Source of the DNA: an uncultured Candidatus Saccharibacteria bacterium
GTDB lineage: Bacteria > Patescibacteriota > Minisyncoccia > Phycocordibacterales > CAIZLB01
DNA: 63,650 nucleotides
Reading direction: 5' to 3'
Assembly: GCA_964627085.1 (NCBI GenBank)
Contig: CAZVIP010000001.1
Span: forward strand, 104,114 to 167,763
Part shown: positions 1 through 63,650 of the stretch, in pieces
How the letters are laid out: each line of letters starts with the position of its first letter
Position numbering within the stretch: the first letter of the stretch is position 1
Notes under the pieces: model-generated
What the model saw: the letters and a program-made list of their open reading frames with translations, nothing else
Database searches by the model: none
What the model was told of the DNA's origin: nothing
Made by a program: the position numbers and the translations under genes

Positions 1-468
1 GAACTTCGAAAAGTTTTGGAAAAAAATTCAGACAAAATTGAATTCCACGATTTATCTGGGAGTACCGCAAAAAGACAAGGCGGGCAAAGATCTTTTCCTG
101 CAGGGGGTTTTGGAAAAAGTGGGGGACAAGGCGCCGAGATTAATTCTTTTGCATTTACGGACGCATTTTTTAATAAAGATAAAAGTACTGCAGTTTTTGC
201 ACTGCATCAATTGTTTGATAAAAATACTGCTCCTGAGGAAATCCATGGTGCACTTTGGTGGCAAACAAAAATTGCTTTTCAGGTTCTAAAGAAGGACAAA
301 AAAAGTGTGTCGCCTTTTGTGGTGGGTAAAACTGAGAGGTTTTTAAAGAAATGGGATGAGACCGAGCTCTGCTCTGTGTCTGACAAAATCGTCGAGATAT
401 ATCACGAAGCGCACCTAGGTAAAACAGATTTGAAAGATGGGTTGTTTAGGTTAGTTTTTGCTCTGTAG
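1..468 (+). CDS. C-terminal part of a DNA polymerase III delta (HolA)-like protein; 5' end lies outside the window
   Basis: Frame 1 is open from nt 1 to the stop at 466-468. The pattern FAFTDAFFNKDKSTAVFALHQLF..EEIHGALWWQTK resembles the HolA C-terminal domain. This is motif-level evidence only. Confidence 0.3.
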   Translation, partial: ELRKVLEKNSDKIEFHDLSGSTAKRQGGQRSFPAGGFGKSGGQGAEINSFAFTDAFFNKDKSTAVFALHQLFDKNTAPEEIHGALWWQTKIAFQVLKKDKKSVSPFVVGKTERFLKKWDETELCSVSDKIVEIYHEAHLGKTDLKDGLFRLVFAL

Positions 469-708
469 TCTGTCTACCAATATCTTATTTCGCTTCGTCT
501 TGATTGAATTGATTGGTGCTTTAGTAAAATCTTTGGAATTTAATTTTCTCCCAATGTTTGATTCAACACAACTGATGCAGAGCATGCCTTTGATTTTAGG
601 GTTTGCTCTTTTCCAAACTTTGCTATAAAGCATGTAATATTCATTCCAGGTATCCTTTTTACACTGAATGCAAAGGAAATTTTTGTGTAGTTTTGGTGTG
701 TTGTTCAT
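451..708 (-). CDS. small Cys-rich (CxxC...CxxC) zinc-ribbon-like protein
   Basis: 85-aa ORF with CIQC ... CISC pairs and a basic tail. No family recognised. Confidence 0.4.
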   Translation of the reverse strand: MNNTPKLHKNFLCIQCKKDTWNEYYMLYSKVWKRANPKIKGMLCISCVESNIGRKLNSKDFTKAPINSIKTKRNKILVDRLQSKN

Positions 709-775
709 ATTCCCTGGGGTAGGGTTTTGTTGATAATCAAATCTAGGAAAACAGAGATATTGGAGAATTTATTTG

Positions 776-848
776 TGCGCCCGGTTGGAATCGAACCAAC
801 GACCCTCTGCTTAAAAGGCAGGTGCTCTACCGACTGAGCTACGAGCGC
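776..848 (-). tRNA. tRNA-Lys (anticodon UUU)
   Basis: The reverse complement gcgctcgtagctcagtcggtagagcacctgccttttaagcagagggtcgttggttcgattccaaccgggcgca folds as a cloverleaf with a 7-bp acceptor stem, anticodon loop cTTTTaa and T-loop ttcgatt. Confidence 0.9.
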
Positions 849-931
849 GTGGAAAACAATATATCAATAAATTGCAGAAAAGTCCACAAATAGGCTATAG
901 TAACCCGTGTTACAAGGTCTTGGATGACCTG

Positions 932-1468
932 ATGTCACATTATATGAAAGATAAAACAGACTTAGTACTCATAATCCCTAATATTCGCAGTGCCCACAAC
1001 GTTGGGTCGCTCTTTCGATCTGCAGACGGTGCAGGGTTTGGTTTTGTGTATCTAGTCGGATACACATCAACGCTTTTGGATAAATTCGGAAGGATAAGTA
1101 AGCCCCAAAAAGAAATAGCCAAAACAGCGCTCGGTGCTGAAAAGATAATACCGAGTGAGTATGTACCCGAACTACCTACGGTTATTGCAAAACTAAAACA
1201 AGAAGGATATTTTGTTGTTGGTCTCGAGCAAGATGAAAATTCCATCAAAATCGAATCAAAAGAACAAAAAGAAAATTTGATAGAAATCTTAAAAGAAAAA
1301 AACAAAATCGCACTCGTAGTTGGGGAAGAGGTAAACGGCATGACAGAGTCTGACAAGTTGTTGGTGGATATGTTTTTGGAACTTCCAATGCGTGGTGAAA
1401 AAGAGTCTCTTAATGTCTCAGTTGCCGGTGGTATCGCGATGTATTTAATTGCAGAGATTGTCTTTTAG
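932..1468 (+). CDS. SpoU/TrmH-family RNA 2'-O-methyltransferase
   Basis: Motifs NIRSAHNVGSLFRSADGAG, VVGEEVNGM and LNVSVAGGIAMY match the SPOUT knot motifs. The ORF is open from a TTG at 872; the ATG at 932 is chosen as the more likely start. Confidence 0.75.
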   Translation: MSHYMKDKTDLVLIIPNIRSAHNVGSLFRSADGAGFGFVYLVGYTSTLLDKFGRISKPQKEIAKTALGAEKIIPSEYVPELPTVIAKLKQEGYFVVGLEQDENSIKIESKEQKENLIEILKEKNKIALVVGEEVNGMTESDKLLVDMFLELPMRGEKESLNVSVAGGIAMYLIAEIVF

Positions 1469-1534
1469 GTGATGGGTTTTATTTGGATTTTCGCTCAGCT
1501 TAAGATTAATTTGGTCAGCGACAGGGTTATGAAA

Positions 1535-2536
1535 TTAATACAACACTTGGTGCGTCTCACAAAAATGACCACTGCGGCCGCCAATAATTGAACGGATAAT
1601 TTTTCCTGAGCAATTTTTCTTTTCACAATCTGTGCCGGTCTTTCTATATGCTTTATGTTCACCTTGAAATTTTCCGCGCAAGCCATAAATATTTCTATAA
1701 TCAGACATTGAGTCACCACCAAAATCCAAACCTTTTTGTAAAACTTCTTTTGTGGCGAGAAACATTTCTTTTTTGTTTTTCTCTGGAATTTTTGCAAATG
1801 TGCTTCGTGGGTGCACTGATGCTCTCCATAGAATTTCATCAGAATATATATTTCCTATACCAGAAATTAATGTCTGATCCATGAGTGCTTGTTTGATTGG
1901 TGTTTTATTTCTTTTGTCCAACGCCTCACAAAAAATATTGAATGTGAATTTCTCATCAAGTGGCTCAGGGCCAAGATGACTAATTTCAGGGCTATGATTA
2001 ATGTTTTTTGTCTCAATGAGTGTAATTTTCCCAAACTTACGCATGTCTGACATGACCAAATGTTTTGATTTTTTCGTGCCAGTTTTAATTTCTTTTTGGA
2101 TTGTAATAACAAAGTGAATGAATCGGTTGAAAGGATCGGTGAGCGGATTTTCTTTTGACTGATCCATAGGTTTCCAGGGTTCGTTTATTGTCACCCCGCC
2201 CCCGTCACTACTTTTTTTAGGAAGTGTATTATGCGCACCGCTTTTATCAAATACATATTCTCCACACATAATATGTCCGGTCATTTTCATATGTATCAAA
2301 ATTGTGTGACCACTCGATAGGTCGATGAGAATGTTTTTTGCACGACGATGTGCCTTGATGATTTTTGCTCCAATTATTTTTTTGCGGAAAAGAGCAAAAA
2401 ACTCCGGATTCTTCACCTCATCTTTATTTTTGTAAAAAGGACTATTATAGTCAGTCCACACATCGGCTATTGTCCAATTTTTCGCAACTTCATTTATTCC
2501 ATCTACAGTTGTTTGTACCTCGGGTAATTCAGGCAT
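1535..2536 (-). CDS. mutM: formamidopyrimidine-DNA glycosylase (Fpg/MutM)
   Basis: N-terminus MPELPEV, an H2TH region (LMDQTLISGIGNIYSDEILW) and a C-terminal zinc finger CxxC..C..C. It is longer than typical because of an internal insertion. Confidence 0.85.
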   Translation of the reverse strand: MPELPEVQTTVDGINEVAKNWTIADVWTDYNSPFYKNKDEVKNPEFFALFRKKIIGAKIIKAHRRAKNILIDLSSGHTILIHMKMTGHIMCGEYVFDKSGAHNTLPKKSSDGGGVTINEPWKPMDQSKENPLTDPFNRFIHFVITIQKEIKTGTKKSKHLVMSDMRKFGKITLIETKNINHSPEISHLGPEPLDEKFTFNIFCEALDKRNKTPIKQALMDQTLISGIGNIYSDEILWRASVHPRSTFAKIPEKNKKEMFLATKEVLQKGLDFGGDSMSDYRNIYGLRGKFQGEHKAYRKTGTDCEKKNCSGKIIRSIIGGRSGHFCETHQVLY

Positions 2537-2678
2537 GGTGTTTTTATTGTGTATCCTCGTTTAGTATTTTTGTTTAATATCACACTAAGAAAAAAAGCGG
2601 AAAAAAGGTGGGGCAACTCAGAGCTTAATTCAAAGCTAAACCTAAACCCAAGACTAAACCCAAACCCAAATCAAACCC

Positions 2679-3281
2679 CTAGCCCAAAACCTTAAGCAAG
2701 GCTTTGATCTTTTCTCCGGTATCCTTTGATCTAATATCTGGGCCAAGTTTCTCAAGGGCTTCCTTCGCTTCACGGTGTGTGTATCCGAGTGATTTTAGTG
2801 CCTCAAGAGTATCGATATCACTTTGGTTAATAGGTGAGACGCCGGTGCTTGTGATACCTGTCTTTGGATCTGTATGTCCAATCGCAGCGAGCTTACCTTT
2901 GAGTTCGAGGACGATTTTTTCAGCTGCTTTTTTTCCAATACCTGAAATTGATGTGAGGTATGAGGTTTCCTCCATGACAACAGCGTCGCGTATCTTTTCA
3001 TAACCTGCAGCATTAAGGATTCCTAGGGCTGTTTTTGGTCCAACCCCTGAGACGGTGAGGAGGTGGTCAAACATTTCACGGCTCTCTTTGAGGATAAAGC
3101 CATATAAATCTATGGCGTCCTCGCGTACAGCTGTATATACCCAAAGACTCACGGGTTCGGCAATGCGCGTTATTTCTAGATCTCTTTCGGTCATTGAGAC
3201 TTTATATCCAACACCACCTGTTTGCACAATGGCGTATTTTTGTTCCTTATGGAGAAGTATTCCAGATAGATGGGCAATCAT
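2679..3281 (-). CDS. ruvA: Holliday junction branch migration protein RuvA
   Basis: MIAHLSGIL...GGVGYKV N-terminus, HhH motifs (VSGVGPKTALGIL, ISGIGKKAAEKIV) and C-terminal domain III. Confidence 0.9.
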   Translation of the reverse strand: MIAHLSGILLHKEQKYAIVQTGGVGYKVSMTERDLEITRIAEPVSLWVYTAVREDAIDLYGFILKESREMFDHLLTVSGVGPKTALGILNAAGYEKIRDAVVMEETSYLTSISGIGKKAAEKIVLELKGKLAAIGHTDPKTGITSTGVSPINQSDIDTLEALKSLGYTHREAKEALEKLGPDIRSKDTGEKIKALLKVLG

Positions 3282-3429
3282 GGCTGTATTGTATCAGATT
3301 GTAAAAATTATTGTTTTGAGTATTATGCAGGAGGAAAGCGGTCAATGTGCCCGAGTGGGCGCATCAGGTATCGCTAAGAATAACCAGTACAAACAATGTA
3401 TATTTGTATGTGCCAAACAACATCACTAT

Positions 3430-3663
3430 ATGAGCGCTAAACAAAAGACAGATAAAAGAGACAGAAAAAATCCCCCAACAATGAGACGTAATCTATTTAC
3501 TAAAATTGATCCTGATATTAAAGAGCTGGCAAAAAAGCTCGCCGCAGACAGCTGTATGACACTCGAAGGTTGGTCTGCAGCGGCAATTGAGGATGCTGTC
3601 AAACAGGGTGTCACCTTTAAATGGGTGAGAGTGCCTGGAGGGGCCAAGAAAACAGATGAATAA
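3430..3663 (+). CDS. small hypothetical protein (77 aa)
   Basis: Internal ATG of the 3055..3663 ORF, downstream of the part that merely shadows ruvA. Basic N-terminus. No family recognised. Confidence 0.3.
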   Translation: MSAKQKTDKRDRKNPPTMRRNLFTKIDPDIKELAKKLAADSCMTLEGWSAAAIEDAVKQGVTFKWVRVPGGAKKTDE

Positions 3664-3773
3664 CCTGTGAATTGAGTGATTTAATGCTAAATTTACCCCG
3701 CTACACCCCACCTGTGTTTTACATGGGTGGGGTGTTGTTAATTTTCCAGTCTGTGTTAATATGCACATTACAT

Positions 3774-4037
3774 ATGCCAATCACAAAATCTGCAAAAAAG
3801 GCACTTCGAGTCTCTGATCGTAAGCGAGTTGTAAATATTCGACGAAAGAAGACAGTTGAAGTAGCTGTAAAAAGTGTTAAAAAATTAGTTGTTAGTGGAG
3901 AAAAGAAGGCTGTAGCAGGCGCTATGTCACTTGCGTACAAGGCTCTCGACAAGGCTGCAAAGAACGGTCTTATCAAAAAAGGTGCTGCTTCTCGAAAGAA
4001 GTCACGACTCGCAGCTCTTGCAAAGAAAATCGCGTAA
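3774..4037 (+). CDS. rpsT: 30S ribosomal protein S20
   Basis: MPITKSAKKALRVSDRKRVVNIRRK... is a typical S20 N-terminus and the composition is basic and helical. The start is an internal ATG of ORF 3672..4037. Confidence 0.85.
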   Translation: MPITKSAKKALRVSDRKRVVNIRRKKTVEVAVKSVKKLVVSGEKKAVAGAMSLAYKALDKAAKNGLIKKGAASRKKSRLAALAKKIA

Positions 4038-4056
4038 TCTCAGTTTTAAATAAAAC

Positions 4057-4093
4057 AAACAAAAACAACCACATGATGTGGTTGTTTTTGTTT
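4057..4093 (+). terminator. rho-independent terminator after rpsT
   Basis: 16-bp stem aaacaaaaacaaccac / gtggttgtttttgttt with loop atgat and a T-rich 3' arm. Confidence 0.6.
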
Positions 4094-4190
4094 GTGGGTC
4101 ATGAAAATGATGTGGGACAAGGATTTACAGGTGGGCACTGCTGTGTATAGCCTGCGCACAGTATGTGCACAACTTGTAGTATAGGTGGAA

Positions 4191-4793
4191 CTAAAGACTC
4201 ACTCCAAAAATCTCTTCTTTGAGCTCTTTGCCGAGCTCTTTTTCAACTTCATGTTTTCTTGTTGATACTAGGTGCATAATAGTGTCTTTGACTTCTTGTG
4301 GTCTAGGAATTTGCTGGAAGGTGAAGTGTTTTTCTGATCCAGCTGATTGTACTTTGATATTTCCGAAATTGACCATAGTGGCAAGTGCGCCATCAACATC
4401 GAGGGATACGTCTTGGATTTTATCAATAGCAAGCTCAGAGACACTTCTGTTAAAGAAGCCATGTTGAATACTGTTAATAATTCGCATATTTGTCACAATC
4501 CATGAGTCGAGTGTGTACATAGTAAGAGAGTAGAAGAGTGAGTACCAAAGGATGAGATAGTACAAAGCCCAGAGCGCTGCGAAAAAGGGGAGTAGGTGGA
4601 GCGATGAAATCGCTTTACCAAAAATACCTAGCACAATAAAAGGGATGAAAAAACCAACTGTAATAGCGAATATTTTGCTCGCAATTGTAAACCAATGTCT
4701 GTGGAGGAAGATAATTACTTCTTCACCTTCTTTTTTACCCTCAAACCCATAGGATGTTGAATATAGGAATGAAAAAATACCTTTAATACTCAT
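4191..4793 (-). CDS. membrane protein with a bacterial PH (YdbS/YdbT-like) domain
   Basis: Two or three TM helices followed by ...VNFGNIKVQSAGSEKHFTFQQIPRPQEV, which is typical of bPH_2 domains. Confidence 0.45.
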   Translation of the reverse strand: MSIKGIFSFLYSTSYGFEGKKEGEEVIIFLHRHWFTIASKIFAITVGFFIPFIVLGIFGKAISSLHLLPFFAALWALYYLILWYSLFYSLTMYTLDSWIVTNMRIINSIQHGFFNRSVSELAIDKIQDVSLDVDGALATMVNFGNIKVQSAGSEKHFTFQQIPRPQEVKDTIMHLVSTRKHEVEKELGKELKEEIFGVSL

Positions 4794-4794
4794 A

Positions 4795-5043
4795 TTATTG
4801 ATTAAAATTAAATAGACTAATATTGCTTATATTAAGGATTTGACCAAAATCCACTTGAGAAAAGAGGAGTACTGCAACCATGGTGAGAACAAGCGAACCC
4901 GCGAGAAAGATAACCGCGATGCGCTTAGGTTGTCCACTCACACCGAAACGAATAAGGTGATAAAGAATAAAAAAGGAAGCCGTCCAATATACTAAAACCA
5001 CAAAAGCGAAAATTAGCTTGGCGATATCATTAGCTGTAAGCAT
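4795..5043 (-). CDS. small integral membrane protein
   Basis: 82 aa with two hydrophobic helices. The adjacent stop and start leave a 1-nt gap to the downstream gene, suggesting co-transcription. Confidence 0.4.
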   Translation of the reverse strand: MLTANDIAKLIFAFVVLVYWTASFFILYHLIRFGVSGQPKRIAVIFLAGSLVLTMVAVLLFSQVDFGQILNISNISLFNFNQ

Positions 5044-5092
5044 GGATAGATTATATCACCAAAAAACAGCCTGTAGTTGGATAGGCAGGTGT

Positions 5093-5632
5093 TTAACCCC
5101 GAGAAGTGCGTTGGTTGTATCTAAAGCTGAACCAGACTACTTCCATAGCCTTCAATTCTTCAATTGGCTCAAGTTTGTATTTTTGTAGGCCACTTTCATT
5201 TGTTATGCCGTAACTTGTTTTTTTATCTGCAACGAATCGGGCAGATTCTTGGGTGTTATTGGTATCTATGAATGAAAATTTAGTGTTATCAACTAAATTT
5301 TGTAGCACCGGAAGTGTTGCACAGGTATTTTCGTGTAAAACATCTCTTCCTGTTTTTTTCACCAAGAAAAGCCTTGGGTTTGGTATTGAAAAAAGTAAGC
5401 TTTTGTCCCAGTCAAAATGCTTAGCAAAGGTGAGTTCTTTAGCTATGTCATTTAGGTGGGGTACTAGCATGATTGTCTCGCTAGAGTTTGTTTGGATCAA
5501 TAATTCCTTGGCCTCTTGAAATGATTTTACAAACATAATCTCCGGGTTAAGACCGAACGACTCAATCATGTGCAAAACCGCCCTGTGACAACAGGTGTCT
5601 TCTTCTAGTGAAATTATTTTCTCAACTTTCAT
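5093..5632 (-). CDS. hypothetical protein, possibly a prephenate-dehydratase-like (PDT) domain without an ACT domain
   Basis: The C-terminal pattern NTQESARFVADKKTSYGITNESGLQKYKLEPIEE resembles the PDT-domain pattern (S..aa..va.g..d.aI.s..aa..y.L). Confidence 0.3.
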   Translation of the reverse strand: MKVEKIISLEEDTCCHRAVLHMIESFGLNPEIMFVKSFQEAKELLIQTNSSETIMLVPHLNDIAKELTFAKHFDWDKSLLFSIPNPRLFLVKKTGRDVLHENTCATLPVLQNLVDNTKFSFIDTNNTQESARFVADKKTSYGITNESGLQKYKLEPIEELKAMEVVWFSFRYNQRTSRG

Positions 5633-5685
5633 TTTACTTAATTAGCAATACTGTTGCTTTTCGCCTACGTGTTTACTTTAACTAG

Positions 5686-5757
5686 TGGTCCCATTAGGAA
5701 TCGAACCTAAATTTTGAGTTCCGCAAACTCATGTCCTATCCATTGAACGATGGGACC
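5686..5757 (-). tRNA. tRNA-Arg (anticodon GCG)
   Basis: The reverse complement ggtcccatcgttcaatggataggacatgagtttgcggaactcaaaatttaggttcgattcctaatgggacca has acceptor ggtccca/tgggacc and anticodon loop ttGCGga. Confidence 0.85.
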
Positions 5758-5821
5758 ATGGGGCTTTTTATAACATATTATATAGATAAAACAAAGCCCT
5801 ATGAATAGGGTTTTGTTGGGT

Positions 5822-6292
5822 TTAGAACCCTAACCTTTCCATTACTTTCTGCAGGAACGGTTCATAGTGTTCCTCTTCGAGGAGGTGGTGCAGTAGGAAA
5901 TCCCGGATATCCAATGGGCTTACACCTTCGATTGGAATAACGATAAGGGCACCTTTGACACCTCTAGGTTTAAAAAAAAGTTTAGATGGTTCATCAGTGT
6001 GGTCATTATTTTCAACCCAAAAAGAACGAAGTGTTCCAAAAGGTTTCAGTTCTTTGTCTATAAGGACACCAGCTTTGCTGATCTCGAAACGTACAAGTTT
6101 TGGCACTCGCTTGCTTGCAACAATAAGGGCAAAAGTGGACACAACTATTACAATTGCGAACATGATATTTCCAAGAATAACTGAGATAAGGGCGATTGAT
6201 CCTGCAATAATTCCTACTGCCCAATACCAGTCGCTTGTTTTTTCGACGTGATCATATTCAAGTGCTTCCCAAATTAGAGGTCCTTGTATCAT
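5822..6292 (-). CDS. membrane protein, function unknown
   Basis: 156 aa with two central TM helices. No recognised motif. Confidence 0.45.
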   Translation of the reverse strand: MIQGPLIWEALEYDHVEKTSDWYWAVGIIAGSIALISVILGNIMFAIVIVVSTFALIVASKRVPKLVRFEISKAGVLIDKELKPFGTLRSFWVENNDHTDEPSKLFFKPRGVKGALIVIPIEGVSPLDIRDFLLHHLLEEEHYEPFLQKVMERLGF

Positions 6293-6392
6293 GTTTGTAT
6301 TTTATCATAATTTAATGTGCAATATCTATTATTGGGTATATTGAGATATAATATTGAGGTTAGGTTTATATTTATAAGAGCAAAACACATAT

Positions 6393-9300
6393 ATGGAATT
6401 ATTTATACTTATTATAAGCATTGTTTTAATTATTAGACTTTGGATTAAGGTAGGGGACCTAGAGGCTCGAATTGATGGTCTTCAGGCTACTGGTAGTGAA
6501 GTGGCCAGTGCTTCTGTGGCTGATGCAAGTGCTCTTCATTCAGGTGAGCGTGTTGTTTCTGCGAGTACTCTAGACACAGGTGGTCATGACCTGAATCTTC
6601 CAGGTGCAACCGTACTAGATGGCGCAGGGGATTCTCGAACAACTGGACAGGTTACCGCTTTTGATGAAGTGGTAAATGATGCCAGTCACAAGGACAATAC
6701 TGAATTTGTCTGGGCAAAATACCTTGCGCGTGCTGGTGTATTTGCGATTCTCGTTGGTCTTGCGTTCTTGCTCAAGCTCGCAATTGACTATAACTGGATT
6801 GGTGTAATGGGACGAATTGCCATTGGCTTTATTGTTGGTATGACAGGTCTCGTTGTAGGACAATTGCTTAGACATAAATATAAATCATACTCTGATGTAT
6901 TAATTGGTGGTGGTATTGCAGTCTTGTATCTAACTATTTTTGCGGCTCATTATTTCTATGATCTTATTGGTGCGCCAGTTGCGCTTGGGCTCATGGTTGG
7001 TGTGACGGCACTTTCAGTCATGATGAGTGTTATTGATAACTCACCATCGCTTGCACGTATGGGTGTAGTAGGTGGTTTTCTTGCACCTCTTCTTATCTCT
7101 ATTGATAAAGCTGGCCTAGTAGAGTTACTTACATATGCACTTATTCTCGATCTTGGTGTACTTGCTATATCTTTCAAGCAGAGATGGCATGAACTTAACT
7201 TCATTGCATTCGTTGGTACATTTATTCTGTATGTGACCGCTTTGTCACAATCATTCACACAGGATTACAGGATGGTAGTGTTTATGTTTACAACCTGTTA
7301 TTTCTTGGTGTTCTTGGCTGTTTCAGTGATGCATCATATTTTGAGGAAAGAGAAATCTGCAAACCGAGATGTTGTCTTTATTACTCTCAATGCTATTTGG
7401 TATGGTGTTGCAACATATCTACTCCTTGCACCTATTACAGAGAATTTCTTAGGTTTCTATATGCTCGGCATTGCAATTATTTATGCAGTAGTCGCCTTCG
7501 TGTCATTTATTAGAGATAGGGAGGATAGGATATTGAATACATATCTTACTGGTCTTTGTGTGGTGTTCCTCACGGCTGCTGTGCCGATGCAGTTTGATGG
7601 AATGTGGATTACATCAGTTTGGTTCTTGGAGGCGGTGATTCTATTTTTTGTCGACTTTAGTCTAAGGGGCAAAAACCTATACAGCCTCGGAACTGTCGTC
7701 TTTGGTATGGGGCTATTCCGTTTCTTTGTACTCGACAATTTCCCGGTAGTTGAAAAGTTTGTTCCAGTGTTCAACTCACGTTTCGGTATGTTGATATTTA
7801 TTATTGTTGTGGCATCGGTACTTGCGGTTATTGTTCACAAAGCGTCAGTTGTATTTACTGAATACCTCAAGGGAATGGAGGCAGATAGTGCGAGTATGGG
7901 TGGTGCGAAAATCGAGGGCGCCGTTGCTGGTGGAGTAAATGGTACAAATGAAACACAGTCTGCACATTCAACAGAACAAAATACTGAAATACAAAAATCA
8001 AAAGAATCTTGGATAAATCTTGATGATATTAAAAACCTCAAGAATATTTCTGTTGCGCTCTTTATCATCATGAACTTGATTTCAATCTTTGCCATCACAT
8101 CCGAAATCGGAAGACATTACGATGCAAAAATTAATCAGGCATATGTAGAGCAGAGTACAAAGATAAATGCCATGAACGGATATCGAGGTGATATTACAAA
8201 TAATGAACAGGCGAATCTTTGGGAAGGTTACTATGACAAAGCACAATCGCTCCGCAATAGAGAAAATACTGCCGTATCAGTTGCTTGGGCGCTTTATGCG
8301 ACACTTCTTCTTGTTCTTGGATTCACAAAGAAGAGCAAAGCACTCCGGATCGCTGGCCTCATCCTTATGTTCGCAACCATGATTAAGGTTTTCCTTGCAA
8401 TATGGAGTATTGGTGGTGTGTATCGAGTGGTCAGTTCAATTGCAATCGGTGTCATAGCACTTGTAGGTTCATTCCTTTATGCAAAATATGCAGAGAGAAT
8501 CAAAGGGACAATAATCGGTACGCTTATCCTTGTTTTGATGTCGGGTGTATTCGGAGCTATGCCATCTGGGCTCTTTCATCCAAATTATGCAAACGCAGAT
8601 ACTGTGGTCGCAAATGCAAATGATCAAGTTTCAAAATATCAATTCAAATCAACACTCAATACAAATAGCCAGACGGGCTTAATTGAAGCAAATATTCCTG
8701 TTGATGTACTCACACATTCTGATTTGGTTGATATCAAAATTGTCGATCAAAACAGCACGGTTGTGCCATATACTATTATTTCTGGTAATAGTCGAAGCGC
8801 GGCAGGGACACAAGGTCTATCTGGTACAGGTAATGAAGATATTTCAGCGAGTATTTCCGACAGTGTTTCAAATAATGGCCAGTCATCAGCTATTTTGGAT
8901 TTAGGCAAAGACGGAGTCTTGCATGACTCGGTCAATCTTTCTGTCTCTGGCCCAAGTAATTTCTCTCGTAATGTTGAGGTGTATACAGCAGATACTAGAC
9001 TCCCGCTTACATCTTCTGCCTGGAACCTGGTTACAAAAAATGGCTATATTTATTCATATGTTGATGGAAATGCTGGTATTACATTAACAAACACAGCTGT
9101 CACATACCCAAAAAGCTCAGGCCGATACATTAAGATAGTTATTTCTTCAGAAAAGAAATTTTCAGACAAAGGTGACTCACTTAACCAAGACGGGTCTTCT
9201 TACATATCTATAAATGGTGCAATCATCGGACAAGTCTCTGGTGCATATCAAAACAGAAGTAAATCTGTGATGGATATAACTCCAAAGCAGGTAATTGTTT

Positions 9301-9941
9301 TGCAAAACAATGAAGAAAAGAGCACGGAAATCTCAATTGATCTTGGTGATTCTGGAATATATACAAACAAGCTTGATTTGAAATTACAGGATCCATCTGC
9401 TCAATTTATCAGAAGATATACAGTACAAGGCTCAGATAGCTTGGATGCAAATAACTGGAGACTTCTTGATAGTGGGCAAATATTCAATATCAAAAAAGAT
9501 TTATTCTCTGGATCTGATTTGCAAATTGATTATCCTGAAGTAAGAACAAGGTTCATTAGGGTAAACATATTCAACAAAGACGACAGTCCAATCACTTTTA
9601 GTCCTGATGTAAAACTGCAGAGTGTTGTACGTACAATTATATTTAGCTCCAACCCTGATGCGACATATACTATGTATTACGGTGTAGATTCTAGTTTGAG
9701 TGTTGCTCCACAGTATGATTTTTCAACTCTTGTTTCGTATCAAACAGCAAAGGCTTCAATTGGTAATATCACAACTGTTACAACAAACCCATTTTACAAA
9801 GCACCTGAATTACCAAAAAAACCATGGTCAGATAGAAATAAAATTATCTTGAATTCCACACTGGTTATACTTGTACTCCTTGTTGGTTCTATGATGTATA
9901 TCTACATCCGAAAAAATAGACAAGGTCCGCTTCTTGGGTAG
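6393..9941 (+). CDS. very large polytopic membrane protein: DUF2339-like multi-TM N-terminal two-thirds fused to a DUF3999-like extracytoplasmic beta-rich region with a terminal TM anchor
   Basis: 1182-aa ORF. An N-terminal helix carries an L..LEARIDGLQ coiled segment. It is followed by more than 15 hydrophobic helices in two blocks, then about 400 aa of Ser/Thr/Asn-rich soluble sequence, then a final TM (ILNSTLVILVLLVGSMMYIYI) and RKNRQ. Family names are recalled by architecture and were not searched. Confidence 0.5.
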   Translation: MELFILIISIVLIIRLWIKVGDLEARIDGLQATGSEVASASVADASALHSGERVVSASTLDTGGHDLNLPGATVLDGAGDSRTTGQVTAFDEVVNDASHKDNTEFVWAKYLARAGVFAILVGLAFLLKLAIDYNWIGVMGRIAIGFIVGMTGLVVGQLLRHKYKSYSDVLIGGGIAVLYLTIFAAHYFYDLIGAPVALGLMVGVTALSVMMSVIDNSPSLARMGVVGGFLAPLLISIDKAGLVELLTYALILDLGVLAISFKQRWHELNFIAFVGTFILYVTALSQSFTQDYRMVVFMFTTCYFLVFLAVSVMHHILRKEKSANRDVVFITLNAIWYGVATYLLLAPITENFLGFYMLGIAIIYAVVAFVSFIRDREDRILNTYLTGLCVVFLTAAVPMQFDGMWITSVWFLEAVILFFVDFSLRGKNLYSLGTVVFGMGLFRFFVLDNFPVVEKFVPVFNSRFGMLIFIIVVASVLAVIVHKASVVFTEYLKGMEADSASMGGAKIEGAVAGGVNGTNETQSAHSTEQNTEIQKSKESWINLDDIKNLKNISVALFIIMNLISIFAITSEIGRHYDAKINQAYVEQSTKINAMNGYRGDITNNEQANLWEGYYDKAQSLRNRENTAVSVAWALYATLLLVLGFTKKSKALRIAGLILMFATMIKVFLAIWSIGGVYRVVSSIAIGVIALVGSFLYAKYAERIKGTIIGTLILVLMSGVFGAMPSGLFHPNYANADTVVANANDQVSKYQFKSTLNTNSQTGLIEANIPVDVLTHSDLVDIKIVDQNSTVVPYTIISGNSRSAAGTQGLSGTGNEDISASISDSVSNNGQSSAILDLGKDGVLHDSVNLSVSGPSNFSRNVEVYTADTRLPLTSSAWNLVTKNGYIYSYVDGNAGITLTNTAVTYPKSSGRYIKIVISSEKKFSDKGDSLNQDGSSYISINGAIIGQVSGAYQNRSKSVMDITPKQVIVLQNNEEKSTEISIDLGDSGIYTNKLDLKLQDPSAQFIRRYTVQGSDSLDANNWRLLDSGQIFNIKKDLFSGSDLQIDYPEVRTRFIRVNIFNKDDSPITFSPDVKLQSVVRTIIFSSNPDATYTMYYGVDSSLSVAPQYDFSTLVSYQTAKASIGNITTVTTNPFYKAPELPKKPWSDRNKIILNSTLVILVLLVGSMMYIYIRKNRQGPLLG

Positions 9942-10055
9942 AATACCTGGATGATGTGATATTGTTATCAGCTATACAAAAAAGTACTTAAAAAAGGAGG
10001 GGCTTGGTGTGTTTTTATCAAATAATAAATATGGTGCTATTATTGTCTTAATAAT

Positions 10056-12221
10056 ATGAGCCTGTCCACCCACAAACCTTCCATCAGCTTAATCGTTCCT
10101 TTGTATAATGATGAAAATACCGTTACTGTTGTGGTGTCCAAAGCCTTGAGGGTACTACCAGAAATTTCAAGTGATTTCGAGATTATTCTCATTGATGATG
10201 GTTCGCCTGATAATGTAGGTGCTATTGCAGACGAGCTAGCAATGGAACATTCATCTGTAAGGGTTATTCACCATGAGATTAATAAGGGGTATGGGGCGGC
10301 ATTGCATAGCGGTTTTGAGGCTAGTCGTATGGAATGGGTTTCTTCAGTTGATGGAGACGATGAATATGATGTCATGGATCTTAAGCGGTTGGCGCCTTTG
10401 ACTGCTGAATCTGACCTAATCATCACATTCAGACACATTAAACTCTATTCTTCATATCGCATTTTTATTTCATATGTATATAACAATGTGTTGCGACTGC
10501 TTTTTGGTACAAAATTTAAAGACATTAATACTGGTCTGCGTATGATGCGTAGATCTTTGTTCCTTGATATCAACCCTGTTGTAACCAGTCCTTTTTTCGG
10601 TGCCGAACTTGTAATCAAGTCAGCAATAAAAAAATATAAAGTAAAAGAGGTTGGAATAAATACTTACCCTAGGAAATTTGGGTCAGGATCAGCCACCTCA
10701 GTAAAAAACATTTTCGCCACAATTATAGATATGTTGAAGTTATTTTTTCAGACCACTAGGTGGGAGATTGCTTCATTTGTTGCCATGTCGATTATTTTTT
10801 TTGTAGCAGGGGTGGGTATGGCGTTGAATAAACCACTTTGGTTTGATGAGCTCGCAACTTGGCATATTGCCTTCTCGCCTTCCTTTGCTCATATTTGGAA
10901 GGCTCTATTGCAAGGTGCTGATGTTCAGCCTCCGTTATATTTTGCCCTAACAAAGGCGGTAAGTTTCATTTTTGGGACAAACTTATTTACCCTTATTCTC
11001 CCTGCACTAGTTGCATTTTGGGGATATGTTTCACTTCTGTATTTTTATGTGTCCAGAATCACAAGTAAGAGGGTGGGGGTGTATGCGGTATTGTTCGCTC
11101 TTCTCAATTTTAGTTATGCAATTCAGGCACGTCCGTATTCTTTTGTATTGTTATTTGGTATGGGTGCTTTGGTCTCTTGGGCATATGCGACGCGTGGGAT
11201 TTCTCGAAATACAACAATTTCACTGATGTGTATCTCCTTGTTCCTTGCGTTCCTGAGTCATTATTATGCATGTATTATCATAATCCCACTTGCACTTGGT
11301 GAATGTATTCGTTTTTGGAGGGATAGAAAAATAGACACAAAGATGGCCTTAGGGCTTGGCAGTAGTCTTGTGGCGTACCTCTTGTGTTTACCTATTATTC
11401 TTTCTGCGCAAAAGTATTCAGAACATTTCTGGGAGGACCCGCAGTCAACAATTTTCTCCGGATATAAATATTTTCTCGGTGAGCATTATTTTAATTGGGT
11501 CACAGGACTTGTCATTGTCTCAATTGCCATAATCTTTGTCTTTAAAAAGTACCTGAAGCGGGATATATATAAAGTGGATTTACAGGCTTCTACTTCGTTT
11601 AATTTGCATGAAAAGGTTGCGGTTGGTGTTTTCTGCTTTTCTCCAGTTTTTGTATACCTTCTTTCATTGGTGACAAATGCGAGCACTTCAAGATATTCCA
11701 TTGCCCTCTGCATTGGTTTTCCTATTGTTTTTGCTTATATTGTAGGGAGGATTTCTTTTCAGAATAAATGTTTGAATAGGGTGGTGATTACGGGAATTAC
11801 CATGTTTCTGATCTTTATCCCTGTTATTAAATCAAAGACCTTGTTTAATTATTTCACATGGCAATCAGAAAAAAACCAGCGCTGTGTACGGGCTATTTCT
11901 GAACTACCTGAATACCCTAAGGCAATTGCAATAACAAATCATTTCGATTTTACGATGCTATACCACTATGTATCACCTGCGGTACGTCAGAGACTATGGT
12001 ATCCAACAGATCGTGACGGGGAGTTGAAGTATAAGAAGGAAGACGCTGATTATCGAACACTCACTGGTTTGCGAGGTGTGTATTATCTACCTGTGATGGA
12101 CACGAAGCAATTTGTTCAATCGAATGAATCATTCTGGATGATGGGATACCCTCAGTGGATTGGTGATGTGCCAGGCTCAGATAAACAGATGAAATATATT
12201 TCAGAGTGTGGCGGTTACTAG
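10056..12221 (+). CDS. fusion of a GT2 polyprenol-phosphate glycosyltransferase (DPM1/ArnC/GtrB-like) with a GT-C (ArnT/PMT, GT39/83-like) membrane glycosyltransferase
   Basis: The N-terminus SLIVPLYNDE...ILIDDGSPDN...DGDDEYD matches GT2 DxD motifs. The C-terminal roughly 480 aa have more than 10 TM helices, with the first-loop motif WFDELATWH typical of GT-C enzymes. Confidence 0.7.
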   Translation: MSLSTHKPSISLIVPLYNDENTVTVVVSKALRVLPEISSDFEIILIDDGSPDNVGAIADELAMEHSSVRVIHHEINKGYGAALHSGFEASRMEWVSSVDGDDEYDVMDLKRLAPLTAESDLIITFRHIKLYSSYRIFISYVYNNVLRLLFGTKFKDINTGLRMMRRSLFLDINPVVTSPFFGAELVIKSAIKKYKVKEVGINTYPRKFGSGSATSVKNIFATIIDMLKLFFQTTRWEIASFVAMSIIFFVAGVGMALNKPLWFDELATWHIAFSPSFAHIWKALLQGADVQPPLYFALTKAVSFIFGTNLFTLILPALVAFWGYVSLLYFYVSRITSKRVGVYAVLFALLNFSYAIQARPYSFVLLFGMGALVSWAYATRGISRNTTISLMCISLFLAFLSHYYACIIIIPLALGECIRFWRDRKIDTKMALGLGSSLVAYLLCLPIILSAQKYSEHFWEDPQSTIFSGYKYFLGEHYFNWVTGLVIVSIAIIFVFKKYLKRDIYKVDLQASTSFNLHEKVAVGVFCFSPVFVYLLSLVTNASTSRYSIALCIGFPIVFAYIVGRISFQNKCLNRVVITGITMFLIFIPVIKSKTLFNYFTWQSEKNQRCVRAISELPEYPKAIAITNHFDFTMLYHYVSPAVRQRLWYPTDRDGELKYKKEDADYRTLTGLRGVYYLPVMDTKQFVQSNESFWMMGYPQWIGDVPGSDKQMKYISECGGY

Positions 12222-12245
12222 TTTTCATGCGAAGTTTTGAATTAG

Positions 12246-12281
12246 AAAAAAGAGCGACACATTTCTGTGTCGCTCTTTTTT
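12246..12281. terminator. bidirectional hairpin terminator between convergent genes
   Basis: aaaaa-agagcgacac-atttct-gtgtcgctct-ttttt. Confidence 0.6.
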
Positions 12282-12297
12282 CTAAACCTAGTGCAAA

Positions 12298-13923
12298 TTA
12301 TACGAATGTAAGTGCAGTACCAGTTGAGCCACCACGACCTGTTCGACCAATTCGGTGAACATAGTCATCGTGTGTCTGTGGGATTGTATAGTTAATGACA
12401 TGTGAAATGTCTTTGACATCAATACCTCGCGCCGCAACGTCTGTTGCAACAAGAATATTGATAGTGTTGTCTTTAAAGAATCCAAGAGCTCGCTGTCTTT
12501 CTCGCTGGCGTTTGTCACCATGGATTGATGCAGCCTTGAAACCAGCCTCACGAAGTGCGTCATAGAGTCTTTCTACATCAGCTTTTGTTTCACTGAAGAT
12601 GAGGACTTTCTTTACTTCTTCTTGTTTAAGGATTTGAATAAGGGTTTCAAGTTTCTTTGATCGGTCAGAGACTCGAACAATGTCTTGTTCTACGTTATCT
12701 GTAGTCTTTCCTGATTGGATTTCAACAAGCACAGGGTCATTGACGAACTTGCTGATCAAACTTCTGATTCGATCAGGCATAGTCGCAGAGAAGAAGAGTG
12801 ATTGTCTTTCTTTTGGAAGATTGCTCAAAATATCTGTGATTGGTTCAACGAATCCCATATCAAGCATGTGGTCAACCTCATCGAGTACAACGTTGTTGTA
12901 GATTTCGAAGTTGATAAATCGTCTGTCAGCAAGGTCCTGAATTCGTCCTGGTGTACCAATAACAAAATGAGGGTTTCTTCGTAGGTCCTGAATTTGTGTA
13001 TAAGCAGGAACTCCACCTACACAAATTGCTGAGAATAATTTGAGTCCTTTTGCAAAGATTCTAAATTCATCTTCAATCTGAATAGCAAGCTCACGAGTAG
13101 GGGCAAGGATAAGAACACTTTGGTTCTGTGGATCCTTTGCTACTTTTTCGATAAGTGGGAGCAAGAAGGCTGCTGTTTTACCAGTACCTGTATTTGCAAG
13201 ACCGATAATATCTTTGCCGGCCTGTACGTGCTTGATTGACTGATCCTGGATTGGACTTGGTGTGACATACCCTTTGTCTTCAAGGTTTTTCTGAATTTCA
13301 GGAATAAAGCCGAAGTCAGCGAATGAATGTTTGATGACAACAGTTTGTTTTGAAGGTCCGACAGCTTTTTTGATAAAGCGCGACACATCAATCTGCTCAC
13401 CTCTACCACCGCGACCTCTGCCTCCGCCGCTTCGTCCGCCCCTACCACCGTATCCACCGTGGCCACCACCAAAACCGCCACGACTCTGGTGTCCACCACC
13501 TTGCCATGCATTCTTTAATGTATAGCTTCCGCCGTGTACATATTCGTTTCTGTTTTGGAATCGATCATATGATTTAGCAGCTGGACTTCTAGGTGAACTA
13601 AAAGGTTTGTTGTATGAAGGTGCAGGTTTGTATGCGGGTGCACCATAAGATGGGGCTGGTTTATAAGCTGGTGCACTTTGTGGGGCGCCATATGAGCCAG
13701 ACCCAGAATTTGATCTAGGTGCATAAGACTGCTTTGGTGCATAACTTGAGCTTTTTGCTTGTTCTGCAAAACTACCAACATATCTAAATCCTGGTGTGCT
13801 TTTTGAATTATTTTTACCGCCGTAATTGTCAGATTTTGATGCTCCTGTACTTCGGCTATTGCTTGTGCCATATGGAGCCTGGAAACTCTGATCACGTGAC
13901 GGTTTTCTATTGTTAAATGCCAT
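12298..13923 (-). CDS. DEAD-box ATP-dependent RNA helicase with a roughly 185-aa N-terminal low-complexity / RGG extension
   Basis: Q motif (GYVTPSPIQ), motif I ANTGTGKTAAF, Ia PTRELA, II written DEVD (VLDEVDHM), III SAT, VI HRIGRTGRGG. The N-terminus has the tandem repeat APAYKPAPSYGAPAYKPAPSY and the run GGFGGGHGGYGGRGGRSGGGRGRGGRG. Confidence 0.9.
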   Translation of the reverse strand: MAFNNRKPSRDQSFQAPYGTSNSRSTGASKSDNYGGKNNSKSTPGFRYVGSFAEQAKSSSYAPKQSYAPRSNSGSGSYGAPQSAPAYKPAPSYGAPAYKPAPSYNKPFSSPRSPAAKSYDRFQNRNEYVHGGSYTLKNAWQGGGHQSRGGFGGGHGGYGGRGGRSGGGRGRGGRGEQIDVSRFIKKAVGPSKQTVVIKHSFADFGFIPEIQKNLEDKGYVTPSPIQDQSIKHVQAGKDIIGLANTGTGKTAAFLLPLIEKVAKDPQNQSVLILAPTRELAIQIEDEFRIFAKGLKLFSAICVGGVPAYTQIQDLRRNPHFVIGTPGRIQDLADRRFINFEIYNNVVLDEVDHMLDMGFVEPITDILSNLPKERQSLFFSATMPDRIRSLISKFVNDPVLVEIQSGKTTDNVEQDIVRVSDRSKKLETLIQILKQEEVKKVLIFSETKADVERLYDALREAGFKAASIHGDKRQRERQRALGFFKDNTINILVATDVAARGIDVKDISHVINYTIPQTHDDYVHRIGRTGRGGSTGTALTFV

Positions 13924-14465
13924 TTTGTTTATTTATTTTAAATTGAATTCGATTGTTTTGAAGGTGGTGTCTTGGTCTGGATAAACCAGAAAACACTACA
14001 AATAGTGGCTTTTCGTATATATAACGAAATTGGGTATGTTTGGCTTGCGCTTTGTCCCAGAATGAATATGCCCGTATTAAAGATAGGGTCAGTATTGCCG
14101 TGGAATATACCTTATTTTATAAAGATTTTATAAAATACGTAAGGTTTTTTTGGCAAAAAGATATATCTTTTGCTCTGATTTGCTTGGTATTATGGAAAAT
14201 ATGGCTTAAATAAAGCGTTTCCAATAATATAGTCTGAAAATAGAGTTCAAAACAATAGAAGGTTTCTAATGTTGTACACCTACTATTGCTAAATAGAACG
14301 TCGAAGAAAATCTGCTCTCCGGAAATCCTTTAGAACAATTTGAGCTGTATAAACATACATTAACACGAAATGTTGGGTTTTGCAAGGTTATATGATATGG
14401 TTGTATTTATAGGCGGGTAATACACATATATATAGAGCTGTTTCGAAAGATGCACCCTATATCCA

Positions 14466-15806
14466 ATGACACGCATACAAATACATATGGCAACAGCAAA
14501 AAAAGACCTCGCACCAAATATTAAAGAATATCTCAAAACAAATTGGGATCTTATTGTTATTGGTGGTGGTCCTGCCGGCATGATGTCAGCCATCGTCGCT
14601 GCAGAGAAGGGAAAAAAAGTCCTTATCTTGGAGAAAAATGAAAAACTAGGTAAAAAGCTCCTCATAACAGGCGGTGGTAGATGTAATATGACAAATGCCA
14701 CATTTGATGACCGCAATCTACTCAAGAAATATGGCCAAGCAGAACAATACCTATATTCCGCATTCTCACAATTTTCAGTCAAAGAAACGATTAATTTTTT
14801 TGAAAAAGAGGGCCTACACACAAAGACCGAAGCAGAGAACAGAGTCTTTCCAATAACAGATAAAGCTCAGTCAGTCTGGGATGTATTGGTTTACAAAATC
14901 AGATCACTATATATTCAAGTTGCGTCTAATACTGAGGTCACAGGTCTTTCTGCAGAAGATGGAGTAATTAGAGCTGTATCAATCAAGACAGGGATTGTGG
15001 GTGCAAAGACAACTGAAAAATTATTTGCAAAAAAAGTTATTGTCGCAACAGGTGGTTTATCACATCCAGAGACTGGTTCCACTGGAGATGGATTCAAATG
15101 GCTTGAAACATTGGGGCATAAGATTATAAAACCATCCGTGTCGCTCGTGCCAGTTGCTATACAAGATGCTTGGGTAAAGAAACTCCAAGGTGTCACACTA
15201 AGTGATATCAAATTAACAGTTGTCAGCGATGACTATTCAAAGAAAATAAAAAAACAAAAACCAGTAAAGGGGCGATTATTGTTTACACATTTTGGTATTA
15301 CAGGTCCGACTATTTTAAATATGAGCAAATCAATCGCAGATTTGCTAGAGCACAGTAGTGTGTATGTATATCTCGATATTATGCCCGAGCATGATCATGG
15401 GGAATTGAACTCTTTACTCCAAAAAATATTTGATGAAAATAAAAATAAGCAAATTAAGAATGCGCTCGCTGGCACAATTCATGTTGGCATAATTCAAACG
15501 GTGCTTGATTTTGCACAAATAAAATCTGAAACCATGTGTAATTCAGTGACAAGACAGATGAGAATGAATTTGATTGATGTCATTAAAGGGCTAAAAATGG
15601 AGGTAAAAGGCTTGCTCGGTGAAGACAAGGCTGTTGTCTCAAGTGGGGGTGTCGATATAAATGAAATTGATTTCAAAACTATGGAATCAAAAATTGTGAG
15701 TGGTTTATATCTCGTCGGTGATGTAATTAACATCGACAGACCATCAGGTGGTTATAGTTTGCAGCTTTGCTGGACTACAGGGTATGTTGCTGGAATGAAT
15801 GTGTAG
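14466..15806 (+). CDS. HI0933/YhiN/BaiN-family FAD-dependent flavoprotein
   Basis: VIGGGPAGMMSAIVAAEKGKKVLILEKNEKLGKKLLITGGGRCNMTN is the family signature. The C-terminus reads SGGYSLQLCWTTGYVAG. The start could also be the ATG at 14487. Confidence 0.8.
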   Translation: MTRIQIHMATAKKDLAPNIKEYLKTNWDLIVIGGGPAGMMSAIVAAEKGKKVLILEKNEKLGKKLLITGGGRCNMTNATFDDRNLLKKYGQAEQYLYSAFSQFSVKETINFFEKEGLHTKTEAENRVFPITDKAQSVWDVLVYKIRSLYIQVASNTEVTGLSAEDGVIRAVSIKTGIVGAKTTEKLFAKKVIVATGGLSHPETGSTGDGFKWLETLGHKIIKPSVSLVPVAIQDAWVKKLQGVTLSDIKLTVVSDDYSKKIKKQKPVKGRLLFTHFGITGPTILNMSKSIADLLEHSSVYVYLDIMPEHDHGELNSLLQKIFDENKNKQIKNALAGTIHVGIIQTVLDFAQIKSETMCNSVTRQMRMNLIDVIKGLKMEVKGLLGEDKAVVSSGGVDINEIDFKTMESKIVSGLYLVGDVINIDRPSGGYSLQLCWTTGYVAGMNV

Positions 15807-15904
15807 CATTTGCATACGCACCGTTGAGTTGTTTTGCGCGCGATTTAAAACAATGCTCAATATTCACACGTGCACGAATTAAAAAGGATTTTATTTTCAA
15901 AATA

Positions 15905-16657
15905 TTATTTCTCCAAACCTTTCCACAATACTTTAAATAATTTTTTCTGGAATTCTGCAATCATTTCATTCTCGATTGTAATAACAGAGTTTGAATTGTA
16001 GTCGATGAATGCGACTTTGTTTCCATAAATGACTTCGGATACATCGGTATCGAAGACGTTATATTCATCGGGTATGACACGAACTGATTTTCCAAGACTT
16101 TTGGTAAAGCCTGTGGCTGATTTTTTATCACTGATAATGAATCGCTCGAGGTTTTTTCTATTTCTTTTATGGCGAAAATCTTTTGGTAACAAATGTTCAC
16201 GGGCAACAGTTAGTCGTGGACTATATCTATAATATGTATCATTCGGTTTGAGGCTATCTACAATATCGCTGAACACTGCCGTGATTGATTTTTCACCCTC
16301 AGTAAAAGAGACGATGGGTCTTTTGCCTTTGGTTGTGTACATGGTATTTAGTTTGAAGATCTCAGAGTTAAATTCATCCTCAATTTCATTGAATAGATTT
16401 TCAAGTACTGCAGGAGATTTTGCTGAGTATTGTTTGTTTTTCCCTTTAGGAGTTATTTGTATGAGACCGATCCGTAGTAATTCGTCTATGGCGAGATATG
16501 TTGCAGGTCTATGAATACCTGTTTTGCGAACAATGTCAGAAGGGGATAAAGAGGTATATTCGAGCAGTGTCGTATAAATATGCTCACCGTGAGCACTGAG
16601 GCCGATCTTTTGTAATATCCCATGTCTATCCATGCTTATAGCTTTGGTTTTTTTCAT
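15905..16657 (-). CDS. TrmB-family transcriptional regulator
   Basis: N-terminal winged HTH (YTTLLEYTSLSPSDIVRKTGIHRPATYLAIDELLRIGLI) plus a roughly 150-aa effector-like C-terminal domain. It is a paralog of the gene at 59026..59817. Confidence 0.65.
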   Translation of the reverse strand: MKKTKAISMDRHGILQKIGLSAHGEHIYTTLLEYTSLSPSDIVRKTGIHRPATYLAIDELLRIGLIQITPKGKNKQYSAKSPAVLENLFNEIEDEFNSEIFKLNTMYTTKGKRPIVSFTEGEKSITAVFSDIVDSLKPNDTYYRYSPRLTVAREHLLPKDFRHKRNRKNLERFIISDKKSATGFTKSLGKSVRVIPDEYNVFDTDVSEVIYGNKVAFIDYNSNSVITIENEMIAEFQKKLFKVLWKGLEK

Positions 16658-16894
16658 ATGTATATATTTGTACTATATTAGTACAAATCTAGCCTGTCAA
16701 TCTAAATATCTATTTAAATAATGTGCGATAATTGGCTCTCTCAACCACTGATACTAGTACAAATTAGCGACTTTTCAGAGACAAGAACCCGCCCTAGCCA
16801 TATATTGAATACAGAAAGAGCACATACAGCAAGTTCTTTTGTAAACAATGCTGAATACACCAAACAAAAAACACAGGACGAAGTCCATAACAAT

Positions 16895-17887
16895 ATGAAA
16901 AAAAACACTTTAACCACAAAAACCCTCGACGCTGAAGTCATCGGGAGGTTGGCCCAAAAAATGGAAGACATGGTGAGAAAAGCTATCAGTATCATCCAGG
17001 CCAATGCTCACAATGTGAATCCGGTTTGGAAGCTTGGCTATAACCAAAATGCCGGCGATATACCAGATGACTTTGCTACACAGGGCGACTTTGAAGCCCA
17101 GGAAATGTATCACAGTGAGATAGTTGGTGACCCGCTCTGCGCAGGTTTTGGAATTTTGGGTGAGGAATCACTCAATGTGCCATGCACGCATCAGGATCAC
17201 GATGTCTATTTCACTATCGATCCACTCGATGGCACTAAGGCCTATTGGCGCAAACAGTCGCACGGTGTAGGGACGATGATTGCCTTGGTGGTAAACGATA
17301 TTGTCGTTGCTGTGTGCATTGGCGATGCAAATACAGGTGAAATATACTGTTATGCTATTGACCCGCTGCACCCCAGTGCATATATCGTTCCGCCGACTCG
17401 CATCAGATTCGGTGTGCGCGAAGCGCTTGTCCCTGAGGTGGAAACTGTCTTAGGTTGCAAGTATCTGCATTCGAGAGAGCCTTTGCACAAAATCAGTCCT
17501 GTTATTACAGGTATGGTATGTGGCAAAGGTGATGCGCCGATCTTGTTCAAGGACATTGCGGTTGACGGTGGAAGTATTGGAATTTGTGTTGCCAAGCTCT
17601 GGAAGGGTGAGGTCGGTGCAATTGCCATGCAGACATCTACGCATGAGACACCGTGGGACAGGACTCCGGTAATTGGTATGAATGAAGCCCTTGGTTATCT
17701 GACATTACGCACAGATGAAAACGGTCGCTTCACCCAGTTTGTGCAAAGTCCACAAAAGTATGTCATCAAGAATGCTTTGGGCAGCGGTCACGAGAGCGTG
17801 GATTTGATTATTCACAAGGATAATATCCCACAGCTCAATAGTTGGCTTGCAAGTTGTCAGATGCCGGAGATTAAACTCCTGGCGTAG
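16895..17887 (+). CDS. inositol-monophosphatase / CysQ-family phosphatase (candidate 3'-phosphoadenosine-5'-phosphate phosphatase)
   Basis: Metal-binding motifs ILGEES, FTIDPLDGTKAY and ETPWDRTP (WD motif). The start is an internal ATG preceded by an A-rich region; the upstream part of ORF 16721.. has no coding features. Confidence 0.65.
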   Translation: MKKNTLTTKTLDAEVIGRLAQKMEDMVRKAISIIQANAHNVNPVWKLGYNQNAGDIPDDFATQGDFEAQEMYHSEIVGDPLCAGFGILGEESLNVPCTHQDHDVYFTIDPLDGTKAYWRKQSHGVGTMIALVVNDIVVAVCIGDANTGEIYCYAIDPLHPSAYIVPPTRIRFGVREALVPEVETVLGCKYLHSREPLHKISPVITGMVCGKGDAPILFKDIAVDGGSIGICVAKLWKGEVGAIAMQTSTHETPWDRTPVIGMNEALGYLTLRTDENGRFTQFVQSPQKYVIKNALGSGHESVDLIIHKDNIPQLNSWLASCQMPEIKLLA

Positions 17888-17992
17888 GGCTCTTTGTAAG
17901 AAAAATATGTCTAGAACATATATTCAAAATTAATCCACCTGCCTCTGTTACGGAGGCGGGTGTTTTGTTTGTCATAGTGAGGTATTGCCTAT

Positions 17993-18826
17993 ATGATAAA
18001 GGTATATATGGAAAAGAAGTTTTACTTTGTCTCTGGTTTGCCTCGAAGCGGATCAACCTTGCTTATGAATATACTCGCTCAGAACCCACGTTTTGGTGTG
18101 AGTGCTACGAGCGGAATTATGGATATCATGTTTGGTGTCCGAAATAACTGGGATTCCTTGGTTGAATTCAAGGCGCATCCAGATGAGGCTGCAAAAAAAC
18201 GTGTCATCAAGGGTATTTTGGAGAATTATTATGCGACAAGTGACAAACCGGTTGTGTTCGACAAGTCGAGAGGTTGGCTCTCTTTGATCCAAATGTATGA
18301 GTATATTTTTGAAAAAGAGGCCAAAATAATTGTACCTGTGCGTGATATGAGAGATGTGGTCGCGAGTTTCGAAAAACTCTGGAGAGCAAATTCAATGAAT
18401 ACTCAAATACCACAGGAGTCACAGTTTTATTTCGATTTTCAATCTGTCGAGGGGAGGGTAAAAGTGTGGTTACGTCCCGATCAACCTGTTGGGCTTGCAT
18501 ACAATAGAATTGTTGATGCGATTAAGCGGGGTTTTTCAGATAGATTGTTTTTTGTTCGATTCGAAGATTTGACCACTAAACCAAAGGAAACGATGGAGAA
18601 AATATATGCTTTTTTGGATGAGCCAGATTTTGAACATGACTTTAATACTGTAAAGCAGGTGACATGGGAAGATGATGAGGTGCACGGAATCAAAGGTTTG
18701 CATGATATTCGCCAAAAAGTTGAGCCAATCGAATCAAGTTGGAAAAAAACTCTTGGTCCGTTTGCGAAAGATATTGGCAATTTAAACTTTTGGGATACTG
18801 GCAATAGTCCAAATGGAATTTCTTGA
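17993..18826 (+). CDS. PAPS-dependent sulfotransferase-family protein
   Basis: FVSGLPRSGSTLL matches the 5'-PSB loop and IIVPVRDMRDVVASF matches the 3'-PB region. Size is about 275 aa. Confidence 0.7.
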   Translation: MIKVYMEKKFYFVSGLPRSGSTLLMNILAQNPRFGVSATSGIMDIMFGVRNNWDSLVEFKAHPDEAAKKRVIKGILENYYATSDKPVVFDKSRGWLSLIQMYEYIFEKEAKIIVPVRDMRDVVASFEKLWRANSMNTQIPQESQFYFDFQSVEGRVKVWLRPDQPVGLAYNRIVDAIKRGFSDRLFFVRFEDLTTKPKETMEKIYAFLDEPDFEHDFNTVKQVTWEDDEVHGIKGLHDIRQKVEPIESSWKKTLGPFAKDIGNLNFWDTGNSPNGIS

Positions 18827-18925
18827 GTATAATACAAGTATCAGATCATAAATTTGGTAGGTGAATTGTTTTTGTAATTTTTTCATTACAACCATGGTCT
18901 CCATTATTCAAATAATTTAATTCAA

Positions 18926-19462
18926 ATGCCTGAATACAACGAACAAGTAGTTAAACGATCTTCAAAAAAATCTTGGTTAAAGATCTTTATTATATTACTC
19001 ATCACTCACCTTGCTGTGGGTTTTGGTGGGTGGAAAATCGGAAGTGATGCAAAGAAAGTTCAAGTCACAGGACTCGTCACAGAGTTAAGTGCAAAAGACG
19101 TCGCTGCGTACGTAAAAAAAGTTTCTGCTCTAATGGCTGTACCTAAATCAGAGACACCAAAAGTTGTGGTGCTCAACAATGTAGACGAAATCGCAAAACA
19201 ACAACCATTTTTTATTGGGGCAAAAAATGGAGATGTTTTCCTTGTCTACAACGAGAGCAAGAAGGCGATAATATACCGACCAAGCGAAAATTTGATAATT
19301 AATGTCGGTCCGGTGTATGGAGAGCCTGAAAAAAAGCAACCCGAGCAAGTACAGAATAGTACAACTCCTCCAGCTCAGGATAATGACAGTGCAAGTACAA
19401 ACACAGGCTCTGAACAGAAAAAAACAACCGAAGCCACTTCTACAAAATCAATAAAAAATTAG
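18926..19462 (+). CDS. membrane-anchored hypothetical protein
   Basis: N-terminal TM (WLKIFIILLITHLAVGFGGW) and a Ser/Thr/Gln-rich C-terminus. The next gene starts 2 nt after its stop. Confidence 0.5.
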   Translation: MPEYNEQVVKRSSKKSWLKIFIILLITHLAVGFGGWKIGSDAKKVQVTGLVTELSAKDVAAYVKKVSALMAVPKSETPKVVVLNNVDEIAKQQPFFIGAKNGDVFLVYNESKKAIIYRPSENLIINVGPVYGEPEKKQPEQVQNSTTPPAQDNDSASTNTGSEQKKTTEATSTKSIKN

Positions 19463-19463
19463 C

Positions 19464-20366
19464 ATGTCGCACAGAACCAAAAAATACACCTCTGTAATAC
19501 TTATGCTGTTTTTTGGTTTTTTGATTTTGTCTTCACCTAGACTCGGAGTGGCACAGAGTGTTTCTGGTGCCGTGTACTCACTTGAGGGTGGTATTGTGTA
19601 TCAGGCAGGGGATCTGTCTGGTTCTACATACTCACTTTCAGGATCAGGTGATGCTGTTGTGGGTTCTACTGTTGGCGGAACTTTCTCTCAAAATCAAGGA
19701 GAGTTTGGAGGAGGTGCGTCTGCGCCAGGTGGGGTAATTCCTGTGTCATCGACGGGTAATTCTAGTGGTGTAGGGTATTCGATCTCGGCAGGTGGTGGCA
19801 ACTTGGTTATTGACGCATACTCTTACTATAAAAAGGATTTAACTTTGATTATTACATTCAGTAATCCAAGAGACGCGGGATCAATTGTGTTGGTAGGTCA
19901 GGCAGATTTGAGTCCGTTTAATCTCACTGCAATTAACCAAAATACTTTTCTTGTGAGATTTAATAATGTGGCACAAGGTGTATATACCCTTGGACTTGGG
20001 AAGCCAGCTCATACTGTTGGTGCACCCCTCGCACTATATTCAATTTCTGTAAATCAAGAAGGTAATGGGGTTGTTGGTGGTCCTGACTCTGTTATAGATA
20101 CAGGTGGCCAAGTACGGGTCAGTGAAAACCCTGTCCAAAACACCGGGACTACGAGTGGTGTTCAAAATAACACCAGTGTTAAACCATCGGAGACTCGCGC
20201 AGTTGACATTAATCCCGTTGCAACAACTGCAACTACAATCAAATCAGGTACTGTCTGCCATTTATTTGGAATCAAATGTGCTTACTTGCCACCGATTTAT
20301 ATACTTATAGTCTGTATAATTGGTTATCTGATGCATAAATTTGTTATATCTCGAGAGAAAGCATAA
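19464..20366 (+). CDS. secreted, C-terminally anchored surface protein
   Basis: Signal peptide (VILMLFFGFLILSSPRLGVAQS), a Gly/Ser-rich region and a C-terminal TM (PPIYILIVCIIGYLM). Confidence 0.5.
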   Translation: MSHRTKKYTSVILMLFFGFLILSSPRLGVAQSVSGAVYSLEGGIVYQAGDLSGSTYSLSGSGDAVVGSTVGGTFSQNQGEFGGGASAPGGVIPVSSTGNSSGVGYSISAGGGNLVIDAYSYYKKDLTLIITFSNPRDAGSIVLVGQADLSPFNLTAINQNTFLVRFNNVAQGVYTLGLGKPAHTVGAPLALYSISVNQEGNGVVGGPDSVIDTGGQVRVSENPVQNTGTTSGVQNNTSVKPSETRAVDINPVATTATTIKSGTVCHLFGIKCAYLPPIYILIVCIIGYLMHKFVISREKA

Positions 20367-20494
20367 AACACACAAACACTGGTCACTTTCCACACACCCT
20401 CCAGTACCGGATTACTCACTTTTAGTGTAAAATACATTAAGTACCCGTATGAGTTTCTCTGTAATTTCCTTGTCACTTTTACACACAGGCCCAT

Positions 20495-23400
20495 ATGTCA
20501 AAACACAATAAAAAAATCATAAAAATAGTCTCTTTTTTCATTGTGCTTTCGTTTACATTTCTCACAACCACGGCTCAAGCAGCTGTTCCAACACAATCAA
20601 TTGCATTCCATGGTCAACTCACAGCTTCTGGATCTGTGGTTTCTGGATCAAAGTCAATCATATTCCAATTCTACGATGCTTCATCTGGCGGATCTGCCGT
20701 CGGCTCTGCTATTTCAAAAACAACAACTGTTACTAGTGGATATTTCAGTGTAGTTTTCAGTGCCTCAGATCTTTCTAGTGTCGATCTGAATCAAGCTCTC
20801 TGGATTGGTGTCACTGTCGAAGGGGATGTACTTTCTCCGCGTCTTTCGATTAATTCTGTTCCATCTTCTATAAATACTTTTGGAGTTTTTTCATACGCAT
20901 CTGCACCAGCTGTCGGTTCGGCGGGTGCGCTTTATTACAATACCGGTGATTCAAAAACCTATGTATCAAATGGTGCTGCATGGATTGAACTTGGCGGAAG
21001 TCAGTGGACAACAACTGGTTCTGATGTGTATTACAACACCGGAAATGTCGGTATTGGTACCACAACACCAGGGTCAAAACTCGTCGTCGCAGGACAAATT
21101 ACAACTGACGGCCTCGTCAGTCTTTCAACAACAGCGACTTCAACATTTGCAGGCCCTGTCACTCTCGCGAGTCATTGTATCGCAGCAGAGACAAGATTCA
21201 GAAGAAGAAAGAAGGATCAAGACGGTGAAGTCGAAGAGGTCGACCTTGAAGCCCTCGAGATCGGAGACTATGTTGAATCATTCGATGAAACAACTCAAAC
21301 AGTTGTATTCAAGAAGATCGAAAACATTTTTGTTATGGGTATCAAATCAATCATCAAGATTGATACACAAAAAGGATACAGTATTAAAACAACTGAAGAG
21401 CATCCATACTATGTGACAATAGGAGAAGGGGAAAAAGGTCAGTGGGTCAAAGTGAAGGATATATCAGTTGGTGACGGTATTGCAGTTATTGACTCTGCCA
21501 ACCGAACAGTGTTCTTTGATATTGTCACTACAATCTCAAACCTTCCCGAAGAAGAAGTGTATGACCTTGAAATCGAAGGTACACATACATTCATCGCAAA
21601 CAACATTGTTGCACACAATACATATGTACAAGGTGGTCTTGGTGTCGGAGTACTCAACACTTCAGCAGGAACTTTTGCATTGAAACAAGCAACAACCAAT
21701 GCTGTTATCTTGGGTGATGTGTCAGGAAATACGAGAGGAAGTTATGCGCTTGATTTGCAGACGAGGAGATCTGTTGTAAATCAGATAGCCTTTGGAGCGT
21801 GTTCTACTGCGGTTGGAAATGACAATTGTGCATCTGGTTGTCGTTCTGCTTCTTTGGGTTGGGGTAATGCAGCAACAGGGATTTCATCTTTGGCAGCTGG
21901 TAGTAATAACACTGCTTCTGGTATAGATTCTTCCGCTGTGGGTTCCGGCAACTCTGCTTCGGCTAATTTTTCTTCTGCATTTGGTTGTAATAACTATGCC
22001 ATTGCTAGTTGTTCTACGGCATTAGGACTTAGAAATCAGGCTTGCGGTGTTAATTCTACTGCAGTGGGTAGTGTTATTGTCGCTTCTGGTGCGTGTTCTG
22101 TGGCAGTAGGGAATGATAATTGTGCATCTGGTGGTCGTTCTTCAGTTTTTGGTTCTCAAAACACTGCCTCTGGCTACCGTTCTTCGGCTTTTGGATCAAG
22201 TATAATTAACTCGACTGCAAACTCAGTTGAAATTGGAGCCTCAAACACAGAAAAACTCCAAATCTCATCTGCTGGAGTCAACTTTGTCACCGCAGGTGCT
22301 GGTGGGTTCTGTGTAAATGGTGTTGCGATGGGTGGTGATGTAAATAATCTTTGCTCAATTCAGGTTGGTTACTCTAACACTGCTTTTGGTAATAGTTCAT
22401 CTGCTGTAGGTTTTTGTAATAATGCAGCGGCTGTCTACTCTTCCGCTCTTGGTTATTTCAACACTGCATCAGGTTATTATTCAACCTCTGTTGGTCATCT
22501 CAACACTGCGTCTGCATGTTGTTCGTCTGCTCTAGGATCCTGCAACATGGCTTCTGCTAGTGGGTCAACTGCTGTGGGCCAACGAAATACCTCTTCTGTT
22601 ATGAGTTCTTCTGCTTTTGGCTTCGGTAATACTGCATCTGGTTACTATTCTTCTGCAATTGGTTTTAGTAATTGTACTTCTTGTACGGGTTCTACTGCAG
22701 TAGGTTATTGCAATACTGTGTCCAATTATTCTTCTTCAGCTTTTGGATCAAATATAACTAACCCAACTGCGTGTTCTGTTGAAATCGGAGCCTCAAACAC
22801 AGAAAAACTCCAAATCTCATCTGCTGGAGTCAACTTTGTCACCGCAGGTGCTGGTGGGTTCTGTGTAAATGGTGTTGCAGTAGGCGGAGGGAGTGGGGAT
22901 GTAAACGCACTCTCGGTTGTTGCTGTTGGATGTGGTAACAGTTCCTCAGGTACTTACTCTTCTGCTTTTGGAATTAGTAATTCCGCTTCAGGAAACTGCT
23001 CTTCTGCTTTTGGATATGCTAATACCGCTTCAGGATACCGCTCTTCTGCGTTCGGATCAAGTATAAATAACCCAACTGCGTGTTCTGTTGAAATCGGAGC
23101 CTCAAACACAGAAAAACTCCAAATCTCATCTGCTGGAGTCAACTTTGTCACCGCAGGTGCTGGTGGGTTCTGTATAAACGGCTCATTGGTCGGTGGTTGT
23201 TCAAATCCTAACGGACTATCACTTGTTGCTGTTGGATGTGGTAATACGGCATCTGCATACTACAGGTCTTCAGCATTTGGTATATGTAACTCTGCATCGG
23301 CGTGTTTCTCAACTGCAGTTGGTTCAAATATTACCAACTCAGCATCGTATTCTGTTGAAATCGGAGCCTCAAACACAGAAAAACTCCAAATCTCATCTGC

Positions 23401-24940
23401 TGGAGTCAACTTTGTCACCGCAGGTGCTGGTGGGTTCTGTGTAAATGGTGTTGCAGTAGGCGGAGGTGACGTGAATGCACTTTCTACGATTCAGGTTGGT
23501 TGTGCAAATACTGCTTCAGGTTATAGGTCTTCTGCTTTAGGGTACATGAACTGTGTGACAGAAGGCTTTTCGACGGCCTCAGGGTATTACAATGTTGTTT
23601 CAGGTGGAAGCTCGGTTGCGGTTGGAAATTTTAACTGCTCAACCTCTCTTAGTTCGCTTTCAGTAGGTCTTTCAAATACTGCATCAGCACAGTACTCTTC
23701 TAGTGTAGGTATTCAGAATCTGGCTTCAAATCAAGGCTCAGTGGCTTTTGGGTACTGCAACACTGCTTCAGGTTATTGTTCCTCTGCTGTCGGTAATACA
23801 AATACTGTTTCTGGTGGTGGAGCAAGTGGATTCGGTTATGGTAATACTGTCCCAGGTTACCGAGCGACTGCTTCAGGTTATTCAAATACTGCATCTGGTC
23901 AATATTCTGCAGCTTTTGGTTTTTCTAATCAGGCAAATTGTGATAGTTCACTTGTCTTTGGTAAGTGCTTAATAAATGATATTGCCGCTTCGACAATGGT
24001 TGGGCAGGCAGGTGGTTGGATAAGTTTATTGGCTAACGGTGAAATAAATACTTCATCCGGTGCCAGTCTTACATCTGGAGGAACTTGGACAAATGCATCT
24101 GACAGAAATCTCAAGGAAAACTTTGTTGAATTAGACAAAGAAGACATACTTACAAAAATCAACTCACTTCCACTTACAAAATGGAATTACAAGACTGAAG
24201 ATTCTTCTATAATGCATATAGGGCCTATGGCACAAGATTTCTATGCCACATTTGGTCTTGGTGGATCTGATAAGTCTGTATCAACTATTGATCCTGCAGG
24301 TGTTGCGCTTGTTGGTGTGCAGGCGTTGTCAGGAAAAGTTGATAATCTATATGTAGAATTGGGTCTACTTGCGACAAGTACTGATTCAAATTCGAACCAA
24401 GGTGGAATTATCAGTTGGATTAAAGCGCTCGGGGCAACTGTGGTTGATGGTGTTGCACACTTTGTAAATGTTGTTGTTGGAAAGATTACAGCTTCTGATC
24501 TTACAATCAAAAATGAAACTGATGTTCACAAGACTGGTTATGTGATTTATGACCGAGCGACAGGTGCACCACTTTGTGTTTTCTTTGAAAATGGAATTCA
24601 GAAAACTGAACCAGGTGAATGTGATGACTTACCTGTACCTCCTCAGCAAAATACTGGAGGTACTCCAGCGGGTGATACTAGTAGTACCGGTGACACCTCA
24701 AATGCAAGCAGTACAGATTCTGGCGGATCAGGATCAGATACACCATCACCAGGTGGTGATATAGGAGGCGGGGTGACTGATAATCAATCTGATACAGGCT
24801 CTACTCCGGCAGGTGATTCAGCTCCAACGGGCTCATCTGGATCAGATACGCCAACTGTAAATGACCCTGATCCGACACCTGAGCCTACGCCTGCTCCAGC
24901 ACCGGAACTAGGGCCCGCCCCGGCTCCTTCTACTGAATAA
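20495..24940 (+). CDS. 1481-aa secreted adhesin / tail-fibre-like protein: signal peptide, fibre N-domain, inserted Hint (intein/BIL) domain, YadA-head-like SxAxGxxNxAxG repeats, peptidase-S74 intramolecular chaperone domain and a Pro/Thr/Ser/Gly-rich tail
   Basis: Signal peptide MSKHNKKIIKIVSFFIVLSFTFLTTTAQA, NTGNVGIGTTTPGSKLVVAG fibre motif, dozens of 14-residue SSAFG..N.ASG..S repeats, and the SDRNLKENF...HIGPMAQDF S74 signature. Confidence 0.85.
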   Translation: MSKHNKKIIKIVSFFIVLSFTFLTTTAQAAVPTQSIAFHGQLTASGSVVSGSKSIIFQFYDASSGGSAVGSAISKTTTVTSGYFSVVFSASDLSSVDLNQALWIGVTVEGDVLSPRLSINSVPSSINTFGVFSYASAPAVGSAGALYYNTGDSKTYVSNGAAWIELGGSQWTTTGSDVYYNTGNVGIGTTTPGSKLVVAGQITTDGLVSLSTTATSTFAGPVTLASHCIAAETRFRRRKKDQDGEVEEVDLEALEIGDYVESFDETTQTVVFKKIENIFVMGIKSIIKIDTQKGYSIKTTEEHPYYVTIGEGEKGQWVKVKDISVGDGIAVIDSANRTVFFDIVTTISNLPEEEVYDLEIEGTHTFIANNIVAHNTYVQGGLGVGVLNTSAGTFALKQATTNAVILGDVSGNTRGSYALDLQTRRSVVNQIAFGACSTAVGNDNCASGCRSASLGWGNAATGISSLAAGSNNTASGIDSSAVGSGNSASANFSSAFGCNNYAIASCSTALGLRNQACGVNSTAVGSVIVASGACSVAVGNDNCASGGRSSVFGSQNTASGYRSSAFGSSIINSTANSVEIGASNTEKLQISSAGVNFVTAGAGGFCVNGVAMGGDVNNLCSIQVGYSNTAFGNSSSAVGFCNNAAAVYSSALGYFNTASGYYSTSVGHLNTASACCSSALGSCNMASASGSTAVGQRNTSSVMSSSAFGFGNTASGYYSSAIGFSNCTSCTGSTAVGYCNTVSNYSSSAFGSNITNPTACSVEIGASNTEKLQISSAGVNFVTAGAGGFCVNGVAVGGGSGDVNALSVVAVGCGNSSSGTYSSAFGISNSASGNCSSAFGYANTASGYRSSAFGSSINNPTACSVEIGASNTEKLQISSAGVNFVTAGAGGFCINGSLVGGCSNPNGLSLVAVGCGNTASAYYRSSAFGICNSASACFSTAVGSNITNSASYSVEIGASNTEKLQISSAGVNFVTAGAGGFCVNGVAVGGGDVNALSTIQVGCANTASGYRSSALGYMNCVTEGFSTASGYYNVVSGGSSVAVGNFNCSTSLSSLSVGLSNTASAQYSSSVGIQNLASNQGSVAFGYCNTASGYCSSAVGNTNTVSGGGASGFGYGNTVPGYRATASGYSNTASGQYSAAFGFSNQANCDSSLVFGKCLINDIAASTMVGQAGGWISLLANGEINTSSGASLTSGGTWTNASDRNLKENFVELDKEDILTKINSLPLTKWNYKTEDSSIMHIGPMAQDFYATFGLGGSDKSVSTIDPAGVALVGVQALSGKVDNLYVELGLLATSTDSNSNQGGIISWIKALGATVVDGVAHFVNVVVGKITASDLTIKNETDVHKTGYVIYDRATGAPLCVFFENGIQKTEPGECDDLPVPPQQNTGGTPAGDTSSTGDTSNASSTDSGGSGSDTPSPGGDIGGGVTDNQSDTGSTPAGDSAPTGSSGSDTPTVNDPDPTPEPTPAPAPELGPAPAPSTE
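21176..21619 (+). mobile_element. 148-aa mini-intein / bacterial intein-like (Hint) domain inside the adhesin ORF
   Basis: It starts at Cys228 (ASH|CIAAETRF, block A). Block B is KTTEEHPYY (TxxH), block F is VYDLEIEGTHTFIANN and block G is IVAHN|T, with Thr as the +1 residue. There is no endonuclease domain. Confidence 0.8.
22226..23456 (+). repeat. four near-identical in-frame direct repeats of about 100 bp within the adhesin gene
   Basis: Copies lie at about 22226-22327, 22778-22880, 23087-23181 and 23354-23456. Each reads gttgaaatYggagcctcaaacacagaaaaactccaaatctcatctgctggagtcaactttgtcaccgcaggtgctggtgggttctgt... and encodes SVEIGASNTEKLQISSAGVNFVTAGAGGFC.NG. There are only 1-3 differences between copies. 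Confidence 0.9.
24098..24350 (+). other. peptidase S74 (endosialidase-type intramolecular chaperone, self-cleaving) domain
   Basis: S1202-D-R-N-L-K-E-N-F..LTKWNYK..HIGPMAQDF..GVALVGVQAL matches the sDerlKenI...hiGfiAQe consensus as I remember it. Confidence 0.7.
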
Positions 24941-24956
24941 TATAAATTTTAAGAAT

Positions 24957-24986
24957 AAAAAAACCGAAGACATTCTTCGGTTTTTT
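24957..24986. terminator. bidirectional terminator between the adhesin gene and the convergent GT9 gene
   Basis: aaaaaaa-ccgaaga-cat-tcttcgg-tttttt. Confidence 0.65.
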
Positions 24987-25015
24987 ATTAAATCGCAAAT
25001 TATACTTTGCTCAAT

Positions 25016-25930
25016 TTAGTTGTTCAGCTTCTTAACAATGTCATTTGTATCGAAAATCACGTCATCACTAAATGGGTGTTCTGACCATATACCAGCAATA
25101 TTGTATGCATCTAGATATGCATCCGGTGAATGTCTGAATTCTATTTTCTCAGGATTCTTTTCAAATGCTTCTATGTGAGTATGTATTTCATATCCAAATA
25201 CTTTTGGGCTATTTGTCACCCAAACAACCACAGCGGGCAGTGCAAGGGCTCCGGCGACATGTGCAGCGAGTGAATCGACGAATAGTCTCTTTGTTGAAAA
25301 CTGAATTGCGCACATTGCTTCTCGGATACTAAATTCAATCCAGGTGGTGTTCGGGAGTGCGATCTGGTCTTTTCTTCGAATGTGAATAGTTCGGTAGCCA
25401 AGGTTGTTCATTTTGTCTACAACTTCTTCTGCTGTTTTCAAAGGTAAATCACGTGCCCATGATATGGGATAAGGCTGATTTGTGGCACCTCCGGAAGGCT
25501 GGATAAAAAATAACGGCTTTTTCTTTTCGATCTCAGTTTGAGCGGTGTCTGAGATTTTTTTGAGGACAGAAATATTTTCTTCACCTGTAAAATATAGTTT
25601 TGGTTGTTTTGTGGTGCAGGGCACTCCACATAATTTACACCAGGTCTCGATGACATGTTCACGTCGATAGAGGAAATCTTCGTCGTTGTATGGATCAAAG
25701 AAAAAGAGTGTCACGTCTCTTTTATACATATAATTTTCAAAGAAACCAGCATCTTTTGAGATATCAACTATTTTCGAGATATTTGGATTATTGACCCAGA
25801 TATCTATCCAAGGAGTAGTGATGACAATATCAGATTTTGGGTATTTGGCCTTGATTGATTCAATGACAGCAGTCGCTGCAATGTTTTTTCCCGCCCCTCC
25901 AGATATATTAAAAATAATTGTATGTGTCAT
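25016..25930 (-). CDS. glycosyltransferase family 9 (heptosyltransferase-like)
   Basis: N-terminus IIFNISGGAGKNIAATAVIESIKAKYP and C-terminus LFVDSLAAHVAGALALPAVVVWVTNSP match the GT9 patterns (iDSgp.HlAaA.g.P.V.lfG.t.p). Confidence 0.6.
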   Translation of the reverse strand: MTHTIIFNISGGAGKNIAATAVIESIKAKYPKSDIVITTPWIDIWVNNPNISKIVDISKDAGFFENYMYKRDVTLFFFDPYNDEDFLYRREHVIETWCKLCGVPCTTKQPKLYFTGEENISVLKKISDTAQTEIEKKKPLFFIQPSGGATNQPYPISWARDLPLKTAEEVVDKMNNLGYRTIHIRRKDQIALPNTTWIEFSIREAMCAIQFSTKRLFVDSLAAHVAGALALPAVVVWVTNSPKVFGYEIHTHIEAFEKNPEKIEFRHSPDAYLDAYNIAGIWSEHPFSDDVIFDTNDIVKKLNN

Positions 25931-25934
25931 GGGT

Positions 25935-26852
25935 TTATTTTTTATTACTGTGTGTTGATATTGAGATTAATTCATTACAGATTGCTTTTGCATTGTAGAG
26001 TGAATGCAGGTCAAAAGGGCAGTTGGGTATATTGCTGAAAGAAAAATCTTTGCGATTTGACTCTAGGAATTTTATTTTATCTGAGTCACCTTGAGGGGTG
26101 ATGTTTTTTTGTGATGAATATCCCCAAACGACTGGAGATTCATTGACCCAAAGTGTGACCGACTTTTTACCATGCGCAGCAGCAGCATGTGCAGAATATG
26201 AATTGATAGCAAGCAGGGTGTCACAGTACTGAATGGCGCAGAGTTTAAGGCGAAGGTTGAGATTGAGTTTACTGAGGCCTGGTATATTTGCGGTTTCAGA
26301 TATGTCTACGACAGCGAAGCTTTTTTGTGCCAGGGTTTCTACTATATTTTTGAGTAGGATTGGTGGAACTTTCTCGGCCCAGGTTGCCTGATTTTGTCCA
26401 AACTGTGCATGTCCAAATCCGTGTGCGATAGATTCTGATTCGATAAAGAATAAAGGCTTATCACTTTTTGTTAGTTTTTGGACTGCTTCTTTTTCTCGCC
26501 AAGTGAAGAAAAGTCGAGGTGTATTTGTTTTGACAGGTATCTTGTATATGTCACACCAGATCTCCTCGAGTGGTTTTTCGTTTTTGACATACTCTGTGGT
26601 CAGGGTTGGATTATGTCTGCAGATAATTGTATCGAGGCTTTTAATATAATCTTCATAAAAATATTCAAAAGCACCGATTTTGTATACTCTATATACATCA
26701 GGGTTGTGAAGCCATATTTCAGGAAAAAGAGTCACAACAACGATATTTCTATCTGGATAGGCGGATTTGAGGGAGTGGACGACTTTTGTTGCGACGAGAT
26801 TTGTCGGTATATCGAGGAGGCATTCAAATAAGAGGTATTTCTTGTTTTTCAT
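25935..26852 (-). CDS. glycosyltransferase family 9 (heptosyltransferase-like), paralog of the downstream gene
   Basis: Same length and architecture as its neighbour. C-terminus LLAINSYSAHAAAAHGKKSVTLWVNESP. There is a 4-nt gap to the next gene, so the two are probably an operon. Confidence 0.55.
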   Translation of the reverse strand: MKNKKYLLFECLLDIPTNLVATKVVHSLKSAYPDRNIVVVTLFPEIWLHNPDVYRVYKIGAFEYFYEDYIKSLDTIICRHNPTLTTEYVKNEKPLEEIWCDIYKIPVKTNTPRLFFTWREKEAVQKLTKSDKPLFFIESESIAHGFGHAQFGQNQATWAEKVPPILLKNIVETLAQKSFAVVDISETANIPGLSKLNLNLRLKLCAIQYCDTLLAINSYSAHAAAAHGKKSVTLWVNESPVVWGYSSQKNITPQGDSDKIKFLESNRKDFSFSNIPNCPFDLHSLYNAKAICNELISISTHSNKK

Positions 26853-26969
26853 AGGGGTATGAGGTGATTATACTACAGCGTGATGGTTGTGAGGAGCCTA
26901 GATATATTGCAAAAAGGGGCTAAGTATAATGTTTTTATGTAGGTTGCCGTGGTATTATTAGGTGCAAAT

Positions 26970-27371
26970 ATGAAAAACATTTCAAAAACAATCTCTGAAT
27001 ATAATAGTGTGCAAAAGGGTAATGTGCGGGAGGTTTGTGATTTTTTGGAAGGGCAGATAAATAAAAGTTTGAAAAAAAGCGAGTCAAAAATTTGGCACGG
27101 GACACCAGTTTGGTTTATTGATGGAAATCCAATTGTCTCTTATTCCGTTCGAAAAGACAGTAGAGTGTCACTTATGTTTTTTAGTGGGCAGAGTTTTGAA
27201 GAAGATGGTTTGGTGGGGCAGGGTAAGTTTAAGGCGGCAGAGATTTTTTATACTGAAGCAAAAGAGATTAAGGTGACACATCTTAAAAGATGGCTCAAGA
27301 AAGGGGTTGAGATACAGTGGGATTATAAAAATATCGTGAAGATGAAAGGGGTGTTGAGGAGGCTTAAATAG
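26970..27371 (+). CDS. DUF1801 (YdhG-like) domain protein
   Basis: KIWHGTPVWFIDGNPIVSYSVRKDSRVSLMFFSG pattern. Size is about 133 aa. Confidence 0.5.
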   Translation: MKNISKTISEYNSVQKGNVREVCDFLEGQINKSLKKSESKIWHGTPVWFIDGNPIVSYSVRKDSRVSLMFFSGQSFEEDGLVGQGKFKAAEIFYTEAKEIKVTHLKRWLKKGVEIQWDYKNIVKMKGVLRRLK

Positions 27372-27464
27372 GATAAGGAATGTGATTTGTTGGGGCACAA
27401 GACCGTCAATGGCTCATGTGGTTAAAACAATACAACAAATTTGGTTTTGATTTTTCAAAAATCA

Positions 27465-28148
27465 CTACTCAGACTTTTGGTATTTATAAACAATATCAAA
27501 AATACTATCATCAATAAGTTTTGCATAACCTGCTTTATTTGGATGAATTCTGTCAGATAGCATTAAATCTGGATTCAAAAATACACTGACTGTTAGAAAG
27601 GGTACTAGAGGTATGTCGTATTTTTTTGCTAAATCCTTATAGACGGCATCAAATTCTCTTTTGTAGGCTAGACCAGCGTTTAGTGGTGACTGCATTTGAA
27701 GTAGCAATATTTTAGGTTTACTTTCTGCGCTTTGTAGTATATTGATTGTACTTTCTATATTCATCTTCATTTCTTTGACAGGGAGCGCTCGCAAGGCATC
27801 ATTGCCCCCTATGCCCAAGATAACCATGTCAGGATTTTGATCCTTGATGAAACTTGCACGTTCATTGTTGCCTTTGGTGGTCTCACCGCTGATGCCAGCA
27901 TTAATCACTTTGATGTTTAGTCCTTTTGCTTTTAGTTTTTCCTCTAGCTGATATGGGTAACTTTCATGTAGGGGTAGTCCATATCCAGCGGTAAGACTGT
28001 CTCCAAAAGCAATAATTGTATATGTAGATACTTTGTTGGCTGTCTGAGTAATGTCTCCTTTGTTGTTTGTTGGGAAGAAGAAAAACCACGCCACACCTGA
28101 CAGCGCAATTAAACCAATAATGAATAAATATAATTTAATGTTCCTCAT
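27465..28148 (-). CDS. SGNH/GDSL hydrolase, TesA-like (thioesterase I / lysophospholipase L1 family)
   Basis: Block I IIAFGDSLTAGYG, block II GISGETT, block III ILGIGGNDAL and block V DRIHPN. It has an N-terminal signal/anchor. The start ATG at 28148 overlaps the stop of the permease gene by 14 nt (ATGAGGAACATTAA). Confidence 0.75.
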   Translation of the reverse strand: MRNIKLYLFIIGLIALSGVAWFFFFPTNNKGDITQTANKVSTYTIIAFGDSLTAGYGLPLHESYPYQLEEKLKAKGLNIKVINAGISGETTKGNNERASFIKDQNPDMVILGIGGNDALRALPVKEMKMNIESTINILQSAESKPKILLLQMQSPLNAGLAYKREFDAVYKDLAKKYDIPLVPFLTVSVFLNPDLMLSDRIHPNKAGYAKLIDDSIFDIVYKYQKSE

Positions 28149-30633
28149 AAGATAATAAATCGCGTAGTGGTTTTTTGTCTGTTCGCCACAGAATGCTCGC
28201 AAGTAGTAATACAAATAATAGAATCAGACCTAATGCTAGTATAAGCTCAACATCAAAAAAGACAATATTATTGATCTTGAGGTAAAGTTTCGTGATGAAT
28301 ACAGTTGCAATGACTGCTGTTAAATAACCTAGAAGACCGCCGATTAAAGTGGTGGAAATTGTCTCAAGATAATAGAGTTTCTCAATAAATGTCTTCTTGG
28401 CTCCAAGAGCAAGGAGTTGTGCGCTTTGTTTTCTTCTGCCTGCAAATGAGGAAATAATAAGGGTGACTATCAAGAACAGTGCCAAAATCAAAGGTGGTAA
28501 AGTGATAACGAATATTATGACCAAAAGCCCGTCAATGATATTGGTCGCCAGAATTCTGATTTCGCTCGTATCAACTGTCGATACATTTGGGAAATCTGTA
28601 GCCAGGAACTGTGTAAATGTATCTTTTTCAGAATTATCAAGATATGTATAGCCGAAAAAAGTGGCAGGGTATTTATCAAGATCAACCGGATTGAATACAA
28701 AAAAGAAGAAGGGCAGACCACTACGTGAGTCAGACTCTCTGATACTTGTCACGATGCTCTCTACTTCAAAACCCGAAACCGAGAATACCACCCTAGAGCC
28801 CAGTTTTATATTTGCTCTATCGGCAAAATCTTTATCTACCGACACTTCGTTTTTCTTGCCAGTTAGCCAATCACCCTGTATTACTTTTTCATTTGGGAGC
28901 AAATCGGTGCGATAGGTCAAATTATATTCTCGGCCAAACTCTCTGCTGACAGAACCATCGCCTAGTGCGACGCCTTTTTGTATATCAAGTCCATCAATGA
29001 AAAGTAGTCTCGCACCAACGTTCGGGAACATGGTGATCTCAGGAAAATTCTCTTGTATCTTTTCAGTCTGTGATTTTTGAATATCAATTACATAGACAGA
29101 AGGGAGTTTTTCTCCGAGGTCTGCCTTGATGTAATTACCCAAATTTGATTGTAAAAGGATTAGTAGTGAAAGCGAGGCGAGTGCAACATAGAGTGAAGTT
29201 AGTGAGACGACTCCAAATAATCCGTCTTTATGTTTGTATGATATGAGGGTCCTCGTCAAAAACTTAAATTTGTTTCTATTTTTATAGAACAGGCGAATGA
29301 TGTAGTAAAAGACGATGGCTAATACTATATAGATGATTACGATGATAGCTATACTGAGTAGGCCATAAGTGAAACTCTCAAGCAAAAAGATGGCAACAAG
29401 TGCGAGTGGTATCAGTGTTGATATAGTGATGACAAAGAAATTCGCTAAGGGTTTTTTCTCTCGGATATCGTCTCCGCCTGAGAGCAGTATCTTGGGATTT
29501 AGACTCATCAGGTTTTTAAGACTAGGTAGGAATGAGGCAAAAGAAATACTAAATATGACAAGTAATGTGAATGTTGCAGGCAATAATAAATCAACAAAAG
29601 GCAGTGCAAGGCCAAAGTTGTTTTTGACAAACTCCAGGATAGAGTTAAATAGGATGACAGAAAAGAATCCACCGACTATGGTTGAGAGAATTAAAATATA
29701 TAGCAATGACAAGGAGAGTGTGGTGACTAGCTTTTTTTTATTGAAACCCAGAGCTAGTAAAACGGCAAAACTTTTTTTCATCATCGATAGTAGATAGAGC
29801 ATGCCCGCATAAATATTTACTGCAGACAGAACACAAGAAAGTAAGACCGCTAAAACAAGAAACTGCTCCACTAAAGAAAGGCCTTCTACTAAGCCAGACT
29901 TGGTGATACCTGCAACTTGAACCTGTACACCGAGGTCTTTTGATCGTGTTATTACTTCACGTAGCTTGCCCGCATCGGTCTTTTCTACTAGATATACATA
30001 TGTATACTCTGACACGAGTAGCGACTTATCTATATTTGCCCGTGAGAATCCTTCTGCGCTGATATATACCTTGGGTAAGAAACTAAACCCTGACAAGAGA
30101 GACTTGCTATCTTTTTCGATCACCCCAGCGACTACATATGCAGTGTTTGCATATTGGATTGTCTCTCCAACTTTTACATTGAGCTTTTTTTCGGCATTAA
30201 TGTCTATATAGATTTCATTGCTGCCAGGGGTGTTGAATGTATTGTTTCTGATTGAAAGCCCTCCATAAACTGGAAAGTTATTATCTACAACAGTCATGGA
30301 GATCGGCGTGCTCAAATCGTCCTTTGTGATAATACCTGAGAAATTGTATTGCAAAGAAGATGTTGAGACCTTGATATCAGCACCAATCACATCGGCGAGT
30401 TGATTTTCTGTCAGTTGATAATTTGACTCAATTGATATGTCTCCACCGACGAGCTCTTTATTTTTTTCCTGCAAAAAGATTGAGCTTGAATTAGTAAAAA
30501 GTAATACAGTAAAAACAATTAATGTAGTGAAAGACAATGATAAAAATGGCAAAACAAAACCCTTCCATTGCCTCCAAAGTATACGGAAACTGAATTTAAA
30601 TATTGTTTTTAGATTAGACATTTTTTCTTTCAT
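28135..30633 (-). CDS. ABC transporter permease with two FtsX domains (YbbP-like)
   Basis: 832 aa with two 4-TM FtsX-type modules, each preceded by a large extracytoplasmic loop. It is translationally coupled to the upstream ATPase by a 20-nt overlap. Confidence 0.8.
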   Translation of the reverse strand: MKEKMSNLKTIFKFSFRILWRQWKGFVLPFLSLSFTTLIVFTVLLFTNSSSIFLQEKNKELVGGDISIESNYQLTENQLADVIGADIKVSTSSLQYNFSGIITKDDLSTPISMTVVDNNFPVYGGLSIRNNTFNTPGSNEIYIDINAEKKLNVKVGETIQYANTAYVVAGVIEKDSKSLLSGFSFLPKVYISAEGFSRANIDKSLLVSEYTYVYLVEKTDAGKLREVITRSKDLGVQVQVAGITKSGLVEGLSLVEQFLVLAVLLSCVLSAVNIYAGMLYLLSMMKKSFAVLLALGFNKKKLVTTLSLSLLYILILSTIVGGFFSVILFNSILEFVKNNFGLALPFVDLLLPATFTLLVIFSISFASFLPSLKNLMSLNPKILLSGGDDIREKKPLANFFVITISTLIPLALVAIFLLESFTYGLLSIAIIVIIYIVLAIVFYYIIRLFYKNRNKFKFLTRTLISYKHKDGLFGVVSLTSLYVALASLSLLILLQSNLGNYIKADLGEKLPSVYVIDIQKSQTEKIQENFPEITMFPNVGARLLFIDGLDIQKGVALGDGSVSREFGREYNLTYRTDLLPNEKVIQGDWLTGKKNEVSVDKDFADRANIKLGSRVVFSVSGFEVESIVTSIRESDSRSGLPFFFFVFNPVDLDKYPATFFGYTYLDNSEKDTFTQFLATDFPNVSTVDTSEIRILATNIIDGLLVIIFVITLPPLILALFLIVTLIISSFAGRRKQSAQLLALGAKKTFIEKLYYLETISTTLIGGLLGYLTAVIATVFITKLYLKINNIVFFDVELILALGLILLFVLLLASILWRTDKKPLRDLLSYEEH

Positions 30634-31309
30634 GTAGATTCTTATCTTTTAGTTCAATTATTCTGTCCATCATATTTGCTATCTCCATATCATGGGTGAT
30701 GATGATAAGGGTTTTTGATCTCTTGCTCACTTCTCTAAGCAGTAATTCTAGGATTAATCCACCGGTTTTGCGGTCGAGGCTTCCAGTCGGTTCATCTGCA
30801 AGAATAATAGCTGTATTCGATGCTAGTGCCCTTGCGATCGCAACTCTTTGTTTTTCCCCTCCAGACAATGTATTTGGAAAAGAGTCTTTACGGCCACCAA
30901 GACCAATTTCTTGCAATAGAGCATCTGCGGTTTCGTTTATGGTTTTGTCAGAAATCCCACCTCGTATATCAAGGGGTGCTTTTATGTTCTCTAGTGCAGT
31001 GAATGGACTAATTAATTCAAAAGATTGAAAAATGATAGAAATCTCATTGTTGCGATAATTTGCTAGTGCATTTTCTGATAAATTACTAAGTGCGACGTCT
31101 TTTACAAATATTTCGCCCTCGGTTGCTTTATCAAGGCCTGCAACCAAGGAGAGGAGCGTTGACTTGCCGCTACCAGAAGCTCCAACGATGGCAACTTTTT
31201 CACCTTCTTTAATTTCAAGGTTCGTATTTTCAAAGATGACCAAAGATTCAGCGTTAGTGGTGAATTCTTTTTTTAGATTATTGATCTTAATTATTGTTTT
31301 TTTATCCAT
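30614..31309 (-). CDS. ABC transporter ATP-binding protein (YbbA/LolD/MacB-ATPase-like)
   Basis: Walker A GASGSGKST, signature LSGGEKQR, Walker B ILADEPT and H-loop ITHD. Confidence 0.9.
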   Translation of the reverse strand: MDKKTIIKINNLKKEFTTNAESLVIFENTNLEIKEGEKVAIVGASGSGKSTLLSLVAGLDKATEGEIFVKDVALSNLSENALANYRNNEISIIFQSFELISPFTALENIKAPLDIRGGISDKTINETADALLQEIGLGGRKDSFPNTLSGGEKQRVAIARALASNTAIILADEPTGSLDRKTGGLILELLLREVSKRSKTLIIITHDMEIANMMDRIIELKDKNLHERKNV

Positions 31310-31467
31310 TTTGTTTAAAATTTGAGAGCATGATATGTGGGTAGTTTAACAAACTTTTGTGTATAAACTAAGCCTTTTGGTCGGGGGTGATTTTTGAAAT
31401 AAAGATTATATTTTTGAAATCGCAGTAACCCTCAAATACCTCTATAAATAAGGGTTTTTCTAATAGT

Positions 31468-32019
31468 TTGAGTGAATTCTCCCAGAGTGCATTTAAGTGG
31501 TATGATATGACTTATATGTCTCTGCTTTCATTCTTACGCCGCCAACGCGGTGTCTTCTTGGCTCGGTTGGAATTGATGATAGTTGTTCTTGTCCCAGCTG
31601 CTACGCTCTTCCTTCTTGTGGGTTGGTTTATTGATGCTAATCCGAAATATTCCAGCATTGGTGTATATATTATTGCGTTCGGTCCACTTGTAATTGCATT
31701 GGTATATTACATCTTTAAATACATAGCTTCGCGGCGTGATGGAGACAAAATAAATTTGCAGAGTGAGGTAAGGGAACCGACAGTAAACGGAAACGCTGTT
31801 GTGAGCAATGTTGGGGCAAGAAAAAATATTATACTTGGAATCGTTGTATTGTTTAGTGTGAGCGTGTTTGTATTCATCACTCTAAATATCATTGGATTCA
31901 ATGATTTGAATTTAGCTCAGACAAGTGACAAAGAAAAACTTATTTCGAGTTTTGTCTTAGGTCTTATTGCGGCTTCTGTGTTTTTTGAGAAAGCGTGGAA
32001 GTCGAGGTGGGGGAGGTGA
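31468..32019 (+). CDS. membrane protein, function unknown
   Basis: Four hydrophobic helices. TTG start in the ORF track, with ATG alternatives downstream. The last roughly 8 nt overlap a copy of the tRNA-Ser 3' end. Confidence 0.45.
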   Translation: MSEFSQSAFKWYDMTYMSLLSFLRRQRGVFLARLELMIVVLVPAATLFLLVGWFIDANPKYSSIGVYIIAFGPLVIALVYYIFKYIASRRDGDKINLQSEVREPTVNGNAVVSNVGARKNIILGIVVLFSVSVFVFITLNIIGFNDLNLAQTSDKEKLISSFVLGLIAASVFFEKAWKSRWGR

Positions 32020-32215
32020 GATTCCTCTTCAGTCGTGTTTTCTGCTTCGCTTTGCTCAGATCGAAAACACTCATTCAGAGTCGGGTCATAAAATGTGAGA
32101 TTCGGTCACAAATAATTTCTTCGCCGTCGCTCAGAAATTTTTGCGACCCCGACTCGCGACCTCGCCTGCTGGCTCGGTATACGCTCCGTCTTTCTCATCA
32201 GCACAACCTCTCGAC
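32012..32215 (-). repeat. tRNA-Ser-linked structured repeat region, a rearranged relative of the tRNA-Arg/His-flank elements
   Basis: Read on the minus strand downstream of tRNA-Ser, it contains gtcgagagg (compare gctcgagagg at 36584). It shares the motif gagcgacggcgaagaaattatttgtgacc (24/29 identical to 36707-36735). It has a hairpin gtgttttc...aagcgaagca gaaaacac. It carries two direct copies of the tRNA-Ser T-arm 3' half (gaatctcac; plus-strand 32095-32105 and 32012-32024). Confidence 0.5.
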
Positions 32216-32220
32216 AAAAT

Positions 32221-32255
32221 AAAAACACATTGCAGCAGTGCAATGTGTTTTTATT
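32221..32255. terminator. hairpin terminator downstream of tRNA-Ser
   Basis: aaaaacacattgc-agca-gtgcaatgtgttttt, flanked by A/T runs on both sides. Confidence 0.6.
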
Positions 32256-32261
32256 TTGATG

Positions 32262-32348
32262 CGGAGGAGGTGAGATTCGAACTCACGGGCCCCGTAAAGA
32301 GCCTCCTGTTTTCAAGACAGGTGCAATCGACCTCTCTGCCACTCCTCC
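32262..32348 (-). tRNA. tRNA-Ser (anticodon UGA), class II with a long variable arm
   Basis: The reverse complement ggaggagtggcagagaggtcgattgcacctgtcttgaaaacaggaggctctttacggggcccgtgagttcgaatctcacctcctccg has anticodon loop ctTGAaa and an extra arm ggctctttacggggcc. Confidence 0.9.
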
Positions 32349-32588
32349 GTAATCCGATTTGGTGTCGATTTTGATTGACACACAAGGTGGGTCAATCGGC
32401 CAAATAGGTGTCTGAGATAAATATCTCTTTGACCGATACATATTCGCATATTTCCAGGATATTTTCAATAGGGGGTATTTTCCAGCTTCTTTACTGGGCT
32501 CCAGGGGATTTACTAAGACAAGGTGGCGACCCAGAGCCTTTCTGTACTATACCTCTTATACTCTTTGGTATACACTGTCATCATGCAA

Positions 32589-33107
32589 ATGGCTGAAGCT
32601 AAAATACTAGGTATCGATCTTGGGACAAAAAGGGTAGGGGTTGCTTATTCAAATGTGGAGATGGATTTCGCTTTTCCTCTAAAAGTGATAAAAATCCAGA
32701 ACATACAATTAAATATAGAAAAACTTGCCGAAGATATTGTGCAGATTTTTAATGAGATAAATCCTGGCCTGGCAAAAGCAGACCGGCTTGATGTGGGTAG
32801 TGTAAGTGCAGGCGCGGGTGTGGGGGTGAGTGGGGTGAATATGGGTACGGGTGACGGTGTCGCCACAAACCCTAGAAAAATTATCATCGGCGATTCAAAA
32901 AATTTCAAAGGGGCAGAAAATCCGATTATGGTTTGGGTGCATGAGCTCAAAAAGATATTGCAAGCTAGAGGCTTTGATGTGCACCTTGTTCCAGAATTTA
33001 TGACCAGCGCTGAGGCATCGAGATTCCAAGGGGATACAAAACTACTAGATGCATCTGCTGCGACAATAATTTTACAAAGCTATCTAGACACAATTAATTC
33101 AAAATAA
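32589..33107 (+). CDS. ruvX: Holliday junction resolvase-like RNase YqgF/RuvX
   Basis: MAEAKILGIDLGTKRVGVAYS N-terminus and C-terminus EFMTSAEA...DASAATIILQSYLD. It contains a Gly/Val/Ala-rich insertion of about 45 aa. The start is an internal ATG of ORF 32523... Confidence 0.8.
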   Translation: MAEAKILGIDLGTKRVGVAYSNVEMDFAFPLKVIKIQNIQLNIEKLAEDIVQIFNEINPGLAKADRLDVGSVSAGAGVGVSGVNMGTGDGVATNPRKIIIGDSKNFKGAENPIMVWVHELKKILQARGFDVHLVPEFMTSAEASRFQGDTKLLDASAATIILQSYLDTINSK

Positions 33108-33121
33108 TATAAATACATAAT

Positions 33122-33550
33122 ATGAACGATCAAAACACAAACGAACCAAAAGACGAAGTCGTAGAACTTGCACCAGAAACATTGTCAGTGCCTGTGCCAA
33201 CATATATTTCATTTGATGAATTTGCGAAAGTAGAACTCAGAATCGGCAAGGTCTTAACAGCTGAAATTGTGGAGAAATCTGAAAAACTCCTTAAATTAAG
33301 TGTTGATTTTGGTGAAGTTGCGCCGCGACAAGTGGTCTCAGGTATTAGAAAGCAGTTTCAAGATCCAGCAGAACTTGTGGGTAGATGTTTTGTATTTGTT
33401 ACAAACCTTGAACCAAGACCGATTATGGGACTTTTGAGTCAGGCTATGATTGTTGCTGGTAAAAACAATGGTAATGAAAACGGAGAGGGTGCAGGACTCG
33501 GATTGATGAGTCCAACAATTGATTTGACCCCGGGAACTCTTTTGTCATAA
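33122..33550 (+). CDS. tRNA-binding domain protein (CsaA / MetRS C-terminal EMAP-like OB fold)
   Basis: FAKVELRIGKVLTAEIVEKSEKLLKLSVDFGE...RQVVSGI...FVTNLEPR pattern. Confidence 0.75.
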   Translation: MNDQNTNEPKDEVVELAPETLSVPVPTYISFDEFAKVELRIGKVLTAEIVEKSEKLLKLSVDFGEVAPRQVVSGIRKQFQDPAELVGRCFVFVTNLEPRPIMGLLSQAMIVAGKNNGNENGEGAGLGLMSPTIDLTPGTLLS

Positions 33551-33605
33551 TTTTTTGTAAAAGATAAGACAAAAAATAAATGCTCATGTTACAATAGTAG
33601 TAGTA

Positions 33606-34784
33606 ATGAGTCTGAAAAAATGGATTTCAAAATATATCCCATCACCAACCTACATGTCTATGTCGCATGTGGGTGTTGATATTTCTCCGACTTGTATTCA
33701 TATACTTGAGATTGTTAAAAAATCAGCACATCTTGAGCTTGGGCGACACGGTATTGAGCCACTCTCAAGTCCAATTAATTTTAACGAACCACTTTCTGCT
33801 GATGAGGGTTTGGTGACCTCACTTAAAAAGCTACAGAAAAAATATAAGTTAGATTTCGTTGAGATTTCAATCCCTGAGGATCATGCGTATATTTTCACTA
33901 TGGATTTACCTCATGGAACTGAGGAGGAAATACATAATCATATTGAGCTTCACCTAGAGGAAAATGTACCAGTATCACTCGCTGATGCGGTTTACGACTA
34001 TTTTGCAATTGAGAAATTGATTGAAGGTAGAGAAACTGCTGATAGCACAGGTCGATTAGCGGTAGCATCAAAAAATGACCCAGCAACACTTGGTAATGCG
34101 CAAAGTGGTGAGACAACAAATACTTTCCTTGCATCTATCTCCGTTGTCCAAAAATCTCTCATCGAACAATATATTGAATTATTTGAACTTGCAGGCATGA
34201 AACCTGTATCCTTCTTGATTGAAAATCAGGCTCTTTCAAAATCAATTATCAAAAATGGTGTACTTGATACAAAATTGATTGTGCATGTTGGTGAAAATAA
34301 ATCAGTACTCTCAGTTGTGAGTAATGGTTCTGTGCACTTTACTTCAACGGTAAATATTGGGAGTGAGGATTTCACAATAGCTATCATGAAGGAATTTAAT
34401 GTGTCGCGTGAAGAGGCTGTGCGTATGAAAACAGAGAGGGGAACAAATGAAGCAAATCAGAGCAGTATCTTTATGTCTTTAATTAACACCGCATCGGCGC
34501 TCAAGGATGAAATCGATAAGATTATTTTGTATTGGCAAAGTTATATTGCAAAAAGAGGCTACGCCTCTACAAACTCCGTGAACGGTCTAATCCTATCTGG
34601 CCGAGACGCGCTTATTAATGGATTCAAAGAATATTTGATCGCCACAGTTAAATTACCTGTTGAGACTGCAAATGTTTGGTCGAATATTTATAATATAGAA
34701 GACCGGATCCCGGAGATTGATTATATCGATTCGCTTGATTATGCGGTGGCTGTTGGGCTCGCTTTGCCAAAAATTGAAGATTAA
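33606..34784 (+). CDS. pilM: type IV pilus assembly protein PilM (actin-like ATPase fold)
   Basis: 392 aa. An N-terminal VGVDISP acts as the phosphate-1-like motif. It lies in a PilM-N-O order with the two small bitopic proteins that follow. Confidence 0.6.
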   Translation: MSLKKWISKYIPSPTYMSMSHVGVDISPTCIHILEIVKKSAHLELGRHGIEPLSSPINFNEPLSADEGLVTSLKKLQKKYKLDFVEISIPEDHAYIFTMDLPHGTEEEIHNHIELHLEENVPVSLADAVYDYFAIEKLIEGRETADSTGRLAVASKNDPATLGNAQSGETTNTFLASISVVQKSLIEQYIELFELAGMKPVSFLIENQALSKSIIKNGVLDTKLIVHVGENKSVLSVVSNGSVHFTSTVNIGSEDFTIAIMKEFNVSREEAVRMKTERGTNEANQSSIFMSLINTASALKDEIDKIILYWQSYIAKRGYASTNSVNGLILSGRDALINGFKEYLIATVKLPVETANVWSNIYNIEDRIPEIDYIDSLDYAVAVGLALPKIED

Positions 34785-34793
34785 TTTTTACAT

Positions 34794-35351
34794 ATGTTAC
34801 ACCTATTACCAGAATATCAAAAAAGAAAAGTAATTGGCGAGTATCGAATTAGGCTCGGTGTGGTTTTTGTGTGGTCACTTACCGTACTCTCTTGTTTAAG
34901 TGCAATCCTGACTCTGCCTGCATATATTTCAATCATTGGAGAAAAGAACAGTCTCATGGCGGAAAAAAATATCCACCAATCTGTGATCGATGCGGGGAAT
35001 AAGCAAGGTGGTGCAACAAAACTTGATATTACAAAGGCGGTTGAAGCGCTTGCCCCGTATCCAAATCCTTTAGTGCCAACACTTTTCGTGCAGGCACTAA
35101 GTAAGGGTGCAAATGGGATTTCGATTGATGGATACTCTTTGGTCCAAAATAATTCTACTGATCCAGTTGTTGTGGTTTTAAGTGGAAACGCTAGAACCAG
35201 AGAGTCATTATCGAACTATGCTCGCTCATTAAATGAAGTCTTTGGAAATGTAAAGTTGCCATTATCTTCGCTTGCTAAACAAGGGGATATTCCGTTCGAA
35301 TTTAAATTTCAGGCCGACTTTAAAACAGTAATGGAATATATCAAAAAATAA
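34794..35351 (+). CDS. pilN: PilN-like bitopic pilus assembly protein
   Basis: MLHLLPEYQKRK N-terminus (the conserved LLP motif), followed by a single TM and a roughly 130-aa periplasmic domain. Confidence 0.5.
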   Translation: MLHLLPEYQKRKVIGEYRIRLGVVFVWSLTVLSCLSAILTLPAYISIIGEKNSLMAEKNIHQSVIDAGNKQGGATKLDITKAVEALAPYPNPLVPTLFVQALSKGANGISIDGYSLVQNNSTDPVVVVLSGNARTRESLSNYARSLNEVFGNVKLPLSSLAKQGDIPFEFKFQADFKTVMEYIKK

Positions 35352-35352
35352 T

Positions 35353-35907
35353 ATGAAAAATAAAGATATTATTATCCTGGTCACATCATCAGTTTTGCTC
35401 ATCGGTTTTGTTTTTGGAGCACATTATTTTTACAAAAAAACAAATAGTACCAAAGAGGACATTATCAGCTTAAGTGGTGATGTCTCTGCGCTTAAGATCC
35501 AGGCGGATAGATTGATATCGCTCAGACAAGTTGCAGCATCAACAGGGGATGAGCTCACTGAGCTTGCACAATTCTTTGTCCCAGCCGACGGTGCACTTGC
35601 TTTTGTGGAATATGTCGAGAACCTGGCTCAAAAAAGCGCACTCACGTATCGCATCGAATCATTTGATGTTGTCCCTGATCCAAAACTTACTGAACAAGAC
35701 AAGGAATTACTTCGCACCTCTATTCGCACTACAGGTACATTAAAAAATACAAAGCTATTTCTTTCCTTGATTGAATCATTGCCATACAATGTCAAAGTAT
35801 CGAGAGCTGACTTACGAAGGACATCTCCATCGGTGGGTGTGGCGGTAACAAAAGATGAATGGTCACTAATTATTGATTTTACAGTAGTTAAAATCTCAGA
35901 AAAGTAA
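35353..35907 (+). CDS. PilO-like bitopic pilus assembly protein
   Basis: Single N-terminal TM, then a coiled segment and a ferredoxin-like C-terminus. Its start lies 2 nt after the pilN stop. Confidence 0.4.
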   Translation: MKNKDIIILVTSSVLLIGFVFGAHYFYKKTNSTKEDIISLSGDVSALKIQADRLISLRQVAASTGDELTELAQFFVPADGALAFVEYVENLAQKSALTYRIESFDVVPDPKLTEQDKELLRTSIRTTGTLKNTKLFLSLIESLPYNVKVSRADLRRTSPSVGVAVTKDEWSLIIDFTVVKISEK

Positions 35908-35939
35908 AATAAAGATAAAATAGACTCATCAAAACGCAA

Positions 35940-36314
35940 ATGAAAAAAATAGACTTAAAATCAATTAGCTTAAAAAATTTAGGAAAAAACCCAATGCAGG
36001 ATTGGTTTATAGTTGTCTTGGTTTTTTCTGTTTTGTTTTTATTTCTAATTATTTTCTCGGTTATCAATTTTGTCTCAATTAAATCTTTCATCAAAGACGG
36101 TCCTGTTGCAGTAGACGGGGTAGACCGACAAAAAATTAAATCAAAAGAAGAGGAGCTACGAGAGATTATTAATATCTATGTTGAAAAAGAGAAAAGTCAC
36201 GCATCTATTTTCAAAAACTCAAAAGCTGAAATAGAAAAACCTGTTGCAACGACAACTGCTAGTACAACAGCGAGTGTTGCGAGCACGACTGTGCCTGGGG
36301 GTACTGCTCAATAG
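35940..36314 (+). CDS. small bitopic membrane protein (possible further pilus assembly component)
   Basis: Single TM and a Thr/Ala-rich C-terminus. Assignment rests on position only. Confidence 0.3.
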   Translation: MKKIDLKSISLKNLGKNPMQDWFIVVLVFSVLFLFLIIFSVINFVSIKSFIKDGPVAVDGVDRQKIKSKEEELREIINIYVEKEKSHASIFKNSKAEIEKPVATTTASTTASVASTTVPGGTAQ

Positions 36315-36469
36315 GTTCTGTTAAATCTAGGTCAGATTGATTAGTTTGGCTAAAGCAGGTGTTGGGTTCGGGTATCGCGTTTGGTGTGTTTTGCATTGAG
36401 GGTGCCTGACGATTGATTGACCGCGAGCCACCTTGCTGTTATAAATATAGGGTATTTCAAATTTCACAC

Positions 36470-36541
36470 GCTCTCGTAGTTCAATGGATAGAACTGCGGA
36501 CTTCTAAGCCGTTAATGTTGGTTCGATTCCAACCGAGAGCA
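36470..36541 (+). tRNA. tRNA-Arg (anticodon UCU)
   Basis: gctctcgtagttcaatggatagaactgcggacttctaagccgttaatgttggttcgattccaaccgagagca has acceptor gctctcg/cgagagc, anticodon loop ctTCTaa (one A-G mismatch at the base of the stem) and T-arm gttgg-ttcgatt-ccaac. Confidence 0.85.
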
Positions 36542-36581
36542 CACTATAAAAAAACACCCACCCGGGTGTTTTTTTATAGTG
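36542..36581 (+). terminator. long hairpin terminator directly after tRNA-Arg
   Basis: cactataaaaaaacaccc-accc-gggtgtttttttatagtg. Confidence 0.65.
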
Positions 36582-36736
36582 TGCTCGAGAGGAAGCACGG
36601 GGTGCTTCCGTGTTGGAATCGAAGCCTGATTGAGCGCAGTTTGCGAGTGAAGCGAAGCAAAATGCCCAATCAGGGTACTGGCCCCTGTAAGGGGCGATTC
36701 CAACCGAGCGACGGCGAGGGGATTATCTGTGGCCAC
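36582..36736 (+). ncRNA. candidate structured element (tRNA-flank element, Arg copy, 'filled'), five helices plus a conserved tail motif
   Basis: tgctcg(P1)-agag-gaagca/cgggg/tgcttc(P2)-cgt-gttggaatc(P3)-gaag-cctgattg(P4)-agc-gcagtttgc/gagtgaagcgaa/gcaaaatgc-c-caatcagg(P4')-gtact-g-gcccc/tgtaa/ggggc(P5)-gattccaac(P3')-cgagcg(P1'). The tail is acggcgaggggattatctgtggccac. The helices covary with the His copy at 44343-44476. Confidence 0.5.
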
Positions 36737-36808
36737 AAAACTGAGACAGACCGAGAGGTTTGAAATATAAGAAAAGACCCCACGATTTTACTCGTAGGGT
36801 CCTGAGGA

Positions 36809-37681
36809 CTATCTGGACAGAACTTCAAAAGGACCGAAGCATAGGTAGGAATCAACAAACGCTTTGAATCCCACCATTGCTCGATTCAGAGATTCCAGTT
36901 CGTTTTCTTTTATCTCAATCTCGATAGCGAAATTGTAGGTATGGTTTCCAGCGTGGACGGAGTGGATTTGAATCAGATTCAATCCTTCCTGCTCAAACGG
37001 CAACAACGATCTGACCAATGCTCCTGGACTATGGGGTACCTTGAAAACTATCAGGACACGATTTTCTTTCCCGACCGATACATGGTGTGAAGCAGGTGCG
37101 ATGAGGAAGAATGTAGTGACGGCCTCTCCGTCCTCGAACGCTTCATCAAGAACCTTCAATCCGTATTTTCCCGATGCGGATTTTGGTCCAAGTGCCGCGG
37201 CGCTCAGGTATTCGTCGCTTTCAGCCACGAGTCTTGCGGCTTCACCATTACTCGAAGCATCGGTTGTCTGAAGAGCTTTGTTTGCGATTCGTCCTTTACA
37301 TGCCCCTAAAGCCTTAGGGTGCGCGACAATTCTGGAAATTTCAGATTCAGAAATACCGGGTTGCACCATCAAGCAGAAGTGGAGCTTCAGTCGAATTGCT
37401 CCGACTACACGGAAGTTACATTCACTCATACTTGAGTAAGTTTTCAGAAGCTCGATGAATGATTCTAGTGGTTCAGCTACCCTGCCTTCTGCTAGAGTTT
37501 CTATGGCGATGGCGCCATAGCCATCATGCTGCTGAATGAGCCTAAGGATTTCTCCGTTTGAGACTGCTGGTTGGCAGTTTACAGCATTTACTTTTGGAGC
37601 ATCGTATATTTCCGCAAGAATATCATAGGCATCGTGCGAGAATGTTGCCCCTATAGGACCAAGAAACGTTATGTTTTTCAT
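36809..37681 (-). CDS. pheA: prephenate dehydratase (PDT domain + ACT domain)
   Basis: ITFLGPIGATFSHDAY N-terminus. The ACT domain reads RVLIVFKVPHSPGALVRSLLPFEQEGLNLIQIHS...YNFAIEIE. The start is the internal ATG (MKNITF). GC is visibly higher than the backbone (30/60 in the line starting at 37141). Confidence 0.75.
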   Translation of the reverse strand: MKNITFLGPIGATFSHDAYDILAEIYDAPKVNAVNCQPAVSNGEILRLIQQHDGYGAIAIETLAEGRVAEPLESFIELLKTYSSMSECNFRVVGAIRLKLHFCLMVQPGISESEISRIVAHPKALGACKGRIANKALQTTDASSNGEAARLVAESDEYLSAAALGPKSASGKYGLKVLDEAFEDGEAVTTFFLIAPASHHVSVGKENRVLIVFKVPHSPGALVRSLLPFEQEGLNLIQIHSVHAGNHTYNFAIEIEIKENELESLNRAMVGFKAFVDSYLCFGPFEVLSR

Positions 37682-37975
37682 ATGCTTTATCTTTTTGTAT
37701 GTTGTTGTCAATATACTATTTCCACAAACAAAAACCGCCATCCGAGGGGATAGCGGTTTGTTTGTGGAGTTTCTACAACGCTAATTCACCCTTCGGATTT
37801 CCGAGTTCTTAAAAAAGAAACCAAAGAATGAATTTGTGTGTATCACATCCCCATAGTACCGAAGCTTATTTGTTTTCGCAAGTCGACCCCGACCGAGGTG
37901 TCCCCAAATTAATATTGCAAAATCTTCCAGACAATACCCATGGGGTCTCATTGTGAATTTTCCAAGGCCGAGCTC

Positions 37976-38086
37976 GAGCACACTATAAAAAAACACCCGT
38001 GTGGGTGTTTTTTTATAGTGTGCTCGAGAGGAAGCACGGGGCGATTCCAACCGAGAGACGGCGAGGGGATTATCTGTGGCCACAAA
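37976..38086 (+). repeat. second, 'empty' copy of the tRNA-Arg 3' flank (terminator hairpin + ctcgagaggaagcacgggg + cgattccaaccgag + tail motif)
   Basis: gagcacactataaaaaaacacccgtgtgggtgtttttttatagtgtgctcgagaggaagcacggggcgattccaaccgagagacggcgaggggattatctgtggccacaaa is near-identical to 36536-36740, apart from the hairpin-loop tetranucleotide, one tail substitution and the absence of the 92 nt at 36603-36694. Confidence 0.85.
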
Positions 38087-38157
38087 TTAAAAACCCGCGA
38101 GTTACCTTGTTAGGGGTTTCTCGCGGGGTAAAGGTTGATAACCAGAAAGGCCTTTCG

Positions 38158-38643
38158 TTAGTCTTCCTCCTGCAGGGTAAACTCACCACTCTCAAGACCA
38201 CTTGTTTGTTGGTTTTTTACTTGAACCTCAAGCCAAGCGATAAGTGTTGTGGCGATACTGCGTGCGATTTGCTCGTCAACATTTGCTGGGGCACCGCTGC
38301 AAGCAACGATAAGTCCTGGATAGTAAACTCCTCCTGCCCAGAAACAGTCTCCATCTTGCATAGCCGCAGGGTTTTTGAGCAGTTCTCCAGTGTCCATTTC
38401 GTGACGGGCGCATGTCATTGCTTTTGAGTTGGCAACGGCAGCGTAATCTCTTTTGTAATCTGTCGTGTTTGGTTGTCCGAGTGGTCCATGGTGCCTCGTC
38501 TCCCACATGTCACTTATCCTATCAGTTAGTGTGAGGATGGTTACATGGAGATGCTCTTTTCCATATAAGAATGGTAGTAGATCGTTGACAACTTTGATGT
38601 GTGCATCCACAACCTTGGTGATGACTTCATTTGGTATTTTCAC
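38158..38643 (-). CDS. hypothetical protein, possibly GlcG/HbpS-like (DUF336)
   Basis: WAGGVYYPGLIVACSGAPANVDEQIARSI resembles the GGg.pi...g..iGaiGvSG....DE.iA pattern. Weak evidence. The gene is GC-richer than the backbone. Confidence 0.3.
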   Translation of the reverse strand: MKIPNEVITKVVDAHIKVVNDLLPFLYGKEHLHVTILTLTDRISDMWETRHHGPLGQPNTTDYKRDYAAVANSKAMTCARHEMDTGELLKNPAAMQDGDCFWAGGVYYPGLIVACSGAPANVDEQIARSIATTLIAWLEVQVKNQQTSGLESGEFTLQEED

Positions 38644-38796
38644 GTATTTCTATTTTCTATTTTGTATCGATTTTATCGAATGTTGTTCTTCAAAGGACTC
38701 TATTTCCAGGCTTTTGAATAGACCTGAGTAGGGCAACTATATCCGTGCTTTGTTTTCTTGTAAAGAGTTGTATTTTCAAATCCCACTCCAAAAGTT

Positions 38797-38899
38797 AAAT
38801 AAAAACAGCTACCTCGCAAAGCTCGGCAACTGTTCTTTATTTAATGTGGGCAGCTGGTACAAACATATTTTCTTCGCAAGCTCGAAAATATGAAGTACC
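38797..38899 (-). repeat. two hairpins downstream of tRNA-Val that carry the same GAG..CGA(A) loop and stem as the inner P4 hairpin of the tRNA-flank elements
   Basis: On the minus strand, ggtac-ttc-atattttc-gagcttgcgaa-gaaaatat-gtt-tgtacc (38856-38899) has an inner stem identical to His 44397-44428. The second hairpin is aaataaagaacagttgc-cgagctttgcga-ggtagctgtttttattt (38797-38842). Confidence 0.6.
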
Positions 38900-38949
38900 C
38901 CTGCACCACGATTTTATAGTCGTTCGCTAGACTCTCTCCTTAGAATCTG

Positions 38950-39021
38950 TGGGCCATGAGGGATTCGAACCCCCGACCTTCGCAGTGTAAATGCGCTGCT
39001 CTACCACTGAGCTAATAGCCC
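38950..39021 (-). tRNA. tRNA-Val (anticodon UAC)
   Basis: The reverse complement gggctattagctcagtggtagagcagcgcatttacactgcgaaggtcgggggttcgaatccctcatggccca has anticodon loop ttTACac. Confidence 0.85.
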
Positions 39022-39102
39022 TCGCAGATAAGAATAAACCATATTTCAATTAATATCAAATATATGGACCCTTGAGTTGTTCTTATTACAAATATTGGTA
39101 TT

Positions 39103-39813
39103 ATGTCTGTAATGAGGAAGAGGGAACAAGAAATATCCATACAGCTTAGAAAAAAAGGTTTTTCACTAAATGAAATATCGGAAAGGCTTGGTGTACCAAA
39201 GTCTAGTGTAAGTAATTGGGTAAAAAGAATACCTATTACTGACAAACAAAGAATGGATCTAGATATACGTAGTAGAAGTATTGTCAGTATTGAGAAAAGG
39301 AGGCAAAGCAGGATTAAAAATGAATCTGCAAAAAGACAATCTGTATTCGATCTTGCAAAAAAAGATATTAAGAATTTAAAAAGAGAGGACCTGTTCTTAA
39401 TTGGAACTATGCTCTATTTTGCAGAGGGCGGCAAGAGCCAAAGAGGTCTGGTCAGGTTATCTAACAGCGACCCTAGAATGATTGAAATAATGATGCGTTA
39501 TTTTAGGGAGGTGTGTGAAGTTAAAGAGTCCAAGTTTAAGGGTCAGATTCATACTCATGAGCTAAAACAGGTAAAACCAAGTGAGATATACTGGTCTGAA
39601 ATTACTGGTATCCCTAGAGGTCAATTTTTTAAAACATATTATAAAGAATCAAAGACAGGTCCTATAGATCCAGCCCTAAAAAGTAAAAGATATCTCCAGC
39701 ATGGAACATTTGATATATACGTATGTGACACAAATCTATTTTTGAAAATCCAAGGCTGGATTCAGGGTATATATGAGAAACTTATGATAAGTCACACTGA
39801 TGTGTTAATGTAG
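39103..39813 (+). CDS. HTH-domain protein with a possible LAGLIDADG-like endonuclease core
   Basis: N-terminal resolvase-type HTH (LRKKGFSLNEISERLGVPKSSVSNWVK). The central LIGTMLYFAEGGKSQRG...NSDPRMIEIMMRYF resembles LAGLIDADG-type motif blocks. This is motif-level evidence only. Confidence 0.3.
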   Translation: MSVMRKREQEISIQLRKKGFSLNEISERLGVPKSSVSNWVKRIPITDKQRMDLDIRSRSIVSIEKRRQSRIKNESAKRQSVFDLAKKDIKNLKREDLFLIGTMLYFAEGGKSQRGLVRLSNSDPRMIEIMMRYFREVCEVKESKFKGQIHTHELKQVKPSEIYWSEITGIPRGQFFKTYYKESKTGPIDPALKSKRYLQHGTFDIYVCDTNLFLKIQGWIQGIYEKLMISHTDVLM

Positions 39814-40607
39814 TGGAAATGCAAACTAATACCCCACAAATATTATTCGAAAACAAGCACCTCATCGCAATTAATAAGCCTGCAGGTCTTGTTGTGCACC
39901 CAGATGGAAAAACAGATCAGCCAACCCTCTGCGATTGGATTATTTCAAAATGGCCAAAAATCAAAGGTGTAGGCGAACCTGTTATTTTAAACAAAGGCAC
40001 CGAAAAGGAAATTTTTATTGATAGACCAGGAATCGTACACCGACTCGACAAAGAAACTTCAGGAATAATGATTATCGCTAAAACTCAGGAGAGTTTTGAT
40101 CAACTTAAAACTCAATTTCAAGAAAGAGAGACAGAAAAAACATACCGCACATTTGTATGGGGTTTGGTAAAAGAAGACGAAGGTGTCATCAACCGTCCAA
40201 TTGGAAGAAGTAAAACAGACTTTAGAAAATGGTCTGCTGAGCGTTTTGCAAGGGGTGAACTCCGAGAAGCATCTACAGAATACAAAGTAATCGCAAGAGC
40301 AGACGATGTACCTTTTGGCCCAAATGAGACTGCAACTCAAAAGAAAATCGCACACTATGTGACATATCTCGAAGTCTACCCAAAAACAGGAAGAACCCAT
40401 CAAATCCGAGTACACCTCAAGGCCATCAATCATCCATTGGTTTGTGATTATTTATACGGCCCAAATCACCCACAGATTTTAGGTTTTGAGCGCACAGCAC
40501 TGCACGCTTTTAAACTGAAGATCACTGATCTAGATGGTGTTTTGCATGAATTTGAAGCTCCTTTGCCAGAAGACTTTTTGCGAGCAGAAAAAGTGATTGT
40601 CGGTTAA
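39813..40607 (+). CDS. RluA-family pseudouridine synthase (no S4 domain)
   Basis: Catalytic motif GIVHRLDKETSGIMIIAK, then ...YLEVYPKTGRTHQIRVHL. GTG start at 39813 or ATG at 39819. Confidence 0.85.
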   Translation: MEMQTNTPQILFENKHLIAINKPAGLVVHPDGKTDQPTLCDWIISKWPKIKGVGEPVILNKGTEKEIFIDRPGIVHRLDKETSGIMIIAKTQESFDQLKTQFQERETEKTYRTFVWGLVKEDEGVINRPIGRSKTDFRKWSAERFARGELREASTEYKVIARADDVPFGPNETATQKKIAHYVTYLEVYPKTGRTHQIRVHLKAINHPLVCDYLYGPNHPQILGFERTALHAFKLKITDLDGVLHEFEAPLPEDFLRAEKVIVG

Positions 40608-40642
40608 ATATTGTCACATTTAGGGTATGATAATATTAATGT

Positions 40643-41089
40643 ATGAAATTAAAAACATATAAAGTAACTCTGACTTTATTAACTCTTGCCGGATTTTTGT
40701 TCTCAGGCTATTTGAGTGCGATAAAGTTTTTTACAAATGTTTGTTTTGTAGGGGAGACATGCCCAAGTTTCTTGGGTCATCCAGCGTGTTGGTATGGATT
40801 CGGTATGTTCACGGTGCTTTTCGTTTCAAGTCTTGTTTTAATACTCCGAAGTAGTGCGCTCTATAGTGTAGCGAAAATTCATTCAGCTATCGGAGGGCTC
40901 GGAGTCTTGTTCTCTGGATATTTTGCGATACCAGAGATAATTTTGGTATTACAAGGGAAAAAGAGCTACATGTTCGGCCTCCCAACATGCGCCTATGGAT
41001 TCTTCTTTTTCACAACTATTTTCCTAGTGGCAACAATTTCTCTCCGAAAATGGTCGAAGGCCAAGGCTCTGGGACAAGGTCAGATATAA
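40643..41089 (+). CDS. four-TM membrane protein, function unknown
   Basis: 148 aa. A loop carries Cys residues (VCFVGETCPSFLGHPAC). Confidence 0.4.
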   Translation: MKLKTYKVTLTLLTLAGFLFSGYLSAIKFFTNVCFVGETCPSFLGHPACWYGFGMFTVLFVSSLVLILRSSALYSVAKIHSAIGGLGVLFSGYFAIPEIILVLQGKKSYMFGLPTCAYGFFFFTTIFLVATISLRKWSKAKALGQGQI

Positions 41090-41234
41090 ATAGGGTTCAG
41101 ATGGTATGTGGCGTACATGTGGTCATGTGGAGGTCATGTATAGTATAGGGATCAGGGTGCATACAAGACGGAACCCAAGTGAGGTACCCAGGGTACTTTA
41201 CATATAAAAAAGCTCTGCTATACTAGCCTCCTAT

Positions 41235-41711
41235 ATGGCAACACCTACAAAAACAGCTTCAAAGGGTACACCCCCAGCAAAAAAAGACATCAAAGTCGCA
41301 GTTCTTGACGTGGCAGCACGAAAAGATTTCGATATGCGAGCCGGTGATACAGTAAAAGTACACCAGAAAATTATCGAAAAAGGTAAGACTCGAATCCAGA
41401 TTTTCGAAGGTATGGTACTTGCTCGAAAGCACGGATCATCTCCATCTGCTACTTTTACAGTTCGAAAGAACTCTGCAGGTTACGGAGTAGAGCGAATCTT
41501 TCCACTTTATTCTCCAAACATCGAGAAAATCGAAGTTACTAAGCGAGCAAAGGTAAGACGAGCAAAGCTTTATTTCATCCGAGAAAAGGCTGCAAAGGAA
41601 ATCAGTAAGCGAATGAAAATGGAAATGATGAAGGCTGATACTTCAACAAAGGCCAAAGCTGAAGCTCCAGAAGCAGTAGAGGTTGCCGAAGCTGTAGAAT
41701 CTGCTGAATAA
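41235..41711 (+). CDS. rplS: 50S ribosomal protein L19 with N- and C-terminal extensions
   Basis: [33 protein letters not shown]...FTVRK...[18 protein letters not shown]. Confidence 0.9.
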
Positions 41712-41730
41712 TCACTTCTCTCTAGAAGTA

Positions 41731-41758
41731 AAAAACACACTGAAAGGTGTGTTTTTTG
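41731..41758 (+). terminator. terminator after rplS
   Basis: aaaa-acacac-tgaaag-gtgtgt-tttttg. Confidence 0.6.
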
Positions 41759-41883
41759 TTTATGGTGTTTTACTTGGCTGAATATGGTCGGTCGGTGGAA
41801 AAATCAGAACATAGACAGCACTTGAAAATAAAGGATTCTTTAGCTATAGTAGGGCATACTTTGGTAACGGAGTATGGAAAGAT

Positions 41884-41967
41884 GCGCGGGTGGTGAAATT
41901 GGTAGACACGCTACCTTGAGGTGGTAGTGCCCGCAAGGGCTTGGAGGTTCAAGTCCTCTCTCGCGCA
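41884..41967 (+). tRNA. tRNA-Leu (anticodon GAG), class II
   Basis: gcgcgggtggtgaaattggtagacacgctaccttgaggtggtagtgcccgcaagggcttggaggttcaagtcctctctcgcgca has anticodon loop ttGAGgt and a long variable arm. Confidence 0.9.
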
Positions 41968-41982
41968 CAAACTATAAGAGAT

Positions 41983-42016
41983 AAACAAAAACCGGCCAGA
42001 GTGCCGGTTTTTGTTT
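41983..42016. terminator. bidirectional terminator (tRNA-Leu / M16 peptidase)
   Basis: aaacaaaa-accggc-cagagt-gccggt-ttttgttt. Confidence 0.65.
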
Positions 42017-42027
42017 ATCATAATAAA

Positions 42028-43404
42028 TTAAGCACTCTTGCCCGGCTTAATAATTTCAGTGAAAACTATATTTTTATCAAGATACGTTGAGATAATATTT
42101 TGAATATCTTCATAGGTCACTTTAGAAATATAAAGAAGGAAATCTTGCAGAAGAAGGATTTCATTATTGTTCTTGATACCCTCTACAGCCACATCTACGA
42201 TACCACTTGTTGTTCGCTCGCGAGCGACAGTGTTTTCAATAACTAGATATTTTGTCTTTTCAAAATCTTCTTTGAATTGCCCCTTCTCAAAATCAGAGAC
42301 AATGCCCCAGATAATTGAGATGGCTTCATCTGTGTGGGCTTCGTCTACGCTACTTGAGACATTGAAGCCGATATAGTCAGGAGAGACATGTGAGCTCGCA
42401 TGCGCGCCATAGCACCAACTGTTTTCAAGGCGCAATCTTCTAAAGGCGAGTTCTGATAAGAGCTCGCTTGCAACACTGAGAGCTGCAATATGTGACTTCT
42501 CATCTTCTCTGTTACTCAGTCTTGGTTTTGCACTGTCGATACTGATTGATGTTTGCTGTCTGGTAGATAGGCCGACTTCTTCATATGTGTGCTCGAAGGT
42601 ATTCACTCGTGGTGCGCCGATTGAAGCTGGAACGTAGGGTTCTTTTGATTTTTCGCCGTTTGGGATTTTTTGGATAAAAGAGTGTAGGAGGTTTTTTAGA
42701 TCTTGCTCGTCTTTGCATGCGCCAAACAAATTACCTGCGAGGTAAATTTCCATATTCTCTTTTACAAAATATTTCTTATGAGTCTTCACTAAATCTTCAT
42801 GTGTGATAGCTATAATGGTTTCTGGCCATCCGAGAACTGAGGCCGAGCGCACTCGGTCGGGGAGGTCATAGAACATATTTTCTTTTTCCTTTTTGAGATA
42901 GGCGATTCTTTTTTCATTAAGTAATCTACCCCATGCTTCTTGGGTGATGACTTTTTGTTCGTGTTGCCAGCTTTTTTCGGTAAGCTTTGGATTCGTGATA
43001 ATACTAAAGATACCCGCAAGTGCCGTCTCAAAATTATGAGGTAATGTTTTCCCTGTCACAAAGAGCTCAAATAATCCAGTGTATGCGTTTAGCGTATCGA
43101 GCATGATAGTTTTGCTGAAGTCTTGAGTCTCTTTTTCATCCAAAAACATATCCGAACCATCAAAAAGCATATGTTCCAAAAAGTGCGCCGTGCCTTCACG
43201 TCCTGGTTCATCGTGCACCGCACCGAATTTGAATCCAATCCGCGCGTGGATACACGGTGAAAAATCGAGTTGTTTCGTATAGATACGAACACCGTCAATT
43301 TCATATTGGTTGAATTCATAAGGTTCATTTGTGACACCAGTTTTGATAATTGATGAAATATCGGCTTTTGTAGGGTTTTTCCAGCTATCTTTATTTATAC
43401 TCAT
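42028..43404 (-). CDS. M16-family (pitrilysin/insulinase-like) zinc peptidase
   Basis: Inverted zinc motif HFLEHMLF (HxxEH) near the N-terminus. Two-domain size (458 aa). Confidence 0.8.
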   Translation of the reverse strand: MSINKDSWKNPTKADISSIIKTGVTNEPYEFNQYEIDGVRIYTKQLDFSPCIHARIGFKFGAVHDEPGREGTAHFLEHMLFDGSDMFLDEKETQDFSKTIMLDTLNAYTGLFELFVTGKTLPHNFETALAGIFSIITNPKLTEKSWQHEQKVITQEAWGRLLNEKRIAYLKKEKENMFYDLPDRVRSASVLGWPETIIAITHEDLVKTHKKYFVKENMEIYLAGNLFGACKDEQDLKNLLHSFIQKIPNGEKSKEPYVPASIGAPRVNTFEHTYEEVGLSTRQQTSISIDSAKPRLSNREDEKSHIAALSVASELLSELAFRRLRLENSWCYGAHASSHVSPDYIGFNVSSSVDEAHTDEAISIIWGIVSDFEKGQFKEDFEKTKYLVIENTVARERTTSGIVDVAVEGIKNNNEILLLQDFLLYISKVTYEDIQNIISTYLDKNIVFTEIIKPGKSA

Positions 43405-43422
43405 GGATGCTATAATACCATT

Positions 43423-44061
43423 ATGTTGTATACAAGAAAGGGTGACGCAGGCACCACAAAAACATTCGGTTGTAATCAGCGGATTTCCAAGAGCTCAGCT
43501 ACTGCGGAGGCACTTGGCTCACTCGATGAAATAAATTCATTCTTGGGCTTAGTGAAGGTCAAAGTAAAGGCGGCCGGAATCTCTTTGATCCTAGATAGTG
43601 AAGTTGTTCCTATCGAGGCTATCATCCATGGTGTACAGGAAAATTTATTCATCATCCAGGCTGAGGTCGCTGGATATCCCAAGCCTCTCGATGCACAGAA
43701 AATCACTGTTGCAGAAAAAATCACCGATGCAGTTGAGGCCGAGCTTCCGCCAATCAAAACTTTTTTCATTTCCGGCGGGACTGAGCTCGCTGCGATATTT
43801 GATATTGCTCGCACAATGGCTAGACGCGCCGAGAGAAGGGTGGTGGCTGTCTACGAAGAATTAGAAAATGAAAAAGCCTCGGCCGAACAAAAAGATACAG
43901 CAGCAGACAATGCCACTGACACGGATTCTGGAAGGCAGACACCTACTATTGATGCAAACACTCTTGCATACCTCAATAGGCTTTCAAGTGTCTTGTATGC
44001 CCTCGCAAGACATGCAAATCATTCATCAGGGATTATCGAGGAGAGCCCAAGTTATTCTTAG
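43423..44061 (+). CDS. PduO-type ATP:cob(I)alamin adenosyltransferase-family protein
   Basis: MLYTRKGDAGTT N-terminus (the TRxGDxGxT motif), then LGSLDEINSFLG and ARRAERR helices. Confidence 0.8.
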   Translation: MLYTRKGDAGTTKTFGCNQRISKSSATAEALGSLDEINSFLGLVKVKVKAAGISLILDSEVVPIEAIIHGVQENLFIIQAEVAGYPKPLDAQKITVAEKITDAVEAELPPIKTFFISGGTELAAIFDIARTMARRAERRVVAVYEELENEKASAEQKDTAADNATDTDSGRQTPTIDANTLAYLNRLSSVLYALARHANHSSGIIEESPSYS

Positions 44062-44230
44062 CCTGTGTCTTATAAAAAAGGCTGTGCGTACAGTTTACTA
44101 CTTTGTTGTTCGCAAGTGCTTTGATGGCTCCTGGACTTTTTGCCCATTTTTCTGTATAAAGAGTGTGTCAGCCACGTTTTAGATCTGTGGCCATCCAGCC
44201 GCGCACCAAGGACATGCTGACAAACAATAT

Positions 44231-44304
44231 GGTGACTATAGTTTAGTGGTAAAACTCCGGTTTGTGGAACCGGTATCGAGAGTTCGATTCTCTCTAGTCA
44301 CCCA
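44231..44304 (+). tRNA. tRNA-His (anticodon GUG) with an encoded G-1 opposite C73
   Basis: ggtgactatagtttagtggtaaaactccggtttgtggaaccggtatcgagagttcgattctctctagtcaccca has anticodon loop ttGTGga and T-arm gagag-ttcgatt-ctctc. Confidence 0.9.
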
Positions 44305-44308
44305 CGAG

Positions 44309-44334
44309 AAAAAATCCCCGTCAGGGGATTTTTT
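44309..44334 (+). terminator. hairpin + T-run directly after tRNA-His
   Basis: aaaaa-atcccc-gtca-ggggat-ttttt. Confidence 0.65.
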
Positions 44335-44342
44335 CGTAGTGA

Positions 44343-44476
44343 GGTGACTAAGCAAGCGCGGGGCGCTTGCGGGAGAGAATCGAAGACCTTTTGAGCATAT
44401 TTTCGAGTGCATCGCACGAAGAAAATATCCAAAAGGTGTACTGGTCCTGTAAGGACCGATTCTCTCTAGTCACCCA
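44343..44476 (+). ncRNA. candidate structured element (tRNA-flank element, His copy)
   Basis: ggtgacta(P1)-ag-caagcg/cgggg/cgcttg(P2)-cgg-gagagaatc(P3)-gaag-accttttg(P4)-agc-atattttc/gagtgcatcgcacgaa/gaaaatat-cc-caaaaggt(P4')-gtact-ggtcc/tgtaa/ggacc(P5)-gattctctc(P3')-tagtcacc(P1')-ca. The 3' 19 nt are a verbatim copy of the tRNA-His 3' end. Confidence 0.5.
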
Positions 44477-44490
44477 CGCAAAAAGAAAAC

Positions 44491-44527
44491 ACGCCATCCA
44501 GCTTCTGCTGGATGGCGTGACGTTTTT
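44491..44527. terminator. strong bidirectional terminator
   Basis: acgccatccagc-ttct-gctggatggcgt (12-bp stem), with T-runs on both strands. Confidence 0.7.
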
Positions 44528-44565
44528 CATTTGTAACCTACCGCCGGAGCGGTGGGTGTTATGCC

Positions 44566-45729
44566 TCAATCTTCGTTAAGGGTCTGGAGTGTGAATCGGT
44601 GTTCAGACACGCTTGACTCATTGGTCAGCCTTGACCAATGGATGGGTTTGAAGGAATCACCAAAAGCTCCGTCTTCACGATAGTCGTCTTCCAGGAACAA
44701 TACAGCGCCATGATTTTGCGAGAGGTTATTGCTTGCAAAACTCGGCCATCGTCTATACCAGGTCGCCTGCTCAGATTTCGGGTAGAATCCAATGTGCGTG
44801 TTGCAGTATGAGTGTAGTTTGGGTAGCGCAATGGTTGGAACATCAAACTTCCAGACACCCATTTTGTCTTGGTTTGCACGATTGAATTTCCGACGAACTT
44901 CTTCGACATCAAATCCGATCATCATAAAGCCAATACTGAATCCTCCATACCACAAAGTAGCTGTGTCGCTTCTGGGGATTGTGAGGAACTTGTAGCTCAT
45001 TAGGTTGTTTGAGCCCACCGTTCTCTGGATCTCATCAAGGATATTACGCATTTTACATGCGCTCTCTTCAAAGATAGTGGTTGGGGAGAACGGATGCAAT
45101 AGTATGCTTTGGTCAAGAATGTGCTCTCTCATTTCTGGGAAAGTCTCCAAGACACTGTTTGTGAGTTCACGCACTGGCACAACCAACTCATTTTCAAGGC
45201 CGCTGATGTCTTTTGCTGCCTCGCTCAATCTGGTCACAAATAACCACCTTGCGAGAAGGAATACACGATCTGCATCAGGGATGAGGATTGTGACCTGAGT
45301 TGTTTGTTCAAGGGGGGTGACTTCACCTTCGAGGATATTTCCTTTGATGGTGAGAGCCCGGAGTAGCTTCTCGTATGCGTGAGAGTGCCCGTCGCGCAGA
45401 AGCGTCGAGAGCAAAGTCAGCATAACTTTCCGCGGTGCAGACCATTTCGTGAAGTGTCGAAGTGCTTCTGTGGGTGAGAACCCAGACTTCGTCCTGTATT
45501 CAAAGCCAAGAATTACCTCGGGATTGAAACTGTTGAAGTTACCTCGGCATTTACCGAAGGCCTTGTTTCCTCCAAGTTTTTGGAAAAGCATTTCCATTTG
45601 CTCGGCAGGTGTTAGTGTTTGCACGCTGGGTGCGGTGGTGACCAGTGCAGTTTTTTGGTCTGTTTGGACTGCTGTGTCTGTCTTAGGCATTTTATGTTCC
45701 TCTAAGTAGCAATCCCTGGGGATCGCCAT
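44566..45729 (-). CDS. hypothetical protein (387 aa), no recognisable family
   Basis: Long ORF with a GC-rich composition relative to the backbone. No catalytic or NTP-binding motif recognised. The start may be the internal MPKTD. Confidence 0.55.
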   Translation of the reverse strand: MAIPRDCYLEEHKMPKTDTAVQTDQKTALVTTAPSVQTLTPAEQMEMLFQKLGGNKAFGKCRGNFNSFNPEVILGFEYRTKSGFSPTEALRHFTKWSAPRKVMLTLLSTLLRDGHSHAYEKLLRALTIKGNILEGEVTPLEQTTQVTILIPDADRVFLLARWLFVTRLSEAAKDISGLENELVVPVRELTNSVLETFPEMREHILDQSILLHPFSPTTIFEESACKMRNILDEIQRTVGSNNLMSYKFLTIPRSDTATLWYGGFSIGFMMIGFDVEEVRRKFNRANQDKMGVWKFDVPTIALPKLHSYCNTHIGFYPKSEQATWYRRWPSFASNNLSQNHGAVLFLEDDYREDGAFGDSFKPIHWSRLTNESSVSEHRFTLQTLNED

Positions 45730-45972
45730 TGTGTATAGCGTTCTCCTGGGACAACACTAAGAATTTCAAAGAGCCTCATGGTAATCCGTGACGGTTCAAT
45801 TCCAAGGACAATAATATGCTCAAAGAGGTGAATGTCAAATAGTTATTTCTCACACTACCTTTCAAATATATATAAAATTGAAAAAAGCCGTCGCGGGGTT
45901 GCCGCGACGGCTTCGAATGTGTTGCATGGATGCTGTGATTGCATACATGTAACAGATGGTTGTGGGTTTCGG

Positions 45973-46917
45973 TTACTGCAAACCAATTGACCGCAGGAAT
46001 GCAATGTCATGTTCGAGGTGGTATATGCCCGGGTGCGTTGAGTCGCAAAGACCCAGCTTGCCATCACCCATACCAAGGCCGAATCCATCAATAACATCAA
46101 GGTTGAACGGCTCTACTCCTTTGGTGAAAGAGCAGCCGCCCTTCTGGAGAAGTGCATTGATCACAGCAACATAACCTTGGAAATCAATCTGGTTTAGAGG
46201 ATTGTTATCCACATGAGACAGCAGTCGCCGTAGGTAGTTGACGAATTCGATGAATCCGAGCTTTTCTGCTTGGATGATACGTTTCAGCAAGTCAACACCA
46301 ACCTTTCTTTGGAGGGCGTGGCCAGTATCGAAATGGAAAAGCAGATTTTCCAGTCTCAAAACCACGCTGATCAAAGCCTCGTAAATTTCGTTGAAGGCAT
46401 TTGGGGTGCCGTCCTCGGTATCATTGAGTGCCTCAAGTGCAATTCTGAAATTGTATTTTCTTGCCAGGGCATTGAGGTGTTGCAGCCAAGTTTGAAACAC
46501 GTTTTTGTTCCAGGCACCGACGCCATTTTTTGGATACTGCTTGCACCATGTGGTGTGGGCAGGCCCAACCACCATTGGTAGGCCGAGACCGGCTTCATGC
46601 AGGGCGATACCGTATTTCAATTGGGGTTTTAACGCCTCGATTATTCTGCTGTGGTCATCAGGGTTTTGGGTGTCACCCATGTCAGGGGTGATGAATAGGC
46701 AGGCTTGCCCGCGCATCCCGGCTGCCAAAAATTGTTCAGTAAGAACAGCTGGGGTCAAGACTTTTTGATCTGCGATTGTTGCAGGGACGAAAGTCATCCC
46801 GGAGTATCCCAGTGTTTTGCTCTCTACGAGCCACCCTGGCAGGTTTTCTGGAGTGATGGATGCCCCGTGCGCGAGGCTGTGACTGAATAGGCTCATGGTT
46901 TGGTCCGCGGCTTTCAT
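45973..46917 (-). CDS. xylose-isomerase-like TIM-barrel protein (sugar phosphate isomerase/epimerase family)
   Basis: The motifs IALEALN, HFDTGHAL and GFIEF are typical of the AP_endonuc_2 TIM-barrel metal-ligand pattern. My hand count is 34/60 GC in the line starting at 46561. Confidence 0.65.
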   Translation of the reverse strand: MKAADQTMSLFSHSLAHGASITPENLPGWLVESKTLGYSGMTFVPATIADQKVLTPAVLTEQFLAAGMRGQACLFITPDMGDTQNPDDHSRIIEALKPQLKYGIALHEAGLGLPMVVGPAHTTWCKQYPKNGVGAWNKNVFQTWLQHLNALARKYNFRIALEALNDTEDGTPNAFNEIYEALISVVLRLENLLFHFDTGHALQRKVGVDLLKRIIQAEKLGFIEFVNYLRRLLSHVDNNPLNQIDFQGYVAVINALLQKGGCSFTKGVEPFNLDVIDGFGLGMGDGKLGLCDSTHPGIYHLEHDIAFLRSIGLQ

Positions 46918-47121
46918 GGTTTTAGTTGTGGTTTGAGTTATGTCATACCCACAGTCAAAGAACAGGGCTTTTGCCCGTATTCAGAGAAAGATTCTGTGGG
47001 CAAAAACAGCATAATGTTGCCATTTTTGCGAGTAATGTCAAGAATTTTCTAATCGTAGGTAATACTGCTATAAATACAGCAGATAAATTAACTCAGACGT
47101 TTTTCTTGATATACTCTATAT

Positions 47122-48825
47122 ATGCAAATATTCGTAGAGTTAAGTGTTATTGTCTTTATGACAACGGTTGTGGCAGGTATTATGAGGTTACTTAAACAGC
47201 CACTTATAGTGGGATATATTCTCTCTGGAATTATACTTGGTCCATATGTACTCAATTTGGTGCATTCAACTGAATATGTGGAGCTCTTTTCAAAAATAGG
47301 AATTTCAATTCTACTCTTCATTGTCGGACTCAGTCTCAACCCAGAGACTGTAAAAGAAACAGGGAAGTCATCACTTATTGTTGGGCTTGCACAGATTATT
47401 TTAACATCAGCACTAGGGTTTGGACTTATGAGACTTCTTGGTTTTGATGTGGTGTCATCGGTCTATGGAGCAATTGCCCTCACCTTCAGTAGTACAATTA
47501 TCGTCCTCAAGATGCTTTCTGACAAAGGAGACTTCAATAAGCTATATGGCAAAGTCGCCATTGGTGTGCTTCTTGTACAGGATGTAGTTGCAACACTTGT
47601 CTTGCTTATTATCTCTGTCTTTGGAGGTGAAGCAGTGGCAGGGGTGACAATTGGAACCACACTTAGTCTTTTATTGATCAAAGGTGTACTGACGACAATT
47701 ATTTTGTACATCATTAGTAAGTATGTCTTACCAAAATTATCAAAGAATCTTGCAAGTTCACAAGAACTTCTCTTCTTGTTCTCTATTGCTTGGGGTCTTG
47801 GTATGGCATCGTTTTTCTACTATATTGGTTTCTCAATCGAGATCGGCGCGCTTATTGCGGGTGTAACCCTATCGGTTTCAAGTTATGCATATGAGATTGG
47901 TTCGCGCATGAGACCGCTCCGAGATTTCTTTATTGTTTTGTTCTTCGTACTCCTTGGATCACAGATGGTTTTATACGATGCGGCTGCAGTGATTGTTCCA
48001 GCCCTTATACTGTCGGCTTTCGTGCTCTTGGGAAAACCAATTATTGTTCTTGTAATAATGAACTTACTCGGGTTTAGAAACAGGACTGGATTTATGGCAG
48101 GCCTCACAGTTGCACAGATTAGTGAGTTTTCACTCATATTAATGACCCTTGGTCTTACAACAGGGCACCTCAGCAGAGAGGTGGTATCCATGATTACTCT
48201 CGTAGGTGTTATCACTATCTCTGGATCAACGTATCTCATGATTTATTCAGAGCGAATATTTAATGGGTCAAAGAGATTCTTGACACTCTTTCAACCTAGA
48301 AAACATTTGAAAAAAGAATCAAAGTTGCATCACGAGAGCAGTGAAATGATTATTTTCGGTTATGACCGAGTTGGTTTTGATTTTGTTCGTGTAGCACAAA
48401 GTTTGGGTTCAAAATACATGGTAGTTGATTTTAATCCAGAATCAATTAGTAAAATGCAATCACAGAATATCCCATTCAAATTCGGCGACGCTGAAGATAT
48501 TGAGTTTTTGCAAGAGATTTCACTTGGCGATGCAAAAATAATTGTTTCAACTATTCCTGATTTTAGGACAAATAAAATACTGGTATCTCACTATAGAAGG
48601 TTTAATCAAGAGGGGATAATTATGGTTATCTCGCATGATATCAAACAGGCACGTGAGTTATATCTTGAAGGTGCAACATATGTCATCATGCCGCATTACC
48701 TTGGTGCACACCACGCATCGTCTATGCTATTTGAATACGGCTTTGATATCGCAGGATTTGAGAAAGAGCGTAACAAACACCTTATCCACCTCGCGCACAG
48801 AGAAATGATTTCAAAGACATTGTAA
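47122..48825 (+). CDS. CPA2 cation:proton antiporter (Kef-type) with a C-terminal RCK/TrkA-N domain
   Basis: About 12 TM helices (GYILSGIILGP...), then IIFGYDRVGFDFV, a Rossmann GxGxxG-like motif of RCK domains. Confidence 0.85.
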   Translation: MQIFVELSVIVFMTTVVAGIMRLLKQPLIVGYILSGIILGPYVLNLVHSTEYVELFSKIGISILLFIVGLSLNPETVKETGKSSLIVGLAQIILTSALGFGLMRLLGFDVVSSVYGAIALTFSSTIIVLKMLSDKGDFNKLYGKVAIGVLLVQDVVATLVLLIISVFGGEAVAGVTIGTTLSLLLIKGVLTTIILYIISKYVLPKLSKNLASSQELLFLFSIAWGLGMASFFYYIGFSIEIGALIAGVTLSVSSYAYEIGSRMRPLRDFFIVLFFVLLGSQMVLYDAAAVIVPALILSAFVLLGKPIIVLVIMNLLGFRNRTGFMAGLTVAQISEFSLILMTLGLTTGHLSREVVSMITLVGVITISGSTYLMIYSERIFNGSKRFLTLFQPRKHLKKESKLHHESSEMIIFGYDRVGFDFVRVAQSLGSKYMVVDFNPESISKMQSQNIPFKFGDAEDIEFLQEISLGDAKIIVSTIPDFRTNKILVSHYRRFNQEGIIMVISHDIKQARELYLEGATYVIMPHYLGAHHASSMLFEYGFDIAGFEKERNKHLIHLAHREMISKTL

Positions 48826-48862
48826 ATCACCGAACTGTATCTATAAGCTAAATTCAAAAAAA

Positions 48863-49447
48863 ATGAAAGTAAAATTCAATCAAATTACATGGTACTCTAA
48901 AATCCTTAGTATATTTTTTATTTTCGGAGTTTTCCCAATTGTTATTTTCTACATCGCACTCGAATATCAAAAGACCGTAAACGTTATTACATACGGACAG
49001 ACAGCGGCAGAAGAATTGCACAGTTCAAATAATTATGAAAAAAAGGCCTATAGAGGCACAAATGCAAAACAGGCAGAACTTTATTTGATTGGAAGTTGGA
49101 GCAATGATCAAGATACTTCATATGTATTTAAGGTCAAAGATGAAAATACATTTATTGACACCGTAGGTGAAAGTGTGACAGCCTCAGGGTCTTGGGTCTT
49201 GCGTGATCATTTGAATGAAACAAAATATTCTGAGACCGAATATGAGCGTGCATTATATTTGGAGAAAGATAGTTTGAATAGAAGTGATGTCAAAGAGGTG
49301 CTTTATTTTAAAGTTGTACTTTTGAATCAAAACAATTTAGTGTTGCAGTCTCTCAAAGATGGAAAAGTCCAAACCTTCATCAAGAAAGGATCTGCTGTAA
49401 TAAATAAAAATCCAGAATCAGTTGGCACAACGACAACAAGGGAATAA
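48863..49447 (+). CDS. membrane-anchored hypothetical protein
   Basis: N-terminal TM (ILSIFFIFGVFPIVIFYIAL) and a roughly 150-aa soluble domain. Confidence 0.5.
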   Translation: MKVKFNQITWYSKILSIFFIFGVFPIVIFYIALEYQKTVNVITYGQTAAEELHSSNNYEKKAYRGTNAKQAELYLIGSWSNDQDTSYVFKVKDENTFIDTVGESVTASGSWVLRDHLNETKYSETEYERALYLEKDSLNRSDVKEVLYFKVVLLNQNNLVLQSLKDGKVQTFIKKGSAVINKNPESVGTTTTRE

Positions 49448-49461
49448 GGGTAATTACAATT

Positions 49462-50805
49462 TTACAATTCAGGTATAGCAGAGGACTCGATTTTTTTGCT
49501 TTTCACTAGACGTAGATATTCTTGTATTGTCTTTTTGCCATCAAATATTTCTTTGGCCATATCAATGCCTACATATCGGAAGTGCCAAGGTTCATAAATA
49601 TATCCCGTCTCAGATTGCTTGCCTGCTGGATAGCTGATGATATATCCATATTTATAGCTGTTCTGCGCGAGCCATGCACCTTCTTTTGCAATACCAAATT
49701 TACTGTTTGGTCCTGTGTACTTGATACTTTTTCCTGTGAGATCAACGGTTGTACCGAGCTGGTGTTCGGAGTGTCCTGCTTCTGCAACACCTGCAAGACC
49801 ACCTTTGCCCAGTGTTTTGAGATAGTGTGCGGTTAGCAATTTCTGAGTATTTGCACTGCGGTATGCAGAAAAGACAGCGAGCTCATGTCCTGATTTTTTT
49901 GCCTCAGCAAATAGTTCGTCTAATTTTTCCGCGGGTTCTCTTGAGAGGCACATGACACCAACTGTTCGGACTGTGCGAGGGAGGCGGATAAGGTCACTTG
50001 GTATATAGTCGAGTGGGACAGAATTTCGTCTATCTACATTTTCAAATGATCTGTCTTGGTCAGGGTTTGCGTCTGGACAAAGTTCCTTGAAATATACAGA
50101 GTCAAAGAAAAAACGTGTCTCATCGGTGAGCGTACCTGTTGGTTTAATGTTTAATTTCTTTTGCAAAGCAATAAGTGAACTTCTTGTTTTGGCTCCAAAA
50201 GTACTGCTGATAAAAGTTGGTTTGAATGTTGGATCAAAAATACTGAGCAAATATTGCATAAGTCTCACATCACTCCCTTTTGAATTTAGTTTTAAATCTC
50301 TGGTAAACCCTCCGATTTGTTGCCATTCTTTGACATATCGAATGTCGAGCTTCAAATCTTCTTGTTTCATTTGTAGTGCATTGAGATAAAGGCTGGCCCA
50401 AGCACTCTCGGGTGACTGTTTTGGTTTTTTGATTCCATCAGTAGAGCTCGCAGTCGTGCTTGCAAATCCATCAGGGTAGAGGGCATTGTTGGTGCTCGTA
50501 CTTTGTTCATCGATAATACTGATATTTGAACTTGTACCGAATTCATCGATATTTGCCGAATCAATATTGTCACCTGTTAGTGAGTTTGTGTCATATCCAG
50601 ATTTGTTTTTTTGGGAAAAAGAGAATACAGACAGCACTCTCTTGGCAACATTTGAAGTTGCATTTGCTACATATGAAAAAGATGTTTTGTACCCATCCTT
50701 AATTTCAGGGTATGACAAGAATAGGTAAGTACCAAAGGCGGACACAAGCACGAGCAAAATAATGGCGATAGCTGTTCCTTTTGGATGTTTTTGGATCGGG
50801 GGCAT
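49462..50805 (-). CDS. M15B (VanY-type) D-alanyl-D-alanine carboxypeptidase with a peptidoglycan-binding domain and N-terminal anchor
   Basis: PG_binding_1-like GSDVRLMQYLL...TGTLTDETR. Catalytic motifs SAYRS..TQ, SEHQLGTTVDL and EPWHFRYVG. Confidence 0.8.
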   Translation of the reverse strand: MPPIQKHPKGTAIAIILLVLVSAFGTYLFLSYPEIKDGYKTSFSYVANATSNVAKRVLSVFSFSQKNKSGYDTNSLTGDNIDSANIDEFGTSSNISIIDEQSTSTNNALYPDGFASTTASSTDGIKKPKQSPESAWASLYLNALQMKQEDLKLDIRYVKEWQQIGGFTRDLKLNSKGSDVRLMQYLLSIFDPTFKPTFISSTFGAKTRSSLIALQKKLNIKPTGTLTDETRFFFDSVYFKELCPDANPDQDRSFENVDRRNSVPLDYIPSDLIRLPRTVRTVGVMCLSREPAEKLDELFAEAKKSGHELAVFSAYRSANTQKLLTAHYLKTLGKGGLAGVAEAGHSEHQLGTTVDLTGKSIKYTGPNSKFGIAKEGAWLAQNSYKYGYIISYPAGKQSETGYIYEPWHFRYVGIDMAKEIFDGKKTIQEYLRLVKSKKIESSAIPEL

Positions 50806-50874
50806 ATTAAGGTTTGCTTGGATGGGATTGATATATTGATAGGGAGTATATGAGTATTTTGTTATAATCTTATC

Positions 50875-51219
50875 ATGAAAAAATTGAAAAAGAGTGTCGG
50901 ATATGCTGTAAAAGGAGTCTCACATGTATACAAAAATGAGAGGAATTTTCGGATTCATATATTCATTGCACTCTGTGCTGTTGCCCTTGGCATATATCTA
51001 GATTTTGCACCGTGGAAATGGGTTGCATTCTTCATTGTAACTGCTCTAGTGCTCTCACTTGAAATTATTAATTCTGCAATTGAATATACATGGAATCACC
51101 TTGAGCCGAATCATCACCCTGTAGCAGGTGTAGTCAAGGATGCAATGGCAGGTGCCGTGCTCGTGTCTGCTTGTTTGGCATTTTGTGTCGGGATAGTGCT
51201 ACTCTTTTGCCCAAATTAA
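50875..51219 (+). CDS. dgkA: diacylglycerol/undecaprenol kinase (DgkA family)
   Basis: GYAVKGV....ERNFRIH, then EIINSAIE, then KD.AAGAVL; three TM helices; 114 aa. Confidence 0.8.
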   Translation: MKKLKKSVGYAVKGVSHVYKNERNFRIHIFIALCAVALGIYLDFAPWKWVAFFIVTALVLSLEIINSAIEYTWNHLEPNHHPVAGVVKDAMAGAVLVSACLAFCVGIVLLFCPN

Positions 51220-51271
51220 ATTCTCGATAATGAAGGTGAAATCTTATTAAATCATATATAATCTATCTACA

Positions 51272-51838
51272 ATGATTCAAAACCCTTTTCTCCAAGCAGT
51301 ATTAGGTCTAGATAATACAGTACTCTCGGCTGTGCCAGATATACAAAGCTTATTTATAACCAAGATAGTGCTATTCATCACCGCGCTAGGTGATCCCTTG
51401 TCTATACTTTTTATTTCATGTGCTGTTATTCTTATCTTTTGGTTTTTTAATACAAAAAGCCATGCACTACAACTCTTATTATCAATGATGGTTGCTTCTG
51501 GAACTATTCTGACACTTAAGTATATTGTCCAAAGAGCAAGACCAGAATATGGACTAATTGCAGAGACAGGATATTCATTCCCAAGTGGACATGCCCTCGC
51601 GGCCGCTGTCTTTTTCCCGGTGCTTATCTATATCGTCAAAGGATATATCAAAAGACCAATATATAAGGCTCTATATATAGTTGGTATGGTTATTTTCATG
51701 TTATTGATTGGATTCAGTCGATTATATCTTGGTGTACATTACTTAAGTGATGTGGTGGCCGGTATTTTGATTGGCCTAATAATTAGTGCTGTCTCGATTT
51801 TGGTCGCAGAAGCATACCAAAGCCGTAAGGTACGATAG
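51272..51838 (+). CDS. PAP2-family phosphatase (candidate undecaprenyl-diphosphate phosphatase)
   Basis: Motifs KYIVQRARP, SFPSGHA and SRLYLGVHYLSDV. Confidence 0.8.
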   Translation: MIQNPFLQAVLGLDNTVLSAVPDIQSLFITKIVLFITALGDPLSILFISCAVILIFWFFNTKSHALQLLLSMMVASGTILTLKYIVQRARPEYGLIAETGYSFPSGHALAAAVFFPVLIYIVKGYIKRPIYKALYIVGMVIFMLLIGFSRLYLGVHYLSDVVAGILIGLIISAVSILVAEAYQSRKVR

Positions 51839-51902
51839 TATAGGTTGCATGAGGGTGAGGGAGGTGTATAATACCTGTACTAATAGTTAACTTGTAAAGT
51901 AT

Positions 51903-52520
51903 ATGACATTTTTAAATCAACTCGGATGGAGATATGCAACTAAGAAATTTGACGAAACCAAGCCTTTAACAAACGAAACAATACAGCAGATTGTAGACGC
52001 AGCCGTAATGGCACCGTCTTCATTTGGTCTACAGCCATTTCATATTACTGTAGTCAAAAATCCAGAGATTAATGCCAAGCTCCGAGCTGCTGCCTGGGAT
52101 CAGGAACAACTTACATCAGCTGGAGCAGTCATTGTCTTTTCAGCAAAGGACGGAGCTCTCGCTCGAATCGAACAGTATCTTGAGCTTGCATCAGGTGGTA
52201 ATCCTGAAATAAAGACAGCTATGGAAGGGTATGCAGGTATGATGCGAGGTGCACTTGGTTCACGAACACCTGATCAGATTGCATCTTGGTCTGGCAAGCA
52301 AGCATATATTGCTCTTGGTTTTGCTATGGCTGCCGCTGCAGAACTACAAGTTGATTCATGTCCTATGGAAGGATTTGATCCAGCTGGTTTCAAGGATATC
52401 CTTGGTCTATCAGCTGATCTTACTCCATGTGTTATTTTGCCAATCGGATATAGACATGCAGATGATGTCCTCCGACCAAAGGTGCGATTCCCGAAGTCTG
52501 ATATGGTTTCGGAGATTTAG
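51903..52520 (+). CDS. nitroreductase-family NAD(P)H flavin oxidoreductase
   Basis: WRYATKKFD N-terminus, APSSFGLQPF, and the size and pattern of the NfsB/NfnB family. Confidence 0.8.
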   Translation: MTFLNQLGWRYATKKFDETKPLTNETIQQIVDAAVMAPSSFGLQPFHITVVKNPEINAKLRAAAWDQEQLTSAGAVIVFSAKDGALARIEQYLELASGGNPEIKTAMEGYAGMMRGALGSRTPDQIASWSGKQAYIALGFAMAAAAELQVDSCPMEGFDPAGFKDILGLSADLTPCVILPIGYRHADDVLRPKVRFPKSDMVSEI

Positions 52521-52584
52521 TCACCCTGCTAAAGGGGGGGTGTCCTGTTGACTATGTGCGAATTTTTCTGTACACATAGATATA

Positions 52585-53154
52585 ATGAAAGATTCAAAAA
52601 AAGACTTTAAAAATAGCTTTGAGAGCAAGGTGACTACCTGGATTGGATCCAGGTCATCCCTTGTCATTCATACGGCTGTGTTTTTAGGGTCTTTTTTGCT
52701 TATATTATTTGGTGTAAAGGCGGAGGCTGTATTTCTCTTTCTCACTACTATTGTTTCTCTTGAGGCAATCTATCTAGCGATATTTATCCAAATGTCAGTA
52801 AATAGAAACACAGAGAGTTTGCTCGAGGTTGAGGAGGACATCGAAGACATTCAAGAGGGCGTCGGTGAAATCACCGAAGAAATCGAAGAGCTCCAAGAGG
52901 ATGTCGAAGAAATGCAAGAAGACGTCGATGAAATTACCGAGGAGATTGATTCTATCCAAGAAGATGTTTCTGAAATCTCGGAGGACCTCGAAGAAATCCA
53001 GGAAGATATCCAAGATGAAATTGCATCAAATGATACTGAGGAAAAAATTCGAATAGAGAAGCATGAAATCACTCACGCACAACTATCTGAATTGCAAAAG
53101 ACTTTGGCTGCACTCATGCAGGAAATCGAAAATTTAAAATCTAACTCTAAATAG
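52585..53154 (+). CDS. DUF1003-like membrane protein with an acidic heptad-like repeat tail
   Basis: Two TM helices ending in LEAIYLAIFIQMSVNR, followed by 8-9 repeats of the type EE(I/V)(E/D)E(I/L)QEDV. Confidence 0.5.
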   Translation: MKDSKKDFKNSFESKVTTWIGSRSSLVIHTAVFLGSFLLILFGVKAEAVFLFLTTIVSLEAIYLAIFIQMSVNRNTESLLEVEEDIEDIQEGVGEITEEIEELQEDVEEMQEDVDEITEEIDSIQEDVSEISEDLEEIQEDIQDEIASNDTEEKIRIEKHEITHAQLSELQKTLAALMQEIENLKSNSK

Positions 53155-53155
53155 C

Positions 53156-54031
53156 ATGCAATATTTATTTGGTAATCCAATCAAAACAGAAATTAAGGCA
53201 AAGCTCAAAGAAATAATTGATTCTGCTATAGAGTCAGGGGCTGTATCGCCACGCCTTGCCATCATCCTAGTAGGGAACAATGAAAGGTCTGCAGTATATA
53301 TAAGACAAAAAGAAAAATTCGCACATACAATTGGCGCAGAGGTGACTGTGCATACTTTTCCTGCTGATATCGCTGTTAATGAATTGGTCCGAAGTTTGGA
53401 TGCTCTCGCGGAGGATAATGGTGTACACGGAATTATTATTCAGATGCCGTTGCCGACTCTTTTTACAAAAGATGATTTAGAGAGAGTGATTTCAACAATT
53501 CCACATGCAAAGGATGTAGACGGTCTCACGTCAATCAATGCAGGGTATCTATTCCAGGGTTCAACACATGCTATTGTTCCCGCAACAACAAGAGGTGTTA
53601 TCAATATGCTCGCGCACTACAATATTGAAGTTGATGGGAAAAATATCGTTGTAGTTGGCCGTTCAAATTTGGTTGGCAAGCCTACGGCGATCGCACTTTT
53701 GAGTAAAGGCGCAACGGTCACTATTTGTCATAGCAAAACAAAAGATTTGGATAATTATATTAGACAAGCGGACATCGCCCTGTTCGCAACGGGTATTCCA
53801 GGTATTGCTGGCAAGCATAATTTGAGAGAAGGGCAGGTGGTTATTGATATTGGAATTTCACTTAAACCTACAGGCGGGATTTGTGGTGATGTTGATCACG
53901 AGGGTGTCGATACTATTTTGGGACAAAGCGGATCCATCTCTCCAGTACCAGGTGGTGTAGGTCCACTCACAATAGCTGGCCTTTTCCAGAATCTCATTGA
54001 CCTATATATGAAGCAGGTGAGTATACAATAA
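53156..54031 (+). CDS. folD: bifunctional 5,10-methylene-tetrahydrofolate dehydrogenase/cyclohydrolase
   Basis: LAIILVGNNERSAVYIRQKEK, HGIIIQMPLP, VVVGRSNLVGKP and PVPGGVGP motifs. Confidence 0.9.
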   Translation: MQYLFGNPIKTEIKAKLKEIIDSAIESGAVSPRLAIILVGNNERSAVYIRQKEKFAHTIGAEVTVHTFPADIAVNELVRSLDALAEDNGVHGIIIQMPLPTLFTKDDLERVISTIPHAKDVDGLTSINAGYLFQGSTHAIVPATTRGVINMLAHYNIEVDGKNIVVVGRSNLVGKPTAIALLSKGATVTICHSKTKDLDNYIRQADIALFATGIPGIAGKHNLREGQVVIDIGISLKPTGGICGDVDHEGVDTILGQSGSISPVPGGVGPLTIAGLFQNLIDLYMKQVSIQ

Positions 54032-54089
54032 AAATAAAATTTAAAATAAAACTCTGCTATAATACATGCATATAAATTAATAGTATTAT

Positions 54090-55091
54090 ATGGCAACTAA
54101 TCAAGAGCAAAAAAGTAAAGCAGGTGCAGACACTGCATCAAAGTCAAAGAAAAGTTTTTTTCATTTCTTTAAAAATGTTTCAAAGCATCAGCTAAATATG
54201 GATGATGGTCAGATTACAAAGTTCATGAAAGTGACTGGACTTATCTTATTGTCACTCCTTTCAGTTTTTGTTTTCGTAAAGACAATTAATGAAGTAAAGA
54301 ATTATTCAACTATTGGTGAATATACAATGCCACCGTATTCAATATACGTAAATGGTAAAGGTGAGGTTTCAGCACCAAAGGATCAAGCTGTCCTTACATT
54401 CAGTTCAAATGGAAAAGGGAAGACGGCCGTAGATTCAGAATCTGCTGCGGCAGTTTCAGTGAATAAGGCACTCGCTTTCCTCAAAGAAAAAGGAATCGAA
54501 GACAAGAATATTTCTACAGTATCCCACGGTACATATCCAACATATGACCAAAAGGTTAAGCCTTGTGTAGTTGATGCAAAGGCGACCGTAGTTGGTTCAG
54601 CGCCAGTATCTGCGCCATCTTCTGTAAAGAATACTCTCGTTGCTGAGCCAGCAATCATGGTTGCACCTATTGCTCCATGTAACTCATATGAATCAGTTGT
54701 GTCTGGTTATGAGACATATCAGTCAGTGGAGGTAAAAATCTCTGGTATCGACAAGAACCCAACACTCTCAGGTGAAATTGTCACTGGCCTCACAGCTGCT
54801 GGGGTACAGGTAAGTGCGGTGGAAAATAGAATCGCTAACTCTGATGCGCTCAAAGCAGAAGCAAGAGCACTCGCTATTGCAGATGCAAAACAGCAGGCAA
54901 ATCAAATTGCTCGTTCACTTGGTATCAAGCTCGGCAAAGTTGTCTCATTTAGTGACAATGATATGTATCCAAGTGCTGCTCCTATGATGTATTCAGCAGA
55001 TGCAGGTATGGAAAAAAGCGTTAGTCCACAAATGCCAGCCGGTGAAGCAAAGATCACATCAAATATCTCAGTTTCATTTGAAATCCGATAA
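54090..55091 (+). CDS. SIMPL/DUF541-domain (26-kDa periplasmic immunogenic protein-like) membrane-anchored protein
   Basis: TM anchor, then the C-terminal pattern AIADAKQQANQIARSLGIKLGKVVSFS...AGEAKITSNISVSFEI. Confidence 0.7.
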   Translation: MATNQEQKSKAGADTASKSKKSFFHFFKNVSKHQLNMDDGQITKFMKVTGLILLSLLSVFVFVKTINEVKNYSTIGEYTMPPYSIYVNGKGEVSAPKDQAVLTFSSNGKGKTAVDSESAAAVSVNKALAFLKEKGIEDKNISTVSHGTYPTYDQKVKPCVVDAKATVVGSAPVSAPSSVKNTLVAEPAIMVAPIAPCNSYESVVSGYETYQSVEVKISGIDKNPTLSGEIVTGLTAAGVQVSAVENRIANSDALKAEARALAIADAKQQANQIARSLGIKLGKVVSFSDNDMYPSAAPMMYSADAGMEKSVSPQMPAGEAKITSNISVSFEIR

Positions 55092-55206
55092 ATTGGTGTA
55101 AATCTCACTCAGAGTACTCTTGATTAGGGCTTTGACGGATAGATTTGGCAGGAACATGATAGGTTGACAAATCAGAAAACCGCGATAAAATAAGGATATT
55201 AACAAT

Positions 55207-55234
55207 AAAAACACCCCAGGGAAGGGGTGTTTTT
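55207..55234 (+). terminator. terminator upstream of secE
   Basis: aaaa-acacccc-agggaa-ggggtgt-tttt. Confidence 0.6.
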
Positions 55235-55249
55235 AAATAGAAAAATTAT

Positions 55250-55429
55250 ATGGCAGTAAATCAATATATTAAAGATACAATCTCGGAAATGAAGCACGTA
55301 AGCTGGCCTACTCGAAAGCAGGCAACTCTATATACTATTCTTGTCATTCTCATCTCTCTCGTCATTTCTGCATACCTAGGACTCCTCGATGCTCTCTTTG
55401 TTAAGTTGCTCAATGTGTTTATCAGTTAG
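55250..55429 (+). CDS. secE: preprotein translocase subunit SecE (59 aa; below the ORF-track cutoff)
   Basis: Translation is MAVNQYIKDTISEMKHVSWPTRKQATLYTILVILISLVISAYLGLLDALFVKLLNVFIS. It has the E..KV.WP.r.e motif and a single TM, and it lies directly upstream of nusG. Confidence 0.75.
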   Translation: MAVNQYIKDTISEMKHVSWPTRKQATLYTILVILISLVISAYLGLLDALFVKLLNVFIS

Positions 55430-55495
55430 ATAGAGGTTCTGTAGGGATTTTACGAACAAATATTTATAGGAGGTTAATAATTAATTAAAAATACT

Positions 55496-56038
55496 ATGTC
55501 AAAACAAGTAGAAGGCGATCGAAATTGGTATGCTATTCAGACATACTCTGGATACGAAAATGCGGTGATGAGAAACCTCAAACAGCGTATTGAATCTCTT
55601 GGTATGGAGGACAAAATTTTCAATGTCCTTGTCCCAACTGAAAAGAAAATCAAAATTAAGGGTGGAAAAAGAATTGAAGAAGAGGAAAAAATCTATCCAG
55701 GTTATGTTCTTGTAGACATGATTGTAACTGATGACTCATGGTATGTTGCCCGAAACACTCCTCGTGTAACAGGATTCGTTGGTTCTGGAAATATCCCAAG
55801 ACCTCTAGATAAAAACGAAATTGAAATGCTCTTCAAGCGCATGGGCTCTGAGCATGTAAAGCATACAACTGATCTTACAGTTGGTGACTTGGTCAATATC
55901 ACAGATGGTCCTTTCAAAGAAATGGAAGGTAAAGTCGCTGAAGTTGATGATGAGCGAGGTAAGGTCCGAGTTCTTGTATCAATGTTCGGTCGTGAGACTC
56001 CAGTTGAGCTCGACTTCTTGCAGGTGAGGAGAGTGTAG
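55496..56038 (+). CDS. nusG: transcription termination/antitermination protein NusG
   Basis: WYAIQTYSGYENAV (NGN domain) and C-terminal KOW (GDLVNITDGPFKEMEGKVAEVD). Confidence 0.9.
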   Translation: MSKQVEGDRNWYAIQTYSGYENAVMRNLKQRIESLGMEDKIFNVLVPTEKKIKIKGGKRIEEEEKIYPGYVLVDMIVTDDSWYVARNTPRVTGFVGSGNIPRPLDKNEIEMLFKRMGSEHVKHTTDLTVGDLVNITDGPFKEMEGKVAEVDDERGKVRVLVSMFGRETPVELDFLQVRRV

Positions 56039-56077
56039 GTTCTGAGGTTTGCCTCGGAGCGCACAGAGAGTATTTTT

Positions 56078-56110
56078 AACAAAAGACACCCGGTATGGGT
56101 GTTTTTTGTT
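56078..56110 (+). terminator. terminator after nusG
   Basis: aacaaaag-acaccc-ggtat-gggtgt-tttttgtt. Confidence 0.6.
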
Positions 56111-56148
56111 AAATTTGACAAGTATATACAAATGTATATACTCTAGAT

Positions 56149-56400
56149 ATGTCTACTGGCCAAGTAAAAAAATGGGGAAATAGCCTTGCAATTCGTCTAC
56201 CAAAAGAAGTGGTGGACAAATTAGGTGTTGTTGATGGCATGAATATTCAGATAGAAATTCATGATTTAAAAAAAGAGGTCACTATTCGCCCGCAAAGAAA
56301 AGTCATACCTCCTTTAGATGAACTGGTGAAGCAGATCACACCGGAGAATCTCCACCCTTTGTTCGATTGGGGCAAACCAAGAGGAAATGAATTTTGGTAG
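56149..56400 (+). CDS. mazE: AbrB/MazE/SpoVT-family antitoxin
   Basis: QVKKWGNSLAIRLPKEVVDKLGV is the swapped-hairpin barrel signature. 83 aa. Confidence 0.75.
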   Translation: MSTGQVKKWGNSLAIRLPKEVVDKLGVVDGMNIQIEIHDLKKEVTIRPQRKVIPPLDELVKQITPENLHPLFDWGKPRGNEFW

Positions 56401-56573
56401 GAGTGAGTGTCTGGTTGTTGTGTGCAATTTCACGTGTAATGTGTGACATGGCGCAACGTGATGTATCACACCAAGCGTAATACGAAATAATGCACGACGT
56501 TCTATAATTATTTATCAAAATTTAATCTCACATTGTCTATGATTAGATAATGAATTTTCCATCACCATTTTAT

Positions 56574-56915
56574 ATGTCAAACCTATATATTCCCGAGCGT
56601 GGCGATATTGTATGGATGGATTTTGACCCGGTCCTAGGTAGTGAGCAGGGTGGGAGACGGCCTGCGCTAATACTTACATATTCAAATTACAATGATCGCT
56701 CTGGGATCTGTGTAGTCTGTCCAATTACAACACAAACCAAGGGGTATCCATTTGAAGTGCGAATACCAGAGGGTCTATCTGTGGAGGGCTCAATCCTCAC
56801 AGACCAAATTAAATGCCAAGATTGGAGATATAGAAATATCCAAAAAATCACCTCCCTCCCGATAGATCAGATGACTGAGGTACAGGATGTGTTGAGGAGG
56901 CTGTTGTTGGATTAA
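56574..56915 (+). CDS. mazF: MazF/PemK-family endoribonuclease toxin
   Basis: YIPERGDIVWMDFDPVLGSEQGGRRPALILT...VCPITTQTKGYPFEV. The start is the internal ATG; the ORF is open from 56550. Confidence 0.8.
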   Translation: MSNLYIPERGDIVWMDFDPVLGSEQGGRRPALILTYSNYNDRSGICVVCPITTQTKGYPFEVRIPEGLSVEGSILTDQIKCQDWRYRNIQKITSLPIDQMTEVQDVLRRLLLD

Positions 56916-57321
56916 TACTCGGTTAGTGTGCAGAGATGGGTCTAACATATGACACGATAAGGATCGTCTTTTTGCTAGAGCGTCCAAGCTATTGAGCCAC
57001 TGCGCCCCCTTGCAAAAACCCCCAAAAATCAGTACTATAGTGCCACTGCTTCTAAGTACGTGCCGATGCGTAACAGACAAGGGTACTATTATATTCCTTC
57101 TGGATTCTGCCTAATTTCTTCAATATATCATTGAGAAATTAATGGCAGGCTCCAAATAAGGATATATCAGACGCTCCTGAATCTATATCGGAAGACCTTT
57201 GTATCAGATGGGCAACAGAGGGAATATGTGTGGAAAGGCTTGCGCAGAAATGCTTGAACTCTTTTCTCCATAAATTTCCCAAAAAGTTCAACATATATTT
57301 ATTATAATTTCATATATCAAC

Positions 57322-57747
57322 ATGGCTAAAAAAGTAATTAAGTCTCTAAAGCTCCAGATTCCTGCAGCAAAAGCAAACCCAGCTCCACCAGTAGGTCCAG
57401 CTCTCGGTCAGGCAGGTGTAAACATTGGTGAATTCGTAAAACGATTCAACGATGCCACACAGTCTATGATTGGTGACATTATCCCAGTAGTTATTTCAGT
57501 TTTCGAAGACCGAACTTTTGATTTCGTTCTCAAAACTCCTCCTGCTGCAAACCTTGTTAAAAAGGCTATCGGTATCGAGTCAGGTTCTGGCGCACCAAAT
57601 GCAAAGAAGGTTGGAAAAATCACACGAGCACAAGTTCGAGAAATCGCTGAGCGAAAAATGGTAGACATGAACGCAAAGGATATCGAAGGTGCTATGAAAA
57701 TGATTGAAGGTACATGCCGATCACTCGGTGTGACTGTTACAGAGTAA
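57322..57747 (+). CDS. rplK: 50S ribosomal protein L11
   Basis: [43 protein letters not shown]... Confidence 0.95.
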
Positions 57748-57875
57748 TCTGAAATCACCTGAAATTTTCGATGTGATTCACTCATGTGAACACAAAACAA
57801 AACACCATCCGCGAGGGCGGTGTTTTGTTTTCGGTCATTTGCGGTAAGGGTAGGTGGCTTGTATACTTTGACTAT

Positions 57876-59099
57876 ATGAAAGAAATGCCAATCCAGAGAT
57901 TTGATGTCGGACAAGATGGGGTGTCAGTACAAGAGTCAGGTAGTCAAGATAATTCAGAAAAAGAAGCAGAATTTAAACGCTGGGCAAGTACCGAGTTAGA
58001 TATTGGATTAGGTGCACTTTCTCCGCATGAGGTTTTTTATACAAGAAGAGCTTATGAATCAAGTGACGATCAAGGGAAGAAAAATCTCGGACATTTCCTC
58101 GGGCACTATGAGATCGCGGGGTCTGCTGTGCTTGTGGCCGCAGAATACCATCCTGAAATTACCAATACCTTGGTCTCTGGTTTTGCTACAGGAAAAGGTA
58201 TTACTGGTGATGAACTATATGGACAGGCTGCAACAGAGAGCTTTTATGTGTACGAAAGGACGCAAAAGGGCAAGGAATTTCGTGCAATGCTCCAAGAGTT
58301 CAGTCTTCTGTTCTCATCAATTGAGGATGTAACTGCTTTGATTTCAGAATCAGATTTGGACTGTGATAAAAAAGCGCTGAGTGAGCAGCTGTTTGAGGCT
58401 TTTGCTCGAAAGGGTGCAGATTTAGTTAAATTTTTTACCATGATACAGGAAGGTGATCTGCGCGCAAGTGAATACAATGTTGAGGATGTGAATACAGCGA
58501 TGAAGGCTTATTCAAGAACTCTTTTATTGCTTAGAAATTTCTTTTACACCGATTTGAGGGAAAACGGTGCACAGAAATTTGAAAAATACCCCGTCAAGAA
58601 AGGTCAGTCACCAAAATATAAAGTTACTGATAAATTTACTGGTTTTGTAAGTGAGATGAAATGGTTTATTCGACCACAGGCAGACAAAGATGGACAGGCA
58701 CGTATAAGTGTTGAGATTAATTTTGATACAGAGAGCCCAGATCCTGCATTCAAAGAGCTTTTTGAACAAACAACTACAAGACTTAAAGATGGCCAGGCTA
58801 TAAAGGAAGAAAAAAATAGCACATTTAGATTGAGTGTAGATAGGGATACAACTAATCCAGAGCAACCAATTGTGTCGCTTGATATTGGTAGGGCACAGTT
58901 TTCGGGTACAACATTTATACGTACCGGTGATAAATTTGGAAATATGCTCGCAACTGTTTCAACAGAGGCAAACCATACACCTTTTTCATTTGATCCAAAC
59001 TTTGCACAAGAAGACATCTTTGGATCTATCGCTTCAAAATTTGAGCAGTATATCTCTGGCCCTCAGACCACAGAATCTCAAACAGAGCATCAAATGTAG
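57876..59099 (+). CDS. hypothetical protein (407 aa), no recognisable family
   Basis: Starts after a hairpin/T-run at about 57800-57832 that follows rplK. No motifs recognised. Confidence 0.5.
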   Translation: MKEMPIQRFDVGQDGVSVQESGSQDNSEKEAEFKRWASTELDIGLGALSPHEVFYTRRAYESSDDQGKKNLGHFLGHYEIAGSAVLVAAEYHPEITNTLVSGFATGKGITGDELYGQAATESFYVYERTQKGKEFRAMLQEFSLLFSSIEDVTALISESDLDCDKKALSEQLFEAFARKGADLVKFFTMIQEGDLRASEYNVEDVNTAMKAYSRTLLLLRNFFYTDLRENGAQKFEKYPVKKGQSPKYKVTDKFTGFVSEMKWFIRPQADKDGQARISVEINFDTESPDPAFKELFEQTTTRLKDGQAIKEEKNSTFRLSVDRDTTNPEQPIVSLDIGRAQFSGTTFIRTGDKFGNMLATVSTEANHTPFSFDPNFAQEDIFGSIASKFEQYISGPQTTESQTEHQM

Positions 59100-59817
59100 T
59101 TTTAATATCTGGGTTTTGGATAATTGTAGTCACAAGGAATTCTCCATATGAAGTTAGGGCAACTTTGTCACCATAGATAATGATCTGAGCAGGGATTGAA
59201 AGTTTTTCTTTTGGTAATAGCACACGATTAACGTTTCGTGTGGTGTCTTCGGTCTTCATTGTTATTTCACTATCTTTTTCATGTGGGGTGATGGCTCTTG
59301 CTTCAATGCCTGCTGCAATTTGCTTTTTGATTTGTCTTTCAACAAGTGCGGCTAGCTCAGGTCCTTTATTGTCAAAAGGAGAGCGAATCAGTTTGATCGG
59401 TTTACCTTCTAGTAGGATATCTTCATATAAACTCTCGATACCAGCAATGCCTTCAAGGAAGCGGGTATTTGGCCTACCTGAATACATATTGTAATCAGAG
59501 ACCATGCTGCCGAGTACGGTATTCAGGCTCTTTTCAGCTAGATTTAAGGTTTCCTTTCGTTTTTCTATAGTTTCCGTGAGTTTTTGTGGATGGGCAGGGG
59601 AAAAGAGCGCCACCTTCTTATCTATCTTCTCGATAAGGCCCAGTGCTAGTAATTGGTCTATTACCTTGTAGCAGAGGCCTCTTTTCATATTGCTTAATTG
59701 ACTGATTTTACGAGCGGGGAGCACGCCATTTTTGAGGAGGATTTCATATATTTGTGATTGTTCAAGGCTAAGTCCTGCACCTGCAAGGAAGTCTTTGTAT
59801 ATATTTGTCATATTCAT
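59026..59817 (-). CDS. TrmB-family transcriptional regulator (paralog of 15905..16657)
   Basis: Winged HTH LSLEQSQIYEILLKNGVLPARKISQLSNMKRGLCYKVIDQLLALGLIEK plus a C-terminal domain. Its 3' end overlaps the convergent gene by 74 nt. Confidence 0.65.
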   Translation of the reverse strand: MNMTNIYKDFLAGAGLSLEQSQIYEILLKNGVLPARKISQLSNMKRGLCYKVIDQLLALGLIEKIDKKVALFSPAHPQKLTETIEKRKETLNLAEKSLNTVLGSMVSDYNMYSGRPNTRFLEGIAGIESLYEDILLEGKPIKLIRSPFDNKGPELAALVERQIKKQIAAGIEARAITPHEKDSEITMKTEDTTRNVNRVLLPKEKLSIPAQIIIYGDKVALTSYGEFLVTTIIQNPDIKTTFDALFEILWSEGQRYTAQILKR

Positions 59818-60667
59818 ATGACAATAATATCATTATTTTAGTATGATGCATAGTAAATAAGGGTATTATGTGGATAACTTTTGTCATAAAGTGTCACAGA
59901 CATGTTGACAGTACCGCATACGCATGTTATCGTATTGTCAGAACATAAGGGAACAAAAGGATAGCTAAAAGCAACCAGATGAACCTAAACGAAGAACATT
60001 ACAAAAGAGGTGAATAAAAATTTGTTTCTCAAACTCTGATTTAGCTATATTGTCTCATTCAATAGAACGCAGACAGTTTAGTTAGAAGGTGACCACAGCC
60101 GGTAAGTGTGGATAGAGGAGAGAGTGAGAGAAATGTAGGGTGTAGACATCAGGCTTTGATACATTGATCTGATTTGGACAAAATTCAAATCAGACAATCG
60201 GTATCTTGGTTGGATCATCCATTCTTGAAAACCAAATTTTTGAACATCTATTTCCAATTTGAATCGGCGACTTGCACAAGGGCTCGGAAATCCCAAGCAA
60301 CAAGCCTCGACCTATAAGGAAGATTCAACAAACGATTACTTGATATACCAGCTCTGTGTCCTTTGTCTAAAAACATTGAGATATACATGGAACATATCGA
60401 GGGGATATCGTGGGTATCAAAGACTTAACCACTCTTGGATATCTAAATATCCCATTTGGATAACTTTCTGAGGAGAGAGTAACCAAAATCGAGGGATAGT
60501 GAGACGATCGCGTCGCACTATGGATTTTGAAAATTTCATAATTCAATATCTTTGACACGAGTAATACTTGTGAACAAACAAAGGTGGCGAATACCTAAAA
60601 CAAACAGCGATGCACCAAAGTGATGCTAAGAGGTTTGTTTTGTAAGTACTGAATACTGATTCAGTGT

Positions 60668-60837
60668 CTTATTCACCCCGCAAACAATTGTTGGGTGATA
60701 AGTTCAAACCGGGAGGCAACTCCCAATACACTTCTTGTTGTGTATATAAAAATGTAGGTCAACAAAAAACAGAATCCTACAAAAAACAAGAAACGACGTT
60801 TTCAACCGCGTCGAGAAATAAAGGGGGAAGTATTGTT
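60668..60837 (+). repeat. 170-bp leader module L, copy 1 (upstream of small gene A)
   Basis: cttattcaccccgcaaacaattgttgggtgataagttcaaaccgggaggcaactcccaatacacttcttgttgtgtat...gaaacgacgttttcaaccgcgtcgagaaataaaggggg. It is near-identical to 62549-62718 apart from small indels that break any common reading frame. Confidence 0.85.
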
Positions 60838-61143
60838 ATGTTTAGTTTTTTAAAACGTTTCTTTGGAAAAAAAGCTGCAGGCAAAGTTCAAATTCAGCCC
60901 CCTACTTGGGTGACTGCTCCTAAGCAAGAGGGGTGGGATGCCTCAATACAGGTTGCTCGCATCGACCCTGTCGATGCGAGACGCTGGGCAGATAAACTCA
61001 GTTCACCAGCTGTTCCATACTGGTTCAGTGCTGTCGGAACCGATGAGCAGCACTGTCAGCAGTGCACGGCTACGGTCTCATTGAAGGAAGGGGCTTCACT
61101 CGAAGAGATCAAGGGATGGGTTAAAGAAAATTACCCTGCTTGA
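60838..61143 (+). CDS. small hypothetical protein A (101 aa), N-terminus MFSFLKRFFGKK
   Basis: An ATG preceded by aaggggg, 9 nt upstream. GC-rich coding. It shares only its first 5-6 codons with gene C. Confidence 0.55.
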   Translation: MFSFLKRFFGKKAAGKVQIQPPTWVTAPKQEGWDASIQVARIDPVDARRWADKLSSPAVPYWFSAVGTDEQHCQQCTATVSLKEGASLEEIKGWVKENYPA

Positions 61144-61149
61144 TTGGTC

Positions 61150-61206
61150 ATCCCGCGTCACCTGCAAAGTGGTGAGTTTTATTTGTTGGCAAACAAACAG
61201 TTGGTT
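61150..61206 (+). repeat. trailer module T1, copy 1
   Basis: atcccgcgtcacctgcaaagtggtgagttttatttgttggcaaacaaacagttggtt contains the hairpin tcacc-tgcaaag-tggtga and recurs at 63593-63650. Confidence 0.8.
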
Positions 61207-61479
61207 CAGGGGATTAATTCCTCCGACGCGCACCATGGTGGTGCAACTGAGGGAAGCGCGTAAGTCTTCCCTCAAATTATTCAGGATGAAAGCGTAACGT
61301 TTTTATCCTGATAGTTTTTTATTCATATGACATTCATATTTCGACAGGTGAAGAGCGGGGATACTAGTGCCCGCTATCTCCACCTGTTGAGAATCTATTC
61401 AAAGACAGTTAACAACAAAACAAAACTGTTCTGCGATCCAAAAGTGGTCGCAGGTGTTTTTGATAGGTGGAATTGATAT

Positions 61480-62400
61480 ATGTATAAATTCGCTTTACTC
61501 GATCCACGGAGCATCCCAGCCGCCGGCGAAGCCAATGATAAGGTGTTCGTTGATTTAGTTTACGGTATCGAAGTTACAGTGCCTGCTCTCGCAAAGCGCT
61601 GCGCCTTCAACCTCGACCCCCAACACACTGGCGGTGACGCCGGCCGTGCAGCTATCGAAGATGCGATGATGGTCGAACTTCCCAGCGAGGATTACACTCT
61701 CGCGACAGTTCGTCCTGATTTGGATGCGATAGGCACCATGGCAATCTTCAATCTTCGGGCAAAAGGCGAAAGTCTTGAGTCTGTAATGGAGCGAGTTGTA
61801 ATGGTTGCCAATGCCGACAAGTTTGCACGCGGCGGTTACACTGGCCCGAAGCCCCTCCCAACACGGGACAACCCGTGGGACGAAAGCTCGGCAACGGCCG
61901 AGTCTTCACGTCCGCTCGCAGCAATAGCATCAGCGGTCATGGACTTCAAGGTCTCGGTGACCGACCGCGTCGCCGTGATGGAAAAATGGTTGTTGAAAGG
62001 TGAGGAACCTCAACAATATCGCGAATCCGTTGAGAAGGAGCGGCTTGATTTAATCACCGCACTCGAAAGTGGAGCGATCAAATACGAGACTTGCTCCGAA
62101 GGCAGAATTGCGGTGGTGGAGAGCACCCATCGTGCAGCTACCCTGGTTGGCTACTCGTTAGCTCCAGTGGTGATCGCGCGCAACCCGGCCTTCAAGATGG
62201 GTGGTGGCGAGGCGCATGTGAAATTCACAGTCTGTGCCTTCGAGCCGAAGTTTGCAGATATCAAGTCTGCACTCGCCGAACTCGCAACACTCGAGGCTGG
62301 ATGGGGAGGGTCTCCAACGATTGGCGGTTCTCCGCAAGGGGTTTCTTCAACGCTTACTCTTGACCAGGTGATCGAAGTGGTGAGTCGTCACCTCAAATAG
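61480..62400 (+). CDS. hypothetical protein B (306 aa); weak DHH/DHHA1-like phosphoesterase features
   Basis: GC-rich ORF (35/60 in the line starting at 61621). Possible metal motifs are NLDPQH and RPDLDAIG, and a C-terminal GWGGSPTIGGSPQG is reminiscent of the GGGH motif region. This is weak evidence. Confidence 0.55.
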   Translation: MYKFALLDPRSIPAAGEANDKVFVDLVYGIEVTVPALAKRCAFNLDPQHTGGDAGRAAIEDAMMVELPSEDYTLATVRPDLDAIGTMAIFNLRAKGESLESVMERVVMVANADKFARGGYTGPKPLPTRDNPWDESSATAESSRPLAAIASAVMDFKVSVTDRVAVMEKWLLKGEEPQQYRESVEKERLDLITALESGAIKYETCSEGRIAVVESTHRAATLVGYSLAPVVIARNPAFKMGGGEAHVKFTVCAFEPKFADIKSALAELATLEAGWGGSPTIGGSPQGVSSTLTLDQVIEVVSRHLK

Positions 62401-62416
62401 TTTACTCAACGTGGAC

Positions 62417-62553
62417 ATGAGTTTCTCTTTTCTCATAAATAGAAAAAAATAGATGCCCTACACAAGAATGTGGGTTGGACGCTGAAATGCGTTTTGTAAA
62501 ACTGGCTTGGTAGCCGGTGCTTTCGCAGAATTCAAGAAAATTCTGCATCTTAT
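62417..62553 (+). repeat. module R2, copy 1 (about 137 bp), fused directly to leader L copy 2
   Basis: atgagtttctcttttctcataaatagaaaaaaatagatgccctacacaagaatgtgggttggacgctgaaatgcgttttgtaaaactggcttggtagccggtgctttcgcagaattcaagaaaattctgcatcttat recurs at 63045-63181 with about 4 substitutions. Confidence 0.85.
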
Positions 62554-62718
62554 TCACCCCGCAAACAATTGTTGGGTGATAAGTTCAAAACCGGGAGACA
62601 ACTCCCAATACACTTCTTGTTGTGTATATCAAATGTGGGTCAACAAAAATAGAATCCTACAAAATAACAAGAAACGACGTTTTCAACCGCGTCGAAAAAT
62701 AAAGGGGGAATAATAAGT
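62549..62718 (+). repeat. leader module L, copy 2 (upstream of small gene C)
   Basis: See copy 1. It ends with aaataaagggggaataataagt followed by GTG. Confidence 0.85.
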
Positions 62719-63039
62719 GTGTTTAGTTTCTTAAGAAAATTTATTGACAACGTAAGTGGGAAGTGGGTCGTAGAAATCACAACAAAATCCAACCAAGGTG
62801 ACACTATCCTGTGTCGCCTAGGTTGTCAGAGAGAAGGTGTCACAGGCCCATTGAGGCCTGTATTCGTCCGTGGTGTGACTCTGGCAGAGGAGGTGGTAAA
62901 AAAGATAAACATACACCTCCAACAAAATGAACAGTGGACTGCATGTAAGGCAGTTGCCACTATCAGGCTGGCAACCCCAGAGGAATCTCGGGTTGCGATC
63001 GAATATTGCTGCTTAAGGGGTAGCGTAATTCTTGAGTAA
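62719..63039 (+). CDS. small hypothetical protein C (106 aa), N-terminus MFSFLRKF (GTG start)
   Basis: Same leader and same first codons as gene A, but an unrelated body. Confidence 0.5.
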   Translation: MFSFLRKFIDNVSGKWVVEITTKSNQGDTILCRLGCQREGVTGPLRPVFVRGVTLAEEVVKKINIHLQQNEQWTACKAVATIRLATPEESRVAIEYCCLRGSVILE

Positions 63040-63044
63040 TACAA

Positions 63045-63181
63045 ATGAGTTTCTCTTTTCTCATAAATAGAAAAAAAGAGATGTCCTACACAAGAATGTG
63101 GGTTGGACGCTGAAATACGTTTTGTAAAACTGGCTTGGTAGCCGGTGCTTTCGCAGAATTCAAGAAAATTCTGCATCTTAT
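63045..63181 (+). repeat. module R2, copy 2
   Basis: See copy 1. Here it is followed by unrelated sequence instead of leader L. Confidence 0.85.
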
Positions 63182-63239
63182 CCGGAACATAATTTCTTAA
63201 AGCTCAATAGTATGAGACGAGAAATTGTGATTCGGTAGG

Positions 63240-63590
63240 ATGAAAACCTATGTCAAATCAAATCGACCACGTGGATACAATCGCGGGTACAAAGGGGAAG
63301 ATCCTTTGGGTGGTATGAAAGTCTTGCTTTGCAGGATGTTTGAGGTCTCTGGAATAATTTCCGGAGACACCCAGGTAAAGTTTGGCAAATTTTGCCAAAC
63401 TTTCGAGGAAGCACAGGGCTTCCCTCCAGAGCCTGGGGTGTATGTCGCCGACTTGACCTCGACCGAGGTCAAGGAAGTCACCCTTAAAGAGGGTGACACG
63501 GCAGAGGCCCTACTGGATCGGATGCAGACAAACCCCATCGGAGGATTGGAAACCTGGGGCGACTGGCTTCAGAGGTTGGTAAATCTCTAA
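63240..63590 (+). CDS. small hypothetical protein D (116 aa)
   Basis: GC-rich ORF followed 3 nt later by trailer T1 copy 2. Its C-terminal VTLKEGDTAEALL resembles VSLKEGASLEEI of protein A. Confidence 0.5.
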   Translation: MKTYVKSNRPRGYNRGYKGEDPLGGMKVLLCRMFEVSGIISGDTQVKFGKFCQTFEEAQGFPPEPGVYVADLTSTEVKEVTLKEGDTAEALLDRMQTNPIGGLETWGDWLQRLVNL

Positions 63591-63592
63591 TA

Positions 63593-63650
63593 TCCCGCGT
63601 CACCTGCGAAGTGGTGAGTTTCATTTGTTCGCAAACAAACAGTTGGTTTC
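63593..63650 (+). repeat. trailer module T1, copy 2 (runs to the window edge)
   Basis: atcccgcgtcacctgcgaagtggtgagtttcatttgttcgcaaacaaacagttggttt. Confidence 0.8.

Follow-up and report, generated by a model that had tools for sequence, protein, structure and literature searches.

The insert described in the present study is a genuine Hint/intein domain carrying all splicing blocks, and it is probably a functional class-1 mini-intein that is maintained for clean excision from its host, most likely through splicing in the cytoplasm. The textbook setting of an intein is a conserved site in a cytoplasmic enzyme of replication, repair or nucleotide metabolism, and the Hint domains of secreted bacterial proteins are usually filed as bacterial intein-like domains (BILs) or as pretoxin Hints, both of which cleave instead of splicing. 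Here, a complete and selectively maintained class-1 intein resides in a predicted Sec-exported surface fibre, one of at least 108 such proteins. Judged by the names given to its homologues, the DNA probably stems from a member of the CPR/Patescibacteria, a group whose cell-surface biology is, to our knowledge, almost unknown. The finding also poses a puzzle of export, in which passage of an unfolded chain through the membrane has to be reconciled with an element whose removal depends on folding.

The insert and its host protein

The first-pass annotation had placed a mini-intein at positions 21176-21619 of the forward strand of the window (the whole stretch of 63,650 nucleotides that was analysed). 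These coordinates are correct to the base, giving a stop-free translation of 148 amino acids in frame within the open reading frame 20495..24940, and the edges are borne out as ASH↓CIAAETRF at the start and IVAHN↓TYVQGG at the end (arrows mark cleavage or splice junctions; Table 1). The search with Hint/intein models that had been suggested as a check was significant, and all three models scored above cut-off: Pfam Intein_splicing (PF14890; E = 3.9e-16, 59.7 bits against 35.8), NCBIfam intein_Nterm (TIGR01445; 28.4 against 24.5) and NCBIfam intein_Cterm (TIGR01443; 27.2 against 15.6). The best match in the PDB using phmmer was the NpuDnaB mini-intein 4o1r (E = 1.4e-12), followed by approximately 25 further inteins. 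Thus, the resemblance of the insert to inteins is far beyond chance. In an alignment of 15 members, comprising the insert and 14 relatives, the residues C1, T72, T73, H76, D130, H137, H147, N148 and T+1 are invariant. The full class-1 set is present, namely Cys1, T73-E-E-H76, D130 with H137, and H147-N148, with Thr376 of the host as the +1 residue. Assignment to class 3, which is characterized by the lack of Cys1 or Ser1 and by a WCT motif whose Cys occupies position 4 of block F, was rejected, as Cys1 is present, position 4 of block F is Asp130 and the intein contains a single Cys. The homing endonuclease is absent, as had been claimed; the domain is contiguous and the slot at G85/E86 is empty.

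Table 1. Features of the mini-intein and of the fibre gene that carries it.
Feature	Coordinates	Strand	Remarks
Host gene, 1481-aa precursor, 148.2 kDa, secreted fibre/adhesin-like	20495..24940	+	only long ORF at this site; Pfam; architecture of the orthologue
Sec-type signal peptide, aa 1-29 (predicted)	20495..20581	+	basic n-region MSKHNKKIIK, hydrophobic core, AQA↓A; heuristic reading
GIGTT-type motif, aa 183-200, N-extein	21041..21094	+	conservation in tblastn
N-extein junction TATSTFAGPVTLASH, ending at -1 (His227)	21131..21175	+	sequence reading
Mini-intein, class 1	21176..21619	+	148 aa, 16.75 kDa, pI 4.6
Cys1 (host Cys228), block A nucleophile	21176..21178	+	invariant in alignment; sole Cys of the intein
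Polybasic strand RFRRRKK, intein residues 7-13	21194..21214	+	AlphaFold2 strands at 7-11 and 19-23
Block B, TTEEH (T72, T73, H76)	21389..21403	+	invariant in alignment
Empty endonuclease slot between G85 and E86, loop 82-88	21428..21433	+	nested domains of 120-260 aa at exactly the same point in relatives
Blocks F and G, VYDLEIEGTHTFIANNIVAHN (D130, H137, H147, N148)	21557..21619	+	invariant in alignment; TIGR01443 match
Thr+1 (host Thr376), C-extein nucleophile	21620..21622	+	junction reading; alignment
C-extein: variable linker, Cys-rich YadA-head-like repeats, S74, P/T/S/G-rich tail	21620..24937	+	Pfam, Cys counts
Peptidase_S74 intramolecular-chaperone domain, S1202-DRNL-K1207 motif	24098..24250	+	PF13884 (E = 6.4e-11; 42.8 bits, cut-off 22)

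The AlphaFold2 model of the intein reached a pLDDT of 93.1 and a pTM of 0.87, and its lowest-scoring block of 10 residues (pLDDT 81) spans the loop of the endonuclease slot. Using Foldseek, 68 PDB matches were obtained at E <= 1e-3; the top ones were all inteins (NpuDnaB, SspDnaB, RecA, RadA), led by 4o1r (E = 5e-11, TM 0.84/0.88). The cyanobacterial DnaB mini-inteins, NpuDnaB 4o1r and SspDnaB 1mi8, are the closest solved relatives in both sequence and structure, sharing the size class (142-158 aa), the class-1 residue set, the lack of an endonuclease and a block F/G, VFDLTVPGLHNFVANNIIVHN, nearly identical to the VYDLEIEGTHTFIANNIVAHN of the present intein. However, the overall identity is only approximately 26%, and the DnaB mini-inteins interrupt a conserved catalytic site of a cytoplasmic replicative helicase, whereas the present intein interrupts a secreted fibre. 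The +1 residue is Ser in the DnaB mini-inteins and Thr herein, and the second strand, ordinarily hydrophobic, is replaced with the polybasic RFRRRKK. An acidic strand, VEEVD (residues 19-23), follows, and the positions of the two strands suggest that they pair.

The context described in the first-pass annotation, a signal-peptide-bearing and repeat-rich fibre in which the insert lies between a GIGTT-type N-module and YadA-like repeats, agrees with the sequence and with the Pfam matches of the host, namely Intein_splicing, YadA_head (7 stretches, E = 2.9e-12) and Peptidase_S74. The C-extein contains 37 Cys and four exact repeats of 29 aa. The signal peptide, judged by eye and by hydrophobicity only, has a best 12-residue window of KD 2.5, and the orthologue carries an equivalent leader ending in VEA↓AAP. 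Since the twin-arginine motif is absent, the host should traverse the membrane unfolded. The GIGTT-type motif was detected by tblastn at 50-70% identity in loci of Patescibacteria, Omnitrophota, Bacteroidota and Bdellovibrionota, and is the most widely conserved module of this class of fibre proteins.

The Ser and Lys of the host SDRNLK motif presumably represent the Ser-Lys dyad of the endosialidase chaperone family, whose domain in phage tail spikes and fibres is the same S74 domain, and the host thus falls among the Peptidase_S74 "tail fiber domain-containing" proteins. In the host, 826 residues separate the intein from the S74 domain downstream, which does not form part of the Hint domain. 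S74 is predicted to be a second self-processing module, independent of the intein, and because the host carries both the SDxxxK motif and an intein, two unrelated self-processing reactions are predicted for one polypeptide. A YadA-family trimeric autotransporter adhesin was considered and rejected, as only the YadA_head repeats are present and the C-terminal anchor PF03895 is missing; the NCBIfam Ata model matched the host at 33 bits against a cut-off of 2500. The C-terminal 331 aa of the host showed no sequence match in the PDB.

The neighbouring genes are cellular, encoding a DEAD helicase, a glycosyltransferase, a sulfotransferase, an ABC/FtsX transporter, PilM and a prephenate dehydratase, with tRNAs scattered among them. 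A phage origin of the locus was rejected on these grounds, and a scan of IMG/VR returned no close member of the intein family. Replication and repair proteins are indeed the usual hosts of canonical inteins, as the first-pass annotation stated, but to confine inteins to such sites is too strong, since inteins are also known from the tape-measure, portal and minor capsid proteins of phages (10.1101/2025.01.02.630785). The inteins of phage structural proteins resemble the present case in their non-enzymatic or fibrous hosts, and some are degraded minis or show non-canonical endonuclease arrangements (10.1101/2025.01.02.630785). In contrast to these hosts, which assemble in the cytoplasm of the infected cell, the present host is chromosomal, bears a signal peptide and lies in a cellular neighbourhood.

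Selection on the intein and intein-less relatives

An orthologue (P0002, locus L001) shows the same architecture, syntenic upstream genes and an intein at the identical site. The two inteins share 93% amino-acid identity with a dS of 0.51 and a dN/dS of 0.06, compared with a dN/dS of 0.04-0.10 in the adjacent N-extein and 0.215 in the C-extein linker, and each of the seven catalytic residues is preserved in both copies. The intein is thus under strong purifying selection. The immediate flanks have diverged to a similar extent (approximately 95% identity, dS 0.45), and recent homing was therefore rejected. The copy in the window descends from its family with loss of the nuclease and has been inherited vertically with the host.

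Homologues lacking the insert, proposed earlier as a means of defining the extein junction, were found in part: P0024 and other relatives are colinear without the insert, but none exceeds 60% identity. P0024 aligns gap-free across the spliced junction at 50% identity (E = 2e-31), and the insert is missing from P0008, P0013, P0042, P0038 and P0240, in which the order of modules is the same. The junction motif (T)STFaG is uninterrupted in the intein-less P0024, P0042, P0013 and P0008, and uninterrupted sites of the ...KLTVSGDTYISD type also exist. A close empty-site allele was not found in GTDB genomes using the N-terminal 440 aa, in the protein database using the spliced N-part or in JGI metagenomes using the spliced junction region; all of these searches returned only relatives at up to approximately 50% identity or shared GIGTT modules. 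Accordingly, the evidence for an optional insert comes from relatives at 50% identity or less. The intein interrupts a linker of low conservation, in which several relatives show a deletion of 12-18 aa; usual inteins, in contrast, occupy conserved catalytic sites.

Related inteins in other fibre proteins

Homologues were collected through an exhaustive phmmer search of 1.84 billion representative sequences, which was used because a word-indexed search with the intein alone gave zero matches, not even its own protein. This search yielded 4306 matches at E <= 1e-3, of which 411 also passed E <= 1e-10. The junction signature ...G(Q/H)↓CVTGDT(R/K)LRRRR ... HNF(I/V)GNxIVAHN↓T(Y/A) was observed in 125 inteins from 108 proteins. 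Related inteins thus occur in at least 108 other large fibre proteins, mostly of Patescibacteria, to whose lineages most of the hosts with an organism named by the source belong. The domains of these hosts are of extracellular type (Peptidase_S74, YadA head/stalk, PF16403, PF26696). A signal peptide was scored in 17 of 71 family hosts, a count that says little about the family because most of the database entries are fragments or have uncertain starts. The family is specialised on fibrous exported surface proteins rather than on the usual replication and repair enzymes, and a description of this large family of fibre-gene inteins, or of its host class, was not found in the searchable papers.

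Thr is the +1 residue in all 123 junctions of the top +1/+2 classes listed for the 125 family inteins (TY in 91, TA in 20); in the wider match set, Thr+1 is present at 181 of 232 C-junctions and a terminal HN at 229. Insertion directly behind the GIGTT-type motif was observed for 45 of the 125 inteins, and (T)STFaG-x3-9 sites are used by 8, the copy in the window among them. Between two and four inteins are present in each of 13 hosts. Most family inteins are 300-400 aa long. In the 353-aa intein of P0027, for example, a NYN domain (PF01936, E = 3e-16) occupies residues 94-245 between the N- and C-splicing halves. Altogether, 58 relatives carry a recognisable nested domain at the position corresponding to G85/E86 (38 NYN, 14 of a "KLYRFEVD" type and 6 of a "GWEH" type). 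The acidic motif SGDSD is kept in 36 of the 38 NYN copies. The other two types gave no significant Pfam match, the best being LPD3 at E = 9e-4, under its cut-off. The endonuclease types in a phage survey were LAGLIDADG, HNH, VSR-like and EndoVII-like, and NYN was not included (10.1101/2025.01.02.630785); no paper combining "intein" with "NYN domain" was found in the searchable literature.

A polybasic stretch of at least four consecutive R/K at the position of RFRRRKK is present in 82 of the 125 family inteins, including all 58 with a recognisable nested domain and 9 of the 11 minis. A sister subfamily has the neutral strand LLPIV instead. A polybasic strand after block A was not encountered elsewhere in the searchable literature.

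Splicing, alternative readings and export

The Thr+1, the kinship with DnaB inteins and the nested nuclease-type domains of relatives make splicing the best reading. After translation, the intein would fold into the HINT horseshoe, and Cys228 would attack the His227-Cys228 bond to form a thioester, assisted by the Thr and His of block B and the Asp of block F. The N-extein would then be transferred onto Thr376, Asn375 would cyclise to free the 16.75-kDa intein, and an O-N shift would leave the ligated ...GPVTLASH-TYVQGGLGV... in the fibre protein. At the level of the family, the inteins insert behind beta-strand motifs of the form h-x-V-x-G-x, most often just behind GIGTTxPxxKLxVxG. Full-length members have a nested domain, either NYN or one of the two unannotated types, at the place of the homing endonuclease, and the copy in the window is probably no longer mobile. 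We propose that selection retains this copy because the fibre depends on its clean excision.

Besides splicing, the first-pass annotation had offered the alternative of a BIL-like domain that might cleave or ligate in order to generate protein variability. The identity as a BIL was not upheld, given the Thr+1, the DnaB, RadA and RecA inteins as nearest matches and the nested nuclease-type domains of relatives; cleavage for variability is retained as a minor rival only. Under such autoprocessing, which we consider improbable, the Hint domain would mainly cleave, freeing the 198-aa N-terminal module or producing processed variants, a role that has been proposed for BILs of variable secreted proteins. 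In general, Cys and Ser are better nucleophiles than Thr, so that cleavage side-products might arise, and the isolated domain gives a weak to moderate match to Pfam PT-HINT (PF07591) of 31.5 bits, above the cut-off of 27.7. The location is also that of BILs, with a signal-peptide-bearing host from a repeat-rich fibre family and a junction in a variable linker; BILs are described from the variable parts of secreted bacterial proteins that are themselves not conserved (PMC7765530). A-type BILs share the Hint fold, Cys1 and the C-terminal His-Asn but, as summarised in the reviews, mostly cleave and lack the +1 nucleophile (Amitai et al. 2003; Dassa et al. 2004, via PMC4031507 and PMC7765530). The absence of this nucleophile defines BILs (PMC4031507), whereas Thr+1 is present here and in every family junction listed. 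Moreover, the Intein_splicing score is almost double that of PT-HINT, and the solved BIL of C. thermocellum, 2lwy, matches far less well (E = 0.0079, compared with 1.4e-12 for the best intein; rank 42 by fold), placing the domain nearer to true inteins by both sequence and fold. Nested nuclease-type domains are typical of mobile inteins, and we know of no report of them for BILs. In the uninterrupted relatives, the N-module and the repeats are normally one chain, which also argues against release of the former. PT-HINT domains likewise lie within large secreted bacterial proteins, where they precede a C-terminal toxin domain and are thought to release it; downstream of the present Hint, in contrast, lie 1100 aa of fibre repeats and the S74 chaperone. 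A type-B BIL or PT-HINT was rejected, as His-Asn is present, the downstream region consists of YadA-like repeats and S74 rather than a toxin, and PT-HINT on the whole protein scores 25.8 bits, below the cut-off of 27.7.

It is quite unlikely that the domain has become domesticated or inert, so that the mature fibre would keep it unprocessed, as a globular bulge or an interaction module. The low dN/dS is equally compatible with a retained structural domain, the nuclease has been lost and inheritance is vertical, and the exposed Arg-rich and acidic strands could form an interaction surface. However, nothing would keep an inert domain from losing Cys1, Asn148 or Thr+1, whereas the catalytic positions are intact in both orthologues, no loss of Thr+1 is observed in the listed junctions and the terminal HN is nearly universal among related C-junctions. 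In addition, three bulges of 17 kDa would be awkward in a fibre that presumably trimerises via the S74 chaperone. That the copy in the window is still homing, with a nuclease in trans or out of frame, is very improbable. The GC3 of the intein (0.365) is somewhat above that of the exteins (0.286 and 0.256), and phage inteins with out-of-frame or antisense endonucleases are known (10.1101/2025.01.02.630785). The joint divergence of intein and flanks from the orthologue stands against this reading, as does the presence of a single Hint domain and a single GIGTTxP site within the 63.6 kb. A hidden out-of-frame or antisense endonuclease was rejected, as the alternative-frame ORFs across the intein gave no domain matches and 444 nt are too short to encode one.

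For the preferred reading, a class-1 mini-intein that splices, the reaction would most likely occur in the cytoplasm, before or during Sec translocation. A basic cluster seven residues long is unfavourable for passage through Sec, and nuclease-bearing relatives could presumably act on nucleic acid only if they remained in the cytoplasm. The coordination with Sec export that the first-pass annotation called for is a reasonable expectation. We further offer a speculative proposal, to which we assign a low probability, in which the polybasic strand stalls or excludes the intein at the Sec channel and cytoplasmic splicing serves as a checkpoint before export. The nested NYN and unannotated domains would thereby be retained in the cytoplasm, where they could constitute an unrecognised class of homing nucleases targeting the GIGTTxPxxKLxVxG-coding repeats of Patescibacteria fibre genes, and the mini-intein in the window would be a fixed survivor, devoid of a nuclease, whose splicing is coupled to export. 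The family provides a natural set of constructs for the question of export, as its members differ in whether they have the polybasic strand and a nested domain, and NYN and the two unannotated domains are candidate new homing nucleases. Furthermore, a 148-aa mini-intein with a single Cys and Thr+1, in a fibrous and beta-rich extein context, could serve protein engineering. Relatives of this intein carry the pipeline annotation "NYN domain-containing protein", a name from which neither the intein nor the real host is apparent.

Assignment of the element to the inteins

The 148 residues quoted in the first-pass annotation are the exact translation of the interval, with the junctions (arrows) ...TLASH↓CIAAETRF... 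on the N-terminal and ...IVAHN↓TYVQGG... on the C-terminal side. The Hint/intein profile search proposed there gave a clear match: Pfam Intein_splicing scored 59.7 bits against a cut-off of 35.8 (E 3.9e-16), PT-HINT and Hedgehog Hint scored far weaker, both NCBIfam models of the N- and C-terminal splicing regions exceeded their cut-offs, and the best NCBIfam "equivalog" matches were the intein parts of DnaB, PolII, and RFC. A phmmer search of the PDB retrieved approximately 25 inteins, with the NpuDnaB mini-intein (4o1r, E 1.4e-12) at the top, and the bacterial intein-like (BIL) domain of C. thermocellum (2lwy) reached only E 0.008. The likeness of the element to inteins is not marginal.

An AlphaFold2 model, built from an alignment of 15 family members (mean pLDDT 93.1, pTM 0.87), is all-beta, and Foldseek against the PDB placed the NpuDnaB (E 5e-11, TM 0.84/0.88), SspDnaB, Mtu RecA, and Pho RadA inteins first, with Hedgehog (1at0) and BIL domains ranking lower. 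Invariant among the 15 aligned members are C1, T72, T73, H76, D130, H137, H147, N148, and T+1, which make up blocks A, B, F, and G and the C-extein nucleophile. The domain is contiguous, and its stretch of lowest confidence is the loop G85-E86, the place of the extra domain in all larger relatives. As modelled, the HINT fold of the element is complete, its class-1 catalytic residues are all present, and its endonuclease slot is empty; no domain matches were found in alternative-frame ORFs overlapping it. Because block F has Asp at position 4 and the intein contains a single Cys, its sequence identifies it as a class-1 mini-intein, a kind already known, and not as class 3.

By definition, BIL domains have no +1 nucleophile (PMC4031507); type A BILs cleave more than they splice, and type B BILs are without block G (PMC4031507; PMC7765530). 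The host context of the element resembles that of BILs, and a BIL had been offered as an alternative in the first-pass annotation; however, this proposal fails on the defining feature, since a +1 Thr is present. In addition, the element ends in His-Asn, its closest matches in both sequence and fold are DnaB-type inteins, and nested nuclease-type domains occur in its lineage; on these features the description "canonical mini-intein" was right.

Inheritance, host protein, and proposed splicing

The copy in the window was compared with the locus of the ortholog (L001), where the upstream genes are syntenic. The intein is 93% identical in protein and 90% in DNA, and the adjoining 78 N-extein residues are approximately 95% identical. 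This similar divergence indicates that intein and host diverged together, and therefore by vertical descent; no sign of recent homing of this copy was observed. By the Nei-Gojobori method, the intein has a dS of 0.51 and a dN/dS of 0.06, compared with a dN/dS of 0.04-0.10 in the N-extein and 0.215 in the first 75 C-extein codons; purifying selection constrains the intein as strongly as the most conserved host segment. The two copies agree at every catalytic residue. This constraint, together with the intact catalytic residues, would fit an element whose continued splicing the host protein needs. Retention of the Hint domain for a structural role would fit purifying selection equally well, and is kept for this reason as an explanation of low probability. 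Third-position GC is higher in the intein (0.365) than in the N-extein (0.286) and C-extein (0.256); this difference in composition hints weakly at a foreign origin, although intein and flanks are equally diverged from the ortholog. The window contains one Hint domain and one GIGTTxP site, and no second of either.

Host homologues lacking the insert, whose identification had also been proposed, were found. Intein-less relatives of this host type keep the module order unchanged; P0024 is colinear with the spliced host at 50% identity across the junction, with no gap there (E 2e-31), and P0008, P0013, P0042, P0038, and P0240 have a 12-18-aa deletion spanning it. Thus, the insert is optional and the junction lies in a variable linker. 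Searches for a close empty-site allele, in GTDB genomes, the protein database, and JGI metagenomes, all came back negative.

The host starts with a sequence typical of Sec leaders (basic n-region, hydrophobic core, AQA↓A) without a twin-arginine motif. The N-extein (227 aa, no Cys) has a widely conserved module near its end, followed by TTATSTFAGPVTLASH. The C-extein (1106 aa) holds all 37 host Cys outside the intein and comprises a short linker, seven detectable YadA_head repeats and four exact 29-aa repeats, a Peptidase_S74 domain, and approximately 230 further residues ending in a P/T/S/G-rich tail. The four copies of the 29-aa unit VEIGASNTEKLQISSAGVNFVTAGAGGFC lie at window 22226-23443 (host aa 578-982), a region with large insertions and deletions relative to the ortholog. 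A type V autotransporter was rejected, the YadA anchor being absent from the host; the description that suits the protein best is a secreted, probably trimeric, tail-fibre-like surface fibre. The Peptidase_S74 domain is one we take to be self-cleaving through a Ser-Lys dyad, and two unrelated, independent self-processing modules, this domain and the intein, are predicted in one polypeptide.

By the chemistry established for inteins, splicing would begin with an N-S acyl shift at Cys228 and proceed through trans-esterification to Thr376, cyclisation of Asn375, and an O-N shift giving ...TLASH-TYVQGG.... This would release a 16.75-kDa intein and leave a fibre protein of 128 kDa without signal peptide, which S74 cleavage at Ser1202 would shorten to approximately 100 kDa. 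More tentatively than these steps, splicing might occur in the cytoplasm, before or during Sec export.

The intein family, its nested domains, and the polybasic strand

With the full host protein as query, the ortholog P0002 (1327 aa, same architecture, intein at the same site) and approximately 35 other very large proteins with an Intein_splicing match were retrieved; an exhaustive search of 1.84 billion representatives with only the intein as query gave 4306 matches at E<=1e-3, of which 411 reached E<=1e-10. The element belongs to a family of 125 inteins in 108 proteins of the retrieved set, which share a sharp signature at the N-junction (...(Q/H/L)↓C-V-T-G-D-T-(R/K)-L-R-R-R-R-R...) and C-junction (...T-H-N-F-(I/V)-G-N-x-I-V-A-H-N↓T-(Y/A)), with Thr at +1 in each of the 123 junctions, among 125, that are listed in the top +1/+2 classes. 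Thirteen proteins carry 2-4 inteins each. Insertion is directly after GIGTTxPxxKLxVxGx in 45 of the 125, after a (T)STFaG-x3-9 motif in 8, including that in the window, and after an h-x-V-x-G-x strand in a further 42; the uninterrupted spliced sequence occurs in intein-less proteins, e.g. KLTVSGDTYISD in P0018, RFTVIGDTYISG in P0003, and KLSVAGNTYLGG in P0025. A different arrangement was seen in P0116, P0125, P0137, P0181, and P0205, where 3-4 tandem Hint domains are joined head to tail via ...VHN↓KGG(G)CF..., with Lys at +1 in 26 such junctions.

Most family inteins are 300-400 aa long (<=160 aa in only 6/125), and the extra 120-260 aa always lie in the endonuclease slot. These inserts form clusters of NYN domains (38 copies), a "KLYRFEVD...SPAHxAA" type (14), and a "GWEH...RFFALP" type (6), besides low-complexity or singleton fillers. 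The NYN matches have E values of 3e-16 to 3e-23, the acidic motif SGDSD is kept in 36/38 copies and all three acidic motifs in 28/38, and the hosts carry the database name "NYN domain-containing protein". The other two types are conserved, approximately 190 aa each, and occupy the same slot; neither has a significant Pfam match, and both are candidates for unrecognised endonuclease families. The element in the window is therefore, on sequence grounds, a nuclease-less (mini) member of this family, whose full-length members resemble mobile inteins carrying unconventional nested nucleases.

Features of the window and nested domains of relatives
Feature	Location	Strand	Remarks
Mini-intein, 148 aa	window 21176-21619	+	in frame with 1481-aa ORF 20495..24940
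Peptidase_S74 intramolecular chaperone	window 24098-24250, host aa 1202-1252	+	profile match and S1202-DRNL-K1207 (SDRNLK) motif
Inositol-monophosphatase-family protein and sulfotransferase genes	window 16721-18826		directly upstream of fibre gene cluster
Two small ORFs, 178 aa and 300 aa	window 18926-20366		immediately upstream of fibre gene
Two adjacent paralogous ORFs, 304 and 305 aa	window 25016-26852	-	no Pfam match even at E<=1
NYN (PF01936, PIN-like nuclease) inside inteins	P0027 aa 1192-1544; P0041 aa 463-852; P0034; P0063; 34 others		
"KLYRFEVD...SPAHxAA" nested type	P0022, P0043, P0049, L002 (locus of another relative)		
"GWEH...RFFALP...FYSVVW" nested type	P0033, P0004 (aa 778-1098), P0067, P0054		

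Directly after block A, the intein in the window has R-F-R-R-R-K-K where a hydrophobic second strand is usual (LLPIV in a sister subfamily); relatives have up to nine Arg/Lys in this stretch, and an acidic stretch then follows. From the positions of the modelled strands (residues 7-11 and 19-23), the two may pair as a charged hairpin. The polybasic strand is present in 82/125 family inteins, including 58/58 with a recognisable nested domain and 9/11 minis; where it is missing, the inserts are exclusively of the low-complexity or singleton kind. One role for the strand may be in nucleic-acid binding, as a component of the machinery of the nested nuclease. The 58/58 association favours this reading, under which the strand in the window would be a relic. 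In a second reading, the strand may obstruct transit through the Sec channel, and the intein would then fold and splice on the cytoplasmic side; this is attractive because the nucleases have to remain in the cytoplasm and the leader is not of the Tat type.

In a 2025 survey, the endonuclease types listed for inteins are LAGLIDADG, HNH, VSR-like, and EndoVII-like, and the structural hosts named in phages are tape-measure, portal, and minor-capsid proteins (10.1101/2025.01.02.630785). A full-text search of open-access papers and bioRxiv returned no paper combining "intein" and "NYN domain", and none on inteins in Patescibacteria, CPR, Parcubacteria, or tail fibre/surface proteins. The features that appear to be new are the host class of Sec-exported cellular surface fibres, the family-wide Thr+1 with the polybasic strand, and, in the relatives, nested domains of the NYN and unannotated types.

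Gene neighbourhood

The gene neighbourhood of the host is cellular, with seven scattered tRNAs and genes for a DEAD-box helicase, glycosyltransferase, sulfotransferase, ABC/FtsX transporter, PilM, prephenate dehydratase, and VanY in the window. The GC content is approximately 40%, and named homologues are overwhelmingly from Patescibacteria/CPR lineages. The inositol-monophosphatase-family and sulfotransferase genes may form a PAPS-dependent system that modifies the surface protein or its glycan. Both small ORFs next to the fibre gene are without a Pfam match and are syntenic in L001, the larger having a signal-like N-terminus and a hydrophobic C-terminus, and they may be in one operon with the fibre gene.

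Follow-up and report, generated by a model that had tools for sequence, protein, structure and literature searches.

A tRNA-Arg trailer of structured repeats beside a prephenate dehydratase cassette in an uncultured Candidatus Saccharibacteria bacterium

Patescibacteria (CPR) have minimal genomes with almost no amino-acid biosynthesis, and their mobile DNA is poorly known. Downstream of a tRNA-Arg gene in one such genome, two direct repeats of unequal length enclose a lone gene for prephenate dehydratase (pheA), which raises the question of how the copies came to differ by one precise block and how the gene came to lie between them. An earlier reading made from the sequence alone proposed that a small element had inserted into one of the copies by pairing with its target. 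We examined the locus in the window (the whole stretch of 63,650 nucleotides analyzed), in related metagenomic genomes and in Logan contigs. The reading that we hold to be moderately probable is that the region is a tRNA-Arg trailer of small structured repeats, with a duplicated copy of the trailer beyond a horizontally spreading 1.2-kb pheA cassette.

Two unequal copies of the tRNA-Arg trailer

The tRNA-Arg(TCT) gene occupies 36470-36542 on the plus strand (ARAGORN; Rfam, 66.3 bits), and the core that is repeated downstream derives from its final 19 nt, CGATTCCAACCGAGAGCA. In a global alignment, copy 1 (36537-36739, 203 nt) and copy 2 (37976-38086, 111 nt) are collinear apart from three differences: a 4-nt hairpin loop that reads ACCC in copy 1 and GTGT in copy 2, a single SNP (C36708 versus A38055), and one 92-nt gap in copy 2, corresponding to plus-strand positions 36603-36694 and with GGGG on either side. 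That the repeats differ by a precise 92-nt block, as had been claimed, was borne out by this alignment. A repeat search returned the same similarity as two pieces, 36537-36609 with 37976-38048 (73 nt, 92% identity) and 36691-36739 with 38038-38086 (49 nt, 98% identity), and shuffled controls gave an expectation of 0 matches by chance. Three copies of the tRNA 3' fragment CGATTCCAACCGAG(A/C)G lie at 36524, 36695 and 38042, and degenerate copies of the tRNA 3'-end core are also found at 36748 and 37960.

Copy 1 opens with terminator hairpin 1 (36537-36586, plus strand), an inverted repeat with a 23-bp stem and the loop ACCC, whose 5' arm begins within the 3' strand of the tRNA acceptor. It closes with the tail GACGGCGAGGGGATTATCTGTGGCCACAAA (36710-36739, plus strand), which represents the 3' part of another family of small repeats (type 2). 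Beyond pheA, a degenerate tRNA-Arg 3' end, TTCCAA(GG)CCGAG(CTC)GAGCA (37960-37980, plus strand), is at once the cassette's right end and copy 2's left end. Hairpin 2 (37973-38028, plus strand; inverted repeat, 26-bp stem, loop GTGT) follows, and the rest of copy 2 (38029-38086, plus strand), delimited by repeats and alignment, consists of a truncated type-1 element with its deletion junction at 38041/38042, the core CGATTCCAACCGAGAG and the tail. A distal terminator-like inverted repeat at 38094-38127 (plus strand) is shared with a convergent 161-aa ORF. The locus from tRNA-Arg to tRNA-Val varies between relatives.

The 92-nt block as part of a tRNA-shaped element

Inverted repeats confirmed that the 92-nt segment pairs with both of its flanks, as the sequence-only reading had noticed: it carries TGCTTCC, which pairs with GGAAGCA upstream, and GTTGGAATCG(AA), which pairs with CGATTCCAAC downstream and, across 12 nt, with TTCGATTCCAAC of the tRNA itself. 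These pairings belong to a complete tRNA-shaped element, here called type 1, at 36583-36712 (plus strand), recognized by covariance model R1 (121.6 bits), by its minimum free energy (MFE) fold and by covariation. The element has an outer stem GCTCG/CGAGC, a hairpin P1 at 36591-36609, a stem S that joins 36612-36621 to 36695-36704, a hairpin P3 at 36624-36675, then TACTG and a hairpin P4 at 36681-36695 with the loop TGTAA; the 92-nt segment comprises the 3' strand of P1, the 5' strand of S, P3 and P4. A second type-1 element of the window (44346-44474, plus strand; covariance model, 125.3 bits) lies 3' of the tRNA-His gene (44232-44303), and its stems are copied from that tRNA.

Members of the type-1 family are about 130 nt long, each directly 3' of a tRNA gene; six or more related metagenomic genomes have them, after tRNA-Arg(TCT), tRNA-His and tRNA-Ser. 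In L035 the filled form, with the 92 nt, follows the same tRNA-Arg; in L039 (CCTGC) and L051 (CCTAC) it follows tRNA-Arg genes whose T-stems differ, and in L037 it follows tRNA-Ser. The stems replicate the T-arm of the adjoining tRNA and usually the acceptor stem too; S is the 3' half of the tRNA T-loop/T-stem paired to its exact complement, and in all filled loci compared the 12-nt antisense block perfectly complements the T-loop and the T-stem 3' strand of its own tRNA. The idea that the segment base-pairs with its flanks holds in a deeper sense: the stems of the element as a whole track the neighboring tRNA. The explanation favored here gives no reason for this tracking.

The fold is well constrained by comparison. 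The MFE architecture is identical across four independent copies, and the RNAalifold consensus has 42 pairs, 28 of them with compensatory changes. In a six-sequence alignment 92.7% of the cells assigned to pairs were paired, against 68% in shuffles (0/500) and 36–48% in slid controls, and on the tRNA-sense strand G.T mismatches outnumber A.C by 7 to 1. Searches with Rfam 15 gave noise alone (E up to 10 for 36400-38200 and up to 1 for 44200-44600), and the tRNA cloverleaf model (RF00005) did not call the element, with ARAGORN and Rfam reporting true tRNAs only. A hammerhead-like CUGAUUGAG in P3 was considered as a possible ribozyme and rejected, as it is unconserved in the other copies and has no Rfam match. 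A literature search for such tRNA-trailer elements in CPR found nothing relevant, and we regard type 1 as a previously undescribed element with strong covariation and no Rfam entry. The nearest likeness among RNAs is to mascRNA-type and viral tRNA-like RNAs, in which an acceptor-like stem is stacked on a T-arm-like stem directly after an RNA gene, and the G.U pairs of type 1 likewise favor the sense strand. Unlike mascRNA-type RNAs, type 1 has two hairpins in place of the T-loop, neither a D nor an anticodon arm, and stems copied from the adjacent tRNA.

The 92 nt might instead be a mobile element (88 nt plus a GGGG duplication) that pairs with both flanks and entered an empty trailer, so that copy 2 and the Logan contig L012, an allele without the 92 nt, would be unoccupied sites. 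The GGGG at both sides, the pairing with both flanks and the allele itself fit such an insertion, but L012 is also without pheA, as expected of recombination between the copies. Moreover, the P1 strands co-vary as one unit in all relatives, and L033 has a complete P1 with the right half of the element absent. The segment ends, TGCTTCC... and ...GTAAGGGG, form no terminal inverted repeats, the only flanking repeat being GGGG, and the exact 52-nt core of the segment has no second occurrence within the window. A MITE or small IS-derived insertion was rejected for want of terminal inverted repeats and of dispersed copies in the window. Homologues of the segment always lie within complete tRNA-linked elements. 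Because several genomes conserve the filled form after tRNA-Arg, tRNA-His and tRNA-Ser, whereas the form without the 92 nt is confined to copy 2 and L012, that is, to this lineage, deletion between the GGGG repeats, which had been offered as the alternative, is the better reading, and the insertion of a small element into an empty site is very unlikely. By sequence comparison, the 92 nt is the core of a conserved type-1 element and not an insertion. The filled copy is an intact member of the tRNA-shaped family, and the empty copy would have arisen when an element of this kind lost 92 nt between the GGGG microhomologies.

A Phe-regulated pheA unit in several genomic contexts

As had been proposed, a lone prephenate dehydratase gene lies between the two copies, which hold no other real gene. 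It encodes 290 aa on the minus strand (36809-37682), with a PDT domain (PF00800, E = 7.7e-25, 88 bits against a cut-off of 25) and a C-terminal region; it was assigned from Pfam, homologues and an NCBIfam match to NF008865 of 113 bits, below the equivalog cut-off of 219. We place the start at ATG 37682 rather than at 37741. Judged by these matches, the protein belongs to a divergent, CPR-typical subfamily of prephenate dehydratase.

The gene forms part of a unit of about 1.2 kb that comprises a promoter, a Phe-rich leader peptide with an attenuator, the gene and a terminator. On the minus strand, a leader ORF with a GTG start (37781-37846; VIHTNSFFGFFFKNSEIRRVN followed by a stop), read from the sequence and retained in L039 and L040, is separated from pheA by an interval that contains the attenuator terminator (37732-37759), and an intrinsic terminator (36774-36803) ends the unit. 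The Rfam Phe_leader family (RF01859) matched weakly at 37728-37836 (27.4 bits, E = 0.064, under the gathering score of 55), although its hallmark arrangement, a Phe-rich leader ORF and a terminator upstream of pheA, is present. As in the pheL-pheA attenuator of Enterobacteria, which this family describes, a Phe-codon-rich ORF (FFGFFF) and a terminator hairpin directly precede prephenate dehydratase; the differences are the low score, the GTG start, the Patescibacterium host and an enzyme without the chorismate mutase domain. The left end of the cassette, GAGACAGACCGAGAGGTTT (36743-36761, plus strand), bears a degenerate ACCGAGAG core, and the cassette ends bear CCGAG cores.

Composition is a weak sign of foreign origin. 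The gene had been put at about 50% GC against about 38% for the backbone; an excess exists but was overstated, the values being 46.5% for pheA and 40.5% for the remaining window, where other genes reach 47–50%. An origin of pheA outside the phylum was rejected, because its nearest named homologues come from Paceibacterota and Parcubacteria, the same as for ribosomal protein L19, and the protein family is typical of Patescibacteria. The L19 neighbors do not bear out the label Saccharibacteria, and we treat the host as a Paceibacteria-like member of Patescibacteria. A literature search on pheA in Patescibacteria found nothing relevant.

Comparison between hosts was more telling. The pheA unit retains 79–83% DNA identity, reaching through the non-coding leader and terminator, and the protein is 82–84% identical to those of L039 and L040, whereas adjacent core proteins (RuvX, tRNA-binding protein, PilM/N/O) are only 27–50% identical in the same comparison. 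L051, the nearest relative by core genes, is without pheA. The high pheA identity could in part reflect strong purifying selection. The unit was found in five different genomic contexts, with flanking direct repeats in three of the five (the window, L040 with 17 nt, and L048 with about 28 nt, imperfect) and with repeats absent or undetectable in L039, L046 and L047. L039 has the same order of tRNA-Arg, element and pheA without the distal repeat, an order in which vertical retention at the locus and repeated targeting are inseparable. Taken by sequence, the unit looks like cargo spread horizontally among distantly related Patescibacteria, and the comparison indicates that this self-regulated cassette would often land beside tRNA-3'-end-like sequences as it moves.

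Recombination between the copies and its possible agents

All of the population evidence comes from de Bruijn contigs of k = 31. A block of 39 nt is common to both copies, so that paths through it could be chimeric and the assembly link across it is unproven by the contigs. Elsewhere independent contigs support the assembly: L001, 100% identical over 39400-36605, takes in the right flank, copy 2, pheA and the greater part of the 92 nt, and L010 and L013 cover the left flank up to 36593.

Contig L012 has 5.2 kb of flank 100% identical to the window and joins the ACCC hairpin, the 39-nt block and the core directly, without both pheA and the 92 nt. Contig L002 is a closed cycle of 1439 nt with a 30-nt end overlap (k-1), in which the GTGT hairpin is followed by the 92 nt, and L005 has the copy-1 loop in a copy-2 context. 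At contig level these suggest that the same-strain population holds a pheA-less allele and a 1439-nt circular or tandem junction. Alleles without the 92 nt and without pheA, which the sequence-only reading had envisaged, would thus exist in this population while relatives keep the filled form; the envisaged excised junction may have a counterpart in L002, where the contigs leave circle and tandem undivided. We infer that L012 and L002 are reciprocal products of one crossover, whose interval is the 39-nt block, from the hairpin loop to the deletion point, and not the CGATT core. The 66/111-nt direct repeats would then now be recombining in the population, one product being the allele minus pheA and the 92 nt, and the other a junction of the pheA leader side, the GTGT hairpin and the 92 nt that would mark either a tandem duplication or an excised circle.

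A single fixed genome structure would produce the same contigs if L012, L002 and L005 were chimeras, formed where paths in the short-read graph cross the palindromic hairpins and the shared blocks of 39 and 30 nt. Most Logan contigs do end exactly at shared blocks, and k is shorter than the 39-nt block; but L012 runs unbroken over its 5.2 kb, L002 is self-closing and unbranched, both outcomes could arise only if the competing branches were missing from those samples or far less frequent there, and the two fit one crossover interval reciprocally. We consider such an artefact quite unlikely.

Host homologous recombination on the repeats is the most likely agent, and a site-specific recombinase acting in trans is the main alternative. 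No recombinase domain was found in the neighboring and large window ORFs scanned with Pfam, NCBIfam and PHROGs, in the Logan Pfam annotations within 10 kb, or linked to any pheA copy examined. A recombinase hidden in the 161-aa ORF (38158-38643) or in a 387-aa ORF (44566-45729) was rejected, both having no Pfam, NCBIfam or PHROG match and an unsuggestive sequence. The picture of cargo-like pheA between tRNA-derived repeats with no integrase nearby was upheld by the repeat anatomy, the host comparison and these scans. A phage or plasmid origin was likewise rejected: blastn of 36400-38200 against phage records matched tRNA-Arg only, IMG/VR scans with the tRNA 3' end were empty, and type-1 motif scans gave chance matches only (phage tmRNA, coding sequence).

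Islands at tRNA and tmRNA genes that are bounded by direct repeats of the gene 3' end, including tandem arrays, are exemplified by the ssrA islands reported in Dehalococcoides (PMC3146451). As in such islands, the repeated last 16–19 nt of the tRNA, from the T-loop, delimit variable DNA 3' of an intact tRNA, with a tRNA 3'-end direct repeat at both borders and several copies in a row at the variable tRNA-Arg/tRNA-Val locus. Unlike them, the present unit has no tyrosine or serine recombinase inside or beside a border, its cargo is a single 1.2-kb gene unit with only pheA between the repeats, and its repeats exceed the tRNA core as a structured trailer of 111–203 nt.

The T-loop CGA is the exact position of several breakpoints, namely those between L034 and L035, in the L040 repeat and on the right-hand side of the 92-nt gap, as expected from a T-loop-targeting site-specific recombinase rather than RecA. 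CIMEs (cis-mobilizable elements) are what is left of integrative elements that keep their flanking att sites but carry no integrase. The pheA unit resembles them in that att-type direct repeats flank cargo, recombination and transfer genes are absent, and presence or absence in the population with possible excision is indicated; it differs in showing no sign of ICE/IME descent or a cognate integrase, and its crossover interval fits homologous recombination equally well. On this model a recombinase encoded elsewhere or on a visiting element would cut tRNA-3'-end-like cores, excise the 1439-nt circle, leave the empty site of L012 and reinsert the unit at tRNA trailers of other hosts. The tRNA-3'-like repeats in the window, L040 and L048, the CCGAG cores, the L034/L035 breakpoints, the closing of L002 as a cycle and, in the relative L049, a large serine recombinase island directly next to the 3' end of tRNA-His speak for it; the lack of a linked recombinase at every pheA copy, a crossover off the CGATT core and the missing repeats of L039, L046 and L047 speak against it. 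We judge an integrase in trans possible but doubtful. Recombination by the host on the duplicated trailer, as preferred here, leaves the first arrival of copy 2 beyond pheA unaccounted for.

CTX-phi attP(+) and integron attC are folded single-strand recombination sites. Type 1 shares with them inverted target-like copies about 90 nt apart that fold into a target-mimicking duplex, a structure conserved above sequence, and an association with single-gene cassettes. Here, in contrast, XerCD, dif and IntI/attI are missing from the surroundings, pheA comes with a promoter and an attenuator, the T-arm of a tRNA takes the part of the target-like sequence, and a single-stranded intermediate would be hypothetical. 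No IntI, attI or Pc promoter was found in the window, and an integron gene cassette (a promoterless ORF with attC) was rejected, as pheA brings along a leader, an attenuator and an upstream region that are conserved from host to host. A bolder proposal, which we think rather unlikely, is that type-1 elements are a new class of tRNA-matched folded modules (RNA or single-stranded DNA), whose stems are either templated on the neighboring T-arm and acceptor or selected for agreement with them. In Patescibacteria such modules would act, with no linked integrase, as landing and exchange sites through which single-gene cassettes, pheA among them, are captured, lost and passed on; they would be guide-like recombination sites or the counterpart, in tRNA trailers, of attC or CTX-phi attP.

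For the biology of these bacteria, the comparison suggests that a complete, Phe-attenuated pheA unit circulates among distant Patescibacteria, and the contigs suggest that repeats of the tRNA trailer may let a single strain population gain, lose or amplify it. Alongside it, tRNA genes are accompanied by a structured element that copies the stems of their tRNAs, covaries strongly and is absent from Rfam. If this element is a true RNA gene or a recombination site, it would open a new approach to gene flux or to tRNA biology in a large part of the bacterial tree that is uncultured.

Repeats bracketing pheA

Carrying PilM, RuvX, RluA, L19 and FolD, the window is part of a bacterial chromosome; among named L19 sequences, those of Parcubacteria, Paceibacterota and Taylorbacteria are nearest, and an identical tRNA-Arg was found in three GTDB MAGs, all from lakes. 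Downstream of tRNA-Arg(TCT) (36470-36542), the DNA from the last five tRNA bases to 36739 (copy 1) recurs at 37976-38086 (copy 2), with identities of 92% over a 73-nt piece and 98% over a 49-nt piece. A repeat search of the window located the tRNA-Arg 3' fragment CGATTCCAACCGAG(A/C)G three times. The sequence-only reading held that these direct repeats differ by a precise 92-nt block, and global alignment confirmed this: the copies are distinguished by the block (36603-36694, GGGG at each end), a 4-nt hairpin loop (ACCC versus GTGT) and one SNP, and by nothing else, and the joins on either side are reproduced by independent Logan contigs. A single gene, with a PDT domain, lies between the copies as had been claimed. 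Its GC content is indeed higher, but the gap was overstated (46.5% versus 40.5%, with some other genes as high as 47-50%).

A tRNA-shaped element behind tRNA genes

In every relative with an identical or orthologous tRNA-Arg the trailer has a constant order: it opens with a terminator hairpin and a repeat of the acceptor's 5' strand, continues with hairpin P1 and a block of 12 nt exactly complementary to the tRNA T-loop and T-stem 3' strand, and closes, after an interior of 70-90 nt, with a directly repeated tRNA 3' end. Clear homologues of the 92-nt block form the interior behind tRNA-Arg at three compared loci (L035, L039 unit 2 and L051), and behind other tRNAs in the window's own tRNA-His trailer (44346-44474) and in L037, where the trailer is that of tRNA-Ser. 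Common to them are GAATCGAAG, a long P3 hairpin containing TTGAGC, the sequence (G)TACTG and a P4 hairpin whose loop reads (T)GTA(A). The complement block varies in step with the T-arm, the 3' halves CCAAC, CCTGC, CCTAC, CTCTC and TTCGAAT-CTCAC being accompanied by GTTGG, GCAGG, GTAGG, GAGAG and GTGAGATTCGAA, respectively. The outer stem of L051 (GGTCT/AGACC) is retained despite not matching the tRNA acceptor. The trailer (44304-44540) of tRNA-His (44232-44303) comprises a terminator, a complete element of this kind (type-1) and a second terminator, and the element's stems (GTGACTA, GAGAGAATCGAA and CGATTCTCTCTAGTCACCC) are copied from tRNA-His.

The evidence for the predicted type-1 fold is strong. 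Four independent copies have the same architecture, and RNAalifold gives 42 pairs with compensatory changes in 28. Over six sequences, 92.7% of cells pair, compared with 68% after shuffling and 36-48% with slid partners, figures that are biased in the model's favour, the alignment having been fitted to it. On the tRNA-sense strand, G.T exceeds A.C by 7 to 1. A search of Rfam returned no resembling family; the type-1 element is an undescribed structured element and the most interesting by-product of this analysis.

Because the filled architecture recurs behind tRNA-Arg, tRNA-His and tRNA-Ser, we infer that copy 1 represents the ancestral, intact state. The P1 3' strand, the S 5' strand, P3 and P4, all between two GGGG runs, are lost from copy 2 and from the same-strain allele L012. 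The homologous filled elements at several tRNA loci argue against insertion of a small element, as first proposed, and favour the alternative offered with it, so that copy 2 probably arose by a 92-nt microhomology deletion between the GGGG runs.

Proposed recombination between trailers

Contig L012 (5196 nt), with both flanks identical to the window, runs from the tRNA through the hairpin (ACCC) and a 39-nt block straight to CGATTCC and the right flank, and therefore lacks both pheA and the 92-nt block. A 1469-nt contig, L002, closes through a 30-nt end overlap (k-1) into a 1439-nt cycle reading pheA-leader side, hairpin (GTGT), 39-nt block, 92 nt, and L005 has the copy-1 loop in copy-2 context; this putative polymorphism was read from k = 31 contigs, and the 39-nt block is common to both copies. 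Their sequences suggest that L012 and L002 are reciprocal products of one crossover inside that block, which could be an unequal exchange, giving a deletion and a tandem duplication, or an excision, giving an empty site and a circle. Of the alleles envisaged by the sequence-only reading, one without either segment has a candidate in L012; its circular junction has a candidate in the closed cycle, which may instead reflect a tandem duplication.

Elements at L034 (495-625) and L035 (958-1094) are near-identical up to P4|CGA, where the L034 3' end switches exactly to that of a different tRNA (TTCGAATCTCCCTCTCTCCGCA), a sign that the trailers of two tRNA genes have probably recombined at the T-loop position. 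At L039 (3380-3520, minus strand) a tandem pair of elements follows tRNA-Arg, each with GCAGGAATCGAA and ending in TTCCTGCCAGGGGCA, the first with a type-2-like interior. In L032 (5396-5992), tRNA-Arg and its element lie, as a whole unit, in inverted orientation to the pil operon; a ~110-nt insertion is present in P1, and an additional element just upstream belongs to another, off-contig tRNA.

We give somewhat better than even chances to a mechanism in which the duplicated trailers would recombine with each other, most simply through the host homologous recombination system, and would be the present driver of pheA loss and amplification. The main rival, a site-specific recombinase acting in trans, is rather unlikely; it is favoured by breakpoints that fall on the T-loop CGA, both between L034 and L035 and where the L040 repeat has its edge, and by a serine-recombinase island at tRNA-His in the relative L049, where a 531-aa large serine recombinase gene (4459-6116) ends within the tRNA 3' end and heads ~4.7 kb of island. 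No type-1 element was found at that island, and no recombinase domain in the ORFs scanned in the 63,650-nt window, in agreement with the earlier statement that no integrase is present. The repeats around pheA resemble those of tRNA-att islands and integrase-less CIMEs, and the type-1 element, with two inverted target-like arms separated by ~90 nt, is reminiscent of CTX-phi attP(+) and integron attC, but both comparisons fail on the defining enzymes.

The 30-nt tail of copy 1 (36710-36739) represents a second family of small repeats, also found behind the window tRNA-Ser and the L050 tRNA-Arg, after the L051 type-1 element and beside the L047 pheA. The tRNA-Ser(TGA) trailer (31990-32260, minus strand), in which the tRNA 3' end is partially repeated twice in direct orientation (GAATCTCAC...) and a segment (GAGCGACGGCGAAGAAATTATTTGTGACC) is homologous to the Arg tail, is a decayed array of the Arg-trailer repeat families. 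GCGAAGC, an unusually stable DNA mini-hairpin, recurs in the trailer elements of tRNA-Arg (36648-36660) and tRNA-Ser (32043-32055, minus strand). Directly beyond the trailer elements of Arg and His lie GC-richer (47%) orphan ORFs of 161 aa (38158-38643) and 387 aa (44566-45729), respectively, with no match in Pfam, NCBIfam or PHROGs, and each alone in its own 90% cluster. Elsewhere, a 1481-aa protein (20495-24940) with an intein/Hint domain, YadA-head repeats and Peptidase_S74 (endosialidase chaperone) resembles a large, intein-containing surface or tail-fibre-like protein.

The pheA unit and its apparent spread

On the minus strand, the unit begins with an upstream region, followed by a leader ORF, VIHTNSFFGFFFKNSEIRRVN* (37846-37781), a terminator (37759-37732), pheA (37682-36809) and a second terminator (36803-36774). 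The Phe-rich leader peptide (FFGFFF) with its terminator (37728-37846) is conserved in L039 and L040, resembles pheL, and has a weak Rfam Phe_leader match in the expected position; these features mark it as a patescibacterial attenuator of the leader-peptide type.

The protein is a member of a 290-aa family abundant in Patescibacteria, and we therefore rejected an origin foreign to the phylum. It is 82% identical to its L039 counterpart, compared with 27-50% for RuvX, the tRNA-binding protein and PilM/N/O, and 84% identical to that of L040, compared with 29-45% for the neighbours; L051, the closest by core genes, is without pheA at this locus. DNA identity is 79-83% over 36742-37985, non-coding parts included. 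The unit occurs in five different contexts and is flanked by direct repeats in L040 (17 nt, tRNA-3'-like) and L048 (~28 nt, imperfect), and in the window a degenerate tRNA-Arg 3' end (37960-37980) forms its right end. From its conservation beyond that of its neighbours, its five contexts and the flanking repeats, we conclude that the cassette appears to spread horizontally within the group. Aromatic amino-acid synthesis is expected to be missing from this lineage, in which the gene of the cassette encodes a lone PDT-type enzyme; the substrate of this predicted enzyme may be host-derived prephenate or arogenate.

Follow-up and report, generated by a model that had tools for sequence, protein, structure and literature searches.

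tRNA genes and element copies in the window

The window, a stretch of 63,650 nt from an uncultured Candidatus Saccharibacteria bacterium, is a segment of bacterial chromosome with ~40% G+C. Seven tRNA genes, called by ARAGORN, are scattered over it, and its cellular genes include those for prephenate dehydratase, an M16 peptidase, cobalamin adenosyltransferase, PilM and a Na/H exchanger. The nearest relatives of the window proteins belong to Patescibacteria (Nomurabacteria, Paceibacterota and Parcubacteria), with identities of 64% or less. A phage origin of the window was ruled out on the cellular nature of its genes and the Patescibacterial relatives of its proteins.

Copies of a structured element lie directly downstream of tRNA-His(GUG) (the His copy, positions 44343–44476) and of tRNA-Arg(UCU) (the Arg copy, Table 1), with the sequences transcribed in the original prediction, a reading of the DNA letters and their open reading frames. 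The parts follow an order common to the family described below: tRNA, spacer, an antisense arm (A′), a core, and a direct copy of the tRNA 3′ part (right A). A′ comprises what had been drawn as the 5′ strand of helix P1, hairpin P2, and the 5′ strand of helix P3 with GAA. A verbatim copy of the last 17–19 nt of the upstream tRNA had also been described; the direct copy is present, but it measures 22 nt at tRNA-His and only 14–16 nt at tRNA-Arg. We infer that at tRNA-His the left copy of A, which now forms the end of the gene, was delivered by the element, and that the right copy is the displaced original 3′ end.

The original prediction counted two copies in the window and overlooked a third, in which 92 nt are gone between two GGGG microhomologies. 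Repeats D1 and D2, shared with the Arg copy, are 92% and 98% identical, and the prephenate dehydratase gene lies between the Arg copy and this third one; a segmental duplication could be an alternative source of these repeats. Matches to the core pattern numbered two in the window, against 0.00 expected by chance. R1, a covariance model built from 33 diverse copies, scored only the His and Arg copies when run over the window.

Table 1. Features of the tRNA-Arg and tRNA-His regions of the window, in order of position. R1 bit scores are those of the covariance model described in the text.
Feature	Position	Strand	Basis
tRNA-Arg(UCU)	36470–36542	+	ARAGORN; Rfam
50-nt palindrome with 23-nt arms, from the last bases of tRNA-Arg through the terminator to the P1 5′ strand	36537–36586	+	
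Arg copy of the element	36582–36710	+	Fold; R1 82.6 bits
Arg copy, A′ acceptor part	36582–36587		
Arg copy, P2	36592–36608		
Arg copy, A′ T part	36612–36623		
Arg copy, core	36625–36695		
Arg copy, right A	36695–36710		
Module 2 (ACGGCGAGGGGATTATCTGTGGCC...), 3′ module of a second element family, joined to the Arg copy	36711–36739	+	
Prephenate dehydratase gene, candidate cargo, between the Arg copy and the third copy	36809–37741	−	Pfam PDT 7.7e-25; flanking direct repeats
Third copy, internally deleted: palindromic terminator, P1 5′ strand, P2 5′ strand, CGGGG-CGATTCCAACCGAGAG junction, module 2	37976–38086	+	
tRNA-His(GUG), element-bearing gene	44232–44303	+	ARAGORN; Rfam tRNA 68.1 bits
Left copy A, from T-loop C56 to 3 nt beyond the discriminator, CGATTCTCTCTAGTCACCCACG	44285–44306	+	22-nt exact direct repeat of 44457–44478
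Terminator-like palindrome (A-run, GC hairpin, T-run) between tRNA-His and the antisense arm	44309–44334	+	Sequence
His copy, A′ acceptor part (P1 5′ strand), GGTGACTA	44343–44350	+	Reverse complement of acceptor 3′ strand and discriminator
His copy, P2 hairpin, splitting A′ where T-stem and acceptor parts meet	44353–44369	+	Fold; double changes in relatives
His copy, A′ T part, GAGAGAATCGAA	44373–44384	+	Exact reverse complement of T-loop and T-stem 3′ strand (T54–C65)
His copy, P4/P5 arm of the conserved core, with bulged A and tandem G-A motif near the tip	44386–44437	+	Covariation; R1 match 96.8 bits
His copy, J4/6 (GUACU) and P6 (GGUCCU GUA AGGACC), right end of the element, abutting the T-loop copy	44438–44457	+	
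His copy, right copy A	44457–44478	+	Direct repeat with 44285–44306
Second terminator-like hairpin, bidirectional, 3′ of the His element	44490–44519	not assigned	

The element covaries and is folded on the tRNA-sense strand

The common multi-helix fold first proposed from the His and Arg copies was recovered for both, at −67 and −63.4 kcal/mol, with z-scores of −8.25 and −6.29 relative to dinucleotide shuffles; none of 200 shuffles was as stable. Pairing is kept despite sequence change, as had been noted, with 13 of 41 pairs differing on both sides between the two copies. In an alignment of 33 sequences, changes on both sides were found in 26 of 32 pairs, and 85% of cells were paired. Control values were far from these: 0 of 500 shuffles reached them, and slid 3′ partners scored far lower. 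Helices P3 to P6 covaried strongly and P2 showed double changes in relatives. P4 was the best-supported helix, with pair counts such as CG 25, AU 7 and GC 1, or GC 14, GU 9 and UA 8.

Two details of the first drawing required revision. P6 is not the stem originally given; it has 6 bp and a GUA triloop and covaries in relatives, as in the compensatory variants GGUCUC/GAGACC (locus L020) and GAACUC/GAGUUC (L026), and it is followed by a conserved GA. The unpaired segments had been described as identical in both copies. GAA(G/A), the UUGAGC...CCAA bulge region and GUACU are indeed conserved throughout the family, but the CGGGG loop of P2 is not. By eye, the GAG...CGAA and GUA/GAA motifs bear some likeness to hammerhead, K-turn and sarcin-ricin motifs, for which we make no claim.

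The two strands of the element are not equivalent. In 68 of 76 elements the tRNA-sense strand was more stable than its complement (mean difference, −4.4 kcal/mol), and it carried 145 G-U pairs as against 66 on the complement (p = 2e-12), an asymmetry that does not distinguish RNA (G-U) from single-stranded DNA (G-T). The strand preference and the G-U excess therefore indicate that it is the tRNA-sense strand that folds, in the form of RNA or of single-stranded DNA.

The P1/P3 arrangement of the original prediction is one of two mutually exclusive predicted folds. When the tRNA 3′ half was included in the folded sequence, A′ paired across the terminator with the upstream tRNA sequence, producing a long hairpin with P2 branching from its side and the terminator at the apex. 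These alternative folds had z-scores of −11.9 and −13.6, and at tRNA-Arg the palindrome had perfect 23-nt arms.

Relatives are found downstream of tRNA and tmRNA genes in Patescibacteria

Pattern scans recovered more than 150 relatives, nearly all of them in Patescibacteria. Species-representative genomes were scanned with a pattern built only from the tRNA-independent parts of the element, and this gave 30 loci. About 27 of these were clear homologues, from Saccharibacteria, Paceibacteria, Parcubacteria, Kaiserbacteria and Taylorbacteria, again nearly all Patescibacteria. A 20-nt core pattern had at least 120 matches in metagenome contigs and none in viral contigs. The element also had no match in the phage database, and a phage att region was ruled out on these two results.

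Among the matches listed, 113 of 133 assessable copies had a tRNA or tmRNA gene on the same strand no more than 320 nt upstream, and the host genes comprised 33 tRNA anticodon types and three tmRNAs. Element orientation was always that of the tRNA. The expectation that every relative would sit 3′ of a tRNA is borne out for these copies, but orphan copies with no tRNA nearby also exist. A covariance-model search for further copies had been suggested. Run on 65 loci, R1 detected 83 copies, including some variants missed by the patterns, and placed a copy within 300 nt downstream of 62 of the 121 tRNA and tmRNA genes in these loci. At L020, three of four tRNAs carried a copy; at L003, P1 was wholly absent.

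The element had been said to match no named RNA family, and this held at gathering and at permissive thresholds. Over the whole window, Rfam at its gathering threshold recognized only the seven tRNAs; with Rfam 15 at E ≤ 10, nothing in 44200–44560 exceeded 23 bits over the element and none of the hits was credible; and 19 further loci yielded tRNA and tmRNA only. Neither ARAGORN nor the Rfam tRNA and tmRNA models called the element, which lacks the conserved closing acceptor-type helix plus T-arm of a tRNA-like or tmRNA-like molecule. A full-text literature search found no description of it; because literature coverage is incomplete, this result is weak evidence of novelty. The family thus appears to be large, absent from Rfam and undescribed. 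Conservation of its core across distant Patescibacteria classes could fit a host function equally well.

The antisense arm tracks the tRNA, not the downstream copy

A′ is complementary to tRNA positions T54 to N73, with P2 splitting the complementary stretch. Its T part was a 12/12 antisense match to the cognate T-loop and T-stem 3′ strand in 54 of 94 elements and matched at 10 or more of 12 positions in 85 (non-cognate mean, 8.8). For the His copy this agrees with the original prediction, in which the P3 5′ strand plus GAA was the exact reverse complement of the T-loop and T-stem (T54–C65). Complementarity ends exactly at T54, being present at T54 in 72 of 72 cases and at T55 in 71 of 72, and at G53 in 0 of 72. 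In L006, where tRNA-His has the variant T-loop TCCGATT (C55), A′ has the matching G (AATCGGA). The direct copy begins at T-loop C56/G57 in every case, and the GAA of A′ finds its partner T54-T55-C56, which lies outside the repeat, only once the element is integrated or when the target is single-stranded.

Just 22 of the 94 elements had a right copy of A that was intact for 17 nt. At 181 sites the right copy differs from the tRNA; here A′ agreed with the tRNA 172 times and with the right copy three times. A′ therefore tracks the tRNA's own 3′ half and not the right copy, which closes the five-helix fold. Decay of the right copy is what would be expected of a displaced gene end without function. 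The spacer contained a hairpin and T-run in 52 of 85 elements, and many of the others had a small GAGCGNAGCGAA hairpin. Promoter scans upstream of the His and Arg copies found no promoter-like site.

These observations bear on the first of the two explanations offered originally, a structured ncRNA that mimics an extended acceptor/T minihelix of its neighbour tRNA. It is weakened by the scarcity of intact right copies to close P1, by the agreement of the 5′ arm with the tRNA, by the terminator hairpin that usually separates tRNA and element, and by the lack of a promoter-like site. A broader form of this idea is a host-serving ncRNA or cis-regulatory RNA in tRNA biogenesis: in a read-through transcript A′ would sequester the tRNA 3′ half, the downstream A would compete for it and the core would bind a host factor, the outcome being a processed tRNA-like RNA or a 3′ maturation switch. 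Strong covariation, the G-U asymmetry on the tRNA-sense strand and the constant orientation are all consistent with such an RNA, as are the two predicted, switch-like pairings of A′ and the retention of the core across Saccharibacteria and lineages of the Paceibacteria/Parcubacteria group (e.g., Kaiserbacteria and Taylorbacteria). Yet a terminator stands between tRNA and A′ in 52 of 85 elements, the promoter scans were negative, and most elements have a decayed right copy, without which the five-helix fold cannot close. Syntenic relatives that keep tRNA-His without the element, and tandem, nested, cargo-bearing and tRNA-less copies (see below), are further arguments against it, and we consider a host-serving RNA, though the foremost rival reading, unlikely.

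Empty sites, arrays and cargo suggest insertion

Presence/absence polymorphism among related genomes, proposed earlier as a check, was observed. Three relatives share the gene order of the window (RluA-type pseudouridine synthase, L19, tRNA-Leu, one gene, CobA, tRNA-His). In all three the distance from tRNA-His to the next gene is 40–64 nt, with no terminator hairpin and no R1 match; in the window it is 505 nt. The terminator-like palindrome that follows tRNA-His in the window is missing from these relatives and was counted within the insertion. Loss instead of gain could alternatively explain this pattern. Same-species contigs were not polymorphic, all of them retaining the His copy, and no pair of fully identical copies was seen at different sites, so there is no sign of recent movement.

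Several loci contain more than one unit. At L010 the units are joined head to tail, every A being shared by the two units beside it, and in L026, L108, L129 and others, tandem or nested units are each closed by another T-loop-to-3′-end segment. L059 has the order right A, a 299-aa ORF, terminator, A′ and a degenerate core, and all of its arms match a tRNA-Gln-type end; the ORF had only a marginal AbiH match (E 0.043). Orphan copies follow genes for a DNA methylase (L104), a DUF5677 protein (L030), and shikimate dehydrogenase together with a TIM-barrel/oxidoreductase fusion (L007); no left copy of A was found upstream of orphan elements within the loci. In L137 a second core with an exact right A lies 3.7 kb from tRNA-Glu, beyond a 3.4-kb block that is bounded by inverted repeats and encodes HTH and KilA-N proteins. 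Cores at tRNA-Gly(CCC) and tRNA-Ser(GGA) were 94–97% identical, and each A′ fits its own tRNA.

The second explanation offered originally, a small non-autonomous element that recognizes tRNA 3′ ends by base pairing, is the better match to the data, with partial support from the empty sites, from the tandem, nested and cargo-bearing units, from the spread over 33 anticodon types and tmRNA, and from near-identical cores with tRNA-matched arms. The HUH enzyme that it named, or any other enzyme, was not found at the loci (see below), and the mechanism set out below is our own proposal.

Insertion by conventional means would produce part of this picture. A direct repeat that covers the tRNA from the T-loop to its 3′ end is the classical signature of tRNA-targeting tyrosine integrases. 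Sublocation classes of such integrases were reportedly set out by Williams in 2002. The elements could accordingly be scars (attL/attR remnants) of integrase-mediated islands or prophages in the T-loop, with the hairpins as incidental terminators or arm sites, and the variable accessory genes nearby are in keeping with this. Integrase scars are nonetheless improbable. About 150 loci have no adjoining integrase, the units are only 110–180 nt, and at most 350 nt, long, and viral contigs and the phage database gave no match. Compensatory changes in P3–P6 and the strand asymmetry show that selection acts on one folded strand, something not expected of double-stranded arm sites, and the antisense arm A′ has no explanation in such a scheme. 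The original prediction had likewise argued that simple att-site duplication is insufficient, and the complementary strand and the covariation are indeed left unexplained by it.

Proteins encoded near the element

All-against-all clustering of 1822 neighbouring ORFs revealed no protein family common to the loci. The top clusters were mostly housekeeping (IF-2, CCA-adding enzyme, HU, PilM, DivIC, YraN), and the neighbours examined, ten representatives of the largest clusters, proved to be housekeeping genes or an HTH protein linked to tRNA genes. The loci yielded no recombinase, transposase or reverse transcriptase. A motif regex for Y1 HUH transposases had no match in ~1 Mb of loci and the window, and the same ~1 Mb contained only one Xer-type tyrosine recombinase. 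DEDD and transposase-type Pfam domains were absent from the nearest window ORFs tested.

The tRNA-adjoining HTH family was rejected as the enzyme: its AlphaFold model (pLDDT 86.9) had no significant fold match in the PDB, the best being OmpA-like (E 0.0095). A LAGLIDADG identity for this family was a guess that is unsupported because the PDB fold and profile searches gave no such match; the profile search returned HTH only.

The protein survey also bears on an RNA-guided system, in which either the core and the 3′ copy of A (like a TnpB omega-RNA or Cas12 guide) or A′ (like the EBS of a group II intron or an IS110 bridge RNA) would bring a nuclease or recombinase, encoded in trans, to the tRNA gene. 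IS605 right-end RNAs consist of a scaffold and then flanking sequence, an order to which that of the element may correspond. Near-identical cores (94–97%) with different arms at different tRNAs, and the favoured folding of the tRNA-sense strand, would also suit a guide RNA. Against this, no TnpB, IscB, Cas12, DEDD or RT protein occurred among the ten cluster representatives and ten proteins upstream of orphan copies, a terminator is present upstream and a promoter was not found. Moreover, the full target is regenerated at an occupied site, which would thus be self-targeted, and the 3′ guide has decayed in most copies. The TnpB-type scaffold-plus-guide version was rejected because of this self-targeting and guide decay, and RNA guidance as a whole seems to us quite unlikely.

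A model for insertion into the T-loop

With a probability of about one half, we interpret the element as a conserved module at the end of mobile units from a Patescibacterial family. Such units, cassette-like, non-autonomous and very small, would insert into the T-loop of tRNA and tmRNA genes and restore the 3′ end, using a folded single strand with a target-complementary arm. Insertion would take place after G53-T54-T55-C56. A unit would start with A, a replacement tRNA copy from C56/G57 to the 3′ end, followed by optional cargo gene(s), and would end with a terminator-type or small hairpin, A′ (antisense to 54–73 and split by P2) and the core (GAA(G/A), P4/P5, GUACU and P6). One strand exchange at C56/G57 would join the tRNA gene to a circle made up of A–(cargo)–hairpin–A′–core. 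The product would consist of the tRNA 5′ part up to TTC, the element-borne A, the hairpin, A′, the core and the displaced original end, which would later decay. A single exchange at C56/G57 yields exactly the order of parts seen. With A and the hairpin brought in by the element, the tRNA would therefore be intact after insertion and have a new terminator.

From helix covariation and strand preference, the active site would be a folded single strand, the tRNA-sense strand as ssDNA or as a transcript. Pairing of A′ with A may rebuild a duplex copy of the target, with P6 supplying the other flank, and A′ would be equally able to pair with a single-stranded target. The core would be a scaffold for a recombinase or transposase that acts in trans and exchanges strands in the T-loop. 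More tentatively, and at clearly less than even odds, the whole may form a programmable insertion system: the 20-nt A′ (positions 54–73) would select the gene, a conserved scaffold of ~65 nt (P4/P5, GUACU and P6) would recruit the trans-encoded enzyme, small cassettes, either empty or with accessory genes, could enter the T-loop of any tRNA or tmRNA gene whose 3′ part they carry, and retargeting would proceed by arm exchange with the scaffold retained.

Comparison with known systems

By analogy, the element would work most like an attC-type folded recombination site combined with a guide-reading miniature of the IS200/IS605 type, with the target logic of tRNA-integrating islands. As in integron attC and the XerCD-dependent attP(+) of CTX phage, the site would be defined by the fold of one DNA strand and not by sequence, with covarying helices and a preferred strand. 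The units also resemble integron cassettes in being small, empty or equipped with one or a few promoterless genes, and arrayed in tandem at a fixed chromosomal site. The folded attC hairpin rebuilds a duplex recombination site, and the element probably does so too. However, R′′/R′ boxes (RYYYAAC/GTTRRRY) were absent by inspection and the ends are tRNA acceptor sequences; the T-loop sequence GTTCGAT misfits GTTRRRY and sits at the inner, not the outer, end of the stem. Unlike in integrons, neither an IntI gene nor attI was found at the loci, the target is the T-loop of a tRNA or tmRNA, the duplex arms copy that target and vary by tRNA, and the interrupted gene is restored.

Members of the IS200/IS605 family and its miniatures (PATEs, REP/REPIN-RAYT) are strand-specific, have hairpins near their ends and insert on the 3′ side of a fixed short sequence. 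The element may be similar, in that it has hairpins and a strand bias and its presumed insertion point is fixed after the GTTC of the T-loop. IS608, from this family, reads the flanking cleavage site with an internal guide, and the GAA of A′ opposite T54-T55-C56 may be the counterpart of such a guide. Miniatures are non-autonomous copies mobilized in trans, as proposed for the element. In contrast to IS200/IS605, the guide would be 20 nt and not 4 nt long, the element carries a copy of the downstream part of its target, the motif search of the loci gave no Y1 HUH transposase, and the core is unlike the IS ends and omega-RNAs in Rfam. IS200/IS605 insertion makes no target duplication, whereas the element is flanked by a direct repeat of 8–22 nt, which can be read as an element-borne target copy.

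Islands that target tRNA and tmRNA genes through T-loop-class tyrosine integrases likewise have their crossover in the T-loop, supply a new gene 3′ end, leave the displaced end as a direct repeat and accept tmRNA as a target. The element departs from these islands in its size (110–350 nt), the lack of an integrase, its covarying single-strand core, its antisense target copy and its use of one core type at dozens of tRNAs. In the IS110 bridge RNA and the EBS–IBS interaction of group II introns, the target is chosen by pairing of a programmable segment beside a conserved scaffold, as may be the case here. IS91 inserts after GTTC (target GTTC/CTTG), which is the sequence of G53–C56. The element differs from these three systems in having no DEDD, RT or Y2 enzyme gene among the neighbours examined, and from the first two in having neither a two-loop bridge architecture (the fold contains no such internal loops) nor intron domains (no Rfam match).

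Under any reading, this is a family absent from Rfam that can now be annotated by covariance model. Were it a host RNA, it would be a large new RNA family tied to tRNA biogenesis in a major bacterial radiation. If the elements are mobile cassettes, Patescibacteria, whose genomes are tiny and have very few recognized mobile elements, would nevertheless possess their own widespread device for shuffling genes, and essential single-copy tRNA and tmRNA genes would be targeted without harm. Target choice apparently resides in a nucleic-acid arm and not in a protein; the system would thus be one more of the few known programmable recombination systems and would suggest that an enzyme awaits discovery. 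Mobile cassettes would also account for the variable accessory genes beside tRNAs, among them a DNA methylase, a possible AbiH-type, abortive-infection-like protein and aromatic-pathway genes.

Shared modules in tRNA-linked elements

An element of a second family, different from the main one, lies downstream of tRNA-Ser(UGA). Its parts are, in order, a palindromic terminator, ACCGAGCCAGCAGGCGAGGTCGCGAG, and GAGCGACGGCGAAGAAATTATTTGTGAC fused to CGAATCTCAC, a copy of the T-loop; beyond these lies a hairpin of the P5 type, and then the tRNA 3′ end is copied a second time, in part (GAATCTCACCTCC). Its 3′ module, module 2, is also found 3′ of the main-family Arg copy and of the internally deleted twin of that copy. 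Elsewhere, module 2 wraps a main-family core (locus L067) or is placed between the core and the direct tRNA 3′-end copy, right A (locus L108).

The element downstream of tRNA-Val(UAC) is reduced to GGTAC..CATATTTTCGAGCTTGCGAAGAAAATATG..GTACC followed by AGCTGCCCACA, which is similar to the tRNA-Val 3′ end. The tandem G-A tip of its hairpin is that of main-family P5. A tiny hairpin, (U)GAGC-GNA-GCGAA(A), flanked by tandem G-A, makes up the P5 tip and also turns up as a module in its own right; at many loci it stands in for the terminator that would otherwise separate the tRNA from A′, the antisense copy of the tRNA 3′ part. It may be a protein-binding motif.

Locations of the elements and of other features
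Feature	Location	Strand	Remarks
Second-family element	window 32000-32260	-	downstream of tRNA-Ser(UGA), 32261-32348
Reduced element	window 38840-38945	-	downstream of tRNA-Val(UAC), 38949-39021
(U)GAGC-GNA-GCGAA(A) hairpin, P5 tip	window 44404-44421, 36644-36657		
Same hairpin, in spacers	L008, L014, L025, L034, L076, L124, L139		
3.4-kb block	L137 4330-7740		delimited by inverted repeats of ~65 nt
tRNA-His with variant T-loop	L006 1305-1376	-	T-loop TCCGATT
Aromatic-pathway or related genes	window 36809-37741, 45973-46917	-, -	
Aromatic-pathway or related genes	L007 4621-7300		
387-aa ORF	window 44566-45729	-	convergent with His element
~226-aa HTH protein genes	window 39103-39813	+	
~226-aa HTH protein genes	L001 2062-2742; L005 1113-1796; L026 5103-5783; others		

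Possible recombination and genes beside the elements

At the tRNA-Glu of locus L137, a complete element is followed by a 3.4-kb block and then by a second core with right A. Besides an XRE-type HTH protein and a KilA-N protein, the block codes for several proteins of unknown function. In the tRNA-His of locus L006, the universally conserved U55 is replaced by C. The element has this same C at its right end (GGAC-C-GATT), suggesting that the left and right copies recombined inside the T-loop.

Prephenate dehydratase, shikimate dehydrogenase and xylose-isomerase-like TIM-barrel proteins, all aromatic-pathway or related, are encoded next to elements. Such genes would not be expected in metabolically reduced Patescibacteria, and their presence suggests that they are horizontally acquired cargo. 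The gene position 3′ of tRNA-His is variable, as each syntenic relative carries a different gene there, coding either for an AAA_33 protein or for an unknown protein of 425 or 247 aa. The convergent 387-aa ORF in the window had no match in Pfam or NCBIfam.

A Patescibacteria-specific family of ~226-aa proteins, which combine a transposase-type HTH at the N terminus with an alpha/beta domain at the C terminus containing an invariant LYxAEGGK motif, recurs beside tRNA genes in the window and other loci. The structure was predicted well (pLDDT 86.9), and PDB fold and family searches returned no significant match. A tRNA gene lies 5-93 nt away in 13/15 cases; the protein gene is usually immediately upstream on the same strand, and the tRNAs differ among cases. 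The family may represent a further selfish or accessory gene associated with tRNAs.
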